Shown here: one piece after another, positions 1-64,000 of the stretch | How the letters are laid out: each line of letters opens with the position of its first letter | Numbering within the stretch: position 1 is the first letter of the stretch | Source of the DNA: Candidatus Dojkabacteria bacterium | GTDB lineage: Bacteria; Patescibacteriota; Dojkabacteria; J137 | Direction of reading: 5' to 3' | Length of the DNA: 64,000 bases | Assembly: GCA_025993875.1 (NCBI GenBank) | Contig: JAMQHH010000013.1 | Span: 95,744-159,743, forward strand | Translations under genes and position numbers: made by a program | Notes under the pieces: model-generated | Told to the model about the DNA's origin: nothing | The model's input: only the letters and a program-made list of their open reading frames with translations | The model's database searches: none

Positions 1-1757
1 TTCCAAATTGACTTACCGAATATTGGTTTTCCACATAAATTCTGGGATTAAAAAGATGAACTATGGGTAATTGATATTTGTTTGAAATATTAATCATTTC
101 GTTGAGATTATATTCGGCAACATCCCAACCCTCCCAGTCTTGCGTCCAAGTAACATAAAGCGGATAAGATAATTCAAATGATACTGAAGAACTCTGATAT
201 AATTGTACATCGTCTACAGAAAGCGATAAAACATTTGTAAAATATTTTCCAGGTTCCATGTTTAAAAGAATTTCACTTATATCAAAGCTGTTATTTTGGT
301 CTAATGTTATCTCTTTATTAATCTTTATCCGATTATCTAAATCTTTAATTATCATCAGATAATTATCTATTGATTGAATTAGAGCATCATCTCCCGAAAC
401 TGTGAAAATTGCATTGTCAAGTAATTTTGTGTTTTCGGGATTTTTTAAAACCCATTTGCGATTAATTGAAAGTTCTGTAGAAGCGGAACTTGATTTTAAA
501 TCGACAAGTCTATTAAATTGAGCATTGCCGGCAGGTATAGTTTTAAGAGAATTAATATTAAGATAAATAAAAGCACTTAAGCAGATTATTATTAAAATTA
601 CCACCAAAGAGTTTAAGGTTATGGTAGTTGTAATTTTAGTTTTAAATAATGTAATTCTTAGAAAGAAAGAAAGAAAAACCGGAATAATAAAAGTTAATAA
701 GATAACTGCGACAAATAATAACCCGAAATTGATTAAAGTGCCGGAAAAAAGATCGAAATTATATTGATTTTTAAGAAAAGTTAAAATATATAACAATAAA
801 AGGTGCCAGAATACATAATAAAGTGTGTTATTCCCAAGGTGATTAATTATTTTGGAAGTTTTTTTTGTAAACATGCCGGAAATGTTGTTGAAAAAAGCTC
901 TTTCAATAAGTAAGGAAGATAATACAATTAGGTTTGAAAAAATAAAACTTAGCACTAAAAATAAAACTGATGGCGGAAATCTAATAATGCTTAAGTTGTT
1001 TACTTCCTGTTTACCTGCAATGCTAACTACTGCAAAAATGGTTATTGTGATTGCTAGCACAAAAAAGTTTAAAAGAATTTTTTTTCTAGATAAAATTATT
1101 TTTTTTCCTAAATAAAGTCCAAGCAGTAAAAAAATTAAGTATTGAAATAATGGGAATGAGTGGCTTGTTTCATTAGAACTACCAAAAAGTAATACCTTTA
1201 TTGTGTTTAAAACAGGAGAGCTAACCGGCATAGCCGAAAAATAGCTCCCGATAAAGTAGAATAAAATTCCTACAAAAAGTGTTGCTAATAAGTTGTTAGA
1301 TAATAACTTAAAAAATTTTCTAAAAATAATAAAGATAGTGATTATTAAGACAAACGCTATTAAATATTCAGAAAATTCTGTGATTTTTTGAAGAGTGAGT
1401 ACTTCAGTTATCTGAGAAAAGATACCGGTTAATGGGTTGTTTTTTTGATTAACAAATAAAAAAAGATATAATATGGATATTAAAAAGTATTGGATTAAAA
1501 TTTCCAATACTTTTAAAAACTTCTTAATATACTGCTTATAGCTTAAATTTTTTGACAAGCTGAAGGCCGACCCAAGACCAAAAAGATATAAAAATGTGGT
1601 AAAGCAAGCTATACCACCTAAATCGCCTAAAATCCTACCTATTGATTTTTCGTTATCGGGTAGATTAAAAAAGATAATAAAATGAGTGGTTACCATCAGC
1701 AAAACTGTTATTATTTTGGCGATATCCAAAAACATTGATCTTTTTTTTAGCGGGTTT
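1..1757 (-). CDS. Membrane protein, partial (3' end runs off the window start). N-terminal multi-pass region resembles the acyltransferase-3 (OatA/OpgC-like) family. C-terminal extracytoplasmic domain is of unknown function
   Basis: Manual reverse-strand translation from the ATG at 1757 gives MDKINPLKKRSMFLDIAKIITVLLMVTTHFIIFF..., about 10 hydrophobic segments, then a soluble region (..LYVTWTQDWEGWDVAEYNLNEM..) with no stop before position 1. Absent from the ORF track, presumably because it is open at the window edge. The LDIAKIITVLLMVTTHF opening resembles AT3-family N-termini. Confidence 0.45.
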
Positions 1758-2241
1758 ATTTTATCCATTTATTATTTATTTACTTCACTCTAAAATTTTA
1801 TCATTAATTATTATTGGATGTTTGCTATAAATATAAAATTTTAGATGGGAATGGTGGGGCAAGGTTGATTAATAGAATATCTCGGTGTTGTATTTTTGCT
1901 TTTTGGTATACATCGAATCTTTTAAAATCAAACATAATAATAAAAATAAGTAATTGGAGAGGTATATGATTTATTATTCAATTAAACCAATACATTGCAA
2001 TACAAAATTTGCAAGAAATTTATAAAATCAAATATTTTTTAAACTTAATACTTTTTCTGCGGTAGGCAGGCAAACTTTTCACTTAAAATTTTACGGTGAG
2101 TGGTGTTCTTTTACCACGAACTACTCTACTGCGGAATTTATTTGAGTTTCTTGCTAGTTGATGTTGATAAAGATATAAGAAGACTAGGCACCAATAAATG
2201 AATCCTTATTGCTATAATCTATATTAGTTAATACTCTAATT

Positions 2242-3153
2242 ATGTCAAAAATTCTAGTGATAGCAGATATTTATGCAGAAACTCAATATTTTGTAGATAG
2301 CATTCCCTTGGAGAATCAAGTCGCCATTGCACTTCAAGTTACAAATACTATTGGAAGTAAAACACTAAATGCCTCAAGAGTATTAGCAAAATTAGGGAAT
2401 GATGTTTTTTTATTCGGAAAGATAGGTTCAGATCAAAATGGCTCAATCGCATTAGAAACGATTAAGGATAAGTATAATTTAAACCCAGACTTTATATATA
2501 ACGTAAAGAATTCATCTACAGGACAACTAGTTGTAATTACAAATAATAATGGTAAGAGTTCAATTACTATTCAATTCGGTGCCAATAAGTTAGTTAATGA
2601 AGAAGATATAGATCATATATCTAAGTACTTAAGTGGCTTTGATATGGTTTACAGTGCTACAAATCTAACTTTACCTCTTTTATATAAACTTGTTGATAAA
2701 TGTAATAATTTTAAAGTTCCTATTTTTATTGATGTTCCCAACCAACAAAAGGAAATTGATCTCAAAAAGCTAAATAATACTACGTTTATCGCGCCTAATA
2801 GGCAGGAGGCAGAATTATTATTAGGTATAGAAATTCAATCTGTTGAAGATGCTAAATCTGCTTGTATTCAAATAAGAGAAAATTTTATTGGTAATATTAT
2901 AATTACTTTAGATGAAGACGGATGTGTTGTTTTAGAGAAAGAGAAATTAGAAGTAGATTATTATGCTGCAAGTAAACAAACGACTGTTGATTCAACTGGC
3001 GCTGGAGATATCTTTAGAGCAGTATTTGTTTCTGAATACTTAAATACCTCCAATATATCCAGATCTATACAAAAGGCACAGTTAATTGCTTCTAAGTCTG
3101 TAAAAATCAAAGGTGTAGAAAATACAATAAATAATTTAGATGTAAAGCTTTAA
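2242..3153 (+). CDS. PfkB-family carbohydrate kinase (ribokinase-like)
   Basis: 303 aa. The C-terminal DSTGAGDIFRAVFV matches the PfkB signature 2 (DTxGAGD). Ribokinase-like fold organisation. Confidence 0.75.
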   Translation: MSKILVIADIYAETQYFVDSIPLENQVAIALQVTNTIGSKTLNASRVLAKLGNDVFLFGKIGSDQNGSIALETIKDKYNLNPDFIYNVKNSSTGQLVVITNNNGKSSITIQFGANKLVNEEDIDHISKYLSGFDMVYSATNLTLPLLYKLVDKCNNFKVPIFIDVPNQQKEIDLKKLNNTTFIAPNRQEAELLLGIEIQSVEDAKSACIQIRENFIGNIIITLDEDGCVVLEKEKLEVDYYAASKQTTVDSTGAGDIFRAVFVSEYLNTSNISRSIQKAQLIASKSVKIKGVENTINNLDVKL

Positions 3154-3167
3154 GGTAAGAAATTAAT

Positions 3168-3243
3168 TGGTGCCAGGGGCCGGACTTGAACCGGCGACAC
3201 CACGATTTTCAGTCGTGTGCTCTACCAGCTGAGCTACCCTAGC
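3168..3243 (-). tRNA. tRNA-Phe (anticodon GAA), CCA encoded
   Basis: Reverse complement reads GCTAGGGTAGCTCAGCTGGTAGAGCACACGACTGAAAATCGTGGTGTCGCCGGTTCAAGTCCGGCCCCTGGCACCA. Cloverleaf is consistent, with anticodon loop CTGAAAA. Confidence 0.9.
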
Positions 3244-3391
3244 AAAAATCATTTCAGTATAAATTGTTAAAAAACCAAAAGTCAGCTGCCTGTTTTTGAT
3301 TCATCTAAAGCTGTAACGGAAAAAGGTTGGCTTTAACGTGATAATTATAATCGAAGTAGGATATAATGTAAAAGATTTTTAAACAATAGTT

Positions 3392-4048
3392 TTGAGCAAA
3401 AAAGATTATCAAAATCAAGTTCTTAAAATTCTAAAAAGTGAATTTCCCGAGGTTAAAACACCCCTTAAACATAACTCGGCTTTTCAACTTTTGGTTGCGA
3501 CAGTTCTTTCGCCTCAAACTTTAGACAGTACAACCAATAAGGTTACTCCGGCAATTTTTAAAAAGTATCCTAATCCCAAATTACTGGCAAATGCAAACCT
3601 GGACCAACTGGAAAATGAGATAAAAATTGTCAATTACTATAAAACAAAGGCTAAAAATCTTAAAAAAATGGCTCAAATTCTTTTGCAAAAATTTAACGGA
3701 GTTGTGCCTTCAAACTTAAATAATTTAATTGAACTGCCCGGTGTAGGTAGAAAAGTTGCTAATGTAATTATCTCAGAGTGGTTTTTTAAAACCCAAAATA
3801 TCGAACCCGAGGGCATTGTAGTGGATACACACGTAAAGCGGGTATCTTTTAGACTCGGTTTAACAAAAGAAACCGATCCGTATAAAGTAGAAAAAGACTT
3901 AAACAAACAGTTTCCTAAAAACGAATGGGCGGACCTTTCTTTAAGATTTATTTTTCATGGTCGTAAAACATGCAAAGCAAAAAATCCTTTGTGTAGCAGT
4001 TGTCCGCTAAAAAATATTTGTCCCCAAAAAGGTTTAAAGCGCCAATAA
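3392..4048 (+). CDS. nth: Endonuclease III (DNA glycosylase/AP lyase), TTG start
   Basis: HhH-GPD motif LPGVGRKVANVI. C-terminal 4Fe-4S cluster loop CKAKNPLCSSCPLKNIC. 218 aa. Confidence 0.85.
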   Translation: MSKKDYQNQVLKILKSEFPEVKTPLKHNSAFQLLVATVLSPQTLDSTTNKVTPAIFKKYPNPKLLANANLDQLENEIKIVNYYKTKAKNLKKMAQILLQKFNGVVPSNLNNLIELPGVGRKVANVIISEWFFKTQNIEPEGIVVDTHVKRVSFRLGLTKETDPYKVEKDLNKQFPKNEWADLSLRFIFHGRKTCKAKNPLCSSCPLKNICPQKGLKRQ

Positions 4049-4089
4049 TTATAGAACAACCAATACTTTTTTCCTGATATAATTAGTTT

Positions 4090-5316
4090 ATGAATTTTCA
4101 GCTAAACTCAAAATTTGCTCCAGGCGGAGATCAGCCTCAGGCAATTGACTTGTTAACCCTTGGGTTGCAAAACGGTTTAAAGCATCAAACACTTATTGGT
4201 GCAACCGGCACCGGAAAGACATTTACAATGGCCAATGTGATTGTTAACTATAATCGACCTACCCTTGTACTGGCTCACAATAAAACATTGGCGGCACAAC
4301 TTTTTGCCGAGTTTAAAGAGTTTTTTCCAACAAATTCGGTGGAATATTTTGTAAGTTATTACGATTATTATCAGCCCGAAGCATATGTACCGCAACGCGA
4401 TTTGTATATAGAAAAAGATTCGGATATAAACGAAGTTATTGAAAGATATAGAAATTCGGCAACAATGGCTTTACTTTCCAGAAGAGATGTAATTATTGTA
4501 TCTACTGTAAGCTGTATTTATGGACTGGGAAACCCTGATTCGTATACCGAACTAAGCATTAAATTAAAAACGGGAATTGAATTTAAAAGAGATAAGCTTT
4601 TGGCACGGTTAAGAGATATGCAGTACGAAAGAACATCAAACGATTTTTTAATTGGTACGTTTAGGGTTAGAGGAGAACTTGTGGATGTCAATTTACCCAC
4701 ATCCGAAGATATTGGCGTAAGGATAGAATTTTTTGGCGATAACATCGAAACCATAAAATTAATAAATCCGATAAGTGGTGAACTTATCGGCAAAGTAGAT
4801 GAATATACAATTTTTCCCGCAAAACAATATGTTAGTACAACCGAAAATATTACAGGCACAATTGGGGTAATTAGAGACGATCTTGAAATAGAAAAAAAAG
4901 AGTTTGAGTCCAGAGGTAAAATGTTCGAAGCAGCGAGGTTAAATCAGAGAGTTAATTACGATTTGGAGATGCTTACAGAAACAGGTTACTGTAAGGGAAT
5001 TGAAAACTATTCCCGTTATTTGGACCATCGCAATCCGGGAACCCCGCCCTCTACTCTTTTAGATTATTTTTCGGACGATTATTTAATGTTTATAGACGAA
5101 TCTCATATCTCTGTTCCTCAGGTTAGAGGAATGTATAATGGTGATTTTGCCCGAAAACAAAATTTAGTAGATTACGGCTTTAGAATGAAATCGGCAATGG
5201 ATAACAGACCATTAAAATTTGAGGAATTTGAGCAAAGATTAAACCAGGTAATTTATACATCTGCAACCCCTGCGGAGTGGGAGATTGAAAAAAGCAAAGA
5301 GTCTGCAAGGCATTAA
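4090..5316 (+). CDS. uvrB: UvrB excinuclease subunit, N-terminal about 410 aa only. Helicase domain 3 and the UvrC-interacting C-terminal domain are absent
   Basis: Typical UvrB N-terminus (FQLNSKFAPGGDQPQAI, Walker A GATGTGKTF). The ORF ends right after the conserved YTSATP segment (..IYTSATPAEWEIEKSKESARH*), where full-length UvrB continues for about 250 aa. Confidence 0.8.
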   Translation: MNFQLNSKFAPGGDQPQAIDLLTLGLQNGLKHQTLIGATGTGKTFTMANVIVNYNRPTLVLAHNKTLAAQLFAEFKEFFPTNSVEYFVSYYDYYQPEAYVPQRDLYIEKDSDINEVIERYRNSATMALLSRRDVIIVSTVSCIYGLGNPDSYTELSIKLKTGIEFKRDKLLARLRDMQYERTSNDFLIGTFRVRGELVDVNLPTSEDIGVRIEFFGDNIETIKLINPISGELIGKVDEYTIFPAKQYVSTTENITGTIGVIRDDLEIEKKEFESRGKMFEAARLNQRVNYDLEMLTETGYCKGIENYSRYLDHRNPGTPPSTLLDYFSDDYLMFIDESHISVPQVRGMYNGDFARKQNLVDYGFRMKSAMDNRPLKFEEFEQRLNQVIYTSATPAEWEIEKSKESARH

Positions 5317-5338
5317 CTTAATTGATTACTTTTTTATG

Positions 5339-5800
5339 TCGAATAATACTTTCGACCATCTAAAGAAAAAAGCTGAGATGGCTCCGAAATTTCCTAAATA
5401 TTTAACAGATTCAAGCTGGCAGGAGTCTGAATCTCCAATAAAAAGATACCAAAATATTTTGGATAAACAGGAAAAAGTACTAATTGATTGGGTTCACGAG
5501 CCACTTGAATATATTGATGGTTTGCCAGAAATAAATAAAGATGGCCAAGGAAGCAAGATAGCTCTAAACGAAAGGGAAAAAGTAATTATTAACAGGTTAA
5601 GAGTTTTAAGAAGTGATCCGAGAGTTAGTGTTGAAGAAATTATAGATGATTTACATACAGGTAGTAAAGAATTTTATAGAGGGAAGATTGTAATAATTGG
5701 CGGTGGGATTGAAGATGTATGTTGTGAACAAAGATATTTATATCTTAGAGAGATTGGAGCTATACCTGTAATTGATTTAGCGTTAACAACGAGGTATTAA
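5339..5800 (+). CDS. Hypothetical protein (not a UvrB continuation)
   Basis: ORF 5285-5800. The internal Met at 5339 is the likelier start. No recognisable UvrB C-terminal motifs in any frame. Confidence 0.3.
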   Translation, partial: SNNTFDHLKKKAEMAPKFPKYLTDSSWQESESPIKRYQNILDKQEKVLIDWVHEPLEYIDGLPEINKDGQGSKIALNEREKVIINRLRVLRSDPRVSVEEIIDDLHTGSKEFYRGKIVIIGGGIEDVCCEQRYLYLREIGAIPVIDLALTTRY

Positions 5801-5801
5801 A

Positions 5802-6782
5802 TTAAGCAGATCGAAGTAAGTTCTCCAACTCTCCTAATAAACTATCGTAAACCGCTTTATCTTCGTTATCGTAATTTTGCAACATGTCCTCTAGACGTAC
5901 AAATGTGTGATACTTTGCTGAAATACTCTCTATAAATCCAGGCAAACTGTAACCAAGATCAGTAAACCCTTCTAAATTAAGAGCTTTGTTTTTGCTATTT
6001 AAACAAAACGGATAAAATCCAAAATAGATCCAAAATTTTAGCAGTGCCAGACACCATCTCATGGAAATAGATTCTTGCTTAAAAGGATCTGTTAACTTTT
6101 TACCTTCAAAATTCGGCGGGAAAGCAGTAATGTAAGATCCAACATCTCTATCTGTACTTGTTCCTACGCTTTCCTCTTGGCCTGCTTTATTTTTAAATTT
6201 TATCTGACAAAGTCCTGGATCAATAAATACTACCTCAAATTGTGAACCACTTCTTTTGATCTGAAAATTGCTTCCTTTTAAGTCGCGTGTGGCAACGCCT
6301 TTTTTTATCATCTCAAGCACATATTTCTCTATTGCCATTAGCACTAAGTTTTTTTCTTCTTTGCTGTTAAACTGGAATCTATCGAGAGCGGTGTATTCTT
6401 TTAGATATTCTAGGGCTATACCAATCTCTTCCGGAATATCTGTCCCGGTTTCTGCTCTAACATCTGGAATAAATGTTGCTTTATCTTTAAGAGTAGGATC
6501 AAAGGTTACTATACCAATAACATTAATTGTTCTAACACTAACTTTCTCGCCTTCGACTACAGAAATATTTTGTAACAGTTTTAATGCTAACATTTCGACC
6601 TGCGCTTTTACAGAGTATTCACTTTCTGTTTGGAATTTGAATTTTCGAGGCACTTTTAAAACCAACTCCACGCCACCGGCGCTTTCTTTTAAAATATAAA
6701 ACCATGCTGAAGATCCAGCATCCGTAAACTCAACCTTAGAAATAATAAATTTCGGTGTATTCGGGAGCTCTCTAGGATTCAT
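5802..6782 (-). CDS. Atypical protein-kinase-fold protein (ePK-like catalytic loop xRDLKxxN and DFG-like IDPG). Paralog of 7227-8228
   Basis: 326 aa. ..KKGVATRDLKGSNFQIKRSGSQFEVVFIDPGL.. aligns with ePK HRDLKPxN...DFG spacing. The shared C-terminal motif MRWCLALLKFWIYFGFYPF is also in the paralog. Confidence 0.45.
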   Translation of the reverse strand: MNPRELPNTPKFIISKVEFTDAGSSAWFYILKESAGGVELVLKVPRKFKFQTESEYSVKAQVEMLALKLLQNISVVEGEKVSVRTINVIGIVTFDPTLKDKATFIPDVRAETGTDIPEEIGIALEYLKEYTALDRFQFNSKEEKNLVLMAIEKYVLEMIKKGVATRDLKGSNFQIKRSGSQFEVVFIDPGLCQIKFKNKAGQEESVGTSTDRDVGSYITAFPPNFEGKKLTDPFKQESISMRWCLALLKFWIYFGFYPFCLNSKNKALNLEGFTDLGYSLPGFIESISAKYHTFVRLEDMLQNYDNEDKAVYDSLLGELENLLRSA

Positions 6783-7065
6783 GGGATATTATTGTATTAT
6801 CAAATTCTAAAAGAATAACTTGTTTGTTTGCCATATTAAAGGCAAACTTTAGTTCAACTTTTGTTGATGGTGAAGTCTCTTTTATTTTAGGCCATTCATT
6901 TGTTACAAAAGAGATAAGCTCAAAACTTTGTTCGGGATTTTTTTCTATCAAACTTAGTAATTGTTTAAATCTGGATAGCGCCTCATCTTTATTGTGACTT
7001 TGGTTAAGCATTTCTAAGCATTCTTTTATTACAGCATATCTCTTTAGTTCAGGTCTTTGAGGCAT
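6772..7065 (-). CDS. Hypothetical small protein (97 aa), overlaps the start of the downstream kinase-fold gene by 11 nt
   Basis: ORF geometry only. Confidence 0.3.
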   Translation of the reverse strand: MPQRPELKRYAVIKECLEMLNQSHNKDEALSRFKQLLSLIEKNPEQSFELISFVTNEWPKIKETSPSTKVELKFAFNMANKQVILLEFDNTIISHES

Positions 7066-7226
7066 AGATTTTAATTTAAGATTTTCATTTACAGTCTATC
7101 ATTTATATTTAAATACTGCATTAGGGTTAATTTTATTGCATATTGGTTTGCAAGGAAAGTTTGCTCTGTTTAATTAAACTCTCCACTAAGCCAGCAGAAT
7201 ATTTATTATCAGAGAGTTATGTCATG

Positions 7227-8228
7227 TTATTCTATACTTATATTATATTTCTTTAACAAATCTAAAAGTTTTTCACAAATTGCTTTATAGAGTTCGTTGA
7301 ATTCATTTCCGTGAGGTAGCGGTACTTCTGCAAAAGTTGCATTGCCACTTAATATAGCATCACTTATTTTCTCAAATTTATCTTCTAGTTCTCGAGGTGA
7401 TATTCTTCTGCTAAAAAATTCTTCCATTGTAATTTCATTATTTCCTATATTAAATGGATATTTTTTAAAAATAATTAAAAATGCTAAGATAAGTGCTCCC
7501 CATCTCATGGAGTCCGCTTCCAGTTCAAAAGATATGCGAAGCCTTTTTAACAAATTATCCATCATAATCGGAAATCTTGTTGGAAAAGTACCTGCAACAT
7601 TTTCTGCTCCAAAACATGTGTATAAATTATTATTAAATTGAATTGTTCCAATATTGGCATCTAAAATTACACACTCCAAAAAACCATTTTTTAATCTTAA
7701 TCTAACATTATCAAACTTGAAATCTCTTGTTGCAAATCCTTTTTGAATGATTTCTTCGGTAAATTGAACTAAGCAAGAAAGAAAATTTAAAGCCATTGAA
7801 GGATCGGTTAAAGGTGAATTTTCTCGCATATGTGTGTGGATTGCCCAAAATCCATCTGGTAATTTTTCTGTTAATATTGCATGGTAAGTAGCATTTTGAA
7901 AAACTACATCTCCATGCCATAAAAGGTTTATTGGGACAATCTCAACATTTAATTCAGTTTTTCTTACTGATGAAATTAACTGAAGGGCTAAGGCTTCAAA
8001 TTCTTGCATAGTTAAAATTGAAGTATTTATTACCTCAGATCTTATAGGATATTTATCAATTTTTAAGAAGAAAGTTTTTTTTGGTTCAGTAGTACTTTCT
8101 AACTCAAAGATTTGGGATAATCCTCCCTGTGTGCCGGACAGACCCGTCACATTATACTGAACATTCCCTAAAGTTAAACTTCGATTAACAACAATTTCAA
8201 CCGTTTGGAGCTTTTCACTTTCACTCAT
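7227..8228 (-). CDS. Atypical protein-kinase-fold protein, paralog of 5802-6782
   Basis: 333 aa. ..QKGFATRDFKFDNVRLRLKNGFLECVILDANIG.. and C-terminal MRWGALILAFLIIFKKYPF. Same architecture as the 326-aa paralog. Confidence 0.45.
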   Translation of the reverse strand: MSESEKLQTVEIVVNRSLTLGNVQYNVTGLSGTQGGLSQIFELESTTEPKKTFFLKIDKYPIRSEVINTSILTMQEFEALALQLISSVRKTELNVEIVPINLLWHGDVVFQNATYHAILTEKLPDGFWAIHTHMRENSPLTDPSMALNFLSCLVQFTEEIIQKGFATRDFKFDNVRLRLKNGFLECVILDANIGTIQFNNNLYTCFGAENVAGTFPTRFPIMMDNLLKRLRISFELEADSMRWGALILAFLIIFKKYPFNIGNNEITMEEFFSRRISPRELEDKFEKISDAILSGNATFAEVPLPHGNEFNELYKAICEKLLDLLKKYNISIE

Positions 8229-8231
8229 AAA

Positions 8232-8474
8232 TTATTGTTCAAAATTTATGGATAAAGTGTATTTTATTTCAGTTACAGTATCTCTGATTGTTAAAAACCA
8301 ATCATTTGGATTAATACCTCTTGTTAAAACTATTGCAAACCGATCTGTAGAATTTTTAGATATACATTTATTTATTTCCTCTAAATTTCTGAAAGTTATC
8401 ACTTGATTTGAAATCGTAGAACTATCAGTTATTTGTCGAAGCACATTTTCTAATGCTGAACAGTTAGTTGACAT
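8232..8474 (-). CDS. Hypothetical small protein (80 aa), 3 nt upstream of the kinase-fold gene
   Basis: ORF geometry only. Confidence 0.3.
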   Translation of the reverse strand: MSTNCSALENVLRQITDSSTISNQVITFRNLEEINKCISKNSTDRFAIVLTRGINPNDWFLTIRDTVTEIKYTLSINFEQ

Positions 8475-8492
8475 ATTAATTTAATAATGTTT

Positions 8493-10493
8493 TTAAATTA
8501 ACCCGGCTTTAATTCTTCTAATCCCTCCTCCGCTACTCTCCTCCTTAAATATTTTAAACCTTTTTCCTCCGTTTGCAAGTTCACTAGTGTTCCCAACATG
8601 CGGACCACCGCAAAATTCCATCGAAAATGGATCCTTTTCGTCGCCAATGCGATATATTGTTACAATCTCTCCATATTTTTGCCCAAATTCCATTTGCGCT
8701 CCCAATTTTTCGGCTTCTGCTTTTGGCATTTCCAGCCTTTCTACATTTAGCCCCTCAACTATTTTTTGATTAACAAGCTCTTCTACTTTTTTTATTTCGT
8801 CCTCCGTTAATTTTCTATCTAAATTAAAATCAATTCTTAACCGCTCGGCGGTAATATTGCTTCCTCTTTGTTTAATATTGGAATCGACAATTTTTTGGAG
8901 AGCTGCTAAAAGCAAATGATGTGCGGTGTGCAACTTTGTTGTTTCGATAGAATTATCTGCCAAACCACCTTTAAATTTTTGTTCACTCCCCGCGCGGGAT
9001 GCCTCGCGATGTTTTTGTTCCTCAGCTTTAAATTCTGCTTCGATTTTTTTTATTTGATTTTCGTCGGTTATTTTTAATTCCTCAATTATCATTTCGAGGG
9101 GGAAACCGTATGTTTCGTAGATATTGTATGCTGTTGCTCCGGAAATTGCCGATTCTATCTGTTGTAGAGAGGGAATTTGTTGAGGAGACGCAATCTGTTG
9201 ATGTGGAGACGCAAAATTTTGCGTCTCTACATTTTGCGGTATTTGTTTTTTGTCATTTTGTGTCTCTACAACAGCCCTTAGAAATTTTAGACCTTTTACA
9301 AGGGTTAATCTAAACGCGTTTTCTTCTTTATCTATGGCTTCTAAAACTGTTGCTTTTTGTTCCAAAAGGTGGGGATAGGCATTTTGCATTCTTTCTATTA
9401 CAGTTTCGGCAATAATCTTAGAAAAATTGTTATTAATCTCGAGCTTTATTCCGAATCTTATTAACCTTCTAATAAACCTGCGCAAAATATATCCCTGATC
9501 TTTATTGGATGGCATAACACCATCGGCCAAAATAAAGGTGGAGGCCCTTGCATGGTCGGCAATAATTCTGAATGCACTTGTAAATTCGTTTTCCTCCCCC
9601 TTTGTTTTATATGTTTTTCCAGATAACTGCCCTACTTTTTGGATTATCGGCATGTAAAGATCGGTTTCGAAGATATCATCTTTGCCTTGAACAATCATTA
9701 CTACCCTTTCGAATCCACCTCCAAAATCGATATTTTTTTGAGGGAGCATCTGCCATTTTAAATTAGTATCTAAAACATTTTGCATAAAAACATTGTTTCC
9801 AATCTCAATAAATCTCCCCGAATCATCATTTATATTGTATTTACCCTGCTCTACTCTAACCGAACCCAAATCGTAAAACATTTCCGAGGTAGGCCCGCCG
9901 AGTTCGCTTGGTGCGTGTGCTCTTTCCCACCAGTTCTTTTTTTTGGGAAAAGGAAAAATTCTATACTCCCAGTTTTTTCCCTCTTCCAGATTTTTAGGTA
10001 AATTAGAAATATCCTCGCAAAATTTGGCTGTTATTCCATATTTTAGAAAAGCCTCCTGCCAAATTTGTATTGCTTCAATATCCCTTGGCGCATCTGCGTC
10101 GCCTTCAAAAACACTTACATAAAGCCTGGACGGATCCAGATTACATTTTTCTATCCAAAACTCCATTATCCAGTTTATCTGCTCTTTTTTGAAAAAATCT
10201 CCCAGTGACCAGTTCCCAATCATCTCGAACATCGAGGTGTGCCTGTTATCACCTATTTCCATCAGATCATCGTAATTTGTTCGTAAACATCTTTGAATAT
10301 TCACTAATCGTTTTCCCATTGGATGAGGTAATCCTCCAAGATAAGGAGCCAATGGAAACATTCCTGAATTAACAAACAGAAGTGTTGAATCTACATTAGG
10401 AACAAGAGACATATTCGGAACAATTTTAGCGTTTCTGGGACTTTCGCTCCAAAAAGCTAAAAAGTCATTTCTAATTTCTTCGGAGGTTTTCAT
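8493..10493 (-). CDS. alaS: Alanyl-tRNA synthetase, short form (no C-Ala domain), with a Q/P-rich low-complexity insert
   Basis: N-terminus EIRNDFLAFW...STLLFVNSGMFPLAPYLGG. Editing-domain HxxxH (HTAHHLLLAALQ). 666 aa. Confidence 0.9.
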   Translation of the reverse strand: MKTSEEIRNDFLAFWSESPRNAKIVPNMSLVPNVDSTLLFVNSGMFPLAPYLGGLPHPMGKRLVNIQRCLRTNYDDLMEIGDNRHTSMFEMIGNWSLGDFFKKEQINWIMEFWIEKCNLDPSRLYVSVFEGDADAPRDIEAIQIWQEAFLKYGITAKFCEDISNLPKNLEEGKNWEYRIFPFPKKKNWWERAHAPSELGGPTSEMFYDLGSVRVEQGKYNINDDSGRFIEIGNNVFMQNVLDTNLKWQMLPQKNIDFGGGFERVVMIVQGKDDIFETDLYMPIIQKVGQLSGKTYKTKGEENEFTSAFRIIADHARASTFILADGVMPSNKDQGYILRRFIRRLIRFGIKLEINNNFSKIIAETVIERMQNAYPHLLEQKATVLEAIDKEENAFRLTLVKGLKFLRAVVETQNDKKQIPQNVETQNFASPHQQIASPQQIPSLQQIESAISGATAYNIYETYGFPLEMIIEELKITDENQIKKIEAEFKAEEQKHREASRAGSEQKFKGGLADNSIETTKLHTAHHLLLAALQKIVDSNIKQRGSNITAERLRIDFNLDRKLTEDEIKKVEELVNQKIVEGLNVERLEMPKAEAEKLGAQMEFGQKYGEIVTIYRIGDEKDPFSMEFCGGPHVGNTSELANGGKRFKIFKEESSGGGIRRIKAGLI

Positions 10494-10544
10494 ACAAAAA
10501 ATTAATTAGCTGATTATATCAATAGAAAAATATAAAATACAGCG

Positions 10545-11186
10545 CTATTTTGCCCTTCTAAATTCCTTAACAAATTCTATCGCTATTGCACAAAAATACA
10601 ATAAAATAACAAGCGCAATTGAAATGAGTACAGCATTTTCGAATGGTTTTAGAATTTTAAAAAATGTATCTCTCTTTTCGTATGCCAAAAACCCTGTTCC
10701 CGAAATTATAATGTTCCAAATAAAGCTTCCCGCAAGGGTAAATACAGTGTATTTAACGAAATTCATCTTTGCCAAACCTGCAGGAAAAGCTACAAGGCTT
10801 CTAATCCCGGGAATTAATCTACTTGTAAAAACAATTATGTTTCCTCTTTTTGCAAAAAGTTTTTCGACCTTGTTTATTTGATGCATAGAGATCAATAAAA
10901 ATTTACCGTAGCGGTTTACAATTGCTGGTAATAATTTTTTAGATCCCAAACGGGAAACCAGATAAAATGGGAGTGTTCCTGCAAAGTTGCCGAACGATGC
11001 AAAAATACATAATACAAGTAAAACCCCTAGTCCTCCATTAGCCTGAGCATAAAATCCTGCAGAAATTAATACTATTTCGGATGGAATTGGAGGAAAAAAA
11101 CTTTCTATTGCTGTTGCAAAAAATATGCCCAACAAACCTATCTTTTCGATAAGTGCTACCAGAAAATCAGCTATTTGTTCTAACAT
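10545..11186 (-). CDS. DedA/TVP38-family membrane protein
   Basis: 213 aa. Multi-TM. ..FFPPIPSEIVLISAGF.. is the characteristic DedA motif. Confidence 0.75.
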   Translation of the reverse strand: MLEQIADFLVALIEKIGLLGIFFATAIESFFPPIPSEIVLISAGFYAQANGGLGVLLVLCIFASFGNFAGTLPFYLVSRLGSKKLLPAIVNRYGKFLLISMHQINKVEKLFAKRGNIIVFTSRLIPGIRSLVAFPAGLAKMNFVKYTVFTLAGSFIWNIIISGTGFLAYEKRDTFFKILKPFENAVLISIALVILLYFCAIAIEFVKEFRRAK

Positions 11187-13731
11187 TTTTATAAAATAAA
11201 TTTAATACAAAATGGCCAACAATTATTAAAAATAATCCAATAATGCCGATACCCAGTATTAAAAGGAAATAGTTTATTGATAATTGTGTAACCTGATAAT
11301 AAGTTTGCGATGGAAAAATGGATAAACCCAGCATAAATATAATCGATAATGGAAAAATAGCAATTTTAATTAATTTATTTTTTGGAGAAAGAACTTTTAA
11401 CAAAAAAATGTAAACTAAAAACCCGGCAACAATCATTACAGATAGAAGCAGTATTTGATGAAACAGCAAATATTTATCTTGATAAACCGGTAAGATTGTT
11501 TGGTAAATTCCAATGGTTATTAGCGCTATAAACGAAAAAACTGCAATAAGTATGTTTTTTAATTTCCCTGCCTCCCATATTAAAAATAAAGAGTAGAAAA
11601 TGCTAAACACAAGTGCAAATAACACCAGAGCAGTATTTATCTCTATATGATTTTTCCCTAGGCTGTAAAGATAAAAATAGAGTGTAGCTATAAGAGCGGT
11701 AAATATAATGGATGTTGGAATTGAAGAAAACAGTACTTCTGTAAAAAACGGTCTTTGTTTCTTAACATTTTGCCGTGTAAAGATTATTAAATAACTGGGC
11801 GCACTGGAACCCAGAAAACTAAAAATTAATGTCGAAGTTGGGTGCAGTGGTAATGCTCTGCCTAAAATGGAAATTATTATTCCAAGTAAAATTGCCATAA
11901 ACGATTTAACTAAAAACATTTTAGTAGAAAGTTTAAGGTTGAATATTATGTTTTCACCCTCAAAAAATATTCCCGGGATTTTTTTATAATCGTTATTTAG
12001 CAAAACAATATCCGATATTTCTCTGGTAATTTTTGAACCCGATTCCATAGCAATAGAAACGTCAGAGGCTTTTAAACCTAAAACATCGTTTATTCCATCA
12101 CCAACCATGGCTACTTTATGTCCCCTACTTTTTAATGCTTTAATTAATTTCAACTTGTCTTCCGGTACGGCCCTTGTAAAAATTTTTATAGAGCCCGCAA
12201 GTTCCTCAATTTTCTCACTCTGTGTTTCGGATAAGTCAATTATTTCGGAGCTTTTAAATCCTATCTTCGTTGCTATACGGGAAACTGAAACTTTGCTATC
12301 GCCCGATATAATTTTTACATCAATACCCTGTGTTTTTAACCCGTTTAAAAGTTCTCCTATCCCGGGATTTAATTCTTCTTCTATTGTAAAAACTATAACC
12401 TTATCGGTTTTTTGCGGTAGAATTTTTGATTCCTTAAAACTATCTACTATTTCATCTTTGCTATTAAAAAGTATTCCAACCAGTAACCTGTTTCCTTCCT
12501 CCTCTTCTTTTTCTATATATTTCCCAAGCTCTAATAAAACCTCGTCGGAGATATTTTGTTTAAGAACGCTTATTGCCCCAAATATTATATTGACATACTC
12601 ATTGTTGAATTTTGCCGATACAAGACTGTATTTATTTTTAGAGGTAAATGGAATCTGGTTAAAATTCATTACCTGCTGTTTTGGATATTCACTAAAAAAT
12701 TCATTAATAAGTTTTTGAGTTTCGTTTACACTAATTATTTTTTTGGAGACACTGTTATAAAATTCACCAAATTCTTTTAAATTAAGATTAAACACTCTTG
12801 TTTTAATAATCTTCATTTTGTTTGTTGTTAAAGTGCCTGTTTTATCGAAGCAAATTGTATCGATATTGGCAAGCTCCTCTATACTTCCGCCCTTTTGGAT
12901 TAAGATTCCTTTATTAAAAAGTTTTGTTATAGAGATAGTAAATGTTAGGGTAAAAAGAAAAATCAACGTTTGAGGAATAATTAAAGCAATAATTGCCGTC
13001 AGGCTTAGAATTCTTTTAGTAACTTCCACACCGGTTGCTCCAGTAACTATAAAATTTAGGGCTGCTACTAAAAATCCTGATATTACAAGAAATGTTATGA
13101 GCTTGTTTCCATCTTCTTGTAATGAGCTTTGTTTCTTTTTATATAAAAAAGCTTCTGATCCAAGTTTATTTAGATAGTTAGATTTACCGACTTTCTCTAT
13201 CTTATATATGCAATTACCTGTAACTATAAAGCTTCCCGAAAGCACTTTGTCTCCAGGATCTTTTTCGATATAGTTAGATTCTCCGGTAAGCATTGATTCG
13301 TCCATTTGCAGGTAGTTTTCTTCCAAAACCTCGCCATCGGCAATTATGCCTTCGCCCTCTTTGCCTAAAACATAGTCACCCTCTACAATTTCGGATACAG
13401 GGATAATTTCCTCTCGATCTTCTCTAATAACTCTTGCTGTTTGTTGAAATTGCGATTTTAGCTTATCAAGTTTGCTTTTTGCTCTAACTTCGTCAAGGAT
13501 TGATACAATAGTGTTAATTGTTAAAAAAGTTGTAAATGCGAGAATTTCAACATAAAGTTGAAAAGTAGCGAGCACAATTAACATTGGAAAAAGAACAATA
13601 TTTACGAGGTTAAAAATGTTTCTGAAAATAATTTTGGTGTACGATGCGCTGTAAGAATCTATTGAGGTGTTAGTTAAGCCTATTGACTTTTTTTCCCGTA
13701 TTTCGGAATAGGTTAGCCCTTTGTATTTCAT
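11167..13731 (-). CDS. Cation-transporting P-type ATPase (type II-like)
   Basis: Phosphorylation motif CFDKTGTLTTN. Hinge motif MVGDGINDVLGLKASDVSIAM. 854 aa with N- and C-terminal TM bundles. Confidence 0.9.
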   Translation of the reverse strand: MKYKGLTYSEIREKKSIGLTNTSIDSYSASYTKIIFRNIFNLVNIVLFPMLIVLATFQLYVEILAFTTFLTINTIVSILDEVRAKSKLDKLKSQFQQTARVIREDREEIIPVSEIVEGDYVLGKEGEGIIADGEVLEENYLQMDESMLTGESNYIEKDPGDKVLSGSFIVTGNCIYKIEKVGKSNYLNKLGSEAFLYKKKQSSLQEDGNKLITFLVISGFLVAALNFIVTGATGVEVTKRILSLTAIIALIIPQTLIFLFTLTFTISITKLFNKGILIQKGGSIEELANIDTICFDKTGTLTTNKMKIIKTRVFNLNLKEFGEFYNSVSKKIISVNETQKLINEFFSEYPKQQVMNFNQIPFTSKNKYSLVSAKFNNEYVNIIFGAISVLKQNISDEVLLELGKYIEKEEEEGNRLLVGILFNSKDEIVDSFKESKILPQKTDKVIVFTIEEELNPGIGELLNGLKTQGIDVKIISGDSKVSVSRIATKIGFKSSEIIDLSETQSEKIEELAGSIKIFTRAVPEDKLKLIKALKSRGHKVAMVGDGINDVLGLKASDVSIAMESGSKITREISDIVLLNNDYKKIPGIFFEGENIIFNLKLSTKMFLVKSFMAILLGIIISILGRALPLHPTSTLIFSFLGSSAPSYLIIFTRQNVKKQRPFFTEVLFSSIPTSIIFTALIATLYFYLYSLGKNHIEINTALVLFALVFSIFYSLFLIWEAGKLKNILIAVFSFIALITIGIYQTILPVYQDKYLLFHQILLLSVMIVAGFLVYIFLLKVLSPKNKLIKIAIFPLSIIFMLGLSIFPSQTYYQVTQLSINYFLLILGIGIIGLFLIIVGHFVLNLFYKNVRTNS

Positions 13732-14906
13732 ATTTTGTTTAGTAATTTCTCTATCTCGTCTACTACTGCCGAAGGAGCATCTAAACTTATCATAGATTTG
13801 GCGGTTTCAACACACTCGGATAGGGCTTTATTATTAAATCCCTTACCTATTTTAAATTGATTTAACCCCATAAGCACGGTTTGGTAAAGTTTTTCGGCAT
13901 TAATCTCCTCTTTTTGCGGAAGATAGTATCCAAGCCCGGTACTTTCAATAAGTAATGCATTTTTTACCTGCTCATTATAAGAACTTTTGGGTAAAGGAAT
14001 AATTATTGACAACTTGCCTATGGCAAGCAGTTCTGTAACAGTATTTGCCCCTGCTCTGCATATTATTATAGTAGACGAGTTTAAAGCTTCTCCAATTTCT
14101 TCCGAACTAATATAGTCTTTAACGTTATATCGTAAACTAACAAACGAATTTAATGACTCCTTAATACGTAATGCTTTAGTATAATCTCCGGTTGCTTCCG
14201 AATTTCCTGTTTGGTGAATTACGTTAAAGTCTTCTAAAAGTTTTGGCAGTATTTCAAAAATTTTATCATTAATATGATGAGACCCCTGATTTCCACCCAT
14301 TACAAAAAGTATAGGACGAGTTTTATCAAAATCTCTTGTTAGTGTTAAACTTTTCGAGTACAAAATCTCCCTTCTAATTGGATTGCCAGTAAAAACTGTT
14401 TTAGCTTTGGGAAAAAATTTTTCAGAACTTTTCCAGCTTATTAGAACTTTGTTGGCGAGTTTAGCAATTATTTTATTAGCCAATCCTAAAATCTGTGTTT
14501 GCTCGTGTGTTATTATTTTCACTCTAAAAAGTTTTGCCCAGAAAACAACCGGTAAAGCCAGGAAACCGCCAAAAGATACAACAATATTTGGTTTTATTCT
14601 TATTATTAAAATAAGAGCATTGATAAACCCTGCTGGTATTAATAAAAGCTGTTTTATGCCATAAAATATTGTAGATACTTCCCAGTTTCTAATTAGTTTT
14701 CCTGTTTTTAGTGGGTAAAACTTAATACCCTCTTTTGTAACAGTTATATATTCGGCAGATTCTTTATTATTCCCTGCCTGATTTCTTTTTACACCTATCC
14801 AGTATATTTTATTATATCCTCTTTTCTTTAACTCATTTAGTGTTGCAAGTGCTGGGGTTAAATGCCCTCCCGTTATTAGAATTTTAGAACTATAATTTTT
14901 TTTCAT
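13728..14906 (-). CDS. murG: MurG-like undecaprenyl-PP-MurNAc-pentapeptide GlcNAc transferase (GT28)
   Basis: ILITGGHLTPALATL N-terminal G-loop and ..GGFLALPVV..HEQ.. motif. 392 aa. 4-nt overlap with the downstream ATPase gene. Confidence 0.75.
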   Translation of the reverse strand: MKKNYSSKILITGGHLTPALATLNELKKRGYNKIYWIGVKRNQAGNNKESAEYITVTKEGIKFYPLKTGKLIRNWEVSTIFYGIKQLLLIPAGFINALILIIRIKPNIVVSFGGFLALPVVFWAKLFRVKIITHEQTQILGLANKIIAKLANKVLISWKSSEKFFPKAKTVFTGNPIRREILYSKSLTLTRDFDKTRPILFVMGGNQGSHHINDKIFEILPKLLEDFNVIHQTGNSEATGDYTKALRIKESLNSFVSLRYNVKDYISSEEIGEALNSSTIIICRAGANTVTELLAIGKLSIIIPLPKSSYNEQVKNALLIESTGLGYYLPQKEEINAEKLYQTVLMGLNQFKIGKGFNNKALSECVETAKSMISLDAPSAVVDEIEKLLNKI

Positions 14907-14934
14907 AATAAAATTATATTATTACGGTTAAAAG

Positions 14935-15753
14935 TTATAAAGAGCTAATAAAATTTATATCGGAATAATTAATAAGCTTAACATTCAGCCTGGTCAGTTC
15001 ATTTTTTAATTCTTTGTTGGTAAGAATTAAGTACTCTTTCTTGCGCCAATCTTCTTCTAGCCCTGGATGAAAACTTATCTCTATAATCTCATTATTTTCT
15101 ATTTTGTCCAGCTCGGCTTTTATTATCTCTAAATAATTACTATACCTGTTCGGATAAAGTAATGAAAAATAATTGGTTGTTCCAATTTTTTGTTCTGTAA
15201 TTTTTTTGTTTAAGTTAATACAATGGTCAATATTGCCCATTCGATGTTGATTCCCTGCCCAATCAAACATTACCTGATTTCGTACTGGCAGTTTATATTC
15301 TTGAGCAATCGTAATAAAAGCTTCGAAAGAATTTGGCAATGAAGATGTGTAGTGGTGAGAATCCAGATGGGTAGGTAATTTGTTAAATAGGGCTATAAAC
15401 TTCTCAATCTGGCATTTATATTCTGAGTAAATATCATCCGGGTGATAGTTTTTAAAATAGTCCAGCCACTGCTCTCTATTGAACTGTTCAGGCAGATTTC
15501 TTTTGGGTCTGGAAAATTCACCATATTTTTTTAACCAGTTTTCTGTAAGAGGTGAACCAGATGTGATGTTTAAATGCAGGCCAAATCCCAGGGAACTACT
15601 AACATTCTGGGCTAATAAAAGATCTTCTTTGGAAATAAAATTAATCAGTATAGTTGTACTGGTTAAAACTCCGCTACGAAAACTATCGATTATTGCTTTG
15701 CTAATATCACTCCTATAACCAAAATCATCTGCGTTTGTAATAAGATATTTCAT
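14935..15753 (-). CDS. YdjC/ChbG-family carbohydrate deacetylase
   Basis: N-terminus MKYLITNADDFGYRSDISKAIIDSFRSGVLTSTTILIN matches the YdjC family signature (NADDFG...GxxTSTS). Confidence 0.7.
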   Translation of the reverse strand: MKYLITNADDFGYRSDISKAIIDSFRSGVLTSTTILINFISKEDLLLAQNVSSSLGFGLHLNITSGSPLTENWLKKYGEFSRPKRNLPEQFNREQWLDYFKNYHPDDIYSEYKCQIEKFIALFNKLPTHLDSHHYTSSLPNSFEAFITIAQEYKLPVRNQVMFDWAGNQHRMGNIDHCINLNKKITEQKIGTTNYFSLLYPNRYSNYLEIIKAELDKIENNEIIEISFHPGLEEDWRKKEYLILTNKELKNELTRLNVKLINYSDINFISSL

Positions 15754-15758
15754 TTATT

Positions 15759-17528
15759 TTAAAAAATTTCAAATCTATTTAACAGCTTTCTATTCCCGTC
15801 TATTTGATATTTTAACAAATCGGAATATATCCCTGGTTTTTTAGCAAGTTCTTGCGGGGTACCAATGCTTTCTATTTTATTGTTGTTAACCACTATAACT
15901 TTTGTTGCATTCTGAATTGTTGAGAATCTGTGAGCAATTATTATTACAAGCTTGTCTTTAATTAGATTTTCTATTGCTTGCGATACCTCAATTTCGGATT
16001 TAGAATCCAGGCTTGAAGTTGCTTCATCTAAAATTAAGATTGGAGCATCCTTATAAATTGCACGTGCTATTTGTATTCTTTGCCTTTGACCCCCCGATAG
16101 CTTTACTCCTCTTTCACCTATTTCGGAATAAATCTGTTTTGGCAGATTTTCAACAAAAGCCCAAGCATTAGCTTTTTTTAATGCCTTAATGCAACGGGAC
16201 TCGTCTGGGATAGCCCCATAACAAACATTTTCAAAAACAGTAGTCGAAAAAAGTTCATTTTCCTGAAAAACTAATGAAATATTACTTCTAATATATTGTT
16301 CGGACAACTGGCTATAAGGTTTATTATTTAAAAAAATCTCTCCGGTTGCCGGATCGTAAAGCTTTAAAATTAAATTTGCTATAGTTGTTTTACCCGCTCC
16401 ACTTGGGCCAACAAGAGCAACCATCTGATTTTTTTCAATGCTAAAATTTAAATCTGATAATAGCTCCTTCCCTTCATTATACTTAAAAGAAACATCTTTA
16501 AATTCGATAACTGGATTGTCTACTAACCTAACATTAGCATCTTTTTTTCTAAAGTCTTCTGTTGCCTCAACAGATAATATTTCAAAAAATTCTTTCGATC
16601 CCGATTCTGCCATCTGGATCTGTCCTAAAATATAAGACATTCCAAATAAGGGTTCCCGGGCTTTATTGACAAGTTGGATTAAAACGATAACTGTTCCTGC
16701 TGTAATAAGCCCGGAAAAAGCGTTGTAGAAAATTATCACAGTGATAATAAACATAATCAAGTACAAACTTCCCTCTCTTAAAAAATCAAAAATATGGAAT
16801 TCGTTACTTTGTTTATTATAAATTTTATTTATTTCATCTAGATTATTTTCTACCAATTCAAATTCTTTTTGCTCATTTGTAAAACCTTTCACAAGCTTTA
16901 TATTTGAGATCACCTCTTGTATTCTGCCACGAGTCTTATCTTCTATTATATTTTTTTGCTCTTCCTTTTTACCCCATCTTTTTGTAGAAATTGTGCTTAG
17001 AACAAGATAGATAGGGAATATTATAAGCATTAAAATACCAATCCAAAAGTTATAAAACAATAAAATAGCAATTACTATCATCCCTTGTAAAAAAGTTGGG
17101 ATAATAAAATTAGTAAAAACATTAGAAAATCCTTGGATAGATACAATTCCTCTATTTAGTTGATTAACAATTTTTCCCGAAATCTCCGAATCGTAAAATG
17201 ATTGGGATAAATTTAAAGATTGATTATAAAATATAACAGTTAAATGTTTTCTAATTCTTGCTGCAAGAAGGTCGCCAAGCCTTTGAGTAATAGAACGTGA
17301 AAACAAAAATACTATTGTTGTAATAAAAGACACTGCCAATAGTTGCACCAAAGGCTGGTAATTTTTTTGAGTAAGCGATGTTTGTAGTATTACCTCGTCC
17401 AGAATATAGCCGGATAATATCGGAGTTACAATCTCAAAAACCGCCCCCAAAATAGAAAATATAATAATTACAGCCATCAGTGGATGCATTGGTCTGGCAA
17501 GTTTAAGAATTTTAAAAATGTTTTTCAT
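15759..17528 (-). CDS. ABC exporter, fused permease/ATPase (MsbA-like)
   Basis: Six N-terminal TM segments. Walker A LVGPSGAGKTT. ABC signature LSGGQRQRIQIARAIY. Walker B ILILDEATS. Confidence 0.9.
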   Translation of the reverse strand: MKNIFKILKLARPMHPLMAVIIIFSILGAVFEIVTPILSGYILDEVILQTSLTQKNYQPLVQLLAVSFITTIVFLFSRSITQRLGDLLAARIRKHLTVIFYNQSLNLSQSFYDSEISGKIVNQLNRGIVSIQGFSNVFTNFIIPTFLQGMIVIAILLFYNFWIGILMLIIFPIYLVLSTISTKRWGKKEEQKNIIEDKTRGRIQEVISNIKLVKGFTNEQKEFELVENNLDEINKIYNKQSNEFHIFDFLREGSLYLIMFIITVIIFYNAFSGLITAGTVIVLIQLVNKAREPLFGMSYILGQIQMAESGSKEFFEILSVEATEDFRKKDANVRLVDNPVIEFKDVSFKYNEGKELLSDLNFSIEKNQMVALVGPSGAGKTTIANLILKLYDPATGEIFLNNKPYSQLSEQYIRSNISLVFQENELFSTTVFENVCYGAIPDESRCIKALKKANAWAFVENLPKQIYSEIGERGVKLSGGQRQRIQIARAIYKDAPILILDEATSSLDSKSEIEVSQAIENLIKDKLVIIIAHRFSTIQNATKVIVVNNNKIESIGTPQELAKKPGIYSDLLKYQIDGNRKLLNRFEIF

Positions 17529-17782
17529 ATATGGGCATAATTACTTATAGAAAATAATTTAAATACTAAAATATTGGTTTAAGAATATCTGCTAATTATA
17601 ATAACATAGTGGCGTTGTAAATTCTGATGCAGCAATATGTTAAAGGTTATTTAGTGTTTCCTGCCTGCGGCAGTTGGGAAAGGTAGATCTTTATCTTTAC
17701 TCAAAGTGTAGCCGGAGGTATTCTTAGCTTGTCGAATGAATAAAGAACACCCTTTGATTAGTAATCGATGTGCTTTACTACT

Positions 17783-18139
17783 TTAGTAACTTTCTATAAG
17801 TTCAAAGAGGTTTTCGTTTAATTCGGCGGTGATTTCGTCCAGAGATGAAATTGTATTGTCGATATCTTTAAGTATATTTTCTACAGTTAAAAATTTTTGA
17901 TTGTTCTCGTAATTTCTTTTTACAACTGGTGATAAAACTCCAATCACCAAAATTACTACTGTAACCAGTGTCAAATTCTTTACTTTAAATAAAACTCGAA
18001 AAAAAGAATTTACACTTGGTTTAGTTATTTTTTTATAAAGTCTTTCTAGATACAAATCGGAATTTGCATCAAAAGAAGCCGAATTTATTGAATCGATAAT
18101 AAAGTTTTCAAATTGTTTTAAATCTTTTGTATTTCCCAT
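17783..18139 (-). CDS. Putative anti-sigma factor (single-pass membrane protein), translationally coupled to the upstream ECF sigma gene
   Basis: 118 aa. One central TM (LTLVTVVILVIGVLSPVV). 22-nt overlap with the sigma gene. Assignment is from context only. Confidence 0.35.
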   Translation of the reverse strand: MGNTKDLKQFENFIIDSINSASFDANSDLYLERLYKKITKPSVNSFFRVLFKVKNLTLVTVVILVIGVLSPVVKRNYENNQKFLTVENILKDIDNTISSLDEITAELNENLFELIESY

Positions 18140-18648
18140 AATTTTTTTAATTTTTTTAAAAGTCTATTGTTAATCACCTTTACATTGGTAACAGTTATTC
18201 CCATTGCGCTGGCAATTTGTGCTATAGACAAATTTTTCTCATATTTCAATTGCATTACTTTTTGTTCTTTGGGACCTAGTTGTTGTGATAATGTTTTTAA
18301 TCTTTCAATGATTTTGTTATTTTTACTGGTATTCTTTACATCTGAATCTAAATTATCTTGGATAACTAAACTTTCCTCCAAAACTTTGTCCAGTAATACT
18401 ATTTCACCATTTATTTTGTACTTTTTTCTTAAAAAATCATTTAACTTGTTTTTACAAATTTCAAAAAGATATGGCTTTACGTTTTCCTGGCTCACCAGAT
18501 TGCCCCAGGAAATCCAAAGGCTGTTAAATGTATCCAAAGTTATCTCTTCTACATCTTCTATTAACGGGACTCTTTGTTTAAGGTAATTAAAAATATGTCC
18601 AAAGTATTTATTGTAATATTCCCTAAACTCTTTTTCCTTGGATACCAT
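18118..18648 (-). CDS. ECF-type sigma-70 family RNA polymerase sigma factor
   Basis: Region 2-like LIEDVEEITLDTFNSLW. Region 4 HTH LSIAQIASAMGITVTNVKVINNRLLKKLK. 176 aa. Confidence 0.7.
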   Translation of the reverse strand: MVSKEKEFREYYNKYFGHIFNYLKQRVPLIEDVEEITLDTFNSLWISWGNLVSQENVKPYLFEICKNKLNDFLRKKYKINGEIVLLDKVLEESLVIQDNLDSDVKNTSKNNKIIERLKTLSQQLGPKEQKVMQLKYEKNLSIAQIASAMGITVTNVKVINNRLLKKLKKLWEIQKI

Positions 18649-18659
18649 AAATTAAATTA

Positions 18660-18992
18660 TTAAAATTCCAAATCTCCTAAATCGTCAAAATCAGTTGCCG
18701 GTTCGAGGCTTTTTAAAAGAACATCAATCTCGTTTAAGGAAGAATTTATATCGCTAACTTCTTCTTTATTACTGTATTGAAAATCGTCGGGGCTAAGATC
18801 GTTAAAATCGTCTTCAGGCTTTAAATTAAAATTGTTTATGTCGGTTTCTATAGCAGAAATCTCCGATTGCTTTATAGGTTCTTTCTTAGTTATAAAAACA
18901 ATAGCTATTGCAAAAAAAATAATAGCAGCAACCAGTAAAATCAAAATAACCAAAAATTTAATTTTCATATTTTTCTTAATCTTAAATAACAA
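18660..18992 (-). CDS. Hypothetical N-terminally membrane-anchored acidic protein
   Basis: 110 aa. N-terminal TM, D/E-rich tail. Confidence 0.3.
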   Translation of the reverse strand: MLFKIKKNMKIKFLVILILLVAAIIFFAIAIVFITKKEPIKQSEISAIETDINNFNLKPEDDFNDLSPDDFQYSNKEEVSDINSSLNEIDVLLKSLEPATDFDDLGDLEF

Positions 18993-19028
18993 TCGTAGAA
19001 GATCACTCTCCTTTGAAATTTTAACATT

Positions 19029-19559
19029 CTAATTTAGGGAATCTCTCAGATTTTGCAAATCGGTTTTAATGGTCGTTCTAATAAAAGTAATTATATCGGC
19101 AGCTTTGTTTCTTGCCGAAATTAGGTTTTGCTGAGCTGCCTGAACCGCTTCTCTAAATTGTCCTTCGCTGTCACCGCATGCGTAGGTTTTTGCAAATTCT
19201 AGTTGTTCTATAACTTTGGTGTATGTTTGGGCAAATTCGATTATCATACTATCTAGCATTTTTAAATCTTCACGAAGTCCGGTAACGTCAATCCCTTGGG
19301 TTTCCAGTTTAGTTAATGTTTCGGCTATTTTATTTTTTATCTCTGTATATCTTTCTACATGCCTTTGCTTATTTGTATTGTAGCGATTAATTCTGTTATC
19401 GATATTAAGCGAAACTATTTCGCATCTGTTTTCGATAAACTGATTAAGCCTGTTTTGCGCATTTTCTTTTACGCTTTCGGCATTTACTTTTAATACAAAG
19501 GGAGATAAAGAGATAAAAGTAAGTAACACTAATGCCATGATATTGATTTTTCTTTGCAT
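19029..19559 (-). CDS. Hypothetical secreted coiled-coil protein
   Basis: Signal peptide MQRKINIMALVLLTFISLSPFVLKVNA, then a helical region. Confidence 0.3.
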   Translation of the reverse strand: MQRKINIMALVLLTFISLSPFVLKVNAESVKENAQNRLNQFIENRCEIVSLNIDNRINRYNTNKQRHVERYTEIKNKIAETLTKLETQGIDVTGLREDLKMLDSMIIEFAQTYTKVIEQLEFAKTYACGDSEGQFREAVQAAQQNLISARNKAADIITFIRTTIKTDLQNLRDSLN

Positions 19560-19633
19560 AGTTAAAATGAATAAAATATAAAATTGTTCTATAACTATGT
19601 ATTCGAAAGGGGGTTACAGGAGCTTCAGCTTTT

Positions 19634-19662
19634 TTGAATGATACACTGTTCTGGGTTATAAT
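19634..19662 (+). promoter_or_regulatory. Sigma70-like promoter upstream of tRNA-Ser(CGA)
   Basis: TTGAAT, 17-nt spacer, TATAAT. About 43 nt upstream of the tRNA 5' end. Confidence 0.4.
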
Positions 19663-19704
19663 GAGACGTAAATTTAAGTGGCTTTTGCTTTTTAAAAAGT
19701 TTAC

Positions 19705-19792
19705 GGAGAGTTGCCAGAGTGGTCGAATGGGCTCGTCTCGAAAACGAGTTTTCCGTAAGGAACCGTAAGTTCGAATCCTATCCTCTCCGCCA
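19705..19792 (+). tRNA. tRNA-Ser (anticodon CGA), class II with long variable arm
   Basis: GGAGAGTTGCCAGAGTGGTCGAATGGGCTCGTCTCGAAAACGAG...GTTCGAATCCTATCCTCTCCGCCA. Anticodon loop CTCGAAA. Confidence 0.85.
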
Positions 19793-19857
19793 GTTAGGAA
19801 ATGTCTTTATTGGATTAAAGTTTATTTTGGGCCAAAAGCGGGCTTTCCTCATTATTA

Positions 19858-20670
19858 TTATAATGGGCTTTTAATATTTTTTAATTTCGGATTGGTTACT
19901 TGTGTGTAGAGTTGCGTTGTACGGATATTACTGTGTCCGAGCAACTCCTGCACATAGCGAACATCAGTTCCGTTTTCCAGCAAATGCGTGGCAAAAGAAT
20001 GTCTAAGTGAATGAAAAGTTGCATCTTTTTTTACGCCCGAATCTCTCAACGCATTTTCAAAAACTTTCTGTGCTGTTCGTGTTGTCAACTTTCCGCCCCT
20101 TTCACTTGCAAAAACAAAATCGTTTCCTGCCTTCCCAGCAACTAAATTCTTCAAACTATCGGCCAAACTTTCGGGCACTACGCTTATTCGGTCTTTTTGG
20201 TCTTTTGCCTGTTTAATATGCACGGTTAATTCTTCAAAATCTAAATCTTGTACTTTTAGAGATACAACTTCACTTACCCGTAGTCCTGCTCCATAAGCGA
20301 GCGATATCAGCAGTTTATGCTTTGCATTTTTGAGCGATCCTAAAATTTTCCCGACTTCGCTTCGTGATAAAACAGTAGGTAAGCTCTTTGGTTTTTTAGC
20401 TGATTGAATTTCAATTTTTTGGTAATCTTTTCGCACATTACGGTAGTAAAACTTGATAGCACTCAAAAACAGATTTCTGCTCCCCGGAGAAATGTGTTTT
20501 TTTTCACAATTCAGCAAAAAATTACGAATATCTTCCTGATCAAGTTTTGTAAAATCATCATCTTTAAAAGAAAAATATTCTCGCAAGCCATAAAGGTAGC
20601 TTTTTATAGTTTGGGAGCTGAAATTTTTGATTTTTAGTTCGCGCTTAGTTTTATTAAGCTCTGTTTGCAT
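19858..20670 (-). CDS. Tyrosine recombinase (phage-integrase/Xer family), small form
   Basis: C-terminal catalytic region HSLRHSFATHLLENGTDVRYVQELLGHSNIRTTQLYTQV (R-H-R-Y constellation, nucleophilic Tyr in LYTQV). N-terminal SAM-like core-binding domain. 270 aa. Lies 66 nt from the tRNA-Ser 3' end. Confidence 0.85.
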   Translation of the reverse strand: MQTELNKTKRELKIKNFSSQTIKSYLYGLREYFSFKDDDFTKLDQEDIRNFLLNCEKKHISPGSRNLFLSAIKFYYRNVRKDYQKIEIQSAKKPKSLPTVLSRSEVGKILGSLKNAKHKLLISLAYGAGLRVSEVVSLKVQDLDFEELTVHIKQAKDQKDRISVVPESLADSLKNLVAGKAGNDFVFASERGGKLTTRTAQKVFENALRDSGVKKDATFHSLRHSFATHLLENGTDVRYVQELLGHSNIRTTQLYTQVTNPKLKNIKSPL

Positions 20671-20844
20671 AAATGTTTAAAATTTTTTATTATTAGTATA
20701 GTTTTTATACGATTTAAACTTATCATAATCTCGTATAATATACAAGTTTAGATTTAAATTATGAAAACATATCGCATAAAAACGAGTTATACGACATTTG
20801 AAAAAACAAACAATTTTAAATACTTAGCAATTTAAACTACTAAT

Positions 20845-21222
20845 ATGGGCAGTTTCATAGAAATAAACGACACATTACAAATATCTAAAGAACAAGGTTT
20901 TCCAGAAGTCTTGAATTATGAACAGCATAAAGCAAAGCCATTTACCGCTGATGATTTCAAAGATAAAATTTTTGAGTTCAAAGATAAACCAAAAGTTAGA
21001 ATCTATAAATTACCGCCTGTTCGTAATTTCCTTGTTCAAAATATTGATGGTAAATGGCTTTACTGGGGACTTGTCCATGTCATTGAAGTTGTTCACGACA
21101 ACATTAAGCAGACGACTTCTGGAAAATTCAAAATAATTTACATTTATACTCCCGAAGAAATGAAACATGCCCATAAGATGATAGATAGAAACAAAGATAC
21201 TGATTTTCTAAAAGTAATGTAG
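20845..21222 (+). CDS. Hypothetical protein
   Basis: 125 aa, no recognised motif. Confidence 0.3.
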   Translation: MGSFIEINDTLQISKEQGFPEVLNYEQHKAKPFTADDFKDKIFEFKDKPKVRIYKLPPVRNFLVQNIDGKWLYWGLVHVIEVVHDNIKQTTSGKFKIIYIYTPEEMKHAHKMIDRNKDTDFLKVM

Positions 21223-21491
21223 TTTAAATTGCTAAAATAATAATGAAGTTTGTTTTTTCAAACGCTAAAGGGGACGCTGCGCTTTCGCTTCACTGCGTTA
21301 CGCTCACCCTCGTATAACACAGTATATCTGGTTCGCCCCTCGGCTCGGGGCTCACCCATATTTTGCTCCAACTATTAAAATGATAAAATAAGGATGGAGC
21401 AAAACATCAGATATACTGAAACGTTATGTGTAATCCATTTTTGCCCTTATCTTTAAGAAAGTCTTTTATACTTAACTAATCTTTAATTAGT

Positions 21492-22043
21492 ATGAAAAAG
21501 AAATGTATAATAATTCACGGATGTCCTTCAAATTCCGATGATCCAACTTACAATAAACATTGGATTCCTTGGGCTAAAAAACAACTTATTGCAAATGGAA
21601 TTGAAACGGAAACTCCAATAATGCCTTCTCCTTGGCAACCTGACTATGACAAATTCAAATCAGAATTTGAAAAAATGAATGTTAATGAAAATACTATTTT
21701 GGTAGGTCATAGTTGCGGTTGTGCATTTTTAGTTCGTTGGCTTGGTGAAACTAAAACCAAAATTTTCAAACTTATTCTTGTTGCTCCTTGGAAAGTAAAT
21801 GATGAGGGAGATAGTTTTAGAGAAAAATTTTACACTTATGATATTGATAAAACTATCTCGGATAGAGCAACAAAAATTATTATGTTTACTGCTGATGACG
21901 AAGACCCTGAAGGGAAAGAAAGTTTGAAAATTTTTCACAATGCACTTGGCGGAGAAATTATCGAACTAAAAAGTCGAGGGCATTATACCCAAGGCGATAT
22001 GGGAACTGAGGAGTTTCCTGAATTAGTAAAACAAATTCTGTAA
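21492..22043 (+). CDS. Putative serine hydrolase of the YdeN/RBBP9-like alpha/beta-hydrolase family
   Basis: 183 aa. Nucleophile elbow ILVGHSCGC (GHSxG). Size and layout fit the small YdeN-type esterases. Confidence 0.55.
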   Translation: MKKKCIIIHGCPSNSDDPTYNKHWIPWAKKQLIANGIETETPIMPSPWQPDYDKFKSEFEKMNVNENTILVGHSCGCAFLVRWLGETKTKIFKLILVAPWKVNDEGDSFREKFYTYDIDKTISDRATKIIMFTADDEDPEGKESLKIFHNALGGEIIELKSRGHYTQGDMGTEEFPELVKQIL

Positions 22044-22747
22044 TAAGTTTGGCATCCGTGAATGACGAACTGGGCAAAAATGGACTTCTTCGCTTCGCTC
22101 CGAAAACGATTTATTATAAATTGAATAAATAAGAGAAATACTTATATAATAGAAATAACTGACATCATTATGAAAAATATAATAAAAGCGATAGAAAATT
22201 CATTACAGAACAAGAACTGGTATTCCGCCCTTGTTTTGTCTGTTAGAAGCTGAAAGATAAGCCGGTAAAGTATCCAATCCACAAGGGTCGCCTCTCTCGC
22301 AAGATAACAAATGAGTGCCGCGTAAAAGGCTGTATGGCTTACTTATTCGAAGTTTTTCTCAAAGAACGTTCAAGATTATCCTCAAAATATCAATTACCGG
22401 AAAGTAGCCAAGTGGAAGAAGGAGAGCAATATTTGATAACCGAGTGTCCAAGATAACGTCTACGTTTTATAGCTTTTAATAGCTCAATGCTTTATAATTA
22501 TGATAGTACTACACTTTTAAATAGAAGGTCACAAGTTTTGCAAAATATGATACCAGTATATAGGATGCTGTAACAATCTAAAAAGGAGATTAAAGCAACA
22601 TAACGGAGGGGAAAATGAATCAACAAAAAGATTTATACCATGGGAACTGGTATGTTACAAAGAGGTAGAAGAAAGAGAGGAAGCATACAAAGAGGAAAAG
22701 TTGGTAAAATCGTATAAGGGAGGAAACGCATTAAAAAAGATAATTAA

Positions 22748-22836
22748 AGGAGAGGTACCCAAGTGGTTGAAGGGGCGGGTTTGCTAAACCCGTAGTACAC
22801 GCAAGTGTAGCCGGGGTTCGAATCCCCGTCTCTCCG
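22748..22836 (+). tRNA. tRNA-Ser (anticodon GCU), class II
   Basis: GGAGAGGTACCCAAGTGGTTGAAGGGGCGGGTTTGCTAAACCCG...GGGGTTCGAATCCCCGTCTCTCCG. Anticodon loop TTGCTAA. Long variable arm. Confidence 0.85.
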
Positions 22837-22860
22837 AGCTTTTTGTGCAGAAAACTTAAA

Positions 22861-22932
22861 GCAGATGTAGTTCAATTGGTAGAACGCTTCCTTGCCAAGG
22901 AAGAGGTTGCGAGTTCGAGCCTCGTCATCTGC
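22861..22932 (+). tRNA. tRNA-Gly (anticodon GCC)
   Basis: GCAGATGTAGTTCAATTGGTAGAACGCTTCCTTGCCAAGGAAGAGGTTGCGAGTTCGAGCCTCGTCATCTGCT. Clean cloverleaf. Confidence 0.9.
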
Positions 22933-22954
22933 TAATAATCGTAGATAATATTCT

Positions 22955-23045
22955 GAGTTCATTCAATTGGTAGAACGTCTCGAAGCCATAACATGGCTTC
23001 TCGTGCCGCGGAAGAGGTTGCGAGTTCGAGGCTCGCCTGCCTGCC
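22955..23045 (+). pseudogene. tRNA-Gly-like degenerate copy. D-arm and T-arm are conserved, the anticodon region is replaced by about 30 nt, and the acceptor stem does not pair
   Basis: Shares TTCAATTGGTAGAACG and GGAAGAGGTTGCGAGTTCGAG with the adjacent tRNA-Gly. Between them lies TCTCGAAGCCATAACATGGCTTCTCGTGCCGC. I could not form a 7-bp acceptor stem. Confidence 0.35.
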
Positions 23046-23096
23046 GGAATGAAATGATCGTTGACAACCAAATTCCATTCCCTACTTTTTTTTTCG
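23044..23096 (+). terminator. Rho-independent terminator closing the tRNA cluster
   Basis: Hairpin CCGGAATGAAATG...AATTCCATTCC followed by CTAC and a T9 run. The T-run overlaps the KKK C-terminal codons of the convergent ligase gene. Confidence 0.5.
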
Positions 23097-24863
23097 TAAT
23101 TCGTACATTCTAATTATCTCTTTTACGGTGGTTGGTAGAAGTTTATCTCTCTTCCATTTCTTTAATCGCGGAAATCTTATAGATAGCCCTTTTACAGAAT
23201 TTTCGTCGTCAAATCCCGTTTTTATCCCAATAGCTGCTGTATGGGCAGGACTACGTGTAATTTCGTCGGCAATAATTTCGGCAATAATTTTGGGTTCTAT
23301 CCAGGTATCGGGGTATAACTGCTTATTCACAACAAAAATTTCTGGAATCTCTTTGACTTTAATTTCAAGTTTTCTCATATCGGTCAGCATGGTTTTCATC
23401 TCTTCTTCTTTAAATCCACTTCCTACTTTTCCAATACTGTAATACTTACCGTCATCTTCATTGAAGACGCCAACAAGTAAAGCTCCAAAACCAAACTGTG
23501 CTCTATCTCCTTTACCTCCATAAAACCCCATAACGGCAACATCAATTGTATCTACCATCTCAGCTTTTGCGTTGGCTTTTAATTTTATCCATTTAAAATT
23601 GCGGGTTCCTGGCTCGTAAATACTTTCACTGTCTTTTATAATTATTCCCTCTAACCCAGACTTGATATTTTTTAGGTAATACTCTTCCAGTTCTTCCGCT
23701 GTGGTTATCTCTTTCGTTTCGAGTATCTTTATGTTTTTTAGGTCTCCCTTTAAAATCTCATGTAATTTTTTTAATCGCTCTTTTAATTTAACAGATGTTA
23801 AATCTTCGCCGTTTAAATATAAAATATCGAAACACATTGCACATACTGGAATTGATTCCGCATGACCGGTAATTTCGTGCTTTCTTTTTCTTTTCATTGT
23901 TTCCTGGTATGTTCTATATTTATCCTGTTCAAAATTGAATCCGATAATTTCAGAATCTAAAATAATTGATTCTATATTAAGACTTTTAAGTTCTAAACAG
24001 ATCTCGGGAAATTGCATAGTCATCTCTTCCATATTTCTGGAAAAAATTTTAGCAATCCCGTTTTTAAAATGTAACTGCCCTCTAAGCCCATCCAATTTGG
24101 GTTGGACAATAGGGTTTGGCAGTCTTTCCCAAGACTTTTGTGAATCCAGCTCTCTTTCGACAAGTTTGGACGCAACGGGTGCAAATGGAGTTATTTCCAT
24201 CTTTTGAAATGATGTCAATAATTCCTCTTTGGAAAGAGTTTTTACCTGTTTGGCAATAAAACCAATGTCCGGCCTTTTACCATATGCCTTATCAAAAATC
24301 TCTCGAATAGATTTGTCTCCTGTTACATACCACGAAAACGCATCTAACAATGTTTTATCACTTAAGCCCAACCTTATGTTACCCTCAATAATTCTTGTAA
24401 CAAACTTAGCACTAAGGGAATCCAGCTTTTGTAAAAGTGCAATATATAGATTAATTTTTTGTTCTACCGATCCTTTGCCAGTACAATTTGCGATCTCTTC
24501 TAATTTTGAAAACACATCCCTTATGGTTAAATCCGCAGAGATGTTTTCCTTTATCAATTCCTCTGCAACAAGCCCGCAATCGCCCTTCTCCAGATAAAGC
24601 TTTTCAACTATGTTTTTTTCACCCGACAAAGGGTTTAAAAAGTCCAGGCGTAAGCTTAATGATCTTAGAATAAGCTTTTTAGAAAAATTAAACTCCAGTG
24701 GAACAAAAAGTGGAGCCAGTCTTCCTGTTAAAAGATATACGGCTTTCTCTATCTCATCTGAGTCGAGCTTTTTAATAAGCTCGGTCATTAGATAAGTCAT
24801 TTCTAACCTTTTAGGTGTGTTTTCTATTTTTTGCAAAAATTGGGCGAATTCGAAAAATTTCAT
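23082..24863 (-). CDS. ATP-dependent DNA ligase (Lig1/LigB-like)
   Basis: Adenylation motif I KLDGLRGQ (KxDGxR). OB and adenylation domain layout. 593 aa. Confidence 0.85.
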   Translation of the reverse strand: MKFFEFAQFLQKIENTPKRLEMTYLMTELIKKLDSDEIEKAVYLLTGRLAPLFVPLEFNFSKKLILRSLSLRLDFLNPLSGEKNIVEKLYLEKGDCGLVAEELIKENISADLTIRDVFSKLEEIANCTGKGSVEQKINLYIALLQKLDSLSAKFVTRIIEGNIRLGLSDKTLLDAFSWYVTGDKSIREIFDKAYGKRPDIGFIAKQVKTLSKEELLTSFQKMEITPFAPVASKLVERELDSQKSWERLPNPIVQPKLDGLRGQLHFKNGIAKIFSRNMEEMTMQFPEICLELKSLNIESIILDSEIIGFNFEQDKYRTYQETMKRKRKHEITGHAESIPVCAMCFDILYLNGEDLTSVKLKERLKKLHEILKGDLKNIKILETKEITTAEELEEYYLKNIKSGLEGIIIKDSESIYEPGTRNFKWIKLKANAKAEMVDTIDVAVMGFYGGKGDRAQFGFGALLVGVFNEDDGKYYSIGKVGSGFKEEEMKTMLTDMRKLEIKVKEIPEIFVVNKQLYPDTWIEPKIIAEIIADEITRSPAHTAAIGIKTGFDDENSVKGLSIRFPRLKKWKRDKLLPTTVKEIIRMYELRKKK

Positions 24864-25025
24864 ACATCGAGTATAGCATTATTGAGAATGTAGTGGATCG
24901 AGTGTTCACTACGTTCGCTCTTACCACTACATAGCCTTACGACAACATGATAAGAGCGAGCCCGCTATATCAGAATAACATCTTCAAACCTTATCCTTGA
25001 TTTTTAACCATGATACAATGTAAGC

Positions 25026-26585
25026 ATGACAAATTTTTACAAACGACCAAAACCTGTTATACTAATTATTATGGATGGAGTTGGAGTAGCACCTCCGGGC
25101 CCAGGTAATCCAATAACTCTGGCTGCTACATACAATCTCGACAAGTATTGGCCAATGTATCCGCATACTTATCTCGAAGCCTCCGGCTTGAATGTGGGTT
25201 TGCCCGAAGGAACGGATGGCAATAGTGAGGTTGGACATATGGCAATTGGCGCCGGTAGAGTTATTTTTCAGAATTTACCACGAATTGATAATGCAATTCA
25301 AAACGGCTCTTTTTTTCAAAATCCTCATTTACTGGCAGCATTCGAACATGCAAAAAAGAATAAATCGGCGGTTCATATTATGGGGCTTATTGGCACTGGG
25401 TTTGTTCATGCTTCTAACAATCACCTGGAAGCATTAATAAAACTGGCGTCTCTAAGCGGATATAACCCCGATAAGATTTTTTTACATCTTTTTACCGATG
25501 GCAGGGATTCTTCGCCCGAGGCATCTCTTGAAATTATTGAAAAGTTACAAACAATCTGTGCACAAAAAAAAATTGGCCATATTGCATCGGTTGTTGGAAG
25601 AGCCTATGCAATGGATAGAAACCGCAACTGGAAAAGAACAAAACTAGCATACGATATGCTAACCGGTGAATGTAAGAATACCACAACAAATATTTACAAA
25701 TACATTAAAGATTCGTATAGTAAAAATATTAAGGATGAATATCTCGAGCCCGTTTTGATTAATACCCCCGAGGTAGAAGAAGCATATGTTAAAGACAACG
25801 ACTCTGTAATCTTTTTTAATTTTCGCCCCGATAGAGCTGTACAACTAACTATGGCTTTTACCGATGAAAATTTTTCTTTTTTCGAAAAATCTAAACTTAA
25901 TAATCTCTATTTTGTAGGTATGACAGATTATGAAAATGGCTACCCAAAGATTAAAGCATTTCCTCCCGAGGAAATTTCCGAAACGATCGGGAAGGCTCTT
26001 TCCGATTCCGGGCTTAAGCAATTAAGAATTGCGGAATCCGAAAAATATCCGCATGTAACATATTTTTTTAACGGTGCTAAAAAAGATTTAAATCCGGGAG
26101 AAACATGGCTCGAGGTTCCTTCTCCCAAGGATGTGGCTACCTACGATCTGGCTCCCGCTATGAGCCAGGAATGGGTAACCAATATATTAATCGAAAAATT
26201 AAAAACAGATGAATTTGATTTTATTCTTGTTAATTTTGCTGCACCCGATATGGTAGCTCATACAGGTGTAATCGATGCCACAGTTAGAGCTATGGAGGTA
26301 TGTGATCAATGTGTGGGAAAAATTGTAGATGCAACACTGGAAAAAGGAGGGGCTGTTTTTATAACAGCCGACCACGGAAATGCCGAAGAGCTAATAGATT
26401 TAAGAACAGGTAAACCTGATACAAAACACTCTACAAACCCGGTGCCGTTTGTGGCAATTAAAGAGGGATTTGTATCCAGAGAATTGAGTGTTGGTGGTCT
26501 CACTGATGTTGCTCCAACCATTTTAAATACAATGGGCATACCAATACCTCCACAAATGACGGGCAGAGATTTATTGGCAAGTTAA
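25026..26585 (+). CDS. gpmI: 2,3-bisphosphoglycerate-independent phosphoglycerate mutase
   Basis: N-terminus VILIIMDGVGVAPPGPGNPI. 519 aa. Alkaline-phosphatase-like core with C-terminal ..ITADHGN.. motif. Confidence 0.9.
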   Translation: MTNFYKRPKPVILIIMDGVGVAPPGPGNPITLAATYNLDKYWPMYPHTYLEASGLNVGLPEGTDGNSEVGHMAIGAGRVIFQNLPRIDNAIQNGSFFQNPHLLAAFEHAKKNKSAVHIMGLIGTGFVHASNNHLEALIKLASLSGYNPDKIFLHLFTDGRDSSPEASLEIIEKLQTICAQKKIGHIASVVGRAYAMDRNRNWKRTKLAYDMLTGECKNTTTNIYKYIKDSYSKNIKDEYLEPVLINTPEVEEAYVKDNDSVIFFNFRPDRAVQLTMAFTDENFSFFEKSKLNNLYFVGMTDYENGYPKIKAFPPEEISETIGKALSDSGLKQLRIAESEKYPHVTYFFNGAKKDLNPGETWLEVPSPKDVATYDLAPAMSQEWVTNILIEKLKTDEFDFILVNFAAPDMVAHTGVIDATVRAMEVCDQCVGKIVDATLEKGGAVFITADHGNAEELIDLRTGKPDTKHSTNPVPFVAIKEGFVSRELSVGGLTDVAPTILNTMGIPIPPQMTGRDLLAS

Positions 26586-26592
26586 CCAACCC

Positions 26593-28278
26593 TCACCTCT
26601 GCTTAATTTTATTTTCCCAACAAGCTTTAATGAATTCTATAAAAACAGGATGGGCTTTTAAAGGTTTTGATTTGTATTCCGGATGCGCCTGCGTTGCAAA
26701 AAAGAACGGATGAACATTTTGAGAAAGCTCAATCATCTCTACAAAAAAATTATCGGGGGATGCACCACTAAAAACAATTCCTTTTTCTTCCAGAGTTTTT
26801 CTATATACGTTATTAAATTCAAATCTATGCCTGTGGCGTTCAGATACAATAATGCTGCCGTCTTTATTTTTTTTCAAAACAAAATTCGGATATTTAGAAT
26901 AAATTTTATATGCCAGTGTATCTTTTTTAATTACGCAATCGAAGGCGCCTAACCTCATGGAAACATCTTTACCTTTTATTTTTTGGTATTTAGAATCGAA
27001 CGGAATACTATGAACAATTAAGTGACTGCTTTTGGGGTCGATCTCTTCGGATGAAGCATCTTGCCATTTCAGTAAGTTCCGGCTGTATTCGACTGCAGCA
27101 AGTTGCATTCCGTAACAAAGACCTAAATATGGAACTTTCTTTGTTCTTGAAAAATTAATCGCAGAAATTTTTCCCTCCACACCCCGTTTGCCCCACCCTA
27201 TCGGCACTATTATTCCATCAGAATCTTTTAAGAATTTGTTTGCTCCAGATTTTTCAATCTCCTCTGTATTTACAAAATTAATATCAACACCGATGCCTGT
27301 ATGCCAGCTTGCATGTTTTACTGCATGAATAAGCGAATTATATGCATCGGGCAGTTCGTATTTTCCTGTAGCAATATATTTTCCGGCAATTGTAATTTTT
27401 ACTCTGTTTTTTCTTTGTTTTGTAACTATTTTTACAAGATTGTCCCAGGCTTTAAAATTAATTTTCTTTACTGGCAGATTAAGATTTTTTAGAACTTTTA
27501 CATCAAAATTCTGCTCTTTAAAACTGTTTGGCAACTGATAAACGCTTTTTAAATTTAAATTTTTGATTATAGAGTCTTTATGTAAATTACATTGAACAGC
27601 TACCTTTTCCATCCTCTTATCGTCTATATCGTTACTGCTTCTTAAAACTAAAAATTCAGGTTGAATTCCCGCCATGTTTAAAAACCGTATTGATAGCTGA
27701 GTTGGCTTTGTTTTGGGCTCTCCCAGGTGAGGTGGAACAGGAACATAGCTCAGATGAATATGAACAACATCCTGTGGAGATTCTAGTTTCATTAATCGTG
27801 CAGCTTCGTAATTATAAATGTTTTGATATTCTCCAGCAGTGCCTCCAAGTTCAACCATACAAATTTCGTAGCTGCTTCCAGCTTCTTTTATTCTTCGAAT
27901 AATTTCGGTTGGGATAATAGGAATTGCGTCTACGGTCTTTCCACCATAAACCATATTTCTTTCGTTATCAATAATAGTCTTATAGATCTGCCCCATTGTT
28001 ATAAAATTTTTGTACCCCACATCAATTTCTAAAAATCTTTCGTATGTACCTAAATCCATATCGGCCTCGAGACCGTCATTACATAAAAAAGGATCACCAT
28101 GCTCTATAGGATTTATTGTGCCGGAATCTATGTTTAAATATGTTTCGCTTTTTACTGCCCCAACATTGTATCCTCGATCTTTTAAAAGCCTTCCCAGCGA
28201 AGCCGATGTGATTCCTTTACCAATGCCCGAAATAACTCCACCCGAAATAAAAATATATTTAGTTTTGTTTTCTTTCAT
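26593..28278 (-). CDS. pyrG: CTP synthase
   Basis: N-terminal KYIFISGGVISGIGKGITSASLGRLL...DLGTYERFL. C-terminal GATase LGLCYGMQLAAVEY. 561 aa. Confidence 0.9.
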   Translation of the reverse strand: MKENKTKYIFISGGVISGIGKGITSASLGRLLKDRGYNVGAVKSETYLNIDSGTINPIEHGDPFLCNDGLEADMDLGTYERFLEIDVGYKNFITMGQIYKTIIDNERNMVYGGKTVDAIPIIPTEIIRRIKEAGSSYEICMVELGGTAGEYQNIYNYEAARLMKLESPQDVVHIHLSYVPVPPHLGEPKTKPTQLSIRFLNMAGIQPEFLVLRSSNDIDDKRMEKVAVQCNLHKDSIIKNLNLKSVYQLPNSFKEQNFDVKVLKNLNLPVKKINFKAWDNLVKIVTKQRKNRVKITIAGKYIATGKYELPDAYNSLIHAVKHASWHTGIGVDINFVNTEEIEKSGANKFLKDSDGIIVPIGWGKRGVEGKISAINFSRTKKVPYLGLCYGMQLAAVEYSRNLLKWQDASSEEIDPKSSHLIVHSIPFDSKYQKIKGKDVSMRLGAFDCVIKKDTLAYKIYSKYPNFVLKKNKDGSIIVSERHRHRFEFNNVYRKTLEEKGIVFSGASPDNFFVEMIELSQNVHPFFFATQAHPEYKSKPLKAHPVFIEFIKACWENKIKQR

Positions 28279-28421
28279 GAAACAATTATAAGAAGTATCT
28301 AAAATGTTAATAGTTTTTAGTGAGTAAGTAAATATCCTGTAAAATTCTTTTCTAAATATATTGACATTTACCTAAATTTACTTAACAATGTATTTAGCAC
28401 TTATTTTTTATATTTTTCTAA

Positions 28422-28514
28422 ATGGCAGCAAAAAAGAAAACAGTCAAGAAAGCTGTAAAGAAAGTAGCAAAGAAAGCTACAAAGAAAGTTGCAAAAAAGA
28501 AATCCAAAAGATAG
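28422..28514 (+). CDS. Unannotated 30-aa Lys/Ala-rich small basic protein (MAAKKKTVKKAVKKVAKKATKKVAKKKSKR)
   Basis: ATG at 28422, stop TAG at 28512-28514, below the ORF-track size cut-off. Followed immediately by a strong terminator hairpin. Histone-H1-tail-like AKKA repeats. Confidence 0.4.
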   Translation: MAAKKKTVKKAVKKVAKKATKKVAKKKSKR

Positions 28515-28534
28515 TTTTTCTTTTTTTGTAAACG

Positions 28535-28568
28535 AAAAACTACTGAATAAAATCAGTAGTTTTTTTTT
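28535..28568. terminator. Rho-independent terminator (hairpin AAAAACTACTGA-ATAAAA-TCAGTAGTTTTT plus T-run)
   Basis: Perfect 12-bp inverted repeat followed by T8 on the + strand. The 3' half overlaps the last codons of the convergent prmC gene. Confidence 0.5.
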
Positions 28569-29307
28569 GCGTTGCAGTGTAAATCCAAAATCTTAATTTT
28601 TTGTTTACATCATTTTTTATTTTTACTTTGAAGCCCTTTACAGCAATAGGTTTAATATGCGTATCATCTACTTCTAAAATCATTATTCCGTTACTTGCCA
28701 AGTAAAGCTGAGCTTTCTTTAAAAATTTTTTTATAAGCGCTAACCCATCTTCGCCTCCGTTTAACGCTAAATAAGGTTCATAATTTTTTACGCTTTTTGG
28801 CAGTTTTGAGATTCTATCTTTTGGAATATATGGCAAATTTGCCACAATAAGATCTAATCTATTTTTTAGGCTTTCCGGAAAATTATTGAAAAGATCAGAT
28901 TTTAAAACATGCAGATTATGGTCTTTTCTTTTTTCGGTTTTTAATAAACCGTTTACATTTTCCTGAGCGACCTTAAGAGCTTTGTCGGATATATCGCTAA
29001 GATATCCTGTAACTTTTTTTGTTTTACTTAACTCCAAAAACAGTGTTATTCCAATAGCTCCCGAACCCGTACCTACATCCGCGAATTTAATGTTTTTTTT
29101 CTTTTTTATATTTTTTATAACAATAGAAACTATTTCTTCAGTTTCGATTCGGGGGATTAAAACGTTTTTATTTACTTTAAAATATCTGTTATAAAATAAT
29201 GCCTTTTCTGTTATATATTCTACAGGTATATTTTTGGGGTTTACAGAAAAAGGGTCTATACCAAATTTAATTAGCTCAGTTAACTCGTAGGAGGAAAATT
29301 TTCGCAT
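28540..29307 (-). CDS. prmC: Release-factor glutamine N5-methyltransferase (HemK/PrmC-like)
   Basis: N-terminal PVEYITEKALFYNRYFKVNKNVLIPRIETEEIV matches the HemK substrate-binding region. SAM motif DVGTGSGAIG. (N)PPY-type motif appears as IVANLPYIP. Confidence 0.7.
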   Translation of the reverse strand: MRKFSSYELTELIKFGIDPFSVNPKNIPVEYITEKALFYNRYFKVNKNVLIPRIETEEIVSIVIKNIKKKKNIKFADVGTGSGAIGITLFLELSKTKKVTGYLSDISDKALKVAQENVNGLLKTEKRKDHNLHVLKSDLFNNFPESLKNRLDLIVANLPYIPKDRISKLPKSVKNYEPYLALNGGEDGLALIKKFLKKAQLYLASNGIMILEVDDTHIKPIAVKGFKVKIKNDVNKKLRFWIYTATQKKTTDFIQ

Positions 29308-29309
29308 TT

Positions 29310-29720
29310 CTAGTTTCTAAATATACTTCCACCTTTTTGGCTTTTTCCTTTAACGTCTTGAGACTCATCTTTCATCTCCTTTAAGATGTTTACAAGTTTT
29401 AACTTACGACCGTTATGTTTTACCTCTTCTCTTGAAGTCTCGAGAAGTTCTATTCTAATCATCTCTCTAATTAAATCAAGCCTTTCTTTAGAAGTAGAAA
29501 TTTTTTCTGAAAGCTCGTGGATTGTTTCATCTTCTTTAATTTTCTCTCTAAGTTCTTTCGATTTTTTTGTTAATTTTTCCAGCTCTCTAACTTCTTCTTT
29601 TTGAGCTCTATAGTCTTTTAAATCGTTTCTTAAAGTTCTTATAACACCTTTTAACTTAAAGTACTCCTCTACTTTGTTAAGATTTGGATTTGACAAAAGT
29701 TCATCCTGTGGATTACCCAT
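29310..29720 (-). CDS. Hypothetical coiled-coil protein
   Basis: 136 aa, highly charged heptad-like sequence. Ends 3 nt after the prmC start. Confidence 0.3.
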   Translation of the reverse strand: MGNPQDELLSNPNLNKVEEYFKLKGVIRTLRNDLKDYRAQKEEVRELEKLTKKSKELREKIKEDETIHELSEKISTSKERLDLIREMIRIELLETSREEVKHNGRKLKLVNILKEMKDESQDVKGKSQKGGSIFRN

Positions 29721-29763
29721 AATAAAAAAAGATTAATTAAACTTGATTGTAACCTTAGCAAAA

Positions 29764-32700
29764 TTACTGTATTACAATATAATCCCCAATTATATCAGAA
29801 GCTAGGGGTTCTACAAAGTTGACTGTAAATTTTCCTTCTGTTTTTTCTATCCAGTACTGTGGTACTAGAGAATTGAATGTAACAAAAACTTTGCTTGTAG
29901 TATCAAATTCCTCAATTATCACTTCGATTTTATCTAAGCCAGCAGCACCTGCTATCTCTCCACTACTTTTTTCGGTTAAGGCTAACTTTTCGATATAAGC
30001 GCTTGTTGCTTTTAACTCCGCCACATTTAACGATCCATTTATTATCAAAACAGATTCTGATATATTAATTAAATCCGAAATACCAAGGATCTTTGCCTTT
30101 TGCTCCTCTGTAAATTCGTTTCCGGGAATTACAATAGCAGCAAGTTGTGATTTTAATAAATTAATCTCTTCTTGTAAGAGATTAATTTTAGCCTCTATAG
30201 GGTTTAAATCTGTTTTTTCGGTTGGAAGATTATTTCTACTTACCAATACATTTATTATATCCGTACTTTCGGTTTGATCTTCCATTGCAACTCCAAGTGT
30301 TAGATCGCCGGCAAATGCTTTCATACCATGTCCCGGCATATCCGAAACAGTTACAAAATCCCCTCTTTTAATTAAGCCGTTTTGATCGTTTACTTTGGTC
30401 GGTAAAACACCGGATAATCCCACAGGATAAGAACGGGAATTCTTAAAAGGAGTATTTCCCATTACAATTGTCGGATTAGTAGAGATAATTCCTATTGCTT
30501 TATCGTTTTTTGAAGCTGTTTTTGAAATTTGTTTCCAGTCTCCATTAATATTTTCTCCCGAAAGCTTTACAATTTCTCCTCTATATAAACTTTCGGCAGA
30601 AGAAAATGTTTCTGCAATGTCGCAGCCATCTACTCCACCGTCACCGCCATCACTGTCACCACAGGCACCGGTCATTGTAACCGCCCCTGCAATGTTTAAT
30701 GTGCCATCCTCGGTTACTATATCATTAGCGCCTTCTGCCCCACCGTTAGAAAAATATATTCCATTTGTTCCTGTTCTAACAATTTGTAATTCTGTTGTCC
30801 CCGCACCTGCAAGATAAAGACCTACACTGCTACTGGTGGCTCCGGTTACCGAACCTATGTACATTCCATAAGAATTTGTTGCTGCTCCGGAAAGACCTCC
30901 TACGTACACACCGTAATTTGTGTTGGTTCCACCACTAAATGGATCTACATAAACACCTGCCATCATATCTCCCGCTGTTAATCCACCTGCAAAGCTTACG
31001 TAATTTCCTATAACAAATCCGGAAGCTGCACCAGCTCCCATTAACAGCTGCTGCCCAACAAAGTTCCCTGTTAATGTACCTGGGGATAATGAATTATAAA
31101 TTCCAAATCCGTGGGTTCCGCTACCGTTATTCGTAAACTGGTTGTAAATGCCATACATTGTGCTGACTCCATCATTATTAGTAACGTAATTTGTTATTCC
31201 TGCAAAGGTAGATACGCTTCCGTTATTTGTAGAAGAGTTCGAAAGTGTTTCTACAAATCCAAGCGAAGCTGCTACCGGAACGGTAAGCGAATTTCTAACA
31301 GGAAAATAATTTCCTGCAAGGGGAGTGTTAGTGCTACTGTTTATTTCTAAAATAGAATCTGCATATACTCCTGCATCGAAAATTGCTACCCGACTGTTAC
31401 TTGCAGCGATACTTCCATTTAAAACATTTAAAGCCGAGTCGCCTGTGTCCCAGTAAAAATTGGCTGAAGCACCAAAAGAACCGGAGCTATTAAATTGTAT
31501 TTCACTATCATTTCCTGCAGGAGTTCCTCCACCCCCTGCGGCAAGTAAATCAACATTAGTAGACCCGTCATAAAAGTAAAGTTCAGAGCCGTTCCACCAT
31601 AAATCACCCGATACGGGAGCGGATGGATCAAATCCGCTTGGAATTCTTAAGCTGGAAAGTGCAGTTGTGGAAGCACCAAGCCTTGTAAGACCGGCATCGA
31701 CCCATATAGATGCATTAGTGCCGCTTCCTCCGCTGGCTCCTTCAATATATAATCCGTAAGAACTGGATGAACCTGTTCCCACGATCTCACCAAGATAAAC
31801 ACCAAAGTTAGAAACTGTTCCTCCTGAAAGTTCATCAATTTTTACGCCATAAACACCATTGGCAACTGAAAGGGTTGCACCTGCAAAATTAATCTGTGAA
31901 CCAATAAGATCTCCGCTTATTGTTGAGTCCCCTACAGCAAGATAATTACCTACAAAGTTTCCGGAAGCTGTACCAGGAGTTACAGTTGTATAAATTCCGT
32001 ACCCGTTTCCTATTGTCCAGTTATTCAAAACTTCGTTGTAAACACCAAACATAGATGTTACACCACTAATGTTATTCATGTAATTACGAATACCATAATA
32101 ATCCGTAATAATACCCCAATTTGCAGATAAATTATAAATAGAAGCAGCTGTGCCAAGAGTTGCTGATGAATCAATTGTATTATCATTATAAATCGGATAG
32201 AAATTACCAGATGTTGGAACATTAGCTAAACCGTAAATGTTTAAAATTCTTTCGGCATTAGTTGTGCCATCTAAAAGAGATAATCTTCCTGTTTCTGCAA
32301 TAATATTGCCGGTAACATGTAAAGCCTCGGACGGTGTGTTAGTCCCTATCCCTAGCATTGCGTTTCCTAAGCCACTACGTGCAAATGCAAAAAGCTCATC
32401 ACCTGTTCCAGGATCTCTTAAAATAAGCTTTCCGGGCCCAGCAGCGCTACTATCATCTGTTGACTGAAAATACCATTGATTTGCTCCGGAATACGAATTT
32501 TCAAAAAACAATCCTAGTCCATCACCCAGACTTCCTCTTATACTTAACCCTCTGTCACAACATGGACTTCCATCGGTATCTACCACAAGTGTTTTATTCC
32601 CTCCGTTGGTTCCTACCCCCAGCCAGTTATTTGTATTATCCCAAAACAAATCAGAAGAGGCTCCAAAAGATCCGGAATTATTGAATTGAATCTCGCCATT

Positions 32701-34596
32701 GGCTCCCGCAGGGGTTCCTCCGCCTCCGGCCAATAAGTTTACATTACTCGAACCATTGTAGAAATAAAGTTGAGTTCCGTTCCACCACAAATCTCCGGAA
32801 ACCGGTGAGGACGGATCAGTACCTGCTGCAACTCTAACTGACGAATTGGAAGCCGTAGACGGGGCAAGCCTTGTAAGGCCACTATTAACCCACACAGTTG
32901 CATTTTGAGTAGTAGCTCCGCTTGCACCTGCCAGGTATAACCCATAGCTTTCATCTCCTCCCGTTACTGTTGAAACATGTATTCCATAATTTTTAGCTGT
33001 CGCAGGTGTAGTACCTCCTGCTAAATCAAGTTTTAATCCATAGTTAAAGGTGGTTGCATCAAATCCTATGCTGTAACTTGCGCCATACAGGTTAGTCGGT
33101 CTTATTCCCAAACCATAAACATCACTCATTGCAATTTTAGTTCCGTATGCTTCACCGGTAATATCTCCCCCTAAATTGATTGACCCAAGAAGTCCCACAA
33201 CCATACCATCGCTATTTGCAGATGCATACTGATCAACTCGGTAATTAATTCCGCCAAGAGCCGATCCCAGTCCTCCCGAAGTAGCGGTACCTTCCAAATG
33301 TCTTGTCCATAAATAAAGACCTCTTACCCCTTCTTCAGTATTGCCGGTGTTATCTGATCTTCCGTATATTGCTGCTACCTGCCCCTTTTGAGTTAAAGAT
33401 CTGTTATCCGAAACAAAAGAGCCACCAAAGGATCCATATGCAGTACCACCTGTTGTGGCTAAAACAGATCCGCTATAAAAAGTTGAAAATCCATGAATTC
33501 CTGCGGCAGAAGATGTGCTTTCGCCGGTTGATGTATATTCTATTCTTCCTGCTACTCCCCTTAGTTCTCCTGGTGTGTTGGAACTTCCTGTATTAACAAC
33601 CGACCTAATCCCCTGTGTTAAACCTGTACTGTTATTTGTTGCATTTACAAAAACAGGGTATAAATCCCCCGATGTCTGATTATTTGTTGAGTTATCAATT
33701 TTTAAGATTGAGTTTTGCGAAGGGGTGGCGTCCCAAAGTGCTAGCCTTCCGCCTGTACCTGAATTTGTAGAAACAACTACATTGCCACCTGCAACAGAAA
33801 GTAACTCCAATGGTGTTTGCGTTCCAATTCCAATGTTGCCGTTTTCATTAACATTTAATCTAGATACTCCTGCTGTAAAAAAGTCTATTCCGTTAGAGCT
33901 GCTTTGTACGGATTTGGTATTTGAAAAAAATATATCAGTATCGGCAGTTAAATCAATTCTCTGATTTAATGGGCTTAAAGCAAAAGTGTTAGCACCATTT
34001 AAAACAGAGAGGTTTCCGTTTGTCGATACATTAAGCCGCGAAGCTCCATTAAAATTTAATCCTAATATATTTCCATCTCCTCCATATGAATTAACGGAAT
34101 ATGCTGTCTCACCAGTACTGATTGTTGCCGGACCCAAATTTCTTGCTCGTAAAGCAAATGCTTCTGCCGTAATTTTACGCCTTGGTTTAAACTCCTCTTC
34201 AAAACCTCCGCCACAAGTTGCAGTTCCGTCTCCTGCTGTTGTATTAGCATCAAAACAAACCTGTAAATATAGTTCGGAATTTGTCTCGAAAATAGATGAA
34301 GGCATGCTTACATTCTCTCCTAAATTAACACTAATTCCGCCAAGCCTCGAGCCAACTCCCAAAACTGTTTCCGCCCATAAAGGTGTTCCGCCTGTTTTAG
34401 AACTGAAAATTATAAATCTAAAATTATAGCTCCCATCTGTGAGTGCTTCCTGCTTATTATTAATTATAGATGTTTTAAAGTTAATTACCTCATTAGAAGG
34501 AGAAGCCAAAACTCTCGGCGAAAAAAAGAATGTTATCCCTAAAAAGGTTGCTAGAGTTATTATTTTTTTCATATTTTTATACATTAACCTGTGCAA
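29764..34596 (-). CDS. Giant secreted Gly/Ser/Thr/Asn-rich surface protein (1610 aa) with internal repeats and a C-terminal coiled coil
   Basis: Signal peptide (..MKKIITLATFLGITFFFSPRVLA). Two about 70-aa repeat units (..PVSGDLWWNG[T/S][Q/E]LYFY[N/D]GS[S/T]NV[N/D]LLAGGGGTPAG..EIQFN[N/S]SGSFGAS..). Composition typical of beta-helix or fibre-like adhesins. Confidence 0.6.
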   Translation of the reverse strand: MHRLMYKNMKKIITLATFLGITFFFSPRVLASPSNEVINFKTSIINNKQEALTDGSYNFRFIIFSSKTGGTPLWAETVLGVGSRLGGISVNLGENVSMPSSIFETNSELYLQVCFDANTTAGDGTATCGGGFEEEFKPRRKITAEAFALRARNLGPATISTGETAYSVNSYGGDGNILGLNFNGASRLNVSTNGNLSVLNGANTFALSPLNQRIDLTADTDIFFSNTKSVQSSSNGIDFFTAGVSRLNVNENGNIGIGTQTPLELLSVAGGNVVVSTNSGTGGRLALWDATPSQNSILKIDNSTNNQTSGDLYPVFVNATNNSTGLTQGIRSVVNTGSSNTPGELRGVAGRIEYTSTGESTSSAAGIHGFSTFYSGSVLATTGGTAYGSFGGSFVSDNRSLTQKGQVAAIYGRSDNTGNTEEGVRGLYLWTRHLEGTATSGGLGSALGGINYRVDQYASANSDGMVVGLLGSINLGGDITGEAYGTKIAMSDVYGLGIRPTNLYGASYSIGFDATTFNYGLKLDLAGGTTPATAKNYGIHVSTVTGGDESYGLYLAGASGATTQNATVWVNSGLTRLAPSTASNSSVRVAAGTDPSSPVSGDLWWNGTQLYFYNGSSNVNLLAGGGGTPAGANGEIQFNNSGSFGASSDLFWDNTNNWLGVGTNGGNKTLVVDTDGSPCCDRGLSIRGSLGDGLGLFFENSYSGANQWYFQSTDDSSAAGPGKLILRDPGTGDELFAFARSGLGNAMLGIGTNTPSEALHVTGNIIAETGRLSLLDGTTNAERILNIYGLANVPTSGNFYPIYNDNTIDSSATLGTAASIYNLSANWGIITDYYGIRNYMNNISGVTSMFGVYNEVLNNWTIGNGYGIYTTVTPGTASGNFVGNYLAVGDSTISGDLIGSQINFAGATLSVANGVYGVKIDELSGGTVSNFGVYLGEIVGTGSSSSYGLYIEGASGGSGTNASIWVDAGLTRLGASTTALSSLRIPSGFDPSAPVSGDLWWNGSELYFYDGSTNVDLLAAGGGGTPAGNDSEIQFNSSGSFGASANFYWDTGDSALNVLNGSIAASNSRVAIFDAGVYADSILEINSSTNTPLAGNYFPVRNSLTVPVAASLGFVETLSNSSTNNGSVSTFAGITNYVTNNDGVSTMYGIYNQFTNNGSGTHGFGIYNSLSPGTLTGNFVGQQLLMGAGAASGFVIGNYVSFAGGLTAGDMMAGVYVDPFSGGTNTNYGVYVGGLSGAATNSYGMYIGSVTGATSSSVGLYLAGAGTTELQIVRTGTNGIYFSNGGAEGANDIVTEDGTLNIAGAVTMTGACGDSDGGDGGVDGCDIAETFSSAESLYRGEIVKLSGENINGDWKQISKTASKNDKAIGIISTNPTIVMGNTPFKNSRSYPVGLSGVLPTKVNDQNGLIKRGDFVTVSDMPGHGMKAFAGDLTLGVAMEDQTESTDIINVLVSRNNLPTEKTDLNPIEAKINLLQEEINLLKSQLAAIVIPGNEFTEEQKAKILGISDLINISESVLIINGSLNVAELKATSAYIEKLALTEKSSGEIAGAAGLDKIEVIIEEFDTTSKVFVTFNSLVPQYWIEKTEGKFTVNFVEPLASDIIGDYIVIQ

Positions 34597-35785
34597 ATTT
34601 ATTTTCTAAGTTGTTAAATTTTCCTAAAACAGGATCCATTAATATTTTAAAATCAACCCATCCTTCGCTAACTACATTTGTTTCTACCATTTTTAGTTCC
34701 GAATTTACTTTTGGCCTGTTTTGCAAAACAGAGGGAAAACTGTATCCGTTTATATAACAGGATAGATAATATTTACCGGGTTTTAATAAAAACCCAAACC
34801 TTCCGCTTCCGTCTGCAATCTGAGTGTCCTGTAAAATATTTTTATCACTATAAAGCCTAACTATTGCACCTGCGATTCTTAAATTTGTTGAACTATCAAT
34901 AATTAATCCCCAGTTATTTTTACGGCTTAGAATGTATTTGGCAAACAAATAAGTGCCAATCATAACAATATAAAAAATTAGAAGAAGAGATTCCAGTGTT
35001 CCTTTATTAAAATAGTAGGCTATTAGGGATAAAATTAAGCCAATAATTGAAACTACAAGGCTATTTTTGTACGCCCATATTCTAAAATCTTTAAAAACTC
35101 TTGCAATAAAATTCTGAGCGTAATTATATGGAAGTGTGCTTAGTCCAATATCTTCGGCAAAAGATTCTTCTCTTCCGATAATTTCGATATCTTTAATAAA
35201 TGTCTCGTAGTTGGGGTGCATTACTTGTATTCTGTATCTTCCTCCTGATAGTGGAAGAGAATACCTTCCATCCAGGTCGGAAATTTTTTGTCCGACAAAT
35301 TTAGTTGTTTGATGTTGGTACGCTTTTACAATGGCCATCGAAACAGGTTTTTTTGTTCTAAAATCGTAAATTATTCCGGAGTATCTTTTCTTTTTACTTA
35401 AAACAGCACTTAAAAATAATATTAGAAGATTTGGTGATAATAATAACGGTAAAAGTGTAAGCAATAATGGTAAAGCCGGTAAAGCCGAAACAAGTGAAAA
35501 ATTATCCGAAATAGCCGATAAAATTGCAGTTGTTTGCTCTGCTTTTTCTAAATTTTCGGGGGTAAGTTCTCCAATAGAATTTTGGAGCTGGTTAATTTGA
35601 TTTAGCACGCTCTCATCTACATTTGTTGTTTGATTGTTAACTGTTACAGCGGTATCCGAAAATTCGTAGTATAAAGTGTCTTCAGTAGAACTTTTACTTG
35701 TTTCTTCTGATTGAGCAACAACACTATAATTAAAAAAAAGTACAAAAAGAAACATAATAGCAGGTAATAATGCTCTTTTTTTCAT
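34577..35785 (-). CDS. Membrane protein with two carboxypeptidase-regulatory-like (Ig-like) modules, translationally coupled to the giant protein gene
   Basis: 402 aa. Signal peptide and internal TM segments. DLDGRYSLPL...RYRIQV and ADGSGRFGF..KPGKYYL resemble CarboxypepD_reg-type beta-sandwich motifs. Its stop overlaps the downstream giant ORF start. Confidence 0.4.
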   Translation of the reverse strand: MKKRALLPAIMFLFVLFFNYSVVAQSEETSKSSTEDTLYYEFSDTAVTVNNQTTNVDESVLNQINQLQNSIGELTPENLEKAEQTTAILSAISDNFSLVSALPALPLLLTLLPLLLSPNLLILFLSAVLSKKKRYSGIIYDFRTKKPVSMAIVKAYQHQTTKFVGQKISDLDGRYSLPLSGGRYRIQVMHPNYETFIKDIEIIGREESFAEDIGLSTLPYNYAQNFIARVFKDFRIWAYKNSLVVSIIGLILSLIAYYFNKGTLESLLLIFYIVMIGTYLFAKYILSRKNNWGLIIDSSTNLRIAGAIVRLYSDKNILQDTQIADGSGRFGFLLKPGKYYLSCYINGYSFPSVLQNRPKVNSELKMVETNVVSEGWVDFKILMDPVLGKFNNLENKFAQVNV

Positions 35786-35979
35786 TGGCCTAGATACACT
35801 GATTTATTATAAACTTCTTAATCCTAATATACAGAAATTAAAAAATTTTGCAAGCTGGTGTAAATTTTTTTTTCTTTAATATCTTTAAAATTTTTTGAGA
35901 AAATCTGATTAAAAAATGTATAGGAAAAACTATATATAAAAGAGTATAATTTATTAATATATCTTATTACAAAATTTTA

Positions 35980-36231
35980 ATGAAATTTTCACAAAAGTTA
36001 AAACAGTTGAGAAAGCAAAAGGGCCTTTCCCAAACTGATCTTGCGAAGGGTTGTAAAGTCCCTTTTTATACTATTGTGGCACTCGAAAATGATAGAAGCA
36101 ATGTACCTTTAATTACTACAGTGCTTAAGTTTTCCAAATATTTTAAAATCTCTGTAGAGGAATTAATAAAAGGGGTAAAGTTTGTTTCCTCAACCGGTGT
36201 TGTTTCAAAAAAGAGTTCTAAGAGAAAATAG
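35980..36231 (+). CDS. XRE-family HTH transcriptional regulator
   Basis: LKQLRKQKGLSQTDLAKGCKVPFYTIVALENDRSNVPLITTVLKFSKYFKISVEELI. Cro/C1-type HTH. Confidence 0.7.
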   Translation: MKFSQKLKQLRKQKGLSQTDLAKGCKVPFYTIVALENDRSNVPLITTVLKFSKYFKISVEELIKGVKFVSSTGVVSKKSSKRK

Positions 36232-36268
36232 GTAAAGATAACTGGGAAATTTTGTCTATCTTAAAAAT

Positions 36269-36342
36269 GCTTCATGCAGGAGTCGAACCTGCAACCACTC
36301 GTTCCGAAGACGAGTGCTCTATCCAATTGAGCTAATGAAGCT
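36269..36342 (-). tRNA. tRNA-Arg (anticodon UCG)
   Basis: Reverse complement GCTTCATTAGCTCAATTGGATAGAGCACTCGTCTTCGGAACGAGTGGTTGCAGGTTCGACTCCTGCATGAAGCA. Anticodon loop CTTCGGA. Confidence 0.85.
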
Positions 36343-36438
36343 GTATGGGACAACCCACCACAGATGGACTAATTATACCATTTGTTTACATCTTTTTTTA
36401 AAAATGATACAGTTTGTTTACTGTGATTAAATAATTTT

Positions 36439-36840
36439 ATGATGCCAACAATTTTAATAGTTGAAGATGATTCTGCTTTGCTTAAAGCTCTTGCTTTTAT
36501 TTTTAAAACATCGGGATATAATGTTTTAACAGCCGAAACAGGTGAAAAGGCCCTTAAAATTGCTCTGGCACAAAAACCTCAATTGATAATTTTAGATATT
36601 ATTCTGCCCGGAATAAGGGGAACTGAGGTGTTTAATCGATTAAGAAAAGACCCCTGGGGAAAAGATGTTCCTGTAATAATGCTAACCAACCTCGAACCTG
36701 ATGACGATGTTTTAAGTTCGTGCATTGGACAGGAACCAAAATACTATCTTATAAAATCACAATCCAGCCTTCAAGAAATAAAAGAAAAAACAGAAGAAGT
36801 TTTAAAAATTGGTAAGTACGAATACCTTAAAACCCTATAA
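36439..36840 (+). CDS. Stand-alone response-regulator receiver (CheY-like) domain protein
   Basis: ILIVEDDSALLKALAFIFKTSGYNVLTAETGEKALKIALAQKPQLIILDIILPG. Phospho-acceptor Asp in ILDI. 133 aa, no output domain. Confidence 0.8.
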   Translation: MMPTILIVEDDSALLKALAFIFKTSGYNVLTAETGEKALKIALAQKPQLIILDIILPGIRGTEVFNRLRKDPWGKDVPVIMLTNLEPDDDVLSSCIGQEPKYYLIKSQSSLQEIKEKTEEVLKIGKYEYLKTL

Positions 36841-36842
36841 TA

Positions 36843-38879
36843 TTAGCTTCTTAAAACAGCCCCAAATTCTTCGGATAGCTTTTGTGTAATCTCTGAAACA
36901 ATTAAATCAACTTCTGAATCGGTAAGTGTTTTAACAGGTGAATAAAGTGAAAGGTGAAAAGCTATACCTTTTTTCCCTTGGGGCACGCCCCTGCCTGTAT
37001 AAATATCAAACAATTCAATACTGTTAAACAACTCTCCTGAAATCTGTGTTACTGCCGTTTTGACTTCGTCCCATACTGTTGCATTATTTATGAAAAATGC
37101 CAGATCTCTTACTGCAAGAGGAAATTCGGGGATAGGCTTAAACCTTTTCTGACTTGAATTTTTTAAATCGAATAAACTCAAAATGTCAATTTGGGCAACA
37201 GCAACTGCAACCTTTGCGCCGGCGATATTTAGGGATTCGCTAGAAACTAGACCAATTTCACCTACCTCTTCGATTTTCGCACTGCTTCCATTTTTGTAAA
37301 ATGGTGATAACTTTGCTGGAAGAAACTTTAACAAGCTTTCTTCTATTCCTAGTTTTTTTGCAAGAAATTCCACGGCTCCCTTAACTTTTAAAAAAGCTTT
37401 CTCCGGTGTTTTATTATTAGAGGCTATAACCAAAGTGGATTTCTCTTTTGGTAGATCGGTAGAATTTAATGGAATATAAATATTGGATACTTCAAAAAAA
37501 TCTAACTCCTCTGCCCTTGCTTCATTTTCTGCAAAAGCTTTTAAGGTAGTCGAACCAAGTTCTCTTCTTAAAAATGCAAAATCGGCTGAGATTGGATTAT
37601 CTATTTTAATAACATCATCTTCAGTACAAAAAGACAATTTAAGCTCACGTTCACCTATCATTGAATATGTAAATAATTCCGTAAAGCCTGCGCCAGATAA
37701 AATTTCTCTTATGCTATCTTCGAACTTAAGATCGCTTCCTACGTTGTAAATTGGAATAGTAGTTGCAGGAAGGATGCTTGGAATTTTTTCGTAACCGTAA
37801 ATTCTGGCTATTTCTTCTACAATGTCGTAATCAAATTCAATATCTTTTTCCCGATAGTATGGAACGGTAATATTAAGAAACTCGTCGGTTACATTAACCT
37901 CAAATCCAAGGGCTAACAAAATTGTTTTAATTTCGGGGATAGGGATATCAACTCCCAGCGTTTCTTTTACTAAAGAGTGCTTCATGGTTACACTTTTTTG
38001 GGTTTCTTCAAAATTTTTTATATCTATAACCTCCGATGCCACAACACCACCTGCTTCCTTTAGAATAAGTTCCACTACTCTTTTTAATGTGATCATTGCA
38101 AGTACAGGACTTAGACCTTTTTCAAAAAAGTTTGACGCATCTGTTCTTAAGTCGAGTACCTTTGTAGAAATTTTTCTAATTAGTTCGGCATTAAAGTTTC
38201 CAACCTCAATAAATACATTTTTAGTATTATTGGTAATTTCACATTTAGCTCCACCTTTTATTCCTGCAATGCCTATGGCAGAATTGTTATCTGCAATAAC
38301 TAAAACTTCGTTGGACATTTTAAACTCCTTCCCTCCTAAAACATTTATGCTTTCGTTATTAGATTTCCTCACAATTATTTTGTGATCCGATATTAAATCA
38401 TAGTCGTAAGCATGCACAGGTTGACCATACTCTACCATTACATAATTGGTTATATCTACAATATTGTTTATGGAGTTTAATCCAATTGCCAGTAATCTGT
38501 TTTTTAGCCAAAGAGGCGATTCTTTAACCTCAATTCCTTTTATAACTATGCCAGTAAACCTGCTACATAGCTTTGGCTCTAAAACCTTTACTTCGATTGG
38601 AAGCATATCTTCAGTTTTTAAAGCAGGGATTGAAAATTCTGGTATATCCGCTTTGTTGCCAAAAACTGCGCTGGCTTCGCGTGCAAGCCCAATTACCGAT
38701 GCCATATCGACTCTGTTAGATGTTACTTCGATTTCTAAAACCTCGTCATCTATAAGCTCGTTGTACTTGTATTTTTCAATTGATGGCCCTGTTAAAGAAA
38801 GCTTTTCGGCAAATTCCTTTGCTGTGCAGTTAAGTTCTATATATTCTTTTATCCATTTAAAGGGTATTTTTATATCCAT
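36843..38879 (-). CDS. pheT: Phenylalanyl-tRNA synthetase beta subunit (short form)
   Basis: 678 aa. B3/B4 and B5 domain-like regions. Immediately downstream of pheS with a 1-nt gap. Confidence 0.8.
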   Translation of the reverse strand: MDIKIPFKWIKEYIELNCTAKEFAEKLSLTGPSIEKYKYNELIDDEVLEIEVTSNRVDMASVIGLAREASAVFGNKADIPEFSIPALKTEDMLPIEVKVLEPKLCSRFTGIVIKGIEVKESPLWLKNRLLAIGLNSINNIVDITNYVMVEYGQPVHAYDYDLISDHKIIVRKSNNESINVLGGKEFKMSNEVLVIADNNSAIGIAGIKGGAKCEITNNTKNVFIEVGNFNAELIRKISTKVLDLRTDASNFFEKGLSPVLAMITLKRVVELILKEAGGVVASEVIDIKNFEETQKSVTMKHSLVKETLGVDIPIPEIKTILLALGFEVNVTDEFLNITVPYYREKDIEFDYDIVEEIARIYGYEKIPSILPATTIPIYNVGSDLKFEDSIREILSGAGFTELFTYSMIGERELKLSFCTEDDVIKIDNPISADFAFLRRELGSTTLKAFAENEARAEELDFFEVSNIYIPLNSTDLPKEKSTLVIASNNKTPEKAFLKVKGAVEFLAKKLGIEESLLKFLPAKLSPFYKNGSSAKIEEVGEIGLVSSESLNIAGAKVAVAVAQIDILSLFDLKNSSQKRFKPIPEFPLAVRDLAFFINNATVWDEVKTAVTQISGELFNSIELFDIYTGRGVPQGKKGIAFHLSLYSPVKTLTDSEVDLIVSEITQKLSEEFGAVLRS

Positions 38880-38880
38880 C

Positions 38881-39906
38881 TTAAAATTGCTTTAAAAATC
38901 TAATGTCGTTTTGATATAAAATTCTTATATCGTCTATCTGAATTCCTTTTTGAACGATTTTGTTTCTCTCTACTCCCCATCCAAACGCAAATCCCGAATA
39001 TACTTTAGGATCAATTCCACCTGCCTCTAGTACTTTGGGATGCACCATTCCTGCCCCTCCAATTTCTAGCCAACCGTTTTTACCTATTTTGCTTCCATCG
39101 GGTAAAGAAACGTCAACTTCAAAGCTTGGCTCGGTAAATCGAAAATTGTAAGGTCTTATTCTTACTTTTCTATCGGGACCAAAAAATTCTTTAACAAAAT
39201 AATCCAGCACTCCTTTTAAATGAGCAATTGTTATCCCTTTATCGATTAGTAAACCTTCAAACTGGTGAAACATAGGAGTATGAGAAATATCGATCTGCCT
39301 TCGATATGTTTTGGAGATGTTAATCATCCTAATAGGCATTCTTCCTGTTTGCATCTCCCTTACCTGCCCCGATGAGGTATGTGGCGTTAAAACTCTTTTA
39401 CCTAATTTGGGATCTTGCTCAGTTTTATCTATAAAAAAGGTTTCCCAGTCATCTCTTGCCGGGTGGTTAAGTGGAAAATTTAACGAGGTAAATGCGTACC
39501 AGTCCCAATCTACTTCGGGATATCGAACTTTATAAAATCCGATTTTTTCGAATATTTTTGTTATCTCTTTTATTGCCTGTGTTGTAAGGTGCAAATGCCC
39601 CTCTGAAAACTTGTCGCCGGGTAAGCTAACGTCTAAAACTTCGGCATTTTCGGGAGTAGCATTTAATTTTTGATTAACTAAACTTTCAATTTTTGTTCTG
39701 GTTTCGTTTGCTGCTTTACCCGCTTCCCCCCTTTCTTCCGGTCTAAGCTCTACAATAGATCTTAAGAGGGCTGTAAGTTCGGACTTTCTGCCTAAAAACT
39801 TATTTTTAATATCAGAAACTTCGGTTTTTTCGTTTGCAGCTGTTAAAAAATTTGTACACTCCTGTTCAATTGCTAAAAGTTTGTTTAAGTATTCAGCTAG
39901 ATTCAT
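38881..39906 (-). CDS. pheS: Phenylalanyl-tRNA synthetase alpha subunit
   Basis: Class II motifs HPARDDWETFFI, FRFTEPSFEVDV, GWLEIGGAGMVHPKVL, AFGWGVERN. Confidence 0.9.
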   Translation of the reverse strand: MNLAEYLNKLLAIEQECTNFLTAANEKTEVSDIKNKFLGRKSELTALLRSIVELRPEERGEAGKAANETRTKIESLVNQKLNATPENAEVLDVSLPGDKFSEGHLHLTTQAIKEITKIFEKIGFYKVRYPEVDWDWYAFTSLNFPLNHPARDDWETFFIDKTEQDPKLGKRVLTPHTSSGQVREMQTGRMPIRMINISKTYRRQIDISHTPMFHQFEGLLIDKGITIAHLKGVLDYFVKEFFGPDRKVRIRPYNFRFTEPSFEVDVSLPDGSKIGKNGWLEIGGAGMVHPKVLEAGGIDPKVYSGFAFGWGVERNKIVQKGIQIDDIRILYQNDIRFLKQF

Positions 39907-39909
39907 AAT

Positions 39910-40950
39910 TTATTCAACAAAAACAATAAAAGGTTTTATTAATTTAAAAAATCTCTCTGTTATTTTAACACTCTTACTTAATTTTTTCTTTTCTTCTTGC
40001 GACCCATATATTATAACCAAATTTGTGTTTCCCGGGCTGTTTTTTATCTCTCTAGCAAGATTTTCCAAAAATTCTCTATTGGTGTTACCTGTTATATCTA
40101 TTAAAATTTCCATCTCTTCTATTTCGGCAAGAGACAAAGCTTCAATTTCGGTTATATTCAGCTTCTTTTTTATCTTTTCGATATCTTCCTCGGCGGCCAA
40201 AGTTTCGGGGTAAATTTCATTTTCAACTAAAAGTTTTCTAATCTCAATATTATTATGAATATGTTCGGCTTTAATTTTATCTTTTCCCATAAAAGATTTC
40301 TCCTTCGTTTTGTAGGTTGTCATCTCGGTTGCAAGCTGTTTGGCGGTAAGCGCAATTGTTGGTAATACATCTGCCAGGGGTTTACTTGGGTCAAGTTTAT
40401 ACTTTTCTTTTAGTTCGCGTGTTCTGGTTTTAAAAAGTGCCTCATCTCCACTGGAACGAATTTCTGCGATTCCTTTATTATCTACTTTATGTTCACTTAG
40501 AACGCCCGAAAAAACTTTTTCAGCTTCTCTTAACCTTTCGCGCGCTTTTATTCTTTCCATATTTTTTTCGTACTCCTCTTTAAGCTCCTGTTTTCGAGTT
40601 TGTGTCGCAAAATAGGATTGTGCCAGGGCAATTTCTTGTTTTGCAGGATCACCGTTTTGAGCTATAAGGTAGCACGCGTAGCGGGATAAAACGTAATCTT
40701 TTAGTTTAAGTTCTATTTCACCATGACGGTTTTTGCTTTTCTTGATTTTGTGAGAATGCGCAAAAGCTAGGGAAGATTCAAAGGCACTATTATCCGATGC
40801 CTTTTTTGCTTTGTGGATAAGTTTATCAAACTCACGCCACCCTTTGTAGCCAAGGACATTCATAAGTTCCCTTGCACTCCAGAACTCGTTTCCTTCTTTA
40901 TCAATATGCTTAATTTCTTCCAAACGGTTTGAGGTAGTTTTTATGGTCAT
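39910..40950 (-). CDS. Bro-N/DinD-like (DNA-damage-inducible protein D family) N-terminal domain fused to a long charged coiled-coil region
   Basis: N-terminus ..EEIKHIDKEGNEFWSARELMNVLGYKGWREFDKLIHKAKKA.. closely resembles DinD/Bro-N family openers. 346 aa. Ends 3 nt before pheS. Confidence 0.45.
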   Translation of the reverse strand: MTIKTTSNRLEEIKHIDKEGNEFWSARELMNVLGYKGWREFDKLIHKAKKASDNSAFESSLAFAHSHKIKKSKNRHGEIELKLKDYVLSRYACYLIAQNGDPAKQEIALAQSYFATQTRKQELKEEYEKNMERIKARERLREAEKVFSGVLSEHKVDNKGIAEIRSSGDEALFKTRTRELKEKYKLDPSKPLADVLPTIALTAKQLATEMTTYKTKEKSFMGKDKIKAEHIHNNIEIRKLLVENEIYPETLAAEEDIEKIKKKLNITEIEALSLAEIEEMEILIDITGNTNREFLENLAREIKNSPGNTNLVIIYGSQEEKKKLSKSVKITERFFKLIKPFIVFVE

Positions 40951-41001
40951 AAGGTATTATACTTTAGTTTTTAGTATTGTGGAGATTAAAAAGTAGTGCT
41001 T

Positions 41002-41562
41002 TTACAGGCTGAAAGAAATAATGGTAATCCATATACCTGTTAGAAAAATATATGTGAGTTGTGCTAAGGCAAATGGAGTAATAAAAGCTGCTCCAAGAAT
41101 TACAATAATAATCTGACAGACCCCAAGAAATAAAAGAAATAGCCCGATAGGTTTTCTTTTCTCGATAATCAGAGACCATCCAACAATTGCAATTCCTATT
41201 GCTCCAAATAAAAAATATATAGCAGCTCCAATCCAGTGAATCTCTCTCGATATATTGGATGGCACCAGCGTTAAAGTTATTAATCCTAGAGCACTTAAAA
41301 AAAAGGTTACTAACATTAAAAATTCCAGACTTATCTTTACTTTTTTTAAGAAGAAGAAGAGAAAGATAAAATATAATATGGCAGATAAAACCAAAAATGT
41401 TGAGAAGATTCCTGTTGTTTCGGGGTTTGCTCCAAAATCGCTTAAAACAAATTTAGCATTTTTTGTAATTTCGGGAGCTACAATAAAGCATAGAAATATA
41501 CCGGTAATTCCTATAAAGTATGCCAATAAGCCGGTAATGTTAAGTAGTTTTAGATTCCTCAT
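41002..41562 (-). CDS. Hypothetical polytopic membrane protein
   Basis: 186 aa, 5-6 hydrophobic helices. Confidence 0.3.
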   Translation of the reverse strand: MRNLKLLNITGLLAYFIGITGIFLCFIVAPEITKNAKFVLSDFGANPETTGIFSTFLVLSAILYFIFLFFFLKKVKISLEFLMLVTFFLSALGLITLTLVPSNISREIHWIGAAIYFLFGAIGIAIVGWSLIIEKRKPIGLFLLFLGVCQIIIVILGAAFITPFALAQLTYIFLTGIWITIISFSL

Positions 41563-41576
41563 ATTTCCTGATCTGT

Positions 41577-41750
41577 TTAACTAAATTTTCCTGGACTCAT
41601 TATTGCCATTTTGGCCTTGGTAAAAAATTTCTTAAAAGTTACACTATAATGGTAACCATTCTCAAATTCGAATGTAATTGTTCTTTTTATGTAGTTAATT
41701 TCGTAATCCGGAAGTAATGCTTCAAATTTGGTTACTTCCAAATATAGCAT
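41577..41750 (-). CDS. Possible 57-aa small ORF (MLYLEVTKFEALLPDYEINYIKRTITFEFENGYHYSVTFKKFFTKAKMAIMSPGKFS), not in ORF track
   Basis: Manual translation. Sits between two minus-strand genes. Confidence 0.2.
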   Translation of the reverse strand: MLYLEVTKFEALLPDYEINYIKRTITFEFENGYHYSVTFKKFFTKAKMAIMSPGKFS

Positions 41751-41798
41751 AATTTTTGCTACAAACTTTTACAATTTTATCAAAGTTTTAAAGCAAGT

Positions 41799-42341
41799 TT
41801 AATTTTCGAGGGCAAATTCCTGGAGCTTTTGCATTGCCTCTTCGTAGGTACTTATGGCTAAAAGGTGCCTATCTTTTGCTAAAAATCTTACAATCTCGTT
41901 TATAACTCTTTTAAGCCTTCTAGAATTTTCGGGCAAAATTATTACCATTCCGCCAGAAGTTATAAAACTGGCAGATTCTTTTTGTAAGGCTGCTTTTCTT
42001 ATTATTTGAATATCGGGCACAAAGCGAACACCTTTTCTGAGGTCTAGTATGGTTAAAGTCATTGCGGTTTCTTTTGATATTTTTGGGTTGTTTGCTTTTA
42101 TATCGTCCAATATTATATTCATAACTGTAAAAATATCTTTATGAGAGAGAATTTTGATTGAATCGAGGGAGATGATTGTTACCAAAAATATCTGTTTCGA
42201 AGGATGCGAGATTTCCTGGGTAATGTTGTACTTATAGAATAATTTTCCTTTATTTCTAAAAAGCTTAAATCCATCCTTTATAAGAACACTCTCTTGGTTC
42301 ATATTGCTGGCAATGTAAAAATTTACGTTAACTTGGGACAA
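41799..42341 (-). CDS. Hypothetical cytoplasmic protein, immediately downstream of the sensor kinase
   Basis: 180 aa, no motif recognised. Confidence 0.3.
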   Translation of the reverse strand: MSQVNVNFYIASNMNQESVLIKDGFKLFRNKGKLFYKYNITQEISHPSKQIFLVTIISLDSIKILSHKDIFTVMNIILDDIKANNPKISKETAMTLTILDLRKGVRFVPDIQIIRKAALQKESASFITSGGMVIILPENSRRLKRVINEIVRFLAKDRHLLAISTYEEAMQKLQEFALEN

Positions 42342-42496
42342 TGAATTTTAGATGATTAATGTAAAAATGACAAGGATTTTTGGCAGGTAATAAAACTACC
42401 TTTAACTAGGTATATAGTAATGGAAAATTCTCATCAGCAATTGTCAAAAATAAATGACTTAATTTATAGGATTTGGTTGCAAGACAATACTTTAGT

Positions 42497-44728
42497 CTAG
42501 CTAATTGGGAGTTTAAGTTTAAAGGTAGAGCCTTTATTAACTTCACTGGAGATTTCTATTTTCCCATTCATTAATTTGGCAAGGCCAAAAACAACAAAAA
42601 GACCAATTCCAGTTCCTCCTGGCCGTACAACATTAACTCCGGTTCCAGAACTTCCTAAATACATTCGTGAGCGGAAAAATTTTTTTCCAAGGTTTGGAAT
42701 ATCTTCGGGAGGAATACCCTCTCCTGTATCTATAACACTAAAGATAACATCGTCTCCATCTTGTTCCAGTTTTACTGTAACACTTCCTTCCTTTGTATAC
42801 TTAATGGCGTTATCTATTAAATTAAATAAAATTTCCTGTAGTCTTTCTTTATCGGTATTACAAATAATCGGTTTATCGGGAGTCTCTGCTTTTAGTACTA
42901 AACCCTTTGCAATAGCTATTTCTTCCATGCCTTCGACGCTACTTTTAACAAGTTCATTGCAATCAATCTCGCTTTGTGTAAGTTGTAATCTGTTATTTTC
43001 GATTTTAGTGGAAGATAAAATTGTTTCTAGTATTTTAACCTCTCGCCGTATATTCTCAAGTGATTTTTGAATATATGGTTCTACTGTACCTCTTTCGATT
43101 GATGTTAAGGTTGGGTTATTTTTTAAAAAGAGTTCCAGATAACCAATTTGATTACGGGCAATGCTAAGTGGAGTTCTAAGCTCGTGGCCTAAAATATCCA
43201 TCATATCGCGCTCTTTGCGAAGAGATTCTTCGAGTGTTTTGTTTTTCACTTGAAGTTCGTAGGTTTGCTCCGCAACGGTAGATTGTAGTCTAGTATTGAA
43301 ATCTTTTTCTTCTTTATAAATCTGTATCTGACTTATTACAAGACCTATTATGGAAGCTAAATTTTCTATAAGCGAAAGTTCCTCAGAGGAGTAAGCCATT
43401 CGATCAATTTTTCTATAAAGCAATAAATATCCTAGGTTCTTTTTTCCTACCTTTAGAACCTGAATAATTTCTAAAGATGAATCATATAGCATTTTTATAT
43501 TGTTTGCCGTAGTGGTTTTAAACTTTGGGTTTATTAGCAATTCGGAAAGTGAGATTTGAGAAGACTCTTCAAAAAATAGTTCATTGTTTTTATCCAAAAA
43601 TTCAGAAAGGACACTAAAATCGATAGATGACTCGTCTTGATCCTGAATTAGCTTATTCTGCCCTAAAATATACAAATTAAAGTTGCTTTTATTATTGAAA
43701 TTAATTTGAATAAAATTATCGATAATAGTGCATAAATCTTCGTAGTTCTCCACTTTGCTTATACTTTGAAGAAAATTATCTCTAATGGATTGTGAACTAT
43801 TCCCATAAAGTTTTAATGTTTTTTGCAAATATCGCGTAACACTCTCCCCTATTATATTATTTAGCATTATCACAAAGAAAAGAGCCAGTATTAATCCACT
43901 GATAAGTGCATCGATAGCATAGATACTTCCCCACAGCTTTGTTTGAACAATATAAACTAAATGGAAAGTAAGATAAGAAATTATCGTAACAACAAAGTAG
44001 TAAAAGAATTTACCAAGATATATTTTAAGGCTGGAATACCTATTTCTAGTAAAAATATATCTAGAAGAAATACTAAAAAGCAGTGTTGAGATAAAACCCA
44101 GTAAAGGGGAACTTTTTGGCGATAGTGGAAGAGTATTGGGGATTATAAAATTAAAAATAAGTGCCATAAACGCTGTAGCTATTAAACTCCATGAAAGTAA
44201 AATTAACATTGTTCTTAATGAAACATTTGACGAATTTTTAACCGCACTTCGTATCTTATTAACTAATCTGATCGTTATAAAAATAACCACAATCATGTAC
44301 AGTGATGCAAAAACCAAGTTCGTATTTGCAAAAATCTGGTTGTTTTTGATACTAATCGAAGGCACAAACAAACCTGATAATGTAAGTATAATGATAATGG
44401 CTGCAGTTAGTAGAATTTGTGAATTTTTATTGCCATTACTTTCCTTGTATATTGAGGTTGAAGAAATAAAGAAATAAATCATACTTATGGCAATGGCTAC
44501 AAAAGTGTAGCCAAGTCTTACAGTCCAAAGATTAAGGCTCTCATTAGTTGGAAAATAGTTAATTATTTGAGTAATGCCCCATAAACTTAAAGCTAAATAT
44601 GCTGCAGAGAGAAGAATGTTATCTTTAAAATTTCTTAACCTGCTTGTAAAAGCTTCAGCTCCATAAAACAAATTTAAAATGACCGAAAAAGCAGCCACTA
44701 TTATTATAAGCGAAATGTTTTCTTGCAT
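42497..44728 (-). CDS. Sensor histidine kinase with a large N-terminal polytopic membrane domain
   Basis: About 8 TM in the first 300 aa. H-box ILGHELRTPLSIARNQIGYLE. HATPase_c G-boxes SVIDTGEGIPPEDIPNLGKKFFR...GTGIGLFVVFGLAKLMNGKI. Confidence 0.85.
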   Translation of the reverse strand: MQENISLIIIVAAFSVILNLFYGAEAFTSRLRNFKDNILLSAAYLALSLWGITQIINYFPTNESLNLWTVRLGYTFVAIAISMIYFFISSTSIYKESNGNKNSQILLTAAIIIILTLSGLFVPSISIKNNQIFANTNLVFASLYMIVVIFITIRLVNKIRSAVKNSSNVSLRTMLILLSWSLIATAFMALIFNFIIPNTLPLSPKSSPLLGFISTLLFSISSRYIFTRNRYSSLKIYLGKFFYYFVVTIISYLTFHLVYIVQTKLWGSIYAIDALISGLILALFFVIMLNNIIGESVTRYLQKTLKLYGNSSQSIRDNFLQSISKVENYEDLCTIIDNFIQINFNNKSNFNLYILGQNKLIQDQDESSIDFSVLSEFLDKNNELFFEESSQISLSELLINPKFKTTTANNIKMLYDSSLEIIQVLKVGKKNLGYLLLYRKIDRMAYSSEELSLIENLASIIGLVISQIQIYKEEKDFNTRLQSTVAEQTYELQVKNKTLEESLRKERDMMDILGHELRTPLSIARNQIGYLELFLKNNPTLTSIERGTVEPYIQKSLENIRREVKILETILSSTKIENNRLQLTQSEIDCNELVKSSVEGMEEIAIAKGLVLKAETPDKPIICNTDKERLQEILFNLIDNAIKYTKEGSVTVKLEQDGDDVIFSVIDTGEGIPPEDIPNLGKKFFRSRMYLGSSGTGVNVVRPGGTGIGLFVVFGLAKLMNGKIEISSEVNKGSTFKLKLPIS

Positions 44729-44747
44729 ATCAATTAAGAAGTTTTAA

Positions 44748-45584
44748 CTATTTATTAATGATTGGAATAACCTCTTCTAAAGCTTCTAGTTCTAAAACAT
44801 GGTTTCCTTCTACATTATACACACTATATCTGCCGGGAATAGAATATTTTTCAATAAAATTTATGGTTTTAACTGGATCTAACAGATTGTCTTTCTTGCC
44901 TATAACGTATATCAATCTATTTTGCTTGCAGAGCATTGGTAATTTATTTTTAATGTGAGCTTTACTATTAAAAAAGCTATAAAAGTGTTTAGTTGTCCAA
45001 TATTTTTGGCTCATTACCATTCCTTTAACTACATAAGGAATAGTAATATTTTCGCGAGAATTTTTCCCAACAATGTTAGCCCATTTGGTTTTTACAAAAC
45101 TGCTGGACACTATTTTGGTATAAACTGATTTGTTCGAAAAACGTTCTAGCAAATCAATGAATTTGAATACAACATAAAGAATAAAATCGATAGGCGTTTT
45201 AAGTAGTTGTGGAGAAAACAAATAAATTGTTCGTTCTTGTTGTGCAAACAAATCCGGATTCGATGCAATGAATACAGTGCTAGCTGATGTTCCAATAACT
45301 TTGGTAACTTTATGCTTTTCTAATATTGCTTTAACAAATTCAATTTGTAATTTTTTAAACTGTTGTAAGGTTTCTTTTGCTGGTTTGACTTTATTATCTC
45401 CAGTACCCAGGTAGTCAAAAATTAAATAATTTTGTCCAGACTTTTCTATTAATGGATAAAAAATTTCCTTAAAAGACTGCCACCCTACAATAACTAAAAT
45501 ATATTCTGCAGAGTTATTGTTTGTTAATTCTACATATTTGTGGACAATGCCACAAACATTTAATTCCCTATTATATATTGCCAT
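44748..45584 (-). CDS. Hypothetical protein, possibly an alpha/beta-hydrolase-fold protein
   Basis: 278 aa. A GxSxS-like elbow VIGTSASTVF and C-terminal EGNHVLELE. Weak. Confidence 0.3.
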   Translation of the reverse strand: MAIYNRELNVCGIVHKYVELTNNNSAEYILVIVGWQSFKEIFYPLIEKSGQNYLIFDYLGTGDNKVKPAKETLQQFKKLQIEFVKAILEKHKVTKVIGTSASTVFIASNPDLFAQQERTIYLFSPQLLKTPIDFILYVVFKFIDLLERFSNKSVYTKIVSSSFVKTKWANIVGKNSRENITIPYVVKGMVMSQKYWTTKHFYSFFNSKAHIKNKLPMLCKQNRLIYVIGKKDNLLDPVKTINFIEKYSIPGRYSVYNVEGNHVLELEALEEVIPIINK

Positions 45585-45585
45585 G

Positions 45586-46860
45586 TTAAGAGATTAGTTT
45601 GTTTATCGCAGACATTATACTCTCTTTATGATCAATTATGTCTCTTTTTTCTAAACTGTTTTCCACAAACTTGTTAAGGTTATTAATAAAGTCTTTGTCT
45701 GACAAAATTTTTTCGATAGTTTTTACAAGTATTTCCGGTGATCTTTGGAGATCTTCTTGAAATATTATTTTTCCACCTCCTAGATGCTCTATATATTTTA
45801 AGTTCCAAAGCTGCTCACCTTGTTCAGGAATACCTATTACTGGTTTTTTATGCAATATACATTCATTTAAAGTGTTTTTTCCTCCGTGTGTAATAACTAA
45901 ATCAGCATATGGAAGCATTTCGCTCGGATTTATGTATTGCTCAATAAAAATAGTGGGCGTTGTTTTGAAGTCCTTTTCTATACCACAGTGATTGGATACC
46001 AAGACATACTTGTCTTTTTTTTGTTGAAAAAAATTTATTATACTGTCTATTACCAGTGGATATGCGTTAAAGGAGGAGGAACCCATACTTACAAATATAA
46101 TTTTTTTCCCCTGAAGTTTGAGTTCTTTTATTTTATTTATCCACGAATGGCTTTCCCCGAAGCCAGAATTGACATCCTGCTCAAGAAAAAAATAATTATC
46201 TGGTAAGTCTTTTACTGCTACAAGCCCGTAGGTTTCGCACAGTAATACAATATCGGCATTATTCAATTCCAAAAAGTCTTTAACTTCCGGAATTTTGAAA
46301 TACTTTAATGTTTGATTAAAGCCTTTTACCCAGCTTTTCATGGTTAATTTAAAGATGAATTTTCTTAATCTAGCTGGTAACAATCTGTTAATATCACCTA
46401 TTGGAAAATATTTATTTAGCGGGTGGTTATTTGGAGCAAAGTATTCAAAATCGTAAAAATTTGTTAAGCTGGCTACCGTAATGTTTATGTATTTTTTTCT
46501 TGCGAGCTTACTCGAAATATATAAAGTTGGCCTATTATGACCAATTATTAAATCAGGATTTTCTTTTTGTATAAGTTGAACTTCAGCATCAACCATAAAT
46601 CGGACTAATTCCTTTGAGTAAAACTGCATACTATTGTGATCGACGTTTTCACGATAGTATGTGTATGAAACCTCATCAATACTAACAACCTCAAATCCTT
46701 TTTCCAGAAGTATCTGGGTATATTTACCATTACATGCAAAAACAACGTGATAATTATTCTTTTTTAGTAAATTTCCTATAGTAATGCTTGGTATTATTGT
46801 TCCAAGCTGATTTGAAAATGGGAAGATGAGAATTTTTTTCATATGTTTTATTAAAAACAT
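45586..46860 (-). CDS. GT1-family (UDP-glycosyltransferase/MGT-like) glycosyltransferase
   Basis: C-terminal donor-binding region VITHGGKNTLNECILHKKPVIGIPEQGEQLWN (GT-B H-G-G...E-Q signature). 424 aa. Confidence 0.7.
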   Translation of the reverse strand: MFLIKHMKKILIFPFSNQLGTIIPSITIGNLLKKNNYHVVFACNGKYTQILLEKGFEVVSIDEVSYTYYRENVDHNSMQFYSKELVRFMVDAEVQLIQKENPDLIIGHNRPTLYISSKLARKKYINITVASLTNFYDFEYFAPNNHPLNKYFPIGDINRLLPARLRKFIFKLTMKSWVKGFNQTLKYFKIPEVKDFLELNNADIVLLCETYGLVAVKDLPDNYFFLEQDVNSGFGESHSWINKIKELKLQGKKIIFVSMGSSSFNAYPLVIDSIINFFQQKKDKYVLVSNHCGIEKDFKTTPTIFIEQYINPSEMLPYADLVITHGGKNTLNECILHKKPVIGIPEQGEQLWNLKYIEHLGGGKIIFQEDLQRSPEILVKTIEKILSDKDFINNLNKFVENSLEKRDIIDHKESIMSAINKLIS

Positions 46861-47129
46861 TAAATAAAATTATGTCTGTTAATAATTCTGAGGATATTAC
46901 TTTTTTCAGATAATTTGAAAAAAGTAATAAATTTTAATAAGCGATTGTTTGTTTGAATAACTTCCTTATTTTTTAGTCGGTTGAGTGAGTTCAAAAAAAT
47001 ATTTATAGATATTAGCAAATCGTGTTGGCTTACTATTTCCCTTTGCCCGATGCCTCTCATTCTTGTCGCAAAAGTTGATTGTAGATTCTCAATCATATTA
47101 TAACTAGTATTTTGATTGTACTTCTCCAT
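46860..47129 (-). CDS. Hypothetical small protein
   Basis: 89 aa. Its stop overlaps the GT1 start. Confidence 0.25.
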   Translation of the reverse strand: MEKYNQNTSYNMIENLQSTFATRMRGIGQREIVSQHDLLISINIFLNSLNRLKNKEVIQTNNRLLKFITFFKLSEKSNILRIINRHNFI

Positions 47130-47265
47130 GCATAACTAATGCGTAATTATACAATGCATTTACCAAAATAGTAACAAATAAGCATTTGACACCCATAGAA
47201 TACATAAATAAATCTTAGGCGAAAAAAATAGGTTGGAAATATATTAAACTTCCTAAATCTTTAAC

Positions 47266-49389
47266 TTATTCGATAGTATTTACTATCCAGTCAAACGACG
47301 TATTGTAGTTAACTACTTCAAATTCCCCGTTTCTAAAGATAATTATTTTATCTCTATCTAAACTGGTTGAGGTTGAAAACAATTCTCCGTTTAAAATTAT
47401 ATTTATAAAATGCTTTTCGCCTCCGGGAGAAGCATAATCGTCCTCTTCCCAAGATTTACCCGGGTGTTTTTGCAGCAGTAAGACGTATTCTTTATTCGAT
47501 TCAAAGTTTATTGTTTTTGGAAGTGTGTATTCAACAGTTAATGTTAATGATGGTATCGGGTCTTCTTCTTTTAACCTTCTATGATCAAAGGCGATTATAT
47601 TATCGCTTATTTCTTTGTTAATTGTCGGGTCGAAGTAGTTTTGAGGGTAGTATAGCAGATAATCTGATTTGCTATATCCATCAGAATTAAAGTCCATAGA
47701 ATCTTTTGGAACTAAATATCTTATCCATGCTCTATAAATTTTTTGGGTGGTTGTATCGTATTGAAAAGGAGGAATTTTTTTGGAATAAACTTGCGGCTGT
47801 ATCCAGGTTGTCGCCACTTTTTTACTAATTGTGCCATCGCTGTTAATATAAACTGTGTGCTCTACACTATCTCTAACCCAGTTATTAAGTTTTAAAGCAC
47901 AGTTTTGTGCCTCGGACAGTTGAAAATAATCTCCATTAAATTCTTTGGGAATTCTTCCGCTTAAATTAAATCTGTCAAAAAATTCTTGCATGGTTTGGTT
48001 GTTTGGGGAAATTAAAGCCAGATCTTTTGCGTAAAAACTTTTTATAAATACATCCAAAATTTTAGGCAGATCGGAAGGCTTTAAATTAAAAAATTTTTCT
48101 TTTGCAAGATTGGCAAGGTTTTTTATAATATCTTTTCTGCCTTCTCCTACTATTGTGTCCGTTTGCGATTTTATTATATTGTAAAAATTTTCTGGCGTTA
48201 CTGTACCTATCCCTTCTACTTCAATTGGCTCAATAAGAGTCATTATGTTTTTAAAAAAAGTATCATTCGCAACTAAAACATAATCGTAACTCGGATAAGT
48301 AACCGGATCGTAACTTGTTGCAAGCTCGTAATAATCTTTTAAAATATCTACGCTTTCGTAAATATCCGGATAAACTCCCGCATCCTGAAATCTTAGTTCC
48401 AAACTTCCGCACTCCCAGCTTGTAATTTCGTTGTACCCCGACATTAAATATCTTTGACCGCCAAAGTTCTGGTAAAACCCGTAGTATTGGTTAACAAAAG
48501 GTCTTTTGTCATTACCGTATTCATATGTTTTGGGACCGGCGTGAACTCCAACGGTGTAGCGCAAAAAATTTTCCAGAGTCCATGTATCTTCCAAAATAAT
48601 ATCGCTGTTTAGTTCACCGTTAAGAAAAGAAAGATTTCCAACAGCGGTTATTAACCCTCCCGAAGCTCTTTGCTCCGATATGCTTTGGAGCAAAACCATG
48701 TAAGTTGTTTTCTCATTTAATCCAAGAAGTTCCGGTGCATTGGAAAGTATATCTAAAGCGTTTTTTGAAATCTCATCAAAATTATTTCCTATACTTTTGA
48801 GCCTGCCAACACCATCGGACAAGTTAAACGATGCTACGGACGGAAGATAATTAATGTCAAGTTTTAAAATTTCGTTAAAAAGAAGTTTTACTTTCGGTTC
48901 AATTTTTTTATAGAGATCGAGGTACATTGGTAAATCTTTTAGAATAAAGGTGATGTTATCAGAACTATCCTGTGAAGCATCTGTTTTGACCATAATTGCT
49001 TTTAGATCGATGTTCACATTATCCAGTATAGTATTTCCAAGCTCTAAAATATTATTTATTGCAGCTAGGTTTTGATAATATCCGTAGAACGGGCCGATAA
49101 ATCTTAAAAATTCAAATTTTCCAAGTTCACCCCTCAAACCGTTAATTTCCGATTTTATCTCAGTAAATGCTGCATCGATTTTCTGTCCATCTTTTGTTTC
49201 GATTACATTTAAAATTTGGGAGATTGAACTACTTATATTATCCTTAAAATTTAGAATTCGAAGTACTGGCAATACTGCCAGATAAACAAACAGAAAAAGA
49301 GCAATTAGAATTATAATAATAACCCATACTCTTTTTTTTCTTTTTGGGTATTGGGTTTTAATCTCTGTAGGTTCTATCTTTAAAATCAT
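47266..49389 (-). CDS. Large N-terminally membrane-anchored extracytoplasmic protein of unknown function (possibly DUF4012-like)
   Basis: 707 aa. Single N-terminal TM (VWVIIIILIALFLFVYLAVLPVL), remainder soluble. The family call is a guess. Confidence 0.3.
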   Translation of the reverse strand: MILKIEPTEIKTQYPKRKKRVWVIIIILIALFLFVYLAVLPVLRILNFKDNISSSISQILNVIETKDGQKIDAAFTEIKSEINGLRGELGKFEFLRFIGPFYGYYQNLAAINNILELGNTILDNVNIDLKAIMVKTDASQDSSDNITFILKDLPMYLDLYKKIEPKVKLLFNEILKLDINYLPSVASFNLSDGVGRLKSIGNNFDEISKNALDILSNAPELLGLNEKTTYMVLLQSISEQRASGGLITAVGNLSFLNGELNSDIILEDTWTLENFLRYTVGVHAGPKTYEYGNDKRPFVNQYYGFYQNFGGQRYLMSGYNEITSWECGSLELRFQDAGVYPDIYESVDILKDYYELATSYDPVTYPSYDYVLVANDTFFKNIMTLIEPIEVEGIGTVTPENFYNIIKSQTDTIVGEGRKDIIKNLANLAKEKFFNLKPSDLPKILDVFIKSFYAKDLALISPNNQTMQEFFDRFNLSGRIPKEFNGDYFQLSEAQNCALKLNNWVRDSVEHTVYINSDGTISKKVATTWIQPQVYSKKIPPFQYDTTTQKIYRAWIRYLVPKDSMDFNSDGYSKSDYLLYYPQNYFDPTINKEISDNIIAFDHRRLKEEDPIPSLTLTVEYTLPKTINFESNKEYVLLLQKHPGKSWEEDDYASPGGEKHFINIILNGELFSTSTSLDRDKIIIFRNGEFEVVNYNTSFDWIVNTIE

Positions 49390-49607
49390 AAATCTGGCTT
49401 TAAAAGTCTATTACAAAGTGATATTTTCGCATCTTTTAGGATAAAAAAAAATCTAAGTTAATACCTTTTATTGTATCATTTTATTCTTTGTGAATTTAAT
49501 AGTAGATTAGGTTGCCATAAAGTAATTAATCAGACAAAACACTATACTTGAATTACATGAGCAATAGGAGATATTATTGTATTAATATTATATCTTTTAC
49601 CTATTAA

Positions 49608-50060
49608 ATGAAAAAGTTACAAAAATATCTTGAACTTTTCGATTTAGCCGTAAAAGAATTTATTATTACTGCAAGCAAGATCGATCCAGATTTTGTTGTT
49701 TACAAAGAAGGACTAACAAAAAAAGATATTGTTGCCCATGTAACGGTTTGGCACGAATATTATGCAGAAGTTTTAACTGCACTTGTTAACAAATTACCTC
49801 CAAGGCTTTATAACAAAAGCACACCCCTTGTTAACAAAATATGGCTTGATAAATATAAAGGTGTTTCTCTAAATACGATAATTAAGAATTTGGAGGAAGC
49901 AAATAACATAATTTTAAAAAATATTGTTAAGATAAAAGGGGTAATACCATATAGCGAAAAAGGCAGGAGATATATTCCTTGGAAATATGTTTCCGCCATT
50001 GCAGGCCATATTAAGGGCCATACCAAAGATTTAAAGAGAATTAAAATCAGAAAACCGTAA
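49608..50060 (+). CDS. Hypothetical protein (possibly a DinB/YfiT-like four-helix-bundle protein)
   Basis: 150 aa. His-containing helices AHVTVWHEYYAEVL and AGHIKGHTKDL. Weak. Confidence 0.25.
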   Translation: MKKLQKYLELFDLAVKEFIITASKIDPDFVVYKEGLTKKDIVAHVTVWHEYYAEVLTALVNKLPPRLYNKSTPLVNKIWLDKYKGVSLNTIIKNLEEANNIILKNIVKIKGVIPYSEKGRRYIPWKYVSAIAGHIKGHTKDLKRIKIRKP

Positions 50061-50107
50061 ATTGAAAGCGTTGTTATTGCTGTTTATAATTTTACAAAAT
50101 TTTTTAT

Positions 50108-50606
50108 ATGATAAAAAACTATGGGTATGTTGAATTTTTTTTGGATAAGGAGGAAATTGAATTTTTTAAAAATATTGTTAAAAGTATTGTCCCAAAAGAC
50201 CAGTTGTATTTTTCGGACAGAGTCGCAAGAATTTCGGGAGATGTTTCGTTAAAAGCGCACTTTACTCTCTTTTACGGCATCGAAGAAAATGAATTAAATA
50301 ACCCATTACTTAAAGATTATGTTTTAACTGTTCAAATTAGTGAGGTTAAAATTAAAAATCTTGCGCTCTGGAAGGGTTATCAAAATTTCTACAGTATCTT
50401 ATGCATAGAAATTGACGATAGTGATAAAACCTTGTTTAATTTTTTTTCAAAACATGTTAAAGTTTGGCCATTCTTTTGAACTTGCTCTAAGAGAATTTAA
50501 GCCACATATCACTCTAGCTTATGTTCAAAACACTTTTCAACTTCCAAAAAGTTATATTCTACCAAAGCAAACTGTTAGATTAGGAGAAGCCAGGATTGCT
50601 ATCTAA
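50108..50606 (+). pseudogene. 2H-phosphoesterase (LigT/2'-5' RNA ligase-like) gene split by a frameshift
   Basis: ORF 50108-50479 carries the first H-x-T-x motif (HFTLFYG). The overlapping ORF 50412-50606 in another frame carries the second (KPHITLAYV). Together about 165 aa, typical for LigT. Confidence 0.5.
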
Positions 50607-50629
50607 CTGCTTTAACTTTCTATAACAAA

Positions 50630-51466
50630 TTAAACAAGCTTTAACATAAGCTCTTGGCTTTCATCCCACAATTTTTTTTGCATTCGAGTTTCGGATGCAA
50701 ATGTTGCCTTTATAGGCTTGCCTTTATTAATTAGCTGCCCGGAAAAATTTTTAAATTTTTCCAGAGTTGCGAGCTCTGCCAAATGTTTTCCTGCTATCTC
50801 GGGAGATTTTGCAATAAAAGTATTAATAAATTTTCCCATTATTTTAATAAAAAATGGCGCTTTAGAAAGAAGTCCGGTTTTAACCAGCCCGGGATGAAAT
50901 GCGTTTACTGTTATCCCTTCGCTTAGTAGTCTTCTGGCAAGCTCGTAGGTAAATAGTAAAATCTCTGCTTTAGTTATTCCAAATGCAATTGCAGCATTAA
51001 ACTTCTTTTTCCCCTGCAAATCCTCAAACCTAGGTTTTGTAAATGCCGGGGCAGAAACGTTTATTATCCTTGCGCCTTTCGCAGCTTTAAGTTCTTTCAG
51101 CAATAGATGGGTAAGAATAAACTGTGAAAAATAATTGGTAGCAAACATCTCTTCCAGCCCATCAGCTGTTTCTAAACGCTTGTTGTTAAATATTGCTGCG
51201 TTATTTATAAGAACATCCAGTTTTTTATATCTCGCTTTAAAGCTGTTAACAGCATTTTTAATGGAAGAAACTAAGCTAAGATCAGCAGCAATGGATTCAA
51301 TCTTTTTGTTGCCGGTAATTTTTTTTATCTCATTTACAACTATATTCCCTTTTTCGTTATTTCGGGATGTGATAACTATTTTTGCGCCGGATTTAGCGAG
51401 TTCTAAAGCGGTTGCCTTCCCTATTCCTGATGTTGCACCTGTAATTAAAATTATTTTATCTTCCAT
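50630..51466 (-). CDS. Short-chain dehydrogenase/reductase (SDR)
   Basis: ILITGATSGIGKATALELAKSGAKIV (TGxxxGIG). 278 aa. Confidence 0.85.
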   Translation of the reverse strand: MEDKIILITGATSGIGKATALELAKSGAKIVITSRNNEKGNIVVNEIKKITGNKKIESIAADLSLVSSIKNAVNSFKARYKKLDVLINNAAIFNNKRLETADGLEEMFATNYFSQFILTHLLLKELKAAKGARIINVSAPAFTKPRFEDLQGKKKFNAAIAFGITKAEILLFTYELARRLLSEGITVNAFHPGLVKTGLLSKAPFFIKIMGKFINTFIAKSPEIAGKHLAELATLEKFKNFSGQLINKGKPIKATFASETRMQKKLWDESQELMLKLV

Positions 51467-51480
51467 ATTATTTTCTAAAT

Positions 51481-52173
51481 TTAATTAATTTTTTCGTCAA
51501 TAACTACCTTTATGTTAAAATTTGAAACCTGCAATTTTCCCCATAGCCTTAACCATAAAGGTAAATACATTTCTGTTCCTCGTGCCGTTGTTATATCTCC
51601 AAGATCAACAATTTTACTCCAGCCATAGCTTTGAGCAATCTCTTTTATTGTCAATTTGGCTGTTTCATCGTTGCCACTTATAAAAAGGGTGTGGTCTCCT
51701 TCTGCAAGTTGTTTTGGATTAACCTGAAGCAAAGCATTTAATGTGTTAAATGCTTTTACAACTTTAACTTTTGGAAGCGCTTTTTGAATTTCTTCTCCTA
51801 AAGAATCTGTATTCGAAATAAAAAGAGTTGGAGGCATTCCATTAGAAAAATCCAATGGGTTAGAAATATCTACAAGAATTTTTTCATTTATTTCGGTTTC
51901 AATTGATTTTAAAACACTAACCGCAACATCTCCTTTTAGAGCATTAAATATAATCTCAGCACTTTTTGCCGCTTCAGCAAATGTTGCCAGGTTAATTAAA
52001 TTGTTACCGTTGTGCCACTTGGAAAATGCTAAATTCCCCATGCTATCTTTTTCCTTTTGTAAAAGAGTTCCCGTTACATCTCTTGTCCCAATTGTTACAT
52101 TATGGCCTAATTCTAAAAGCCTTGCCGCATGGGCTCTGCCAACCATTCCTGTCCCTAATACCGCTATTCTCAT
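51481..52173 (-). CDS. NAD(P)-binding oxidoreductase of the F420_oxidored/ProC-like Rossmann family
   Basis: MRIAVLGTGMVGRAHAARLLELGHNVTIGTRD N-terminal dinucleotide-binding fold. 230 aa. Confidence 0.65.
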   Translation of the reverse strand: MRIAVLGTGMVGRAHAARLLELGHNVTIGTRDVTGTLLQKEKDSMGNLAFSKWHNGNNLINLATFAEAAKSAEIIFNALKGDVAVSVLKSIETEINEKILVDISNPLDFSNGMPPTLFISNTDSLGEEIQKALPKVKVVKAFNTLNALLQVNPKQLAEGDHTLFISGNDETAKLTIKEIAQSYGWSKIVDLGDITTARGTEMYLPLWLRLWGKLQVSNFNIKVVIDEKIN

Positions 52174-52303
52174 AAATAACTTGTATAAAAATTAAAAGTG
52201 AAGTTATAATAAATTATTACTATAATATTTACAATAACTGTTAAAAAGTATAGTAAAAAATATGTTTACCAGGTAAGAAATTAATTATAAAAATTTTAAT
52301 GAA

Positions 52304-52681
52304 ATGGTAATTGAAAACAAAGAAATCAGAGTAAAAATTAATGGAAAGTTTTATCACTGCGCCTTGGATATTACAATGGACTATATTGGCGGAAAATGGA
52401 AAAGCGTAATTTTGTGGTATTTAATAGAAAAACCTTTAAGATTTGGTGAACTAAAAAAACTGATACCCGATATTACAGAAAAGATGTTGTCATTACAATT
52501 AAAAACGCTTGAAAAATATAAAATCATAAAACGAAAGGCATACTCTACTGTGCCGCCTAAGGTAGTTTACAGCTACACAAAAGAGGGACAAGGCTTAATT
52601 CCAGTTGTAAAGGCGTTGGCTAAGTGGGGACGGCAACAGGGGGAAAAATACGGCAAGGTAGAGATAAAAAAGATAAAGTAG
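52304..52681 (+). CDS. HxlR-family (MarR-like) transcriptional regulator
   Basis: CALDITMDYIGGKWKSVILWYLIEKPLRFGELKKLIPDITEKMLSLQLKTLE... Divergent from the oxidoreductase genes. Confidence 0.8.
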   Translation: MVIENKEIRVKINGKFYHCALDITMDYIGGKWKSVILWYLIEKPLRFGELKKLIPDITEKMLSLQLKTLEKYKIIKRKAYSTVPPKVVYSYTKEGQGLIPVVKALAKWGRQQGEKYGKVEIKKIK

Positions 52682-52745
52682 GTTTACTTAAAAATTAATC
52701 TCATTTTTTGTATACTGGTAGTATAACTTTTACCTGCTTTCGAGT

Positions 52746-54089
52746 ATGGAAAACAGCGATTCCCATGCCGCGCGTTTAAATGTTAAGGGCTTCTTGATAA
52801 AAAAATATAGAGGCCTGCTGGTTTTCTTGGTACCGCTTCTTTTACTTTCTGTAGGAATTTTTGTCTTAGTAAATTTGATATCAGATTCTGAAACTGCAAG
52901 CAACAATTTATCCAACACAGTCGAAAATTTTAGTGACCCAATAGCTCGTGGAAGAGCTTTATCCGGTGGAAATTGTGCAGGATCGGGAAGCAAGATACTT
53001 GGAACAGCGCCCATGAATGTATCTGACTTAAGTGTAATAATCCCTTACGGACTTGTAATTGGAGGACATGTAACACCAATTGATCACCAATATTATTGGG
53101 GTAAAGAACAATTTGGAAGTCCCGATATGTATAATGTTCTAATGCCTTCCGATGGCAAACTTGTAAATATCGGATTCCGCGATAGAAGCCACGAAAAAGC
53201 CAAAGTTAAAGGCGATTATCGACTTGTTTTTATGTATTCCTGTACTTTTTTTAGTTATTACGATTTAGTTACCTCGCTTTCAGATAAGATCAAGGCACAG
53301 TTGCCCGATGGCTGGGAAAGTATCGGATATATTAATACCAATATTGATTTAAAAGAGGGTGATATAGTTGGGAAGGTAGGAGCACAGTCTTTGGATTTTG
53401 CAGTTTGGGATACTACAAAAACTTTAGAAAATCTCCTTGTACCTGTTGCATACGATAACGGTGAACCATGGAAACTGTCAACAGTTCCCCCTCTGGATTA
53501 CTTTTCGGAAAAAGTTAGAAAGGAAATACTACCGTTTTATGCAAGGGATCACGAACCTTTAGATGGACAAATTGATTACGATAAAGATGGGTATGTATCG
53601 GGAAACTGGTTTTTAGAAGGAACAAATGGTTATGTTGGAGTGTTTGAATTTGGTACTCAGGGCGGTGGCGGTACATATTGGACCGGGCATTTATCTATTG
53701 CGCCAAACCATATGGACCCATCGGTATGGATTTTTTCGATTGGAGAGTTAAATGGTGAAGCACGGCAGTTTGCAATTAAAAATCCTTCGGTTTTACCTGA
53801 TATGTTGGATAAAAATTCCGGCATTGTTATCTACGAGTTAACTGATATATCGTATATTGATAAAAATGGGAATAGTTGGAACGGGGAAAGTGTAGCCAGT
53901 GGAATAACCTTAACTCCTGCAGCAACCAAAGGAACTGTTTTATTACAAATGCTGGATACGAGACTTTTAAAATTAGAGGTTTTTTTGGATAAACATCCTT
54001 TAGAGGTTAGTGAATTTACCGAGAATTATAGACTTTACGATAGAGGTGATAATGCCAAAATGGTGGTAACTAATAAAGAAAGAAGATAG
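52746..54089 (+). CDS. Hypothetical N-terminally anchored secreted protein
   Basis: 447 aa. TM LLVFLVPLLLLSVGIFVLVNLI, then a soluble domain with no recognised motif. Confidence 0.3.
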   Translation: MENSDSHAARLNVKGFLIKKYRGLLVFLVPLLLLSVGIFVLVNLISDSETASNNLSNTVENFSDPIARGRALSGGNCAGSGSKILGTAPMNVSDLSVIIPYGLVIGGHVTPIDHQYYWGKEQFGSPDMYNVLMPSDGKLVNIGFRDRSHEKAKVKGDYRLVFMYSCTFFSYYDLVTSLSDKIKAQLPDGWESIGYINTNIDLKEGDIVGKVGAQSLDFAVWDTTKTLENLLVPVAYDNGEPWKLSTVPPLDYFSEKVRKEILPFYARDHEPLDGQIDYDKDGYVSGNWFLEGTNGYVGVFEFGTQGGGGTYWTGHLSIAPNHMDPSVWIFSIGELNGEARQFAIKNPSVLPDMLDKNSGIVIYELTDISYIDKNGNSWNGESVASGITLTPAATKGTVLLQMLDTRLLKLEVFLDKHPLEVSEFTENYRLYDRGDNAKMVVTNKERR

Positions 54090-54137
54090 ATTAAGATAGC
54101 AATTATAGAGGTTAAGATAAATTTTGCATTATAACTT

Positions 54138-54989
54138 CTACTTACCCAAAATTTTAGAACCGAAATATTTGGCGATAAATTTAACAGAGATTCCGGGAAA
54201 AAATTTGTATAAAGTAGTTAATAATTTTGCATCACCTCCTACAGTTATCAACCTTTTTTCTCTTTCAATCCCGCCTACTATTAATTCTGCAGCTCTTCGA
54301 GGTGAAAGCGCTTTTACACTGCCCTGCATTTTTTTCATCTCTTCGCTTATCTCTACTTGAGAATTTTTTGCTATCTCGGTGGCCATTGCTCCTAAAATTA
54401 CAACTGTGGCTCTAACAGAGGTGCCCATTAATTCGGAATACAAACCTTCGGTTAACAATTTTATTGCAGCTTTAGAAGCCCCATAAATAGTCTGGCCGGG
54501 AAAAGGAAAAACTCCGCCCATACTACTTACATTTGTAATAAATCCTTCTTTGTTTTTTAGAAGTTGAGGTAAGAAAGTTTTTGTAAAATATAGAGTTCCA
54601 AAAAAATTAACCCGCATTACTTTGTTGATTTTTTCAAAGTCCAAATCGGCAACACTTAAAAACGGCTGGATGATTCCGGCGTTATTTATTACTCCTTCAA
54701 CCCTTCCATAGGTCGATGCAAGTTTTTCTCCAAGCTTTTCAACCTCTTCTTTTTGGGTAATATCTAAAACATGTATTGATAAATTATTTTTTAAACTTCC
54801 TGCAAGTTTTTCAGTTTCTAAAAGTTTTTCTTTGTTAATATCTATTGCGGCGACGATGGCACCTTTGTTTAGTAAATTTAATGTTAATTCCCTTCCAAGG
54901 CCATTAGCTGCTCCGGTTACAACAACTACTTTAGAATTTATTTGCATAATTTTATTATAACATTTATTATTACTTCTCTTAAAACCCAA
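54138..54989 (-). CDS. Short-chain dehydrogenase/reductase (SDR)
   Basis: VVVVTGAANGLGRELTLNLL and catalytic YGASKAAIK (YxxxK). 283 aa. Confidence 0.85.
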   Translation of the reverse strand: MGFKRSNNKCYNKIMQINSKVVVVTGAANGLGRELTLNLLNKGAIVAAIDINKEKLLETEKLAGSLKNNLSIHVLDITQKEEVEKLGEKLASTYGRVEGVINNAGIIQPFLSVADLDFEKINKVMRVNFFGTLYFTKTFLPQLLKNKEGFITNVSSMGGVFPFPGQTIYGASKAAIKLLTEGLYSELMGTSVRATVVILGAMATEIAKNSQVEISEEMKKMQGSVKALSPRRAAELIVGGIEREKRLITVGGDAKLLTTLYKFFPGISVKFIAKYFGSKILGK

Positions 54990-55344
54990 TGAATTTAGTC
55001 ATTGGATAGATATATGTTGCTAAAAAGTATTTTATTTTAGCTTTAACAAATTGTTAAAAAAGCTTAACAATTTTTCCCTTCCAGTTTCAGTGAATTTTTA
55101 GGAATTATTAAACCGTTAATGTTTTTAACAATTTACTGCAGAGTAAAAAGTAAATTAAAACATAATATCAGTTTTCGCAAATCAATGTATGCAATCCATT
55201 AGGTAATAGTATTGTACCAAAATTTCCGGCATCTAATATATTAACTGATATTACTAGATGTTTTAAAATACAAATACGGCTTATTTTCAATTTAGACTGA
55301 AATACAATACTTTAAATTTAGTTTTTCTTTGTTAAAATATTTTT

Positions 55345-56850
55345 ATGAGACTTAAGTTTTCACTTTTGATAATAATTTCTTTGCTTTTTATTATACTTTC
55401 AATAAATTTTGGAATTAATATTATTGTTTTTAAAAGTGAATCTGAAATTTTAGAAATAAATGCCCTTTTAACAGAGCTGGGCTATAATCCGTTAACTTTG
55501 GATCTATATAAAAGTTCGGAATTAAATACACTATTGCCAAGAATTGAATATTTTTTTTGGTTAAACAATACTTTGCAAAGTAAAACCAGATATCAGAAAG
55601 AAATAAATGACATTGTAACAAAGTTTGACAATACATATAACGATTATGTAACTAAGGTAAAAGTTTTTAACGAATTAGACTTAAAATTTTTGGAAATTGA
55701 TTTAGAAAAAATTGATGTAAAAACCAAAAGAAATGCTAATACTTTTTGGAAAGAACTGAAAGAGTCGTTACGGGAGCAAATTGTGAATTACAATATGAAG
55801 AACGAGATACCCTTGAGGTTTGAATTAGATACACAACAGGAAGTTAACAAAATCTCTTTGGAAAAAAAACTTGGAATGCTTATAGGAATTAGCCTAGAAT
55901 CTACAAAATTAAACTCGGAGGAAACCGCTTTAATAAAAGATTTACACGTAGGAAGCGTAGTACTCTTTGGTTCTAACATTGAAAGTGAGGCTCAGCTAAA
56001 AGAGCTAACCGTTTCGATTCAAAAATTAGATCCCGAGTATCCTGTTTTGATTTCTGTAGACCAAGAGGGCGGATTGGTAAAAAGAATTTGGTGGGATTCT
56101 GCTCTCGGTCAAAAAGAGATGGCAAATCTAAGCACTGACCAAAGATGTGCACAATGGAACCAAAGGTCCGAGTTACTAAGTGAATTGGGGATAAACTGGA
56201 ATCTTGGGATTGTAGCAGATGTAAGTCCTAACATGTATTCCTTTATATACCCCAGAACTTTTAGTACAGACTACAATATTGCGGCAAATTTAACCGCCGA
56301 AGCTGTAAAATGTTCCCCTTTAACTCTTACTACACTTAAGCATTATCCCGGGCATGGCTCCACTTTTGTTGATACTCACACTCAGTTAGGGATAATGGCC
56401 GTACAGGAAGAGGCGGAATGGTTGGAAAAAGATGCTAAACCGTTTTTATCGGCAAAAGATTCCGATACAATAATGATTGGACATTTAATAATGGAATGGC
56501 TCGATTCTGATAATCCTGCTTCTCTTTCTCAATCTCAAATTGATTATTTGCGAAACAATATAGGTTACGAAGGGCTTATTGTAACAGACGACATTAGGAT
56601 GTTGGAAGCCGGAGGGTTCGATTTGATAGACGCATTCGGAAGAGCATTAGTAGCAGGTAACGATATAGTACTCTCTTCAATTATTGACGCCAGACGTAAT
56701 CTTTTTGTCAGTAAAGTAAGAGAACTTTTAGATTCGGGTGTTTTAAGCGAAGAAATGCTTAATTTAAAAGTAGAAAGAATACTTAAAGCAAAAAGTAAAA
56801 TAGTAAAAGCCTCAGGCAGATTTGTGGAGAAAAATTTATTGTACCAATAA
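55345..56850 (+). CDS. Glycoside hydrolase family 3 (NagZ-like beta-N-acetylhexosaminidase) with N-terminal membrane anchor and extra domain
   Basis: GH3 signature LKHYPGHGSTFVDTHTQ (KH[FY]PGHG...D[ST]H). DQEGG region LISVDQEGGLV. 501 aa. Confidence 0.7.
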   Translation: MRLKFSLLIIISLLFIILSINFGINIIVFKSESEILEINALLTELGYNPLTLDLYKSSELNTLLPRIEYFFWLNNTLQSKTRYQKEINDIVTKFDNTYNDYVTKVKVFNELDLKFLEIDLEKIDVKTKRNANTFWKELKESLREQIVNYNMKNEIPLRFELDTQQEVNKISLEKKLGMLIGISLESTKLNSEETALIKDLHVGSVVLFGSNIESEAQLKELTVSIQKLDPEYPVLISVDQEGGLVKRIWWDSALGQKEMANLSTDQRCAQWNQRSELLSELGINWNLGIVADVSPNMYSFIYPRTFSTDYNIAANLTAEAVKCSPLTLTTLKHYPGHGSTFVDTHTQLGIMAVQEEAEWLEKDAKPFLSAKDSDTIMIGHLIMEWLDSDNPASLSQSQIDYLRNNIGYEGLIVTDDIRMLEAGGFDLIDAFGRALVAGNDIVLSSIIDARRNLFVSKVRELLDSGVLSEEMLNLKVERILKAKSKIVKASGRFVEKNLLYQ

Positions 56851-56861
56851 ACTATCGGTGT

Positions 56862-58208
56862 CTACAACCAGTCGCAGCGTAACCAGTCAATAATTCCAAT
56901 ACACGGTTGCAAAAATATTTTTTTATATTCATCCCAGGTAACTCCATCTCGAGTTATAAGACCACGCCAGTATTGCTGCATTTGAAAAAGATTTAAAAAT
57001 AACAGAAAAAGAATAAAAATGAAAATAAATAGTTTAAATCTCTTTTGCTTTATCTTTAAAAATAAATCAACAGTAAAACCTAATGGAATAGAAAAGAAAA
57101 TTAAAAATTCTGTAAAAGCTCTATGACCAAACGAATGGCCGTACGACCAAGCCCACCATGAAGAAACAAGATAAAGTTGTAGAATGATAATTGATAAAAA
57201 CACTATGCTTACAACTTTTCGTTTTCTAATCATTATTATAAAACCCGGAAAAATAAACAATAAAATTGGTGTCCAAAAAAACAAACCTTTCCTTGGGCTA
57301 AAAAGAACTTTAAAAAACTCTGGCTGTAAAAAATTAAAAGTTTCCCCGATGTAAGAAAAATAAAGAAACTGATCTGTTACAAGTTTCCAATAGATTATTT
57401 GAGGCATCAAAATAGCTAGAGAAGTAATAAATAACAAAAAAATTTTAAAGTAGTTTGTTTTCGCAAAATTAATTATTCCTTCTCCTTTGTATATCTGCAT
57501 TACAGGTATTAAAAAAAGCAATCCTACAATAAAATTTGTTGGGCGGATTGCTATCGCAAACCCATACAGTAAACCTAAAAAAATCCAAAACAATAACCGA
57601 TGTTTGTTTTTTTTAAATTCCAGAATCATATACAAAAAAATTGAGATTATCGAGAAGGAAAAAACATGGCTAAAGCCCGATTCGTAGGTTGAATAATGTA
57701 GCAAATTTGTTCCGAAAGCAATTAATATTAAAGTAATCGATATTACAGTCTCATCAAAAAATTTTTTTAAAGTTTTACTTAAAAAATGTAATCCGATAAT
57801 ACAATAAAATATTGCGGCAGCAGTTACCGATATAGAATAAATACCTTTAAAGAAATCTTTTTGACCGATAAAGTTGTTAATTGAATCGGCAAAAAAATAA
57901 AACGGTAAAATTAAAAGAGAAGTTCCGATGGGATATTTATTTAAAAAATTTCCATTTTCTAATTTTATTAATCTTCCTGTTGCTTCGCCATATTCGGCTT
58001 TTGTTAAAAAATCCCATGTTTGGGTTCCCGATATATCTTTAAATTTTAATATTTGGGGCAAGTATAGGTAATACCCAAATCCATCTGATGTAATTGGGTT
58101 CCAGCTTCTAGCAAAAATTTGCATACTAAACGGTATAAATAAAAGCAGTAAACTGATAAGTATAAATATCAGTCTTGAGTTTGCTAATAAAGACTTTAAT
58201 ATTTTCAT
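56862..58208 (-). CDS. Polytopic membrane protein, possibly a GT-C-fold (ArnT/PMT-like) glycosyltransferase
   Basis: 448 aa, 10 or more TM helices. An early loop with ..DGFGYYLYLPQ.. is reminiscent of GT39/GT83 first-loop motifs. Weak. Confidence 0.35.
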   Translation of the reverse strand: MKILKSLLANSRLIFILISLLLLFIPFSMQIFARSWNPITSDGFGYYLYLPQILKFKDISGTQTWDFLTKAEYGEATGRLIKLENGNFLNKYPIGTSLLILPFYFFADSINNFIGQKDFFKGIYSISVTAAAIFYCIIGLHFLSKTLKKFFDETVISITLILIAFGTNLLHYSTYESGFSHVFSFSIISIFLYMILEFKKNKHRLLFWIFLGLLYGFAIAIRPTNFIVGLLFLIPVMQIYKGEGIINFAKTNYFKIFLLFITSLAILMPQIIYWKLVTDQFLYFSYIGETFNFLQPEFFKVLFSPRKGLFFWTPILLFIFPGFIIMIRKRKVVSIVFLSIIILQLYLVSSWWAWSYGHSFGHRAFTEFLIFFSIPLGFTVDLFLKIKQKRFKLFIFIFILFLLFLNLFQMQQYWRGLITRDGVTWDEYKKIFLQPCIGIIDWLRCDWL

Positions 58209-58698
58209 ATAACAAGATTGTAAGGCTTTTTCGTAAAGTTATCTAATAAATTTTTTGTAAAAGTAACGGCTATTAACAGAATTATTAAGTAACAAGCAAT
58301 ATCTAAGGCTTTGTTTATTTCGAATTGGACATTTATCATTAATTATCCATAAAATTATATTCATGATTTTTAAATCTTTTAAAATACATTTTGAGCATTT
58401 TCTGCCCTTAACTTAAGATTCTCTTGTAAATTATTCATAGATAATCATTAATATTAAGTTTCGGCCTAAGAAATGAGGTAGAGAAACTCAAATGTTTTGA
58501 ACCCAGATTTTAACTTCAAAATTATATCTCTTCAAACAATCTAGAATTCATGGAATAAGTTTTTTGCCATATTGGCGACCACCGTGCAGGTGTAAATTTG
58601 CAGCGAGTGCAAAACTATTTTATACGTTAATAAATCTAAATTTAAAAAAACTGCTTTTATGCTTTGAATATAGTGTTAATCCGTAGAAATGTATTACA

Positions 58699-59184
58699 TT
58701 AGTATTTTACAACAGCATTGGGCATTTGGGATTGAATCTCTTTTATTTGTTCTAAAGAAAATTCATTACCGGTTAGATTTATAAATATCTCCTGTTGTAA
58801 TAAAAATAATTCATTGGGATAGGTAGAGATATTATTATTAGAGAAATCAATTTGTTTCAGTTTTTTAAGCTGCCCTATCTCGGCTGGGATAGCGGTTAGT
58901 TTATTATTTTTAGCCGACAGAACTTCTAGCTTATTCATCTTTCTTATCTCGGCCGGTAGCGCCCCCGTTAAACTGTTGTTATCTAAAATAAGCTCGGTAG
59001 CATTTGTGTATTCACCTATCTCGGCCGGAAGAAAAGTTAGCCCATTATTACTTAAGTTTATGGTGGAAGCGTTTTTTGATAAGCCGTAAAGGGGTTGGGG
59101 TTTCGTAACCAGCAAAATATAGCTCCCGGTAGCCGAAACCAATATAAATAGTACTATTGCGATTATTAGAAGTGTTTTTTTCAT
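58699..59184 (-). CDS. Leucine-rich-repeat (LRR) protein with N-terminal anchor or signal
   Basis: 161 aa. Repeating LxxLxLxxNxLTxLPAEIGxL units. Confidence 0.7.
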   Translation of the reverse strand: MKKTLLIIAIVLFILVSATGSYILLVTKPQPLYGLSKNASTINLSNNGLTFLPAEIGEYTNATELILDNNSLTGALPAEIRKMNKLEVLSAKNNKLTAIPAEIGQLKKLKQIDFSNNNISTYPNELFLLQQEIFINLTGNEFSLEQIKEIQSQMPNAVVKY

Positions 59185-59359
59185 ATCTAATTTTAAATGG
59201 CTTGGCTGTTAATTAATTATATTGTTTAAAGTAATAATAGCAGAATTATTTTCTGTTGCGTAATTGGTTTTTGCAAAACTAAACCGGCTGGCAATATTTT
59301 TGTTTCTGAGTTAGATAAAATCGAAATATGTATCAAATCGTTTTTCATCAATTAGAGTG

Positions 59360-59890
59360 TCAAGTACCCGAAATGTTAAGAACACTTTCGCCGAGTTTCA
59401 GTTTAATTTGGATAGGGCTTATTTTTAAACTGGTATGTATTCGATACCTATTGTAATAACTAATATAACTGTATATTTCTTCAACTAATTCACCTAAGGT
59501 TTCAAATCTATTTAAATCTCCATTTTCATCCTTAAATCTGGAAAAGAATGATTCCTTGTATCCATTTTGCCATGGAGATCCTTTATCACTTAATGAGAAT
59601 TTAATATTATTTGATTTATTTATTATTTCTACCTTTTTTTTCCTCTCTAATTCAAATGTAACTAGCCCTGATATTCTTTTAAGCTCCTCGTTCTCCCTTT
59701 TAAGTCTGTTATGCCCAAGTATTGAAATCTCAGGTTTTGCTTGATTTGATAGCCATCTGTATATTGTTTTGTCATTTAATCCATAGAGTTTTGCTAGATC
59801 AATAACTTTTTCTCCTGCTTTTGCTTTTGAGATTATTTCGTCTTTAATCTCCTTTGGTACTGTTTTGAACATATCTACAAAATTTAACAA
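59360..59890 (-). mobile_element. IS3-family transposase remnant. OrfA HTH N-terminus fused to the extreme C-terminus of OrfB. The DDE catalytic core is deleted
   Basis: N-terminal ..KVIDLAKLYGLNDKTIYRWL.. (IS3 OrfA HTH). C-terminal ..DKGSPWQNGYKESFFSRFKDE...IYSYISYYNRYRIHTSLKISP.. matches the end of IS3 OrfB (..CWDNAxxESFFxxLK...YxxWYNxxRxHSSLxYxSP). Only 176 aa. Confidence 0.6.
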
Positions 59891-60050
59891 GTAAATTATT
59901 TTAACTTACTTGTCGAAACATGTCTTAATTTATCAGGTACCTGTCTCTTCTTCCTTTTATCAATTTTTGAAACTGTAGCTTGCTCTTGAACTTATTGAAA
60001 TAACGTTTATACTATATAAAGTAGAAACTGTTTGCGTTTTATGTATCTTT

Positions 60051-62726
60051 ATGGGTAATACTCAACAACCAAAAAAATTTAACCGTAAAATTCTCATCTT
60101 TATATTTTCGATTCTTGTTTTAAATGCAGTTTTGGTTTCGAGGGTTGTTGCGCAGCCTGCACGTTCGCCATCGAGCATAAATTTATTTACAATAATTTCG
60201 CCCCAGGAAAATGCATTTTTAAAAAACGACACATCTTATAGCCATTCCGAAATGGGCGGGATAATAGGAGATACAATTTCGGCCGCAGAAACTGTTTTGG
60301 GAGGAGATTCTTTTTCCAACCAGTATGCCCAAAGCAAAAGCACATCAGACTCTATTAGTTCAATCTTAAAGCAATATCCCGATATAGACTATAACACTGC
60401 AATCTATCTAATTAATAACAGCACTGCAGGTGGTGGAGTTATGGGTATGATTTCGTCGGGAACAAATTTACTTGTAACACAAAGACCAGCATCGGGAACC
60501 TGGTTTTTAGAACAAAAAGTTTACGCTCTTACTAATCCCGGCAAAGTTTATGCGCAGTCCTCTACCCCATCGCCTTATTACCCGGGGCTTGGATTTGATT
60601 TATTAAAGCCGATTTACGGGTTTTGGGGATGGTCGGTAAATATTGTTTTTGGATTTCTTATTTTGCTTATAATCGTTATTGCTTTTGCAATAATGTTTCA
60701 GCAACGTCTTGGAGCAAAAACCGCAATAACATTGCAAACTGCTATTCCAAGTATTGCGCTTGCACTTATCTTAGTTCCCTTTAGTTATGCTATCTCGGGT
60801 GCATTTATAGACTTAATAACTCTTGGCACAAATGTTGTTCACGGATTTGTTTTAGGACCGGGTTCTCCCGGAAAAGGAGTTTACGATGATATTGTAAGTG
60901 AATCTATATCCCAAACTGACTGTGCAAAAAACGGCGTTTTTGGAGACGATTGTAATAGAGGTCTTTATGCCGACGATTGGCGTGTTGGAGTTTTACGCTT
61001 TAGGGAACAAATAGATTTACGGCCGACTTTCTCGGAAGTGGGCGATACTTTGCAGCTAAAGGTTTTTGATTTTATTGTCCCAATCTTAAACGCAATATTC
61101 TGGGAAGAGGCAGCCACGGGGCAAACAGTTCCATCTACTGCTGCGTGGTTTGGTGCAATTGTTAACATGGGTTTATCGATTTTAATGATCTGGTACGGCA
61201 TTAAAGCATTTATTATTTTATTCGGAAAATATTTAACATTAATAATTTTACCTATTGCATCTCCGTTTATTTTTGCCACTGTTGCCGTTCCGGGAACGGG
61301 AATAAAAAATGTTACCATGTATGCAAAACGACTTGGCGCAGCAGCACTTTCGTATATTGTAACTTATGGAATACTGCTTTTAACTATAGTTCTAACACAT
61401 CAGGCGTTTTTATCTACCCTTCCCGAACTTAGATCGGGGGCTTTTGTTCCGCCACTTTTAGGAATAACAGCAGCAATTGGTGGAGGAAGTACAACTTTGG
61501 CAAAGCTTCTATTTACCCTTATTGGACTCGGAATGTATTTTTCGTTACCAAAAATTTTGGCAAGTGTAGATAAGGCCTTGGGAGTAAGTGGACCGCTAAT
61601 TCCTGATTTTATAAAGACACCTTGGGAAGGGCTAAAGGAGAGCTGGAATGTTACGAGAGGGGTAGCAGGAAGAGCTGTAAGGGCTCCTTTTGCTGTGCCT
61701 GGTTTAGCGCAAAAGGGACTTGAAGTTTTAGAATCAACTAGAGATGGATTAAATCTTAATGCAATGAGGAACAGATGGATTGCAAGAAGACAGGACAGAG
61801 CGGGTATTGGACAGGAAAATGAAACAAGTGCGAGATACCAGCATAAGAAGGACTTAGAAGGTAAATGGGCAGAGGCAAAGCGACAGTTTGATGCTGCTGT
61901 TGCATCCGGAGACAGGCGTGGTGCATTGAGATATAAAGGGGATATGGACGATTTAGATAAAGAGGCAACTAGAAATAGCATAACATTATCCCATTCAACT
62001 AAACCCGAGGATAAAGTTTCTATATCGGCAGTATTTAAGAGTAAAAGCAATGACCCAGATAATATGATTATATTCAAAACAGATAGGCTAGATGATATCT
62101 TCCTAAAAGTAACAGGAAGGAAAAATATGACGGATGCAGCAGGAAGCTATCCGGTTGCAACTGCTTTAATTGCAGCTGACTTGGTTCTGGAAGCAAAGAA
62201 ACTTGCATTCCCTCCAGAACCAGTAATCCAGATTGGGTATGCATCTTTAGTGCCTGGGTCTTCTCAAGATCTTGAGTGGGGAGGTCCAGCTCCTGCCAAC
62301 GAACAATTTAGTGCTGCTATTGCATCTCCCCCTGCTGTTGCGTTGACTTTTGGGGCAGCGAAAACCGGGTTCGAAAATTTTATTCGAATAAGAGCAAACA
62401 ATGGATTCCCGGCAATGACTCCCGCTGATGTCGCGAAATTGAAAAAAGCTTTATCTCCGGATTATTATGAAGGCAAAAAGATAACTATTCCTATGGCGGT
62501 TGAGATTGGATTTGGAACGCCACTTGCGTCCCTCAACGAAGTAAGTTTTGGAGAGTTGTTTGGAACAAGGGACACTAGCACAGGAAGATACGTAGGGGGA
62601 TTTTTGGCAAGCTATGGTGCCAGTTTTAAATTTGGTGATGTAGGAACTGACTCAAACAAAAGGATATTTAGGATTAACGGAAAAGATTCTAATGCAATAA
62701 CCGTTAATATAATTAAGCAGGACTAA
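60051..62726 (+). CDS. Large polytopic membrane protein with N-terminal signal peptide, central 6-8 TM block and about 390-aa hydrophilic C-terminal region. TrbL/VirB6-like topology (speculative)
   Basis: 891 aa. Signal peptide ILIFIFSILVLNAVLVSRVVAQP. TM cluster between about aa 200 and 500. Charged C-terminus. Confidence 0.3.
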   Translation: MGNTQQPKKFNRKILIFIFSILVLNAVLVSRVVAQPARSPSSINLFTIISPQENAFLKNDTSYSHSEMGGIIGDTISAAETVLGGDSFSNQYAQSKSTSDSISSILKQYPDIDYNTAIYLINNSTAGGGVMGMISSGTNLLVTQRPASGTWFLEQKVYALTNPGKVYAQSSTPSPYYPGLGFDLLKPIYGFWGWSVNIVFGFLILLIIVIAFAIMFQQRLGAKTAITLQTAIPSIALALILVPFSYAISGAFIDLITLGTNVVHGFVLGPGSPGKGVYDDIVSESISQTDCAKNGVFGDDCNRGLYADDWRVGVLRFREQIDLRPTFSEVGDTLQLKVFDFIVPILNAIFWEEAATGQTVPSTAAWFGAIVNMGLSILMIWYGIKAFIILFGKYLTLIILPIASPFIFATVAVPGTGIKNVTMYAKRLGAAALSYIVTYGILLLTIVLTHQAFLSTLPELRSGAFVPPLLGITAAIGGGSTTLAKLLFTLIGLGMYFSLPKILASVDKALGVSGPLIPDFIKTPWEGLKESWNVTRGVAGRAVRAPFAVPGLAQKGLEVLESTRDGLNLNAMRNRWIARRQDRAGIGQENETSARYQHKKDLEGKWAEAKRQFDAAVASGDRRGALRYKGDMDDLDKEATRNSITLSHSTKPEDKVSISAVFKSKSNDPDNMIIFKTDRLDDIFLKVTGRKNMTDAAGSYPVATALIAADLVLEAKKLAFPPEPVIQIGYASLVPGSSQDLEWGGPAPANEQFSAAIASPPAVALTFGAAKTGFENFIRIRANNGFPAMTPADVAKLKKALSPDYYEGKKITIPMAVEIGFGTPLASLNEVSFGELFGTRDTSTGRYVGGFLASYGASFKFGDVGTDSNKRIFRINGKDSNAITVNIIKQD

Positions 62727-63967
62727 TTTTTTACTTCAAATTTTATAATCTGATTCTCAGTATTCATAGAAAAATCTATTCCTGCAGCAAAGCAGATTTT
62801 TAATAGGTTATAAAAAACTCCCTCCATTATCTCGAAGTCTTCTTTTTCATCTTCTTCAATTTTTAGATTAGAACTTTCGAGGTAGGAGATATGGTTTAAT
62901 AGTATTCGTGTAAGTAATTTTAAATACTCTAAAACGCTGTCAGATTGCATTTCTCCAAGAGCTTTAATACTGTTTTCTGGTAAAACTTGAGATTTCTCGA
63001 TGAGTTCAGAGCATTTATATAGCAATACATCCATTTCCTCTTCTGCGTTTTGATTAAGGTGAGTTGCTTTTTGCCAAAGCATTCCAAAGTGCTCAGTTAT
63101 AGTTTTTAGATATTCGGACTCTCCCTTCTTAACTAGTTCACTAACAATTGAATATTTTGTATTAACATAACGATTTACTCTTTTTAGAATAACTATATAT
63201 GGATTTTTTACTTTTTCAGACAGACAGATTTTTATTATCTCGCTTAAACCTCCCGGAAAGGCACCATCCATTAAATCGATAATTTCTTCCATGGACGAAA
63301 CAAAGTCGAAGATAGACACATTATTCACCTTAAAAAAAAGATCTGTTCCTCTTGCAATACTTACCGAAATTGTGTCGAGAATATGTTGAAAAAGCGGTAA
63401 AATATTTTCATTATATTCCTGAACTGTGTTCGTAATACTGTCAATAACATTTATAAAAATCTCCAAAAGCTTTTCATTCCTTTCAAATGTTTCTAGGTTA
63501 TTATTGGTAATAAGGTTACTAAGATTTTTAAGCTGTTCAAACTCAGAAATATGCTCATACTCTACAACAAACTTAGAGTACACAAAACTTTCTTGTTTAT
63601 CTATTAAATCCAACAGGGATTTTAAATGCATCATCCCTTCAGTTTCTTTCCCGGATAACAGTTTAAGACTCTCATAAAAGTGAGAATAAACTATCTCGTT
63701 ATTTGGAATTGTTTTAACAAGCTCTACAATATCTCGAATTTTTGTTTCGGTCTCTTGTGTTAATTTAATTTTATTTTGTGAAAAATTAAACCTGTAATCC
63801 TGGTTTAGATCCCCATTGAGTACTGTAAGTTCATCAAAACTAAAAATAAATGGCCCCAAATATCCAATTGGCTTCTCGGGTAATAAAACCTTTTCGTAAT
63901 TTGCTTCGACAGCTTTGCTGATTAAAAAAATATTAAGCCACTTGTATCGGGATCCATCGCTATCCAA
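62723..63967 (-). CDS. Hypothetical cytoplasmic protein, convergent with and overlapping the stop of the large membrane protein gene
   Basis: 414 aa, no motif recognised. Confidence 0.3.
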   Translation of the reverse strand: MDSDGSRYKWLNIFLISKAVEANYEKVLLPEKPIGYLGPFIFSFDELTVLNGDLNQDYRFNFSQNKIKLTQETETKIRDIVELVKTIPNNEIVYSHFYESLKLLSGKETEGMMHLKSLLDLIDKQESFVYSKFVVEYEHISEFEQLKNLSNLITNNNLETFERNEKLLEIFINVIDSITNTVQEYNENILPLFQHILDTISVSIARGTDLFFKVNNVSIFDFVSSMEEIIDLMDGAFPGGLSEIIKICLSEKVKNPYIVILKRVNRYVNTKYSIVSELVKKGESEYLKTITEHFGMLWQKATHLNQNAEEEMDVLLYKCSELIEKSQVLPENSIKALGEMQSDSVLEYLKLLTRILLNHISYLESSNLKIEEDEKEDFEIMEGVFYNLLKICFAAGIDFSMNTENQIIKFEVKN

Positions 63968-64000
63968 AAAAGATGATTCAATAACATTTATAACCTGTTG

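Follow-up and report, generated by a model that had tools for sequence, protein, structure and literature searches.

In bacterial nucleotide excision repair, UvrB is the central component; to our knowledge, it is universally a single-chain protein. Its domain 2 binds UvrA and its C-terminal UVR domain binds UvrC. The canonical form is represented by the structures from Bacillus caldotenax (2FDC/1D9X) and B. subtilis (2D7D). One half of its ATP site comes from domain 3, whose arginines are essential (PMC3458569). Two distant genes that encode one enzyme are found among the split-intein genes, such as cyanobacterial dnaE-n and dnaE-c. In reverse gyrase, the split parts the helicase from the topoisomerase module. 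Nanoarchaeota carry split genes for, among others, reverse gyrase and a large helicase-related protein, which are reported to be derived features of the reduced genomes of symbionts; the split site is common to the lineage, and the parts are taken to assemble after translation (PMC3655853). The uvrB gene described here resembles these nanoarchaeal genes in having a lineage-wide split site, but they belong to Archaea and concern other proteins, and the uvrB cut, unlike the reverse gyrase split, parts two RecA-like lobes with a common ATP site. In the literature, no description was found of a split uvrB or of a gene fission involving uvrB in CPR genomes. The clade-wide fission of this core repair gene is real and apparently undescribed.

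The stretch of DNA analysed (64 kb, referred to as the window) contains a uvrB gene that ends after the N-terminal half of the protein (Table 1). Residues 2–402 of its product correspond to residues 4–404 of B. caldotenax UvrB (phmmer, 2fdc_A, E 4e-160), and Pfam assigned UvrB_inter (PF17757, residues 157–247, E 6e-28) and ResIII to the product. The motifs GTGKT (residue 40), TLVLAHNK (58), DESH (336) and SATP (391) are intact and the beta-hairpin YYDYYQPEAY lies at residue 90, so that the domain 1a motifs, the beta-hairpin and the domain 2 of a UvrB are all in place; domain 3 with motifs IV–VI and the UVR domain are not on the same polypeptide. The protein terminates with ...YTSATPAEWEIEKSKESARH (that is, ...AEWEIEKSKESARH) directly before the stop codon, 14 residues past the SATP of motif III. 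When a fused UvrB of 711 aa (P0102) was compared with the whole window by tblastn, the match was confined to its residues 4–407, and residues 408–711 gave zero matches in any frame, so that no frame of the window encodes domain 3 or the UVR domain. A preliminary description of this DNA had recognised a UvrB N-terminus with Walker A motif and domains 1a, 2 and 1b that runs into a stop, and had seen no downstream frame for the C-terminal part. Both observations hold, and the latter extends to the whole window, whereas the missing segment, then put at about 250 aa, has to be corrected to about 300 aa. The ORF that follows, described at the time as 154–171 aa long and overlapping the uvrB stop, is indeed unrelated to UvrB. 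It need not overlap, as its called ATG lies 20 nt past the uvrB stop, and the 171-aa version from a TTG is a mechanical maximum only.

Table 1. Features at and around the uvrB N-half gene, in positions of the window
Feature	Position	Strand	Basis or remark
Endonuclease III (HhH-GPD, FeS; nth)	3392..4048	+	41 bp upstream of the uvrB N-half gene
uvrB N-half gene	4090..5316	+	ATG to TAA (stop 5314-5316), 408 aa
Domains 1a, 2 and 1b; motifs I, Ia, II and III; beta-hairpin; UvrA-interaction domain	within uvrB N-half, 4090..5316		
Fission point, tail after motif III (short tail KSKESARH)	5270..5316	+	junction alignment, PDB mapping
ORF of 154 aa, no Pfam family, outside UvrB	5336..5800	+	independent gene calls, ATG 5336
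alaS (alanyl-tRNA synthetase)	8493..10493	-	synteny anchor downstream of the uvrB N-half gene in several Dojkabacteria

A candidate for the missing half is P0245, a protein of 296 aa (sources NCBI and Logan) encoded at positions 10001–10891 of locus L115. It carries VLVTTLTK, GINLLREGLD, DADKEGFLRS, QVIGRAAR and a UVR-like end, and hence both of the motifs (LVTTLTK and DADKEGFLRS) that had been expected to mark a C-terminal half encoded elsewhere in the genome. P0245 is present in the sequencing run SRR30015097, which also holds the N-half of the window, and in runs numbered adjacent to N-half runs (SRR30015096, SRR22348916, SRR34397397/404/405). Locus L115 is 20.9 kb long with 32.8% GC; in tetranucleotide composition it correlates with the window at 0.995, compared to 0.994 for parts of the window with each other and 0.86–0.95 for other Dojkabacteria loci. 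P0244, P0245 and P0246 differ from one another by single residues, as the N-halves P0001–P0003 do, and the more distant C-half P0241 (91% identical) parallels the N-half P0004 (94%); this sister pair, P0004 and P0241, co-occurs in SRR29931269. Judged by co-occurrence, composition and mirrored divergence, P0245 almost certainly comes from the same organism as the window and is its probable C-half.

The cluster P0241–P0246 had surfaced with P0177 as query. P0177 itself, as well as P0226, P0212 and P0165, were rejected as partner C-halves because none of them has a sequencing run in common with the N-half of the window. A contig scan with the C-half alignment returned unrelated bacteria among the matches listed, its motifs KYLHSDID and DADKEGFL being universal. 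Within L115, the C-half gene overlaps the end of a glycosyltransferase gene, its ATG lying 26 nt inside that end. An mfd gene, which with 757 bits just missed the TIGR00580 cut-off of 800, is found 7 kb upstream.

The two halves complement each other at residue level. By PDB mapping they abut at B. caldotenax residues 404/405, where the N-half ends and the C-half starts, the C-half residues NGIVYQIIRPTGLLDP aligning to residues 405–420 and the remainder extending to about residue 653, with high identity in both halves. Their summed length (408 + 296 = 704 aa) is close to that of fused P0102. Against the NCBIfam UvrB model (NF003673 / TIGR00631), the N-half scored 630 bits (positions 1–403 of 653) and the C-half 345, which adds up to 975 bits compared to 971 for fused P0102; the curated equivalog cut-off of 743 bits is reached by neither half alone. 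Across both halves, domains, motifs and their order are the same as in canonical single-chain UvrB, from which the split protein differs in being encoded by two genes (about 280 kb apart and on opposite strands in a relative), in an expanded linker and in an insertion of about 32 aa in domain 3.

The separation of about 280 kb was measured on one contig (ERZ25039495:contig_16963; 1,140,724 bp), with N-half P0009 at about 805 kb and C-half P0144, encoded on the other strand, at about 1,086 kb. For a second complete-genome pair, P0012 and P0192, the two halves came from different records. In six more pairs, the N-half and C-half records share an identical longest-contig size. Pairwise identities among N-halves and among C-halves correlated with r = 0.89 over nine N/C pairs; r was 0.72 without the closest pair and likewise 0.72 for the seven contig-matched pairs only.

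The split is common to a whole clade. Among the 120 best homologues of the N-half, 108 are short proteins of 398–441 aa with 64–100% identity, and those with a name belong to Candidatus Dojkabacteria or to the 'Patescibacteria group'; the other 12 are fused proteins of 668–713 aa with at most 68% identity to the window protein. In a simple neighbour-joining tree of these top 120 hits, with Bacillus UvrB as root, all 108 short proteins fell into one clade, with the 12 fused ones as its sister. The first branch inside the split clade comprised the group of the window (P0001–P0005) together with P0021, P0028, P0047, P0049 and P0055. This topology suggests a single origin of the split, which is not rigorously established by a tree of this kind. 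When the last 313 residues of P0102 were used as query, about 115–120 stand-alone C-halves of 291–317 aa were retrieved; they have the domains Helicase_C, UvrB and UVR and start with M..LPKNYxGIVYQIIRPTGLLDP, and the named ones are again Dojkabacteria. As in a lineage-wide split, uvrB is one gene in most organisms and two unlinked genes here, the split site is common and both parts are maintained. A search of a representative library for independent splits in other phyla was noisy and gave nothing convincing; P0322 (about 403 aa, with the same end point) was rejected as an independent split because its motifs are degraded (GSEKT, YYNYCQ).

The fused proteins of the sister clade (P0102, P0107, P0117, P0120 and others; about 710 aa) are 62–68% identical to the split halves and share with them a clade-specific linker and the insertion of about 32 aa, which follows the first strand of domain 3. 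They differ from the split halves in being single polypeptides and in passing the equivalog cut-off (P0102, 971 versus 743 bits). In the junction alignment, the fused sister clade has a variable linker of 8–20 aa between ...SATPxEYE(L/I)xxS(K/R)xSA.. and ..xxYxG(I/V)VEQIIRPTGLLDP, while Bacillus UvrB has no linker at the break (HS|PGVVEQ). The junction of fused P0117 and P0120 reads ...LSKKSAKKVTSTEL-PKNYAGYVEQLIRP, which is essentially the split N-tail (NSKKSAKEVL..) followed by the split C-head (M.LPKNYxGIVYQ). As these fused proteins read N-tail plus C-head, it follows that the linker had expanded before the fission and that the cut fell inside it.

Structure models place the break more closely. 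In an AF2 model of fused P0102 (pLDDT 83.8), a helix at residues 397–409 (EYELNISRQSASK, the N-tail) is followed by a loop at 410–424, where the fission falls, then by a short strand (425–428, IVEQ, pLDDT about 92), the linker IIRPTGLLDP and the first strand of domain 3 at 439–443. We take the strand 425–428 to be the last strand of the RecA-like domain 1a, as in the general SF2 topology. The cut would accordingly lie about 10 residues before the boundary between domains 1a and 3. In a model of P0245 alone (pLDDT 83.8), residues 1–24 are coil with pLDDT 77–81, and the remaining domain 3 reaches 95–97. Since this segment is predicted as a strand in the fused protein and as coil in the isolated C-half, the partner of the strand would lie in the N-half. 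Among 75 C-halves, residues Y8 and G10 of the C-head do not vary, in keeping with a structural role of the C-head.

Whether the short gene is a product of sequencing or decay could be judged from its conservation. That a frameshift, a premature stop or a chimeric join near position 5300 cuts an otherwise normal uvrB, an assembly error that the preliminary description had considered, is extremely unlikely. No evidence in support of it was found, the N-half DNA shows 0 nucleotide differences in at least eight independent run-level assemblies (L001–L008) with identical neighbours, the same stop position recurs in 108 homologues, and UvrB residues 408–711, which have no frame in the window, are encoded by a separate gene elsewhere. 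The C-half DNA, too, is identical in 10 assemblies. Compared to the sister lineage L111 (P0004, 94% amino acid identity), the N-half has 134.5 synonymous and 33.5 non-synonymous differences, which corresponds to a dS of 0.90, a dN of 0.036 and a dN/dS of 0.04; between the same two lineages, the C-half has a dS of 0.80 and a dN/dS of 0.05. Strong purifying selection acts on both halves. For comparison, dN/dS is 0.12 for endonuclease III and 0.29 and 0.41 for downstream ORFs, the former value belonging to the ORF directly behind uvrB. A decaying remnant, in which the C-half is lost and the N-half drifts in an organism without excision repair, would be in line with the reduced genomes of CPR bacteria, with the failure of either half alone to reach the equivalog cut-off and with uvrA and uvrC not being seen within the 64 kb of the window. 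Such a pseudogene is nevertheless very improbable, as the dN/dS of the N-half at this dS is below even that of endonuclease III, every catalytic motif is intact, and a matching C-half co-occurs under equal constraint with mfd kept beside it. Neither the pseudogenised uvrB nor the lost C-half of the preliminary description is therefore compatible with these data, and its third reading, a natural split in which the C-half lies elsewhere, agrees with a split that is clade-wide, with constraint on both halves and with the matching C-half found.

If the split is natural, the halves could be rejoined or could have parted functionally. Covalent joining by protein trans-splicing, as in cyanobacterial DnaE, might be suspected because the halves are encoded far apart and on opposite strands, as is often the case for split-intein genes. 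We regard a split intein as highly improbable: the N-half extends only 6 residues past the aligned UvrB (ESARH and the preceding K) and the C-half starts about 9 residues ahead of it, the summed 704 aa compared to 711 in the fused protein leave no room for intein fragments, Pfam shows UvrB and helicase domains only, and neither the length nor the sequence of the tails is constant. Intein N- or C-fragments, sought in both halves by Pfam and tail lengths, are not present, so that joining must be non-covalent. Functional divergence, for example into a lone UvrA-dependent damage binder (the N-half) and a distinct ATPase or adaptor for UvrC (the C-half), is unlikely. The genes are unlinked and lie in unlike transcriptional contexts (nth-uvrB-N versus glycosyltransferase-uvrB-C), and a 411-residue UvrB chain in the PDB (7egt_A) matches only the N-half, residues 10–402 of which align with chain residues 12–402. 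This chain, presumably a laboratory fragment of full-length UvrB and no natural gene product, covers the same span and suggests that the N-half span can fold on its own. On the other hand, both halves are near-canonical with about 55% identity to Bacillus UvrB, they co-diverge under equal constraint, their summed NCBIfam score (630 + 345) equals the 971 of a fused UvrB, and the ATP site draws residues from both of them (PMC3458569).

Taken with these results, it is very likely that uvrB is naturally split by an ancestral fission in Dojkabacteria, that the window gene is its N-half with the C-half located elsewhere, and that the two products form a non-covalent two-chain UvrB. The ancestral single gene would have been split in the Candidatus Dojkabacteria clade (Patescibacteria/CPR), with the break inside the lineage-specific expanded linker, between the helix after motif III and the last beta-strand of domain 1a. 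The N-half would bring Walker A, DESH, the beta-hairpin that probes for damage, domain 1b and, for UvrA binding, domain 2. The C-half (about 296 aa) would contribute the final strand of domain 1a (GIVYQIIRP), domain 3 with motifs IV–VI, among them the arginines needed to complete the ATP site, and the UVR domain that binds UvrC. The two polypeptides are proposed to associate as a heterodimer in which the N-terminal strand of the C-half is probably donated to domain 1a of the N-half and would thereby anchor the C-half; this donation is read from the secondary structure of two monomer models and from what is known of SF2 topology. Because the ATP site is shared and UvrA and UvrC binding reside on separate halves, repair would need both polypeptides in one complex. 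From sequence and models, the halves most likely assemble non-covalently into a working UvrB, and this rebuilt protein would act in nucleotide excision repair together with UvrA, UvrC and Mfd. A complete two-chain UvrB is most probably present in this organism, so that the truncated gene in the window gives no sign of lost excision repair.

An extension of this proposal would be a two-subunit motor, in which the ATPase and UvrC-recruiting lobe formed by the C-half is expressed and recruited apart from the damage-binding N-half and tethered to it by the strand. We consider this rather doubtful, yet if true, it might allow a regulated assembly of the pre-incision complex or a C-half that also serves other partners, for instance the Mfd encoded nearby.

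Lobes that are unlinked in a whole clade provide a natural experiment on the weight of covalent linkage in an SF2-type motor and on which interface suffices to hold the lobes together. The split uvrB also represents a bacterial (CPR) counterpart to the split genes of Nanoarchaeota (PMC3655853). At NCBI, the N-half is named 'DEAD/DEAH box helicase family protein' and the C-half 'UvrB/UvrC motif-containing protein', probably because each half fails the equivalog cut-off. With both halves below this cut-off, automated excision-repair calls can miss UvrB, and pathway reconstructions may wrongly score Dojkabacteria as lacking UvrB or the gene as a pseudogene, which calls for caution in the automated annotation of CPR genomes.

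The ORF behind the N-half gene was found only in the species of the window (L001–L007) and in its sister lineage (L111/L112), and in L009 and L113 other genes follow the uvrB N-half. A fusion of uvrB to this ORF by frameshift or readthrough was rejected, as the ORF lies in another frame and is not conserved behind the N-half in other Dojkabacteria. Upstream of the N-half, HhH-GPD genes are also present in L009, L111 and L113, and the endonuclease III gene is possibly co-transcribed with uvrB-N. A promoter-like site was seen at 3338–3367; in a scan for promoters and terminators around the gene, hits were no commoner than in shuffled sequence. The presence of alaS downstream in several Dojkabacteria indicates that the locus of the N-half is stable. 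Synteny is partly conserved and unlike at the two loci: the N-half has nth upstream and alaS downstream, and the C-half is accompanied, depending on the subclade, by mnmA, VanW or PGK-RNaseH-HD-S30AE genes.

The gene for the C-terminal half of the split UvrB (P0245) begins inside the gene upstream of it, since its ATG lies 26 nt within the 3' end of a glycosyltransferase gene (positions 10001-10026 of L115, the 20.9-kb locus that carries it). This overlap suggests that the C-half gene is co-transcribed and translationally coupled with a cell-envelope gene and not with repair genes. The mfd gene was located roughly 7 kb away and is of a short form (827-829 aa), whose score of 757 bits falls below the TIGR00580 cut-off (800 bits). 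In one assembly (L018), mfd was called in two pieces of 679 and 102 aa, which is probably due to a frameshift or an assembly error, or could be a further split gene.

Roughly 32 clade-specific residues are inserted after the first strand of domain 3, at approximately residues 31-62 of the C-half and at residues 445-476 of P0102, a fused UvrB from the sister clade. This insertion is common to the split and fused clades. In the models it forms a helical element at high confidence (pLDDT 92-94), and it might add to the interface between the lobes. Exactly 23,482 bp was listed as the longest contig both for P0096, a split N-half of 414 aa from Logan, and for P0116, a fused UvrB of 709 aa from NCBI. 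This may be a coincidence, or both forms may lie on one contig.

Features in the window and mfd genes at loci of the C-half gene
Feature	Location	Strand	Remarks
ORF without known family, 154 aa	window 5336-5800	+	immediately 3' of uvrB-N
Paralogous ORF with kinase-like loop, 326 aa	window 5802-6782	-	
Paralogous ORF with kinase-like loop, 333 aa	window 7227-8228	-	
Alanyl-tRNA synthetase, 666 aa	window 8493-10493	-	Pfam
ATP-dependent DNA ligase	window 23082-24863	-	DNA_ligase_A_N, _M, _C
Very large ORF, 1610 aa	window 29764-34596	-	
BRO-N domain protein, 346 aa	window 39910-40950	-	adjoins pheS and pheT
Very large ORF, 891 aa	window 60051-62726	+	
mfd	L115 431-2914	-	
mfd	L017 339-2828		
mfd, two ORFs	L018 340-648 and 789-2828		

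The 154-aa ORF was found only in the species of the window (L001-L007) and in its sister lineage (L111/L112), whose copy is 80% identical with a dN/dS of 0.29. At two other Dojkabacteria loci, L009 and L113, the genes after uvrB-N differ from it. The products of the next two ORFs are paralogues (33% identity across 132 aa, E 1e-14) that share a kinase-like 'ATRDLKxxN' loop; neither had an above-threshold Pfam match, the top one being the ABC1 atypical kinase (E 0.15). This pair evolves rapidly, with a dN/dS of 0.41 for the 326-aa ORF.

The usual ligase of Bacteria is the NAD-dependent LigA. The ligase in the window has the complete archaeal/eukaryotic-type set (all three domains), and this ATP-dependent enzyme bears on the ligation step of repair. 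Bacterial alanyl-tRNA synthetases usually have about 870 aa, and the one encoded here is shorter, as its Pfam matches stop at tRNA_SAD (residues 611-661). The two very large ORFs matched no Pfam family at E <= 1e-5. The BRO-N domain is typically associated with phages.

Follow-up and report, generated by a model that had tools for sequence, protein, structure and literature searches.

Small-protein and kinase gene pairs form a variable, fast-evolving cassette at a fixed site behind alaS in a Dojkabacteria-like clade

In the window, by which we mean the whole 64-kb stretch of DNA that was analysed, alaS and X154/uvrB enclose a fixed site that is occupied by a replaceable and deletable insert, a cassette of four genes. 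Its evolution is much more rapid than that of the flanks (35-64% versus 83-94% amino acid identity). Two of its genes, K1 and K2, encode proteins that by their sequence are minimal, cytoplasmic-looking Ser/Thr kinases of the Hanks type with an intact-looking catalytic apparatus, belonging to a small lineage-restricted family, and each is paired with a small upstream gene, S1 or S2. We tentatively read each pair as an accessory two-component conflict module, similar to kinase toxin-antitoxin or abortive defence systems, a reading that is possible rather than probable.

All four genes lie on the minus strand, in the order S2, K2, S1, K1, behind alaS (8493-10493, minus strand; Pfam tRNA-synt_2c), the conserved left anchor outside the module, whose stop codon is 18 nt from the S2 start. 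S2 (8232-8474), taken from the ORF list and the sequence, encodes 80 amino acids and is followed after a gap of 3 nt by K2 (7227-8228), a divergent Hanks-type kinase paralogue of 333 amino acids in the first kinase position. S1 (6772-7065; 97 amino acids), of the S1-type family, overlaps by 11 nt with K1 (5802-6782), which encodes 326 amino acids with a predicted Hanks-type Ser/Thr kinase domain and, C-terminal to it, a helical extension of about 65 residues; the overlap (6772..6782, CATGAATCCTAG = ATGAATCCTAG) is a putative translational-coupling junction. On its right side, the variable site is bounded by X154 (5336..5800, plus strand), an orphan gene that encodes 154 amino acids and is convergent with K1; Pfam, NCBIfam and PADLOC searches gave no family match for it. 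The preliminary description had reported these four ORFs, a small ORF directly 5' of each kinase gene and a co-directional array behind alaS, and in all of this it was accurate. The array is more than a chance arrangement: a second species (L001) has the four genes in the same order, and members of the kinase and small-ORF families occur in further haplotypes.

The non-coding stretch 5' of S1 (7066..7136, minus strand) is about 93% identical to that of L001, with the adjoining coding DNA at about 81% and the K2 DNA barely alignable. It is a candidate promoter or translation-start region for S1-K1; an inverted repeat and a significant promoter call were looked for there and neither was found. 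Searches for a conserved operator-like palindrome and for an excess of promoters were also negative, and terminator-like sites showed a weak, non-significant excess (7 versus 3.3 expected).

In BLASTP, K1 and K2 match each other with E=1e-14; the 132 aligned residues, which run from the catalytic loop as far as the MRW...YPF helix, are 33% identical. The features from which two kinase-like paralogues of about 330 residues had been proposed are present in both copies: the catalytic loop (ATRDLKGSNFQ in K1, ATRDFKFDNVRL in K2), an acidic motif in the DFG position 21 residues further on (IDPG and LDAN, respectively), the shared C-terminal motif (SMRWCLALL..YPF and SMRWGALIL..YPF), and Thr in place of the His of HRD (ATRDLKGSN, residues 164-172 of K1, 6267..6293; ATRDFKFDN, residues 166-174 of K2, 7707..7733; both minus strand). 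An exhaustive HMMER search gave a seven-sequence alignment of the family, which made the later results possible. At an overall identity of about 25-30%, R166, D167, K169 and the DFG-equivalent D188 (6219-6221, minus strand) are invariant in this alignment (K1 numbering), as are the beta3 Lys K43 (6654-6656, minus strand) and E63 in seven of seven sequences. The positions of K43 and D188 fit the modelled secondary structure, in which K43 lies in strand 39-45 and E63 in helix 53-70 of K1. N172 is kept in six of the seven and is Ser in P0004, the K2 orthologue; K2 itself retains Lys56, Glu78, Arg168-Asp169, Lys171, Asn174 and Asp190. Across the family, Thr, Ser or Asn stands in place of the HRD His, and the APE Glu is replaced (FPPN).

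Single-sequence searches of Pfam, NCBIfam and PADLOC returned little of use for either kinase. At the curated threshold PF00069 was not reached, K1 matching only ABC1 (E=0.15) and K2 having no Pfam match, and K1 had no match in PADLOC. Against the PDB, phmmer gave only E values of 0.1-2.5, the best three for K2 (0.14-0.47) being unrelated proteins, with PINK1 at E 2.5. When all seven family members were considered, Pfam Pkinase (PF00069) touched four of them (best 4.2e-5) and ABC1 two; weak HMM similarity was seen between K2 and the PD-T4-6 kinase (E=0.0058), and between other members and PglW (2.9e-7) or PD-T4-6 (3.8e-5). Profile and structure comparisons, to which the preliminary description had left the question of a kinase fold, come down in its favour: the predicted structure has the bilobal protein-kinase fold, canonical ePKs make up the great majority of the top fold matches listed, and matches in a viral fold library were generic kinases only. 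A first AF2 model, from three sequences, had been poor (pLDDT 44.7). Of the atypical families that had been put forward, Pfam Kdo touches three of the seven members (best 4e-7), while no match to APH, RIO, CotH or Fam20 was seen in the sequence or among the listed fold matches; Pfam and NCBIfam detected no HipA domain in K1 or K2.

The small ORFs are, from the pattern of their conservation, genuine genes and not spurious reading frames, since four haplotypes keep them together with their kinases and the overlap with the kinase gene is retained. An S1-type protein precedes a K1-type kinase in four of four haplotypes, and an S2-type protein a K2-type kinase in two of two. S1 homologues lie 5' of kinases in L001 (64% identity), L012 (2.5e-4) and L014, the last two matching each other at 5e-9, and the S2 orthologue in L001 has 83 amino acids (BLASTP 2.7e-10). 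The 11-nt overlap, of the form ATGAnnnnTAG, is also found in L001, L012 and L014 despite kinase identities of about 30%, and S1-type HMM matches occur only at kinase-family loci. The L014 kinase P0006 has no small ORF upstream, and a 110-aa ORF in L014 that was considered as S1-type is unrelated to the S1-type profile. S1 and S2 show no detectable similarity to each other (hhalign probability 0.4%), as had been proposed. Sequence and profile searches gave no match of the small proteins to known antitoxin, DNA-binding or immunity folds and detected no HTH (HipB-like) or other domain in them; S2 had no match in Pfam, PDB, PHROG or PADLOC. The charge pattern of an acidic antitoxin and a basic toxin is absent from the pairs.

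All family members that were found come from one Dojkabacteria-like clade and are flanked by alaS and a truncated uvrB, at a locus that is fixed and present in all three clade species found; the closest alaS sequences are from Candidatus Dojkabacteria MAGs (65-68%). The kinase family amounts to six clusters in 1.84e9 representatives. A scan of GTDB genomes with the kinase profile gave no match, HMM scans of 45 GTDB alaS loci and 80 JGI uvrB loci revealed neither a family kinase nor a small-ORF homologue, and word-indexed homologue searches returned only the query itself and one orthologue. Within one species, copy number varies between two modules, one and none. A replacement haplotype from the species of the window (L012, one assembled contig) carries a different single module, an 89-aa ORF with a 349-aa kinase that is 32% identical to K1, between flanks that are 98.8% identical over 1769 nt (range 96-99%; the last 240 nt of alaS 100%). 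On the left, identity ends 3 nt past the alaS stop codon, and on the right the breakpoint falls in the last few X154 codons (last ~10 nt; C-terminus TTRY versus TTPI). In a deletion haplotype (L158, likewise one assembled contig), window position 8298 is joined to 5506 with 6 nt of microhomology and X154 is partly removed, from which it follows that the cassette is dispensable. Its neighbours are housekeeping genes; no flanking repeats or mobile-element hallmarks were found around it, and PHROG gave no significant match (best E 0.027, to families without known function).

Outgroups carry other genes in this neighbourhood: L073 has a PIN-domain gene after a small ORF, a VapBC-like pair, and a PP2C_2 gene at the same locus (Pfam 2.2e-7) is present only in the outgroups L073 and L036. 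The idea that X154 is a decayed PP2C phosphatase of a KKP-like locus was discarded on comparison with the outgroup PP2C (BLASTP 0.077; hhalign probability 0.3%).

Compared with L001, amino acid identity is 94% for uvrB and 83% for nth, and 64% for K1, 64% for S1, 43% for K2 and 35% for S2. The dN/dS ratio is below 1 for all four cassette genes, at 0.2-0.5 (S2 0.26, S1 0.54), versus 0.04-0.11 for uvrB and nth and 0.29 for X154. Eighteen contigs with the same cassette show five variable sites in K1 (four non-synonymous, all in the N-lobe insert, residues 87-110) and zero in S1, K2, S2, X154 and uvrB, and at least 20 contigs, drawn from many samples, preserve intact reading frames.

These data bear directly on an earlier suggestion, that the Thr-for-His substitution marks lost catalysis, in which case K1 and K2 would be pseudokinases serving as scaffolds, or decaying genes on their way out. 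The K2 lineage is indeed the most degenerate, with LDAN as its DFG motif, Ser for the Mg-binding Asn in P0004 and a profile (K2 and this orthologue alone) that no longer reaches any PDB kinase, and a natural deletion variant exists (L158). Given that the beta3 Lys, alphaC Glu, RD, catalytic-loop Lys and DFG Asp are nonetheless invariant in so divergent a family, that dN/dS is below 1 and that the frames are intact, we consider this very improbable. The retention of all catalytic residues also favours a second explanation, lineage-specific endogenous signalling, possibly on translation, in which each kinase would have its small protein as cognate substrate, activator or pseudosubstrate regulator, much as in partner-switching pairs. 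The locus is fixed across the three species, and 18-20 nt separate the alaS stop from the start of S2 or the first kinase, a spacing that suggests co-transcription, so that the cassette is probably transcribed together with alaS; the PP2C-type Ser/Thr phosphatase of the outgroup Dojkabacteria hints at a phospho-signalling neighbourhood. Against this reading stand the variation from two modules to none within one species, the exchange for a 32%-identical allele and dN/dS values above those of uvrB and nth. The small proteins have a putative R/K-x-x-S site, which is not consistently aligned in the S1-type alignment, and for this reason the idea of R/K-x-x-S substrates or pseudosubstrates was dropped. 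We regard endogenous signalling as unlikely, and the strain-variable pairs agree less well with housekeeping signalling than with a module of conflict or toxin type.

Patescibacteria, to which the organism belongs judging by its nearest alaS sequences, are largely regarded as host-dependent, and the kinases could be effectors of an episymbiont, delivered into or onto the host, with the small proteins as private chaperones or adaptors and a host arms race driving rapid evolution and turnover of the cassette. K1 and K2 consist of a kinase domain only, at about 330 amino acids, like the known minimal bacterial effector kinases OspG/NleH and HopBF1, and the family is lineage-restricted and fast-evolving, with its non-synonymous polymorphism clustered in a surface insert. 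Inspection by eye, however, revealed no signal-like or membrane-like segment at either N-terminus, the large ORFs of the window that were checked are housekeeping genes (pheST, ligase, CTP synthase) with no secretion gene seen among them, and we know of no effector chaperones described for such systems in Patescibacteria. Type IV secretion, reported to be widespread in Patescibacteria (PMC12102498), would offer a possible route without a signal peptide; overall, we find host-directed effectors quite unlikely.

In the conflict module that we prefer, synthesis of the small protein would keep pace with that of its kinase, to which it would bind at about 1:1, holding the kinase inactive or setting its specificity. 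Loss, titration or displacement of the partner, for example by a protein of a phage or other invader, would free the kinase to phosphorylate Ser/Thr on cellular or invader proteins, leading to growth arrest, and the ensuing arms race could account for diversifying selection and cassette exchange. Two coupled genes with strain-variable presence, as expected of type II toxin-antitoxin systems and defence cargo in general, are what we observe (overlap, replacement, deletion). However, typical systems of both kinds are patchy and spread by horizontal transfer, and patchy spread through varied contexts was not found: the homologues occupy a single locus in a single clade, which counts against the toxin-antitoxin or defence reading. 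The earlier view that the layout resembles a toxin-antitoxin or effector-immunity arrangement more than housekeeping signalling is thus supported in part: the genes are coupled and strain-variable, whereas horizontal spread and an antitoxin match were not found. A more specific proposal, which we hold to be doubtful, is a Patescibacteria-specific, previously undescribed conflict system of minimal Hanks-type kinases with private, co-translated small partners of novel fold, exchanged as allelic cassettes at a fixed site and representing either a new kinase-based type of toxin-antitoxin or immunity system or polymorphic effectors for host manipulation by an episymbiont.

Patescibacteria genomes are tiny, which makes retained, fast-evolving and strain-variable genes prime candidates for dealing with phages, competitors and hosts, a matter on which, to our knowledge, almost nothing is known in this group. 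The cassette offers a concrete two-gene unit, an apparently active Ser/Thr kinase and an orphan partner, and both allelic variants of it and a knockout occur naturally. Should it prove to be a kinase-based toxin, immunity or effector system, it would extend conflict by phosphorylation, as known from HipA, KKP and Stk2, to canonical minimal kinases, and would bring a new class of protein partner as well as an initial way into this biology in Dojkabacteria.

Among known systems, the Hanks-type kinases PknB and PpkA (PF00069) differ from K1 and K2, which have no sensor, membrane or PASTA domains, fall below Pfam thresholds, have replaced both the HRD His and the APE Glu, and possess a private helical C-terminal extension and an orphan small-ORF partner. 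HipA-family kinases provide the precedent for kinase toxins (PMC8262856) and target aminoacyl-tRNA synthetases (PMC8262856, PMC10627512); that the cassette adjoins alaS is a coincidence-level lead only. As in HipBA and HipBST, the Ser/Thr kinase gene has a small gene closely coupled to it on its upstream side; unlike in these, no HipA-domain sequence match is seen, the fold matches are canonical ePKs and no HTH was detected in the S1- and S2-type proteins. KKP, a toxin/antitoxin and anti-phage module of Pf prophages, is composed of the PfkA/PfkB kinases and the PfpC phosphatase (PMC11341870) and likewise has two tandem Ser/Thr kinase genes (here K2 and K1) in an accessory cassette; kinase activity is its toxic or defensive output, a likeness that would extend to K1 and K2 by analogy. 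The antidote in KKP is a phosphatase of the PP2C type, and KKP is prophage-borne, whereas our cassette contains no phosphatase, has orphan partners of 80-97 amino acids and occupies a chromosomal site without a prophage. With the single-gene defence kinases (PD-T4-6, Stk2 and the BREX PglW kinase domain), the family shares weak HMM similarity, to PD-T4-6 and PglW, that is generic to the kinase domain, and it is the coupled small partner gene that sets K1 and K2 apart from all three.

The alaS gene (8493-10493, minus strand) directly precedes four open reading frames on the same strand: S2 (8232-8474, 80 aa), which starts 18 nt past the alaS stop, K2 (7227-8228, 333 aa), which starts 3 nt past S2 and is followed by a 161-nt spacer, S1 (6772-7065, 97 aa), and finally K1 (5802-6782, 326 aa), with which S1 overlaps by 11 nt. 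This array of two kinase-like proteins, each preceded by a small ORF, is as the preliminary description had it, and all of the motifs reported there are present in the sequence. K1 and K2 are indeed paralogs (BLASTP E=1e-14, 33% identity across the half running from the catalytic loop to alphaF), and both BLAST and profile comparison agree that S1 and S2 are mutually unrelated. Upstream of S1, a non-coding stretch of ~70 nt (7066-7136, minus strand), in which neither a palindrome nor a structured element was recognized, shows ~93% identity to L001, the equivalent locus of a second species, against ~81% for the adjoining coding DNA. Conservation above that of coding DNA suggests that S1-K1 may have a promoter and leader of its own.

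As a single sequence, K1 matched only ABC1 in Pfam (E=0.15) and RSK and PINK1 in phmmer searches of the PDB (E 0.2-1.5), while the best PDB matches of K2 were unrelated proteins (E 0.14-0.47), with PINK1 first appearing at E 2.5. A word-indexed search of 5.8 billion proteins returned self and one ortholog (64% identical) and nothing else, and HMMER, run exhaustively against 1.84 billion cluster representatives, returned just six proteins: K1, K2, the K2 ortholog P0004, and the homologs P0005, P0006 and P0007. A profile of the seven-sequence family alignment gave 223 PDB matches at E<1; all 60 of the 60 matches listed are Ser/Thr protein kinases, led by the MSK1 C-terminal kinase (1.3e-7), CaMK1D (4.5e-5) and PINK1 (3e-4). 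The AlphaFold2 model of K1, built from the same alignment (pLDDT 74.9, pTM 0.81), has a kinase-like order of secondary structure (N-lobe strands, alphaC 53-70, alphaE 141-160, beta7-8, alphaF 233-254), and Foldseek matched it to 1496 kinase chains in the PDB at E<=1e-3. The kinase fold anticipated earlier is therefore recovered by PDB profile, AlphaFold2 and Foldseek alike. In Pfam, four of the seven family members touch Pkinase (best 4.2e-5) and three touch Kdo (best 4e-7). Taken together, the profile, fold and Pfam matches argue that K1 is a canonical kinase domain of the Hanks type, extended by a private helical tail (~65 residues); by predicted fold and motifs, both K1 and K2 are members of the Hanks-type superfamily, though under Pfam thresholds. 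A HipA-, CotH-, Fam20- or APH-like atypical kinase seems unlikely for K1, the profile and fold matches listed being to protein kinases.

The small ORFs are real genes that co-occur with the kinases in other genomes. Four different haplotypes, those of the window, L001, L012 and L014, have an S1-type protein preceding a K1-type kinase (BLASTP 1.8e-43 for S1 against L001, 2.5e-4 for S1 against L012, 5e-9 for L012 against L014), and the junction is always an 11-nt overlap, ATGAnnnnTAG, despite the kinases being only ~30% identical. An S2-type protein precedes the K2-type kinase in both of the two genomes having them (BLASTP 2.7e-10). Compared with L001, dN/dS is 0.26 for S2 and 0.54 for S1. HMMs of the two families found no match in the remainder of the window or in the 45 GTDB and 80 JGI loci scanned, and neither family has a Pfam, NCBIfam, PADLOC, PHROG or PDB match. 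At the level of sequence, this arrangement shows a small partner that appears obligately linked to the kinase and translationally coupled with it.

The organism is a Patescibacterium, with the closest GTDB alaS sequences in Candidatus Dojkabacteria MAGs (65-68%), and all members of the kinase family sit between alaS and a truncated uvrB. The order in the species of the window (species A; at least 20 contigs from many runs) is alaS-S2-K2-S1-K1-(X154)-uvrB, X154 being an orphan gene convergent with K1, and the order is the same in species B (L001); species C (L014/L015) has alaS-K325-110aa-83aa-K340-116aa-M20 peptidase-uvrB. The outgroup Dojkabacteria L036 and L073 are without these kinases and carry a PP2C-type phosphatase directly after the truncated uvrB. 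Between the window and L001, amino acid identity is 94% for uvrB, 83% for nth and 80% for X154 in the flanks, against 64% for K1, 64% for S1, 43% for K2 and 35% for S2, and dN/dS is 0.2-0.5 in the cassette compared to 0.04-0.11 for uvrB and nth; judged by these comparisons, the evolution of the cassette is much faster than that of the flanking genes. Repeats at its borders, an integrase and phage genes are all absent, promoters are not in excess at the locus, and terminator-like sites are only slightly, and not significantly, more numerous than expected (7 against 3.3). The remainder of the window consists of housekeeping genes.

Variation is also evident within the species. In the near-identical strain L012 (400-1869; run ERR4450736), a different, single module of an 89-aa S1-type ORF and the 349-aa kinase P0005 replaces the two modules of the window. 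Sequence identity breaks off 3 nt beyond the stop codon of alaS and within the final codons of X154; the flanks match at 98.8% over 1769 nt, and alaS matches at 100% over its final 240 nt. P0005 shares 32% identity with K1 and is nearer to P0007 of species C. In L158 (run SRR23459708), window position 8298 is joined to 5506 across a 6-nt microhomology (L158 10191-10196), deleting 5507-8297 and with it K2, S1, K1 and parts of S2 and X154, between flanks that are ~98% identical. Across 18 contigs that carry the standard cassette, S1, K2, S2, X154 and uvrB are invariant and K1 varies at five sites; four of the changes are non-synonymous (N87K, T97A, R109K, A110T), and these four all fall in its low-confidence N-lobe insert. 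These alleles, the replacement and the deletion being assembled on one contig each, show a cassette that is, by its sequence, apparently accessory, fast-evolving and replaceable. A second variable spot lies between an ABC transporter and murG, where a YdjC-family gene (14935-15753, minus strand) is present in the window and some contigs (L004-L007) and absent from L008, L011 and L158 of the same species; murG is unusually polymorphic (101 variant sites), as is the ABC gene (~73% identity in L158).

On the other side of the cassette, uvrB (4090-5316, plus strand) encodes only 408 aa, which align with positions 1-403 of a UvrB model of 653 positions, so that the second helicase domain and the end that binds UvrC are missing. 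The relatives L001, L015, L036 and L073 have a uvrB truncated in the same way (408-416 aa), compared to 657-720 aa in other metagenome loci at <=64% identity, and the rest of the window is without UvrB C-terminal motifs; the gene may be split, or the repair system reduced, in the Dojkabacteria-like clade. X154 (5336-5800, plus strand; 154 aa) follows directly, is 80% identical in L001 with a dN/dS of 0.29, and matches no family. In L073 and L036 its place is taken by the 294-aa PP2C-type phosphatase (Pfam PP2C_2, 2.2e-7), to which X154 shows no significant similarity. In the uvrB neighborhood of L073, whose alaS side is off the contig, a PIN-domain gene (2.5e-13) follows an 86-aa ORF as a VapBC-like pair (8198-8837, minus strand). 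Within alaS of the window, a 32-nt near-perfect palindrome (9201-9232; ATGTGGAGACGCAAAA/TTTTGCGTCTCTACAT) falls in a low-complexity Q/P/S-rich stretch that is apparently extra relative to relatives, AlaRS being 666 aa here and 617-635 aa there. Two very large ORFs, 29764-34596 (minus strand, 1610 aa) and 60051-62726 (plus strand, 891 aa), are without a Pfam match (cutoff E<=1e-5).

The replacement of the HRD His by Thr had been taken as a possible sign of pseudokinases, which we do not uphold, since all of the chemistry residues are retained and the His position varies in nature, as in the YRD of PKA. Invariant across the seven aligned sequences are Lys43 in the VLKxPK strand, Glu63, Arg166-Asp167-x-Lys169 and Asp188, as well as Gly215, Thr219, Pro222, Glu237, Trp243 and Pro258, with Asn172 present in six; by these residues the K1-type kinase is intact-looking and of the Ser/Thr type. 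The most eroded lineage is K2, in which LDAN replaces DFG, Ser replaces the Mg-binding Asn in P0004, and a K2-only profile did not reach kinases in the PDB. Pseudokinase status or decay, an explanation relevant mostly to this lineage, seems to us quite improbable.

By analogy with HipBA and the tandem-kinase toxin/antitoxin defense module KKP, we tentatively suggest that each pair could form a conflict module: the small protein would bind its kinase and restrain or direct it, and the kinase would be the toxic or effector output. The main argument against this conflict module is distribution: in the searches made, the family never occurs outside this one locus and clade, which is unlike mobile toxin-antitoxin or defense genes and agrees with an arms race acting on a function specific to the clade. 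Lineage-specific internal signaling by the kinases is a somewhat doubtful alternative. That K1 and K2 are host-directed effectors with the small proteins as chaperone-like partners would accord with the type IV secretion system reported to be widespread in the phylum, and we regard it as unlikely.

No described system with the same architecture was found in the literature. The combination of a minimal kinase and an orphan small partner, a conserved 11-nt overlap and tandem paralogous modules, together with the exchange of allelic cassettes at one fixed site of a CPR genome lineage, matches none of the described systems we found. K1 and K2 differ from the HipA family in being without a HipA domain and in having a partner without an HTH, and the cassette differs from KKP, the PfkA/PfkB kinases and PfpC phosphatase of Pf prophages, in having neither a phosphatase nor a prophage context. 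What the family shares with the defense kinases PD-T4-6 and PglW is a generic kinase-domain similarity.

Follow-up and report, generated by a model that had tools for sequence, protein, structure and literature searches.

The segment from 19793 to about 22110 of the window, the whole 64-kb stretch of DNA analysed here, probably represents a gene-capture platform of integron-like build, located in the chromosome of a member of the Patescibacteria (CPR) and composed of a recombinase, an insertion site and single-gene cassettes that end in foldable hairpin sites (Table 1). A sequence-only reading had proposed a small genomic island or its remnant; the features on which that reading drew, namely the tRNAs, the recombinase, a 125-aa ORF, a hydrolase, inverted repeats, an ORF-free stretch and a tRNA-Gly copy, were all recovered in place or nearly so, and the tRNA-flanked segment that they form is something more specific, a small integron-like cassette array. 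No published description was found.

Table 1. Features of the platform and its flanks, in window coordinates.
Feature	Position	Strand	Details
tRNA-Ser(CGA)	19705-19792	+	3' end converges on recombinase stop; outer platform boundary
Conserved terminal spacer	19793-19857	+	starts GTTAGGAAATGTCTTT directly after tRNA CCA
Tyrosine recombinase, Xer/IntI-type	19858-20670	-	270 aa, intact; PF00589 (151 bits), PF13495, PF02899; SAM-like N domain
attI-like site	20731-20797	+	conserved; faced by the recombinase (minus strand)
Accessory box TCGTATAATATACAA	20731-20745	+	third arm-motif copy; contains TATAAT; about -55 to -41 from crossover
attI-like core	20770-20797	+	left arm TATCGCATAA, centre AAACGAG, right arm TTATACGACAT; crossover G20786|T20787
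Cassette 1	20787-21423	+	637 nt; 5' arm, ORF125, 3' arm, GC-rich insert, attC-like site; bounded by two G|TT points
ORF125	20845-21222	+	cassette gene, 125 aa; widespread uncharacterised CPR/DPANN family
attC-like hairpin site	21306-21435	+	130 nt; R1 hairpin model 74.5 bits (a training sequence of R1)
attC-like site, R'' side	21310-21331	+	R'' 21310-21318; A 21319; L'' 21320-21331
attC-like site, variable part	21332-21406	+	contains CACCCATATT
attC-like site, L' to G|TT	21407-21423	+	L' 21407-21418; AAAC 21419-21422; G21423|TT
Cassette 2	21424-22110	+	5' arm, hydrolase, 3' arm, attC remnant, in that order
Cassette 2, 5' arm	21434-21446	+	TCCATTTTTGCCC
YdeN-type hydrolase	21492-22043	+	PF06821 Ser_hydrolase
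Cassette 2, 3' arm	22072-22084	+	GGGCAAAAATGGA
Truncated attC remnant	22085-~22110	+	end of cassette 2
Frameshifted ORF remnant	22170-22456	+	no family match
GIY-YIG nuclease pseudogene	22500-22748	+	PF01541, 43.7 bits (conceptual translation); in-frame TAA and TGA; runs into tRNA-Ser(GCU)
tRNA-Ser(GCU)	22749-22836	+	stable chromosomal distal flank
tRNA-Gly(GCC)	22860-22934	+	stable chromosomal distal flank
Degenerate tRNA-Gly copy	~22951-23040	+	repeats D1 and D6, 91% and 81% identical to tRNA-Gly

The attI-like core occurs once in the window, and its conserved form TTCGYATAAWAAC[G/C]AG|TTRNNNGAAAT is present in 63 of 81 related arrays, at a median distance of 118 nt upstream of the recombinase ATG (79-159; n = 63 arrays). 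The accessory box keeps its position in the related arrays where an attI-like site was found, and in the hairpin model its partner is the right arm. R' arm matches in the arrays number 90 forward and 7 reverse (8 and 5 in shuffled controls), and the terminal spacer beside tRNA-Ser(CGA) fails to match that arm's matrix (score -0.7). Nine genome contigs stop no more than 6 nt from the crossover G, and 21 of 63 no more than 250 nt from it.

Cassette 1 closes with an attC-like site whose own R'' box, TCGTATAAC, is complementary to the start of the cassette, GTTATACGA; GC-rich inverted repeats occupy 21260-21440, and the site folds as single-stranded DNA (top strand, z = -4.3; bottom strand, z = -5.5). 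Its gene, ORF125, has no Pfam or NCBIfam match and had been described as an orphan, a label that does not survive at least 2100 homologs with 78-100% identity among CPR bacteria and archaea of the DPANN group. ORF125 is exactly bracketed by an inverted repeat of 44 nt (20797-20840 / 21219-21262), missed in the sequence-only reading, an arrangement that, next to a tyrosine recombinase, could suggest an invertible gene switch in which the neighbouring enzyme flips ORF125 through the flanking repeat. The chance of this is negligible, however: ORF125 was seen in the opposite orientation in no contig compared, and the repeat is an outward extension of the cassette's R stem, with analogous arms in the hydrolase and Mrr cassettes.

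The array in this window is tiny, with two cassettes (ORF125 and the YdeN-type hydrolase), the distal one defective. Homologs of the hydrolase with 70% identity occur in two other arrays (L064 and L043), the L064 gene being followed by an intact attC. Here, 22044-22748 holds neither an intact ORF nor a match to the hairpin model, and cassette 2 is followed by the frameshifted ORF and then by the GIY-YIG pseudogene up to tRNA-Ser(GCU). The degenerate tRNA-Gly copy, which gave no ARAGORN call and no Rfam match at E<=10, lies outside the array and is not part of the cassette system; nothing ties to the element this partial duplication, previously counted as an island signature.

Across the family, the hairpin sites show a pronounced side and strand bias. 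In 889 kb of genome loci, 100 of 100 hairpin-model matches lie upstream of the recombinase on the cassette strand, and 53 of 57 are concordant in side and strand in metagenome loci, an independent set picked only by a 19-mer of attI and scored by side-by-side reading. Arrays carry up to eight hairpin sites, and the cassettes, mostly 0.4-2 kb in size, encode diverse accessory enzymes, with gene content almost unshared between species; of 89 cassettes whose longest ORF reaches 50 aa or more, 88 have this ORF directed away from the recombinase. Being intergenic, GC-rich relative to the genome, stably folded on both strands and endowed with a conserved inner motif, these hairpins could also be regarded as dispersed REP/MITE-like repeats or transcription terminators with no link to site-specific recombination. 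That reading is largely refuted and highly improbable, given the confinement to one side and one strand, the lack of any further model match in the 64-kb window, cassette polymorphisms that begin and finish at the hairpin G|TT, and the pairing of the R'' box across the gene with its own cassette start, which no terminator or MITE model predicts.

This last property amounts to a permutation logic of cassettes. In 21 of 92 cassettes the R'' box and the cassette's own start agree at 11 or more of 13 positions; agreement at this level is seen in none with the next cassette's start and in 2 with that of a random cassette. The variable R-stem columns, 35-47% unpaired in genomic context, are 0% unpaired when closed with the own cassette start. 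Covariation is likewise evident: in a curated alignment, itself selected for the fold, 96.6% of cells are paired, as compared with 76% in shuffles (0 of 500 reach 96.6%) and 28-39% with slid partners; in the 100 model matches, whose alignment was fitted to the model, pairing in the L stem reaches 94%, with changes on both sides in 11 of 12 pairs, so that both pairing percentages lean towards structure.

Among near-identical strains, cassettes are seen to be inserted and replaced at the two G|TT points. Entire cassettes distinguish contigs in which the recombinase or hydrolase protein is identical. At attI, L002, L003 and L101 contain a HAD cassette of 643 nt (reading ...AAAACGAGTTAT|GCGC...GATGTTAT|ACGAC); in L099 the attC junction G21423|T21424, within a shared 8-mer (21419-21426), has taken up an SDR cassette about 939 nt long that brings its own attC (62.9 bits); and in L098 the whole ORF125 cassette has given way to an insert of 1972 nt, which codes for an Mrr-type nuclease and for a 245-aa ORF and begins at the attI G|TT. 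Rather than random island cargo, the ORFs and GC-rich inverted repeats are gene cassettes with hairpin recombination sites, inserted singly at the site upstream of the recombinase. Cassette content differs even among 99%-identical strains, a pattern opposed to conserved synteny around a chromosomal Xer enzyme without repeats, the outcome that had been set against an island.

The flanks bear on whether an element entered tRNA-Ser(CGA) through an integrase, with cargo, and then decayed, as a classical tRNA-integrating island would. Such an origin is very unlikely, although several traits are shared with islands of P4-type integrases. The recombinase gene begins 66 nt past the tRNA 3' end, and this proximity proved to be a real family-wide trait, a tRNA (Ser, Leu, Ala or Trp) converging on the recombinase stop in 23 of 60 related loci scanned; GTTAGRAAATGTCTTTGTTGG lies behind tRNA-Ser genes of three different anticodons (L006, L009, L016, L017), with variants in L013, L024 and L028. 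Furthermore, identity with the variant contigs L002 and L098 breaks off in the last ~9-10 nt of the tRNA (~19783-19784), where both carry decayed tRNA-like 3' ends, and variable cargo is accompanied by pseudogenes at the distal end. However, no tRNA-derived att repeat bounding the segment was found: the sole repeat of the tRNA 3' end, D10 (81%), reflects the natural similarity of two complete tRNA-Ser isoacceptor genes, and the only far-boundary candidate is the 3' end of a different, complete tRNA-Ser gene. The enzyme, moreover, is one of the simple recombinases of the Xer/IntI group and has no domain for arm binding, no relatives were found in viral contigs, and variation consists of single-cassette events at internal G|TT points rather than presence or absence of the whole segment, with the linkage of hydrolase, tail, tRNAs and ligase constant in the spanning contigs L094, L095 and L097 (the first two being the same records as L105 and L108). 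What stands of the island remnant is variable DNA, acquired horizontally, associated with a recombinase and decayed at its distal end; the tRNA att repeat and the phage-type integrase fall away.

The recombinase itself, in which the HxxR...H...Y motif can be read directly, has integron integrase as its best NCBIfam family (219 bits in two stretches; cut-off 265), closely followed by archaeal XerA (218 bits; cut-off 220), and archaeal XerA is its best structural relative. Aligned with VchIntIA, residues 12-178 correspond to 13-182 and residues 198-270 to 245-317, leaving out about 43 aa of the IntI-specific insertion. The integron literature considers this insertion necessary if folded attC sites are to recombine (Messier and Roy 2001 as cited in PMC9668308; PMC4792948), so that recognition of hairpins, if real, must proceed in another way here.

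These affinities invite comparison with single-recombinase Xer systems (XerA/dif, XerS/difSL, XerH/difH), which likewise combine a short, simple tyrosine recombinase with a core of two inverted arms around a 6-8-nt centre. In XerS systems the site adjoins its gene, the same arrangement as here. The recombinase could accordingly be the CPR chromosome-dimer resolvase (the 'Cand' Xer-like group) and the core its dif site, as in XerS/difSL, with the cassettes as miniature IMEX-like elements that enter dif by folded hairpins, as CTX phage does, possibly via a folded single strand. In keeping with this are the two inverted ~10-nt arms and 7-nt centre of a core that is extremely conserved across lineages, the literature's assumption that 'Cand' tyrosine recombinases replace Xer (PMC8138268), and the frequent occurrence of sites with no adjacent recombinase gene, as expected of dif: in a metagenome sample collected site-first, the gene lies within 400 nt of only 12 among 49 attI-like sites that have 1 kb or more of sequence on the recombinase side, and gene and site are therefore separable. 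On the other hand, the attI site of this window is not at a replication terminus, because GC skew is uniformly negative and gene orientation uniform over the surrounding 44 kb, with no skew switch at the site. The platform also adjoins different tRNAs in different lineages, recombinase identity of 59-89% across very distant CPR classes suggests horizontal movement, unlike a housekeeping locus, and ordered arrays of many co-oriented, promoter-less single-gene units, each with its own hairpin site, follow the integron and not the IMEX pattern. As a full explanation, dimer resolution at dif is thus unlikely, yet it and the integron-like reading are not mutually exclusive, and a dual role is possible.

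Under the integron-like reading, the recombinase would act on two kinds of site. The attI-like substrate, just upstream of its own gene, would be double-stranded, with two inverted ~10-nt arms, a 7-nt centre and an accessory arm copy; the attC-like substrates, imperfect palindromes of ~90-240 nt closing each cassette, would most likely be folded single-stranded hairpins, built from an R stem with terminal AAC/GTT, a 1x4-nt asymmetric internal loop, an L stem of 12 bp and a three-way top that varies. Strand exchange would take place at G|TT: recombination between two attC sites would excise a cassette as a circle, which would insert at attI or at another attC, and through such insertion and excision promoter-less single genes would pile up, all oriented away from the recombinase and probably transcribed from a promoter within the attI region. 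We infer the 270-aa recombinase to be the catalyst of the cassette events and folded single-stranded DNA to be its substrate, including which strand folds, and the promoter is placed in the attI region on the same footing.

The resemblance to integrons extends to a recombinase gene divergent from the array, an insertion site directly upstream of it at which newcomers take first position, a G|TT crossover with invariant AAC/GTT triplets, and cassettes made of one promoter-less gene and an imperfect palindrome (R and L boxes, variable top). In both, L boxes are kept in structure rather than sequence, the R'' box is complementary to its own cassette start, and co-oriented cassettes vary strongly in content between strains; cassettes lacking an ORF occur, as do arrays lacking a recombinase, in parallel with sedentary chromosomal integrons and CALINs. 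The differences from integrons include site length, which is greater here (median 116 nt, maximum 241 nt), a conserved inner motif, CACCCAAATT, and the core sequence: only about a quarter of the sites fit GTTRRRY (23-24% match the full canonical GTTRRRY / RYYYAAC cores). The R stem reaches outward for as much as ~55 nt, whereby a long 5' arm is carried ahead of the gene. In place of the canonical spacer with its extrahelical bases there is an asymmetric 1x4 loop, recombinase-less sites are common in metagenomes, and the platform usually adjoins a tRNA 3' end. The probable gene-capture platform described here resides in an ultra-small (CPR) bacterium and would operate with an Xer-like recombinase that lacks the domain thought to define integron integrases.

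The segment following tRNA-Ser(CGA) belongs to a cassette-capture system widespread in CPR bacteria, of which it is a small and partly decayed example; the system works like an integron, and its integrase lacks the IntI-specific domain by which integron membership is judged. The likeness to integrons lies in an attI-like insertion site beside the recombinase gene, structurally conserved palindromes with AAC and GTT, permuted units and co-oriented ORFs; a search of the open-access full-text literature and preprints found no link between integrons and CPR bacteria or Patescibacteria. The observations made in the sequence-only reading are sound with a single exception. The intact recombinase adjoining the 3' end of tRNA-Ser(CGA), the YdeN-type serine hydrolase, the tRNA-Ser(GCU)/tRNA-Gly(GCC) cluster and the degenerate second tRNA-Gly copy were all recovered, and the stretch described as free of intact ORFs (22044-22748) has none, holding instead an ORF remnant and a pseudogene in a genome of about 33% GC. 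The exception is ORF125, taken for an orphan.

Features of the recombinase-bearing segment and its flanks (window positions)
Feature	Position	Strand	Evidence or remarks
tRNA-Ser(CGA)	19705-19792		ARAGORN, Rfam
Tyrosine recombinase, 270 aa	19858-20670	minus	PF00589, 151 bits, and SAM-like N domain
attI-like core	20770-20797		
ORF125, 125-aa protein	20845-21222		no match in Pfam and NCBIfam
Sole intact attC-like site	21306-21435		hairpin model, 74.5 bits
Serine hydrolase	21492-22043		PF06821
Frameshifted ORF remnant	about 22170-22456		
GIY-YIG pseudogene	22500 to about 22790		in-frame TAA and TGA stops; PF01541, 43.7 bits
tRNA-Ser(GCU)	22749-22836		ARAGORN, Rfam
tRNA-Gly(GCC)	22860-22934		ARAGORN, Rfam
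Degenerate tRNA-Gly copy	about 22951-23040		
ATP-dependent DNA ligase, full-length	23082-24863		has N, adenylation and C domains; adjoins the tRNA cluster

At the distal end, the GIY-YIG pseudogene overlaps the 5' part of tRNA-Ser(GCU), and weak tblastx matches to it adjoin tRNAs in two related loci (L047 and L010). The degenerate tRNA-Gly copy has lost its 5' acceptor strand, carries a perfect palindrome, GAAGCCAT-AAC-ATGGCTTC, in place of the anticodon arm, and is recognised by no tRNA model and no Rfam model; Rfam likewise gave no matching family for either the attI region or the hairpin site. Contigs bearing the ligase mostly end about 200-310 nt beyond its stop codon, in the tRNA-Gly/pseudo-tRNA-Gly repeat.

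Gain and replacement of cassettes at G|TT are directly visible among strains. The exact recombinase protein was looked up and lies on 14 public contigs, and further alleles of the array were found by looking up the exact hydrolase protein. Three contigs (L001, L004, L005) are identical to the window, and two (L002, L003) carry 643 nt extra between recombinase and ORF125. Where the window reads ...AAAACGAGTTAT|ACGACATTTG at the attI junction, L002 reads ...AAAACGAGTTAT|GCGCAATTC...(129-aa HAD-like ORF)...GTATAAC-A-AGGGATAAAAG...CTTTTATCCCT-GAT-GTTAT|ACGACATTTG. The inserted unit thus comprises one gene and an imperfect palindrome, with the same GTTAT as its boundary; the counterpart of the palindrome after ORF125 in the window reads TCGTATAAC-A-CAGTATATCTGG ... 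TCAGATATACTG-AAAC-G|TTATGTG. The HAD cassette is also present in L101, and in L098 the ORF125 cassette has been swapped, from the attI G|TT onward, for a 1972-nt insert with an Mrr-type nuclease and a 245-aa ORF; insertion or replacement starts at G20786|T20787 in L002, L003, L101 and L098. In L099, an insertion of about 939 nt at G21423|T21424 brings in a short-chain dehydrogenase cassette together with a hairpin site of its own (62.9 bits). The distal part (hydrolase, tail, tRNAs and ligase) is constant in the contigs spanning it, and variation is therefore, like that of integrons, limited to positions proximal to the recombinase. A search for other arrangements on the ligase side found none, and none of the relatives examined, on short contigs, lacks the whole segment, the differences being cassette-wise only. 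A GC-rich insert of 47-50 nt, starting CGCTAAAG, lies between the 3' arm and the R'' box of cassettes of this lineage, in the window (21263-21309) and in L098 (3612-3660), with a similar insert in reverse complement in L002 (around 2090-2150); similar loops of the CGCTTCGCTCGC type occupy mini-cassettes in L023 and L034 that have no ORF and measure about 150 nt.

The same insertion site recurs across the family. A scan of a genome collection yielded 80 loci with recombinase relatives (59-87% identity) from many CPR lineages and one Altiarchaeales bin, and a conserved attI-like site was found in 63 of 81 arrays at a median of 118 nt (79-159) 5' of the recombinase start codon. In its core consensus, the centre WAAC[G/C]AG stands between ATTCGYATAA as left arm and TTRNNNGAAAT as right arm; the window's core reads TATCGCATAA-AAACGAG-TTATACGACA, with the inverted arms agreeing at 8 of 10 positions. 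The arm is repeated, as TTCGTATAAYATACAA, about 41-55 nt farther upstream. TAYAAT, which may mark a promoter, occurs inside this accessory box in 32 of the 63 sites, and a sigma-70 scan reported no cassette-directed promoter there. Past the GTT of the attI-like site, sequence divergence between arrays is complete. Nine contigs end within 6 nt of the attI G and 21 of 63 within 250 nt, a clustering that marks assemblies broken by population heterogeneity. With a matrix of the right arm (the R' arm), 90 further copies are found in array sequence in the orientation of the site and 7 in the opposite one, vs 8 and 5 in shuffled controls; one array (L016) runs R'-ORF-R''-(about 100 nt)-R'-ORF-R''... 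through at least nine units.

Consecutive R' arms delimit 92 units, which end in attC-like hairpin sites (boxes R''-L''...L'-R'). In a circular cassette, the L'-AAAC-G end would be joined to the TTATACGAC start. When the R'' box was compared with the reverse complement of the first 13 nt of its own unit, at least 11 positions matched in 21 of the 92 units, whereas under the same criterion (at least 11 of 13) the start of the next unit gave no match and that of a random unit gave two. Since R'' boxes match the start of their own unit, each unit is a circular permutation opened at G|TT, and hybrid sites form the junctions between units. Pair counts agree with this: the variable columns of the R stem are never unpaired if a site is closed with its own cassette start, vs 35-47% unpaired in genomic context, where AAC/GTT are 94-99% paired.

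Curated sites, a set picked for this fold, share an outer arm, an R stem ending in AAC/GTT, an asymmetric spacer, a 12-bp L stem and a variable top; in this curated alignment, 96.6% of cells are paired, vs 76% in shuffles (none of 500 reaching 96.6%) and 28-39% with slid partners, and 14 pairs have changed on both sides. A covariance model built from 19 sites and applied to 889 kb of loci at E<=1e-3 gave 100 matches, every one of them upstream of the recombinase and on the cassette strand. In the alignment of these 100 sites, which was fitted to the model, the L stem is 94% paired with 11 of its 12 pairs varying on both sides, and the 5' side of the spacer is one unpaired A (99 of 100), facing AAAC, ATAC or GAAC on the 3' side. 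In the variable top, a conserved motif like CACCCAAATT (84 of 100) lies between two hairpins. Of the 100 sites, 92 have AAC and 85 have GTT where expected; the full canonical core consensus, RYYYAAC / GTTRRRY, is present in 24 and 23, respectively. Asymmetry takes the form of a 1-nt vs a 3-5-nt spacer, in contrast to the extrahelical L-box bases of integron attC sites. These sites would presumably react as folded single strands. Both strands fold, and a search of wobble statistics for the folding, and putatively reacting, strand favoured neither (29 G-T vs 28 A-C mismatches). A reading of the hairpins as REP elements or terminators was rejected.

Within the window, the model finds nothing in 22044-22748. 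The hydrolase cassette retains pairing arms (21434-21446 and 22072-22084) and has lost its R'' and L boxes; homologs of the hydrolase at 70% identity occur in two other arrays, L064 and L043, and the site is intact in L064. The motif ACATAAC at about 22601 was considered as the R'' box of this cassette and dropped, because it falls where the GIY-YIG pseudogene has its QHN motif.

Cassettes were delimited by attI and attC matches, and in 88 of the 89 with an ORF of at least 50 aa, the longest ORF is directed away from the recombinase. Most cassettes measure 0.4-2 kb, alongside units of about 150 nt that have no ORF. The ten products sampled are ordinary accessory enzymes: a metallo-beta-lactamase fold, a methyltransferase, a NUDIX protein, a racemase, a DHFR-like protein, a deformylase, a GNAT protein, an isochorismatase, a deaminase and an HD-domain protein. 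Between species, arrays match almost only at the hairpin sites, the exceptions being the hydrolase genes of about 70% identity and a few others. ORF125 itself belongs to a family of at least 2100 sequences of 125 aa and 78-100% identity, without a Pfam domain, in CPR bacteria and DPANN archaea. Among the loci collected for it (L086-L092), a Nanoarchaeota contig bears a homolog near ribosomal protein genes, in a core-like context and not in a cassette array, and a Woesearchaeota-type contig shows one weak hairpin-model match nearby (20.7 bits). ORF125 was rejected as a partner gene of the recombinase, given its absence from the 80 genome loci and the core-like context in the Nanoarchaeota contig. 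The 44-nt inverted repeat flanking it is an outward extension of the cassette's R stem, and an inverton reading was rejected, as no inverted copies of the region were found.

The probable catalyst of these exchanges is the tyrosine recombinase, whose catalytic motifs (AGLRVSE, HSLRHSFATH, GHS and LYT) are legible and intact. Its closest relatives carry Patescibacteria/CPR labels in public records, and the homologs listed are mostly about 270 aa long; the viral contigs searched held no relative. Among NCBIfam models, the integron integrase (TIGR02249) ranks first at 219 bits, in two stretches and below its cut-off of 265, followed by archaeal XerA (218 bits vs a cut-off of 220) and, behind both, the XerC/D models; the best match among solved structures is XerA (156 bits). 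Alignment to VchIntIA runs in two blocks (residues 12-178 to 13-182 and 198-270 to 245-317), between which the additional domain around patch III is absent, with 19 residues (179-197) vs 62 in VchIntIA (183-244). This domain is regarded as defining and necessary for integron integrases (PMC9668308; PMC4792948), and the Xer-related recombinases of candidate phyla have been placed in a 'Cand' group assumed to replace Xer (Smyshlyaev et al.; PMC8138268). A recombinase 59% identical and the same attI-like core were also observed on an Altiarchaeales IMC4 contig (L063) in an archaeal bin, which could reflect cross-domain transfer or a binning artefact.

The resemblance of the enzyme to XerA and of the core to a dif site makes an Xer/dif system with IMEX-like elements a serious alternative. 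A metagenome scan by the attI 19-mer TTCGTATAAAAACGAGTTA alone, matched exactly in more than 120 stretches (loci L109-L188), also bears on it: among the 49 sites with at least 1 kb of recombinase-side sequence, only 12 have a recombinase gene within 400 nt and 37 have none, as might be expected of a dif-type site. This alternative is opposed by the setting of the window's site, which lies inside 44 kb of uniformly negative GC skew (6 to 50 kb) with minus-strand genes on both flanks, an observation from this window only, by the different tRNAs adjoining the platform in different lineages, and by the unusual similarity of the recombinase across distant CPR classes. The 64-kb window holds one tyrosine recombinase and one attI-like site, and the system may have a dual role in cassette capture and dimer resolution. 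The recombinase-less platforms of metagenomes resemble the CALINs of integrons; most keep an accessory-box-like sequence, as judged by eye, and still have hairpin sites on the cassette side. In this independent 19-mer set, 53 of 57 model matches, compared by eye, fall on the predicted side and strand. In two loci (L113, 2970-3657; L158, 113-205), hairpin matches in array orientation lie past the expected position of the recombinase gene, so that the attI-like site is internal to a longer array there.

A classical tRNA-integrating island, as the sequence-only reading had proposed, fails as an explanation, although its tRNA adjacency is real and the recombinase does adjoin a tRNA 3' end. The direct repeat of the tRNA 3' part predicted at the far end is missing: near 20700 and 22950-23045, no tRNA-derived att repeat was found, the only repeat being the 3' end of the complete tRNA-Ser(GCU) gene (81% over 21 nt), and the recombinase is of the wrong type. 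As a candidate R' arm, the sequence GTTAGGAAAT behind tRNA-Ser(CGA) was discarded (arm-matrix score -0.7). In 23 of 60 scanned loci, the recombinase stop faces a convergent tRNA, which is Ser (four anticodons), Leu, Ala or Trp, and the junction often reads ...CCA|GTTAGRAAATG; the form ...CCA|GTTAGRAAATGTCTTTGTTGG was noted in the window (19784-19805) and in L006, L009, L016 and L017, with variants in L013, L024 and L028. In L002 (2060-2110) and L098 (700-760), on platforms about 99% identical, a decayed tRNA-like 3' end replaces tRNA-Ser(CGA). The different tRNAs abutted and these decayed flanks suggest that the whole platform may itself move to tRNA 3' ends.

For the cassette-capture system as a whole, a tentative reading, which we consider possible rather than probable, is that it represents either the ancestral form of integrons or an independent reinvention of them. 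A plain Xer-type recombinase without the IntI I2 domain would then join a dif-like double-stranded site with folded hairpin sites and may also serve as chromosome-dimer resolvase, and the platform may home to tRNA 3' ends; if true, the system would bridge Xer/dif-IMEX systems and integrons as a living intermediate.

The definition of integrons includes an extra domain in the integrase, regarded as necessary for recombination of folded attC hairpins. Full integron logic with a plain Xer-like enzyme, if true, would mean that the extra domain is dispensable for hairpin-site cassette capture, and would offer a concrete handle on the origin of integrons from Xer-type recombinases. On the practical level, CPR proteins named 'XerD' in public records may need re-annotation, the breaking of CPR assemblies at the recombinase/attI locus would be accounted for, and the covariance model is usable for finding cassettes. 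For the organisms themselves, cassette capture would, if the reading is true, be a main route of gene gain in the ultra-small, reduced genomes of CPR bacteria.

Follow-up and report, generated by a model that had tools for sequence, protein, structure and literature searches.

In the tyrT operon of E. coli, partial tRNA-derived repeats (rtT RNA, RF00391) are found in the transcribed 3' trailer, upstream of the terminator. These repeats were made by local duplication, and ~19 nt of the tRNA 3' end is contained within units of 178 bp. The tRNA-Gly(GCC)-like element that we describe here, from a Dojkabacteria contig, is similar to them in being derived from a tRNA and in lying in the trailer of a tRNA operon ahead of a terminator. 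There is no sequence relationship between the two, and with a cut-off as loose as E<=10 the Rfam scan of the region reported no match to RF00391.

Partial (non-canonical) tRNA gene fragments are common in prokaryotes, where they originate mostly via the integration of mobile elements (van der Gulik et al. 2023, PMC9897764). The fragments catalogued in that work are either the result of integration, with the copies at opposite ends of an element of 9-23 kb, or CRISPR spacers. The Dojkabacteria element shares with them the incomplete copy of a resident tRNA, a recognisable T-arm, the lack of a full cloverleaf, and a position near mobile or variable DNA, and it is a new instance of this already known kind of tRNA gene fragment. 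It differs from the catalogued cases in that only ~20 nt, with no intervening element, separate the two copies, the D-arm is included in the copy, and the copy is interrupted by an insertion.

Bacterial tRNA introns are group I ribozymes of ~200 nt, and those known from some tRNA genes of Patescibacteria interrupt position 35/36 (Nakagawa et al. 2026, PMC13011429). These genes and our element belong to the same phylum, have an interrupted anticodon region, and are missed by standard tRNA finders. Unlike the element, the intron-containing tRNAs possess complete acceptor stems and a self-splicing ribozyme of ~200 nt (RF00028).

A comparable arrangement is found in Aeromonas media FiBL-01 (NZ_CP050794.1, L024), where an array of seven tRNA-Gly(GCC) genes in tandem precedes two units of 125 nt (6689-6914), each of them containing one 5'-truncated tRNA-Gly copy with an insertion at the junction of the D-arm and the anticodon stem; neither is called by ARAGORN. 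The locus came up as a chance match, among the matches listed, when genome contigs were scanned for the pattern GGTAGARC-N28-56-GCGRGTTCGAG, and the other matches listed were chance occurrences in high-GC coding DNA. As in our element, the Aeromonas copies lie on the same strand behind a functional tRNA-Gly(GCC), are truncated at the 5' end, escape ARAGORN, keep the D-loop with the 3' strand of the D-stem and the part from the anticodon to the 3' end, and have extra nucleotides between the D-arm and the anticodon stem. However, their 7-nt anticodon loop is intact, their 3' acceptor strand and CCA are retained, and they come as two near-identical units after seven genes, while the Dojkabacteria element is a single copy, behind a single gene, and more damaged. 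The Aeromonas array thus indicates that decayed terminal copies behind tRNA-Gly genes occur elsewhere, and the comparison of both cases hints that tRNA-Gly(GCC) loci may repeatedly shed 5'-truncated copies downstream.

Another tRNA-shaped sequence that is not called by ARAGORN lies between tRNA-Glu and tRNA-Ser in an Acetatifactor sp. MAG (L079, ~6247-6335). Its acceptor stem of 7 bp (GTGCCCG/CGGGCAC) is good, D- and T-arms are present, and in place of the anticodon arm there is an aberrant region of ~40 nt.

Anatomy of the locus

The window, that is, the whole 64-kb stretch of DNA that was analysed, has a G+C content of ~33%. ARAGORN identifies five tRNAs in it, and the element is not among them. 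The arrangement around the element is as follows.

22487-22745, + strand: GIY-YIG nuclease pseudogene with two in-frame stops, reaching tRNA-Ser(GCT)
22749-22836, + strand: tRNA-Ser(GCT), the first gene of a small tRNA cluster (ARAGORN; Rfam RF00005, 55.2 bits)
22860-22934, + strand: genuine tRNA-Gly(GCC), the parent copy (ARAGORN; Rfam, 70.7 bits; fold z = -4.05)
22935-22957, + strand: spacer separating the parent gene from the element (aligned locally, with shuffles and genomic windows as controls)
22958-23045, + strand: tRNA-Gly(GCC)-like element, ~20 nt behind the parent gene
23046-23094, + strand: weak terminator-like hairpin and T9 run, GGAATGAAAT...ATTCCATTCC, with arms made of 5-nt repeats
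23082-24863, - strand: convergent gene for an ATP-dependent DNA ligase (Pfam; tblastx against the relatives L124 and L126)

The element itself can be divided into these parts.

22958-22965, + strand: TTCA-TTCA micro-duplication at the 5' boundary of homology, the proposed duplication junction
22962-22977, + strand: D-arm copy, 16/16 against the parent, including a D-loop A where related tRNA-Gly genes have G
22978-22996, + strand: insertion of ~19 nt between tRNA positions 26 and 27 (global alignment of both copies)
22982-23000, + strand: perfect 8-bp hairpin GAAGCCAT-AAC-ATGGCTTC (-10.8 kcal/mol, z = -5.5)
22997-23014, + strand: anticodon-arm remnant, CTTCT, 8-nt loop CGTGCCGC, GGAAG, with U33-GCC kept
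23015-23036, + strand: variable region and T-arm, GCGAG-TTCGAGG-CTCGC
23037-23045, + strand: 3' acceptor-strand remnant with a CTGC-CTGC micro-duplication and no complementary 5' strand

The preliminary description, made from the sequence by eye, had recognised here a second tRNA-Gly(GCC)-like copy that keeps the D-arm and the variable region and T-arm, and both parts are indeed identical to the parent gene. The D-arm block TTCAATTGGTAGAACG (22962-22977) corresponds to parent positions 22871-22886 over 16/16 nt, and the block GGAAGAGGTTGCGAGTTCGAG (23010-23030), formed by the parent's 3' anticodon-stem strand, the variable region, and the 5' portion of the T-arm, corresponds to 22899-22919 over 21/21 nt. 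The 15-mer GGTTGCGAGTTCGAG has exactly 2 occurrences in the 64 kb, compared to 0.47 expected per shuffle (<=3 mismatches), so the match between the blocks is not due to chance. In a gapped global alignment, the element is homologous to positions 10-72 of tRNA-Gly, with 56/61 columns identical and four indels. It is 5'-truncated, with the 5' acceptor strand of the parent missing; CCA is not encoded in the parent gene.

Both a D-arm (TTC-AATTGGTA-GAA) and a T-arm with their conserved loop residues are present in the element, and its T-arm is the only T-arm-shaped hairpin of the window outside the called tRNAs. Only two changes separate the T-arm segment from that of the parent, a C to G in the T-loop and a G-U pair that became G-C. 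A T-arm-like site at 18693 was discarded as a chance match, with 3 mismatches and flanks that are not tRNA-like.

The central region is the most altered. Between the identical blocks there are 32 nt in the element and 12 nt in the parent, with different sequences. The earlier suggestion that this segment replaces the anticodon stem-loop holds in that the sequence is not that of the parent, but the arm appears interrupted rather than replaced, as CTTCT/GGAAG and U33-GCC remain. CTTCT (22997-23001) can still pair with GGAAG (23010-23014), with one extra base in the anticodon loop compared to the parent. The AAGCC/GGCTT hairpin that had been noticed in this segment also exists, although its actual stem is the perfect 8-bp helix listed above, closed by a loop of AAC. 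This hairpin combines the insertion with the former 5' strand of the anticodon stem. Its 3' arm extends into what is left of that stem, and it competes with the CTTCT/GGAAG stem for the same 5' strand. There are ~17 distinct hairpins of this kind in the 64 kb, and no further copy of the hairpin segment was found in the window.

Short tandem micro-duplications are very dense at this locus, with 4 in 139 nt (22947-23085). None of the 6,327 control windows had four or more (0/6,327), and 0.55% had three or more. Such a dense set of micro-duplications is a signature of slippage.

The region behind the element had been described as a good terminator. We found a weak one, as the A/U-rich hairpin (23046-23081) has a 16-nt loop, a folding energy of -6.5 kcal/mol, and a z of -0.5, and it was not called in a consensus terminator scan. 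The T9 run (23086-23094) falls within the final codons of the ligase gene, which is convergent. At the 5' end of the element, TTCATTC (22958-22964) is complementary over 7 bp to GAATGAA (23047-23053), a pairing that was seen in both the low-threshold ARAGORN output and the fold. The spacer AATAATCGTAGATAA matches the trailer behind the element (23052-23066) at 12/15 positions (p ~0.07-0.10), and AATAATCGTAGATAA ... TTCATTC runs collinear with AATGATCGTTGACAA ... TTCCATTCC in that trailer. This is suggestive of a weak homology between the trailers behind both copies, at a p value that is not significant alone. A collinear homology would explain the TTCATTC/GAATGAA complementarity, as TTCATTC would be a copy of the 3' arm of the terminator and GAATGAA its 5' arm.

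Comparison with tRNAs and other known RNAs

The element is not a tRNA and has no tRNA fold. ARAGORN did not call it at the default threshold, in either default or intron mode, so the ARAGORN check that had been proposed for this locus gave no tRNA and no prediction with a normal cloverleaf. At lowered thresholds, ARAGORN returned mutually overlapping junk calls on both strands. The Rfam tRNA model (RF00005, threshold of 29 bits) had no match in 22955-23046 even at E<=10. The unpaired acceptor stem of the preliminary description was confirmed, since the complement needed to form a 7-bp stem with the 3' strand CTGCCTG(CCGG) is absent nearby, the sole perfect match in the window being the site itself. 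As for the anticodon arm, the search for a 5-bp stem with a 7-nt loop gave, as its best register, CTTCT/GGAAG with the 8-nt loop CGTGCCGC.

We also removed 0-60 nt from the element, with starts from 22960 to 23019, and rescanned the resulting 2,880 constructs with ARAGORN. A single construct was called (1/2,880), and this "tRNA-Glu" is spurious, with mismatches in its acceptor stem and without a real D-arm. The group I intron core (RF00028) is absent from the window, while the same model does detect the introns of Patescibacteria tRNA-Asp genes.

Among other RNA families, no tmRNA was found on the element by the tmRNA mode of ARAGORN or the Rfam tmRNA models, and neither YrlA (RF02553) nor mascRNA had a match on it. 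A weak YrlA match (RF02553, 14.8 bits against a threshold of 69) falls at 22811-22885, on the true tRNAs. The whole element folds no more stably than shuffled sequence (z = -0.6 to -1.7), while the z of tRNA-Gly is -4.05.

Distribution and genomic context

The same sequence was recovered, base for base, in contigs from at least 8 public datasets, including an NCBI metagenome assembly. The samples behind SRR35674853, SRR23459708, SRR25316601, SRR28483939, SRR30015097, and GCA_013328915.1 are among those that contain the organism. As these contigs were independently assembled, the element is real DNA and not a chimeric assembly artefact. Every recovered copy was identical, and other members of the ligase cluster gave only identical copies. 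In the overlapping contigs, the surrounding intergenic DNA, loaded with pseudogenes, is equally invariant, with the exception of two variants (L172 and L177). The population thus seems to be near-clonal and, with the flanks equally invariant, the identity of the element across samples says nothing about constraint.

Outside this population, a pattern specific for the element with its insertion had 0 matches in the JGI metagenomes. The 21-mer shared with the parent was found there in 40 loci, all of them single copy and without a tandem second copy. Most of these loci are tRNA-Asp genes of Patescibacteria; the four that are tRNA-Gly(GCC) genes match the gene in the window except for a D-loop G instead of A. 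None of these four related genes is followed by a second copy. The element carries the same D-loop A as its adjacent parent (TTCAATTGG), which points to its origin from this neighbour within the lineage. No match to the element was found in the viral, phage, and plasmid collections.

About half of the tRNA-Asp(GTC) genes of Patescibacteria matched by the 21-mer (among loci L129-L168) have group I introns in the anticodon loop (RF00028, 67-99 bits), for example, at 3260-3456 in L153 and 5312-5504 in L134. The phenomenon has already been published (PMC13011429).

Two further genes upstream are relevant to the context.

19858-20670: tyrosine recombinase (XerC/D-like), 270 aa, 66 nt downstream of tRNA-Ser(CGA)
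21492-22043, + strand: Ser_hydrolase (PF06821), 70-92% identical to proteins of Patescibacteria and DPANN

On the downstream side, the genes for CTP synthase, phosphoglycerate mutase, and ligase form a block that is shared in synteny with the two relatives L124 and L126, whose ligases are 89% and 62% identical. The species with the 89% identical ligase comes from runs SRR12072164 and SRR12072161, and homologues of the ligase, like those of the hydrolase listed above, bear names of Candidatus Dojkabacteria, a CPR/Patescibacteria lineage. By tblastx, synteny with both relatives stops exactly at the ligase stop codon (23082). Behind the ligase, neither relative has tRNAs, and other genes are found there. 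The preliminary description had asked for an alignment with the homologous locus in relatives; among the loci recovered, the element is missing behind the four tRNA-Gly genes related to the parent and also next to the ligase of both relatives. The positions concerned in the relatives are 3756-4188 in L124 and 7795-10537 in L126. In L124, the next gene, read by eye, resembles an IS200/RayT-type transposase and contains a run of 15-nt tandem repeats. As synteny anchors, the ligase recovered no relative in the genome contig collection, and the GIY-YIG remnant gave a single distant match.

Upstream of the tRNA cluster, a stretch of ~700 nt (22044-22748), which includes the GIY-YIG pseudogene, contains no intact ORF. 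Before it lies the Ser_hydrolase gene. Its homologues are labelled as Dojkabacteria, other Patescibacteria, and DPANN archaea (Woesearchaeota, Pacearchaeota, and Nanoarchaeota) and sit in unrelated gene neighbourhoods, a pattern that suggests horizontal transfer of unusual recency and breadth between bacteria and archaea that live as episymbionts. The gene was dropped as a synteny anchor, as it is horizontally mobile and its contexts are unrelated. The tyrosine recombinase and tRNA-Ser(CGA) are 2.3 kb upstream of the element region, and in the strain variants L176 and L177, genes for a Mrr-type nuclease or an SDR lie between the integrase and the hydrolase. Considering the pseudogene stretch, the variable gene content, and the end of synteny together, the element is located at a rearrangement breakpoint in a decaying and variable stretch.

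Two other observations were made in this region. When 19.8-22.7 kb is considered as an integrated island, the only candidate direct repeat is the generic likeness between the 3' ends of two tRNA-Ser genes. In addition, a 125-aa ORF with no Pfam match (20845-21222) lies within 20797-21262, flanked by 44-nt inverted repeats that are 80% complementary; ORF and repeats may constitute a small mobile cassette.

Origin of the element

In our view, the element is probably a pseudogene without function, left by a partial tandem duplication of the adjacent tRNA-Gly(GCC) that is specific to this lineage. A pseudogene produced by a duplication or an att-site event was one of the readings first proposed, and its duplication form fits a copy that is 5'-truncated, on the same strand, and ~20 nt behind its parent. 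The evidence behind this form is the D-loop A shared with the parent, the insertions and micro-duplications, and the absence from related loci. The decaying and variable surroundings, the fold at the level of shuffled sequence, and the Aeromonas array also speak for it.

The ancestral locus would have consisted of tRNA-Ser, tRNA-Gly, and a trailer with a terminator. A local duplication of the unit that extends from tRNA position 10, in the D-stem, to the end of the trailer would have had its junction at the TTCA microhomology between the 3' arm of the terminator and the D-stem. The upstream copy would have retained the 5' acceptor strand and remained a working tRNA, and the downstream copy would have been without this strand from the start. 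The latter would then have acquired the palindromic insertion of ~19 nt at 26/27 and a few substitutions in the anticodon loop. Slippage would have produced the short duplications CTGC-CTGC and AATGA-AATGA with ATTCC-ATTCC. Most of the differences would correspond to a few complex indel events and not to gradual point mutation, and the recency of the event would account for D- and T-arm blocks that still equal those of the parent.

With tRNA-Gly on one side and the only terminator-like site on the other, the element is probably transcribed in the 3' trailer of the operon. The trailer RNA with the element would be cut away during 3' maturation of tRNA-Gly and then degraded. With no acceptor stem, RNase P processing, CCA addition, and aminoacylation would not be possible.

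A tandem copy predicts a collinear alignment of the trailers, of which there is a suggestion here (12/15; TTCATTC against TTCCATTCC) at a level that is not significant alone. Against a duplication, the differences are unevenly distributed, with blocks of 16 and 21 nt free of substitutions and a trailer that is ~80% alike over its best 15 nt. As both changes in the T-arm preserve the hairpin, selection on an RNA that forms the elbow, or gene conversion, could account for this pattern rather than recency.

The att-site form of the pseudogene reading would require that a mobile element with an attP that carried tRNA-Gly positions 10-76 integrated here, leaving a complete copy and a 5'-truncated one, and that its body was later lost imprecisely. 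We regard this as unlikely. More of the known tRNA gene fragments derive from integration than from any other source (PMC9897764), and the element is placed exactly at the synteny breakpoint, in a strain-variable neighbourhood with a horizontally mobile hydrolase and a GIY-YIG pseudogene, with the tyrosine recombinase beside tRNA-Ser(CGA) at 2.3 kb upstream. However, the ~20 nt between the copies contain nothing intervening, and the integrase is outside the interval and adjoins a different tRNA. Two events are required, an integration followed by a near-total and imprecise deletion. Repeats left by integration are normally one contiguous block, and this copy is interrupted and includes the D-arm. 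Furthermore, no viral, phage, or plasmid sequence carries the element, there is no attP match, and the weak homology of the trailers would be unexpected.

Very unlikely, in our opinion, is a functional tRNA-like small RNA, co-transcribed with the tRNAs, that keeps the D-loop/T-loop elbow and has lost the acceptor and anticodon functions. Such an RNA might act as a decoy or ligand for a partner that recognises the elbow, or the pairing of TTCATTC with GAATGAA, as an alternative to the terminator hairpin, might work as a read-through switch. In its favour, identity is complete over the D-arm block (16/16) and the block of variable region and T-arm (21/21) while everything else changed, the two T-arm substitutions preserve the structure, chance would hardly place a perfect 8-bp hairpin precisely here, the 7-bp pairing overlaps the 5' arm of the terminator, and the sequence is invariant in at least 8 datasets. 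However, this invariance reflects a near-clonal population, and the searches of metagenome, viral, phage, and plasmid collections gave no homologue. The overall fold is at the level of shuffled sequence (z = -0.6 to -1.7), and none of the Rfam families matches, YrlA, mascRNA, and tmRNA among them. Read-through would yield only antisense RNA of the ligase gene, and the competing pairing is accounted for as a by-product of the duplication. A tRNA-like structural RNA had also been among the first proposals; with a fold at z = -0.6 against shuffled sequence, nothing in our results speaks for it. A more specific version, slightly more doubtful still, is an elbow mimic without acceptor in which the new hairpin takes the place of the anticodon arm and which is freed from the operon trailer as a functional small RNA. 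Its possible roles would be to titrate or guide an elbow-recognising protein or RNA, or to modulate termination where the operon ends.

Last, a tRNA with a small non-canonical intron, as had also been proposed, or a split or permuted tRNA that takes its acceptor strand from elsewhere is effectively excluded: tRNA introns missed by standard tools do exist in Patescibacteria (PMC13011429) and U33-GCC and the CTTCT/GGAAG stem survive behind the insertion, but there is no acceptor stem, none of the 2,880 deletions of 0-60 nt gives a credible tRNA, the anticodon loop still has 8 nt once the insertion is removed, there is no group I core of the type known from Patescibacteria tRNAs (ribozymes of ~200 nt, position 35/36), and a genuine tRNA-Gly(GCC) is ~20 nt upstream. 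The split and permuted forms were ruled out because nothing in the neighbourhood is complementary to the 3' strand and no partner for it exists in the window.

If the RNA were stably expressed, the element would be a candidate tRNA-mimic regulator. Under the preferred reading, that of a partial tandem duplicate, the correct label for it is a tRNA-Gly(GCC) fragment or pseudogene, and it should be annotated neither as a tRNA, with or without an intron, nor as a new RNA gene. Its evolutionary interest is minor, as a small scar of duplication and slippage in a very reduced CPR genome, located at a rearrangement breakpoint.
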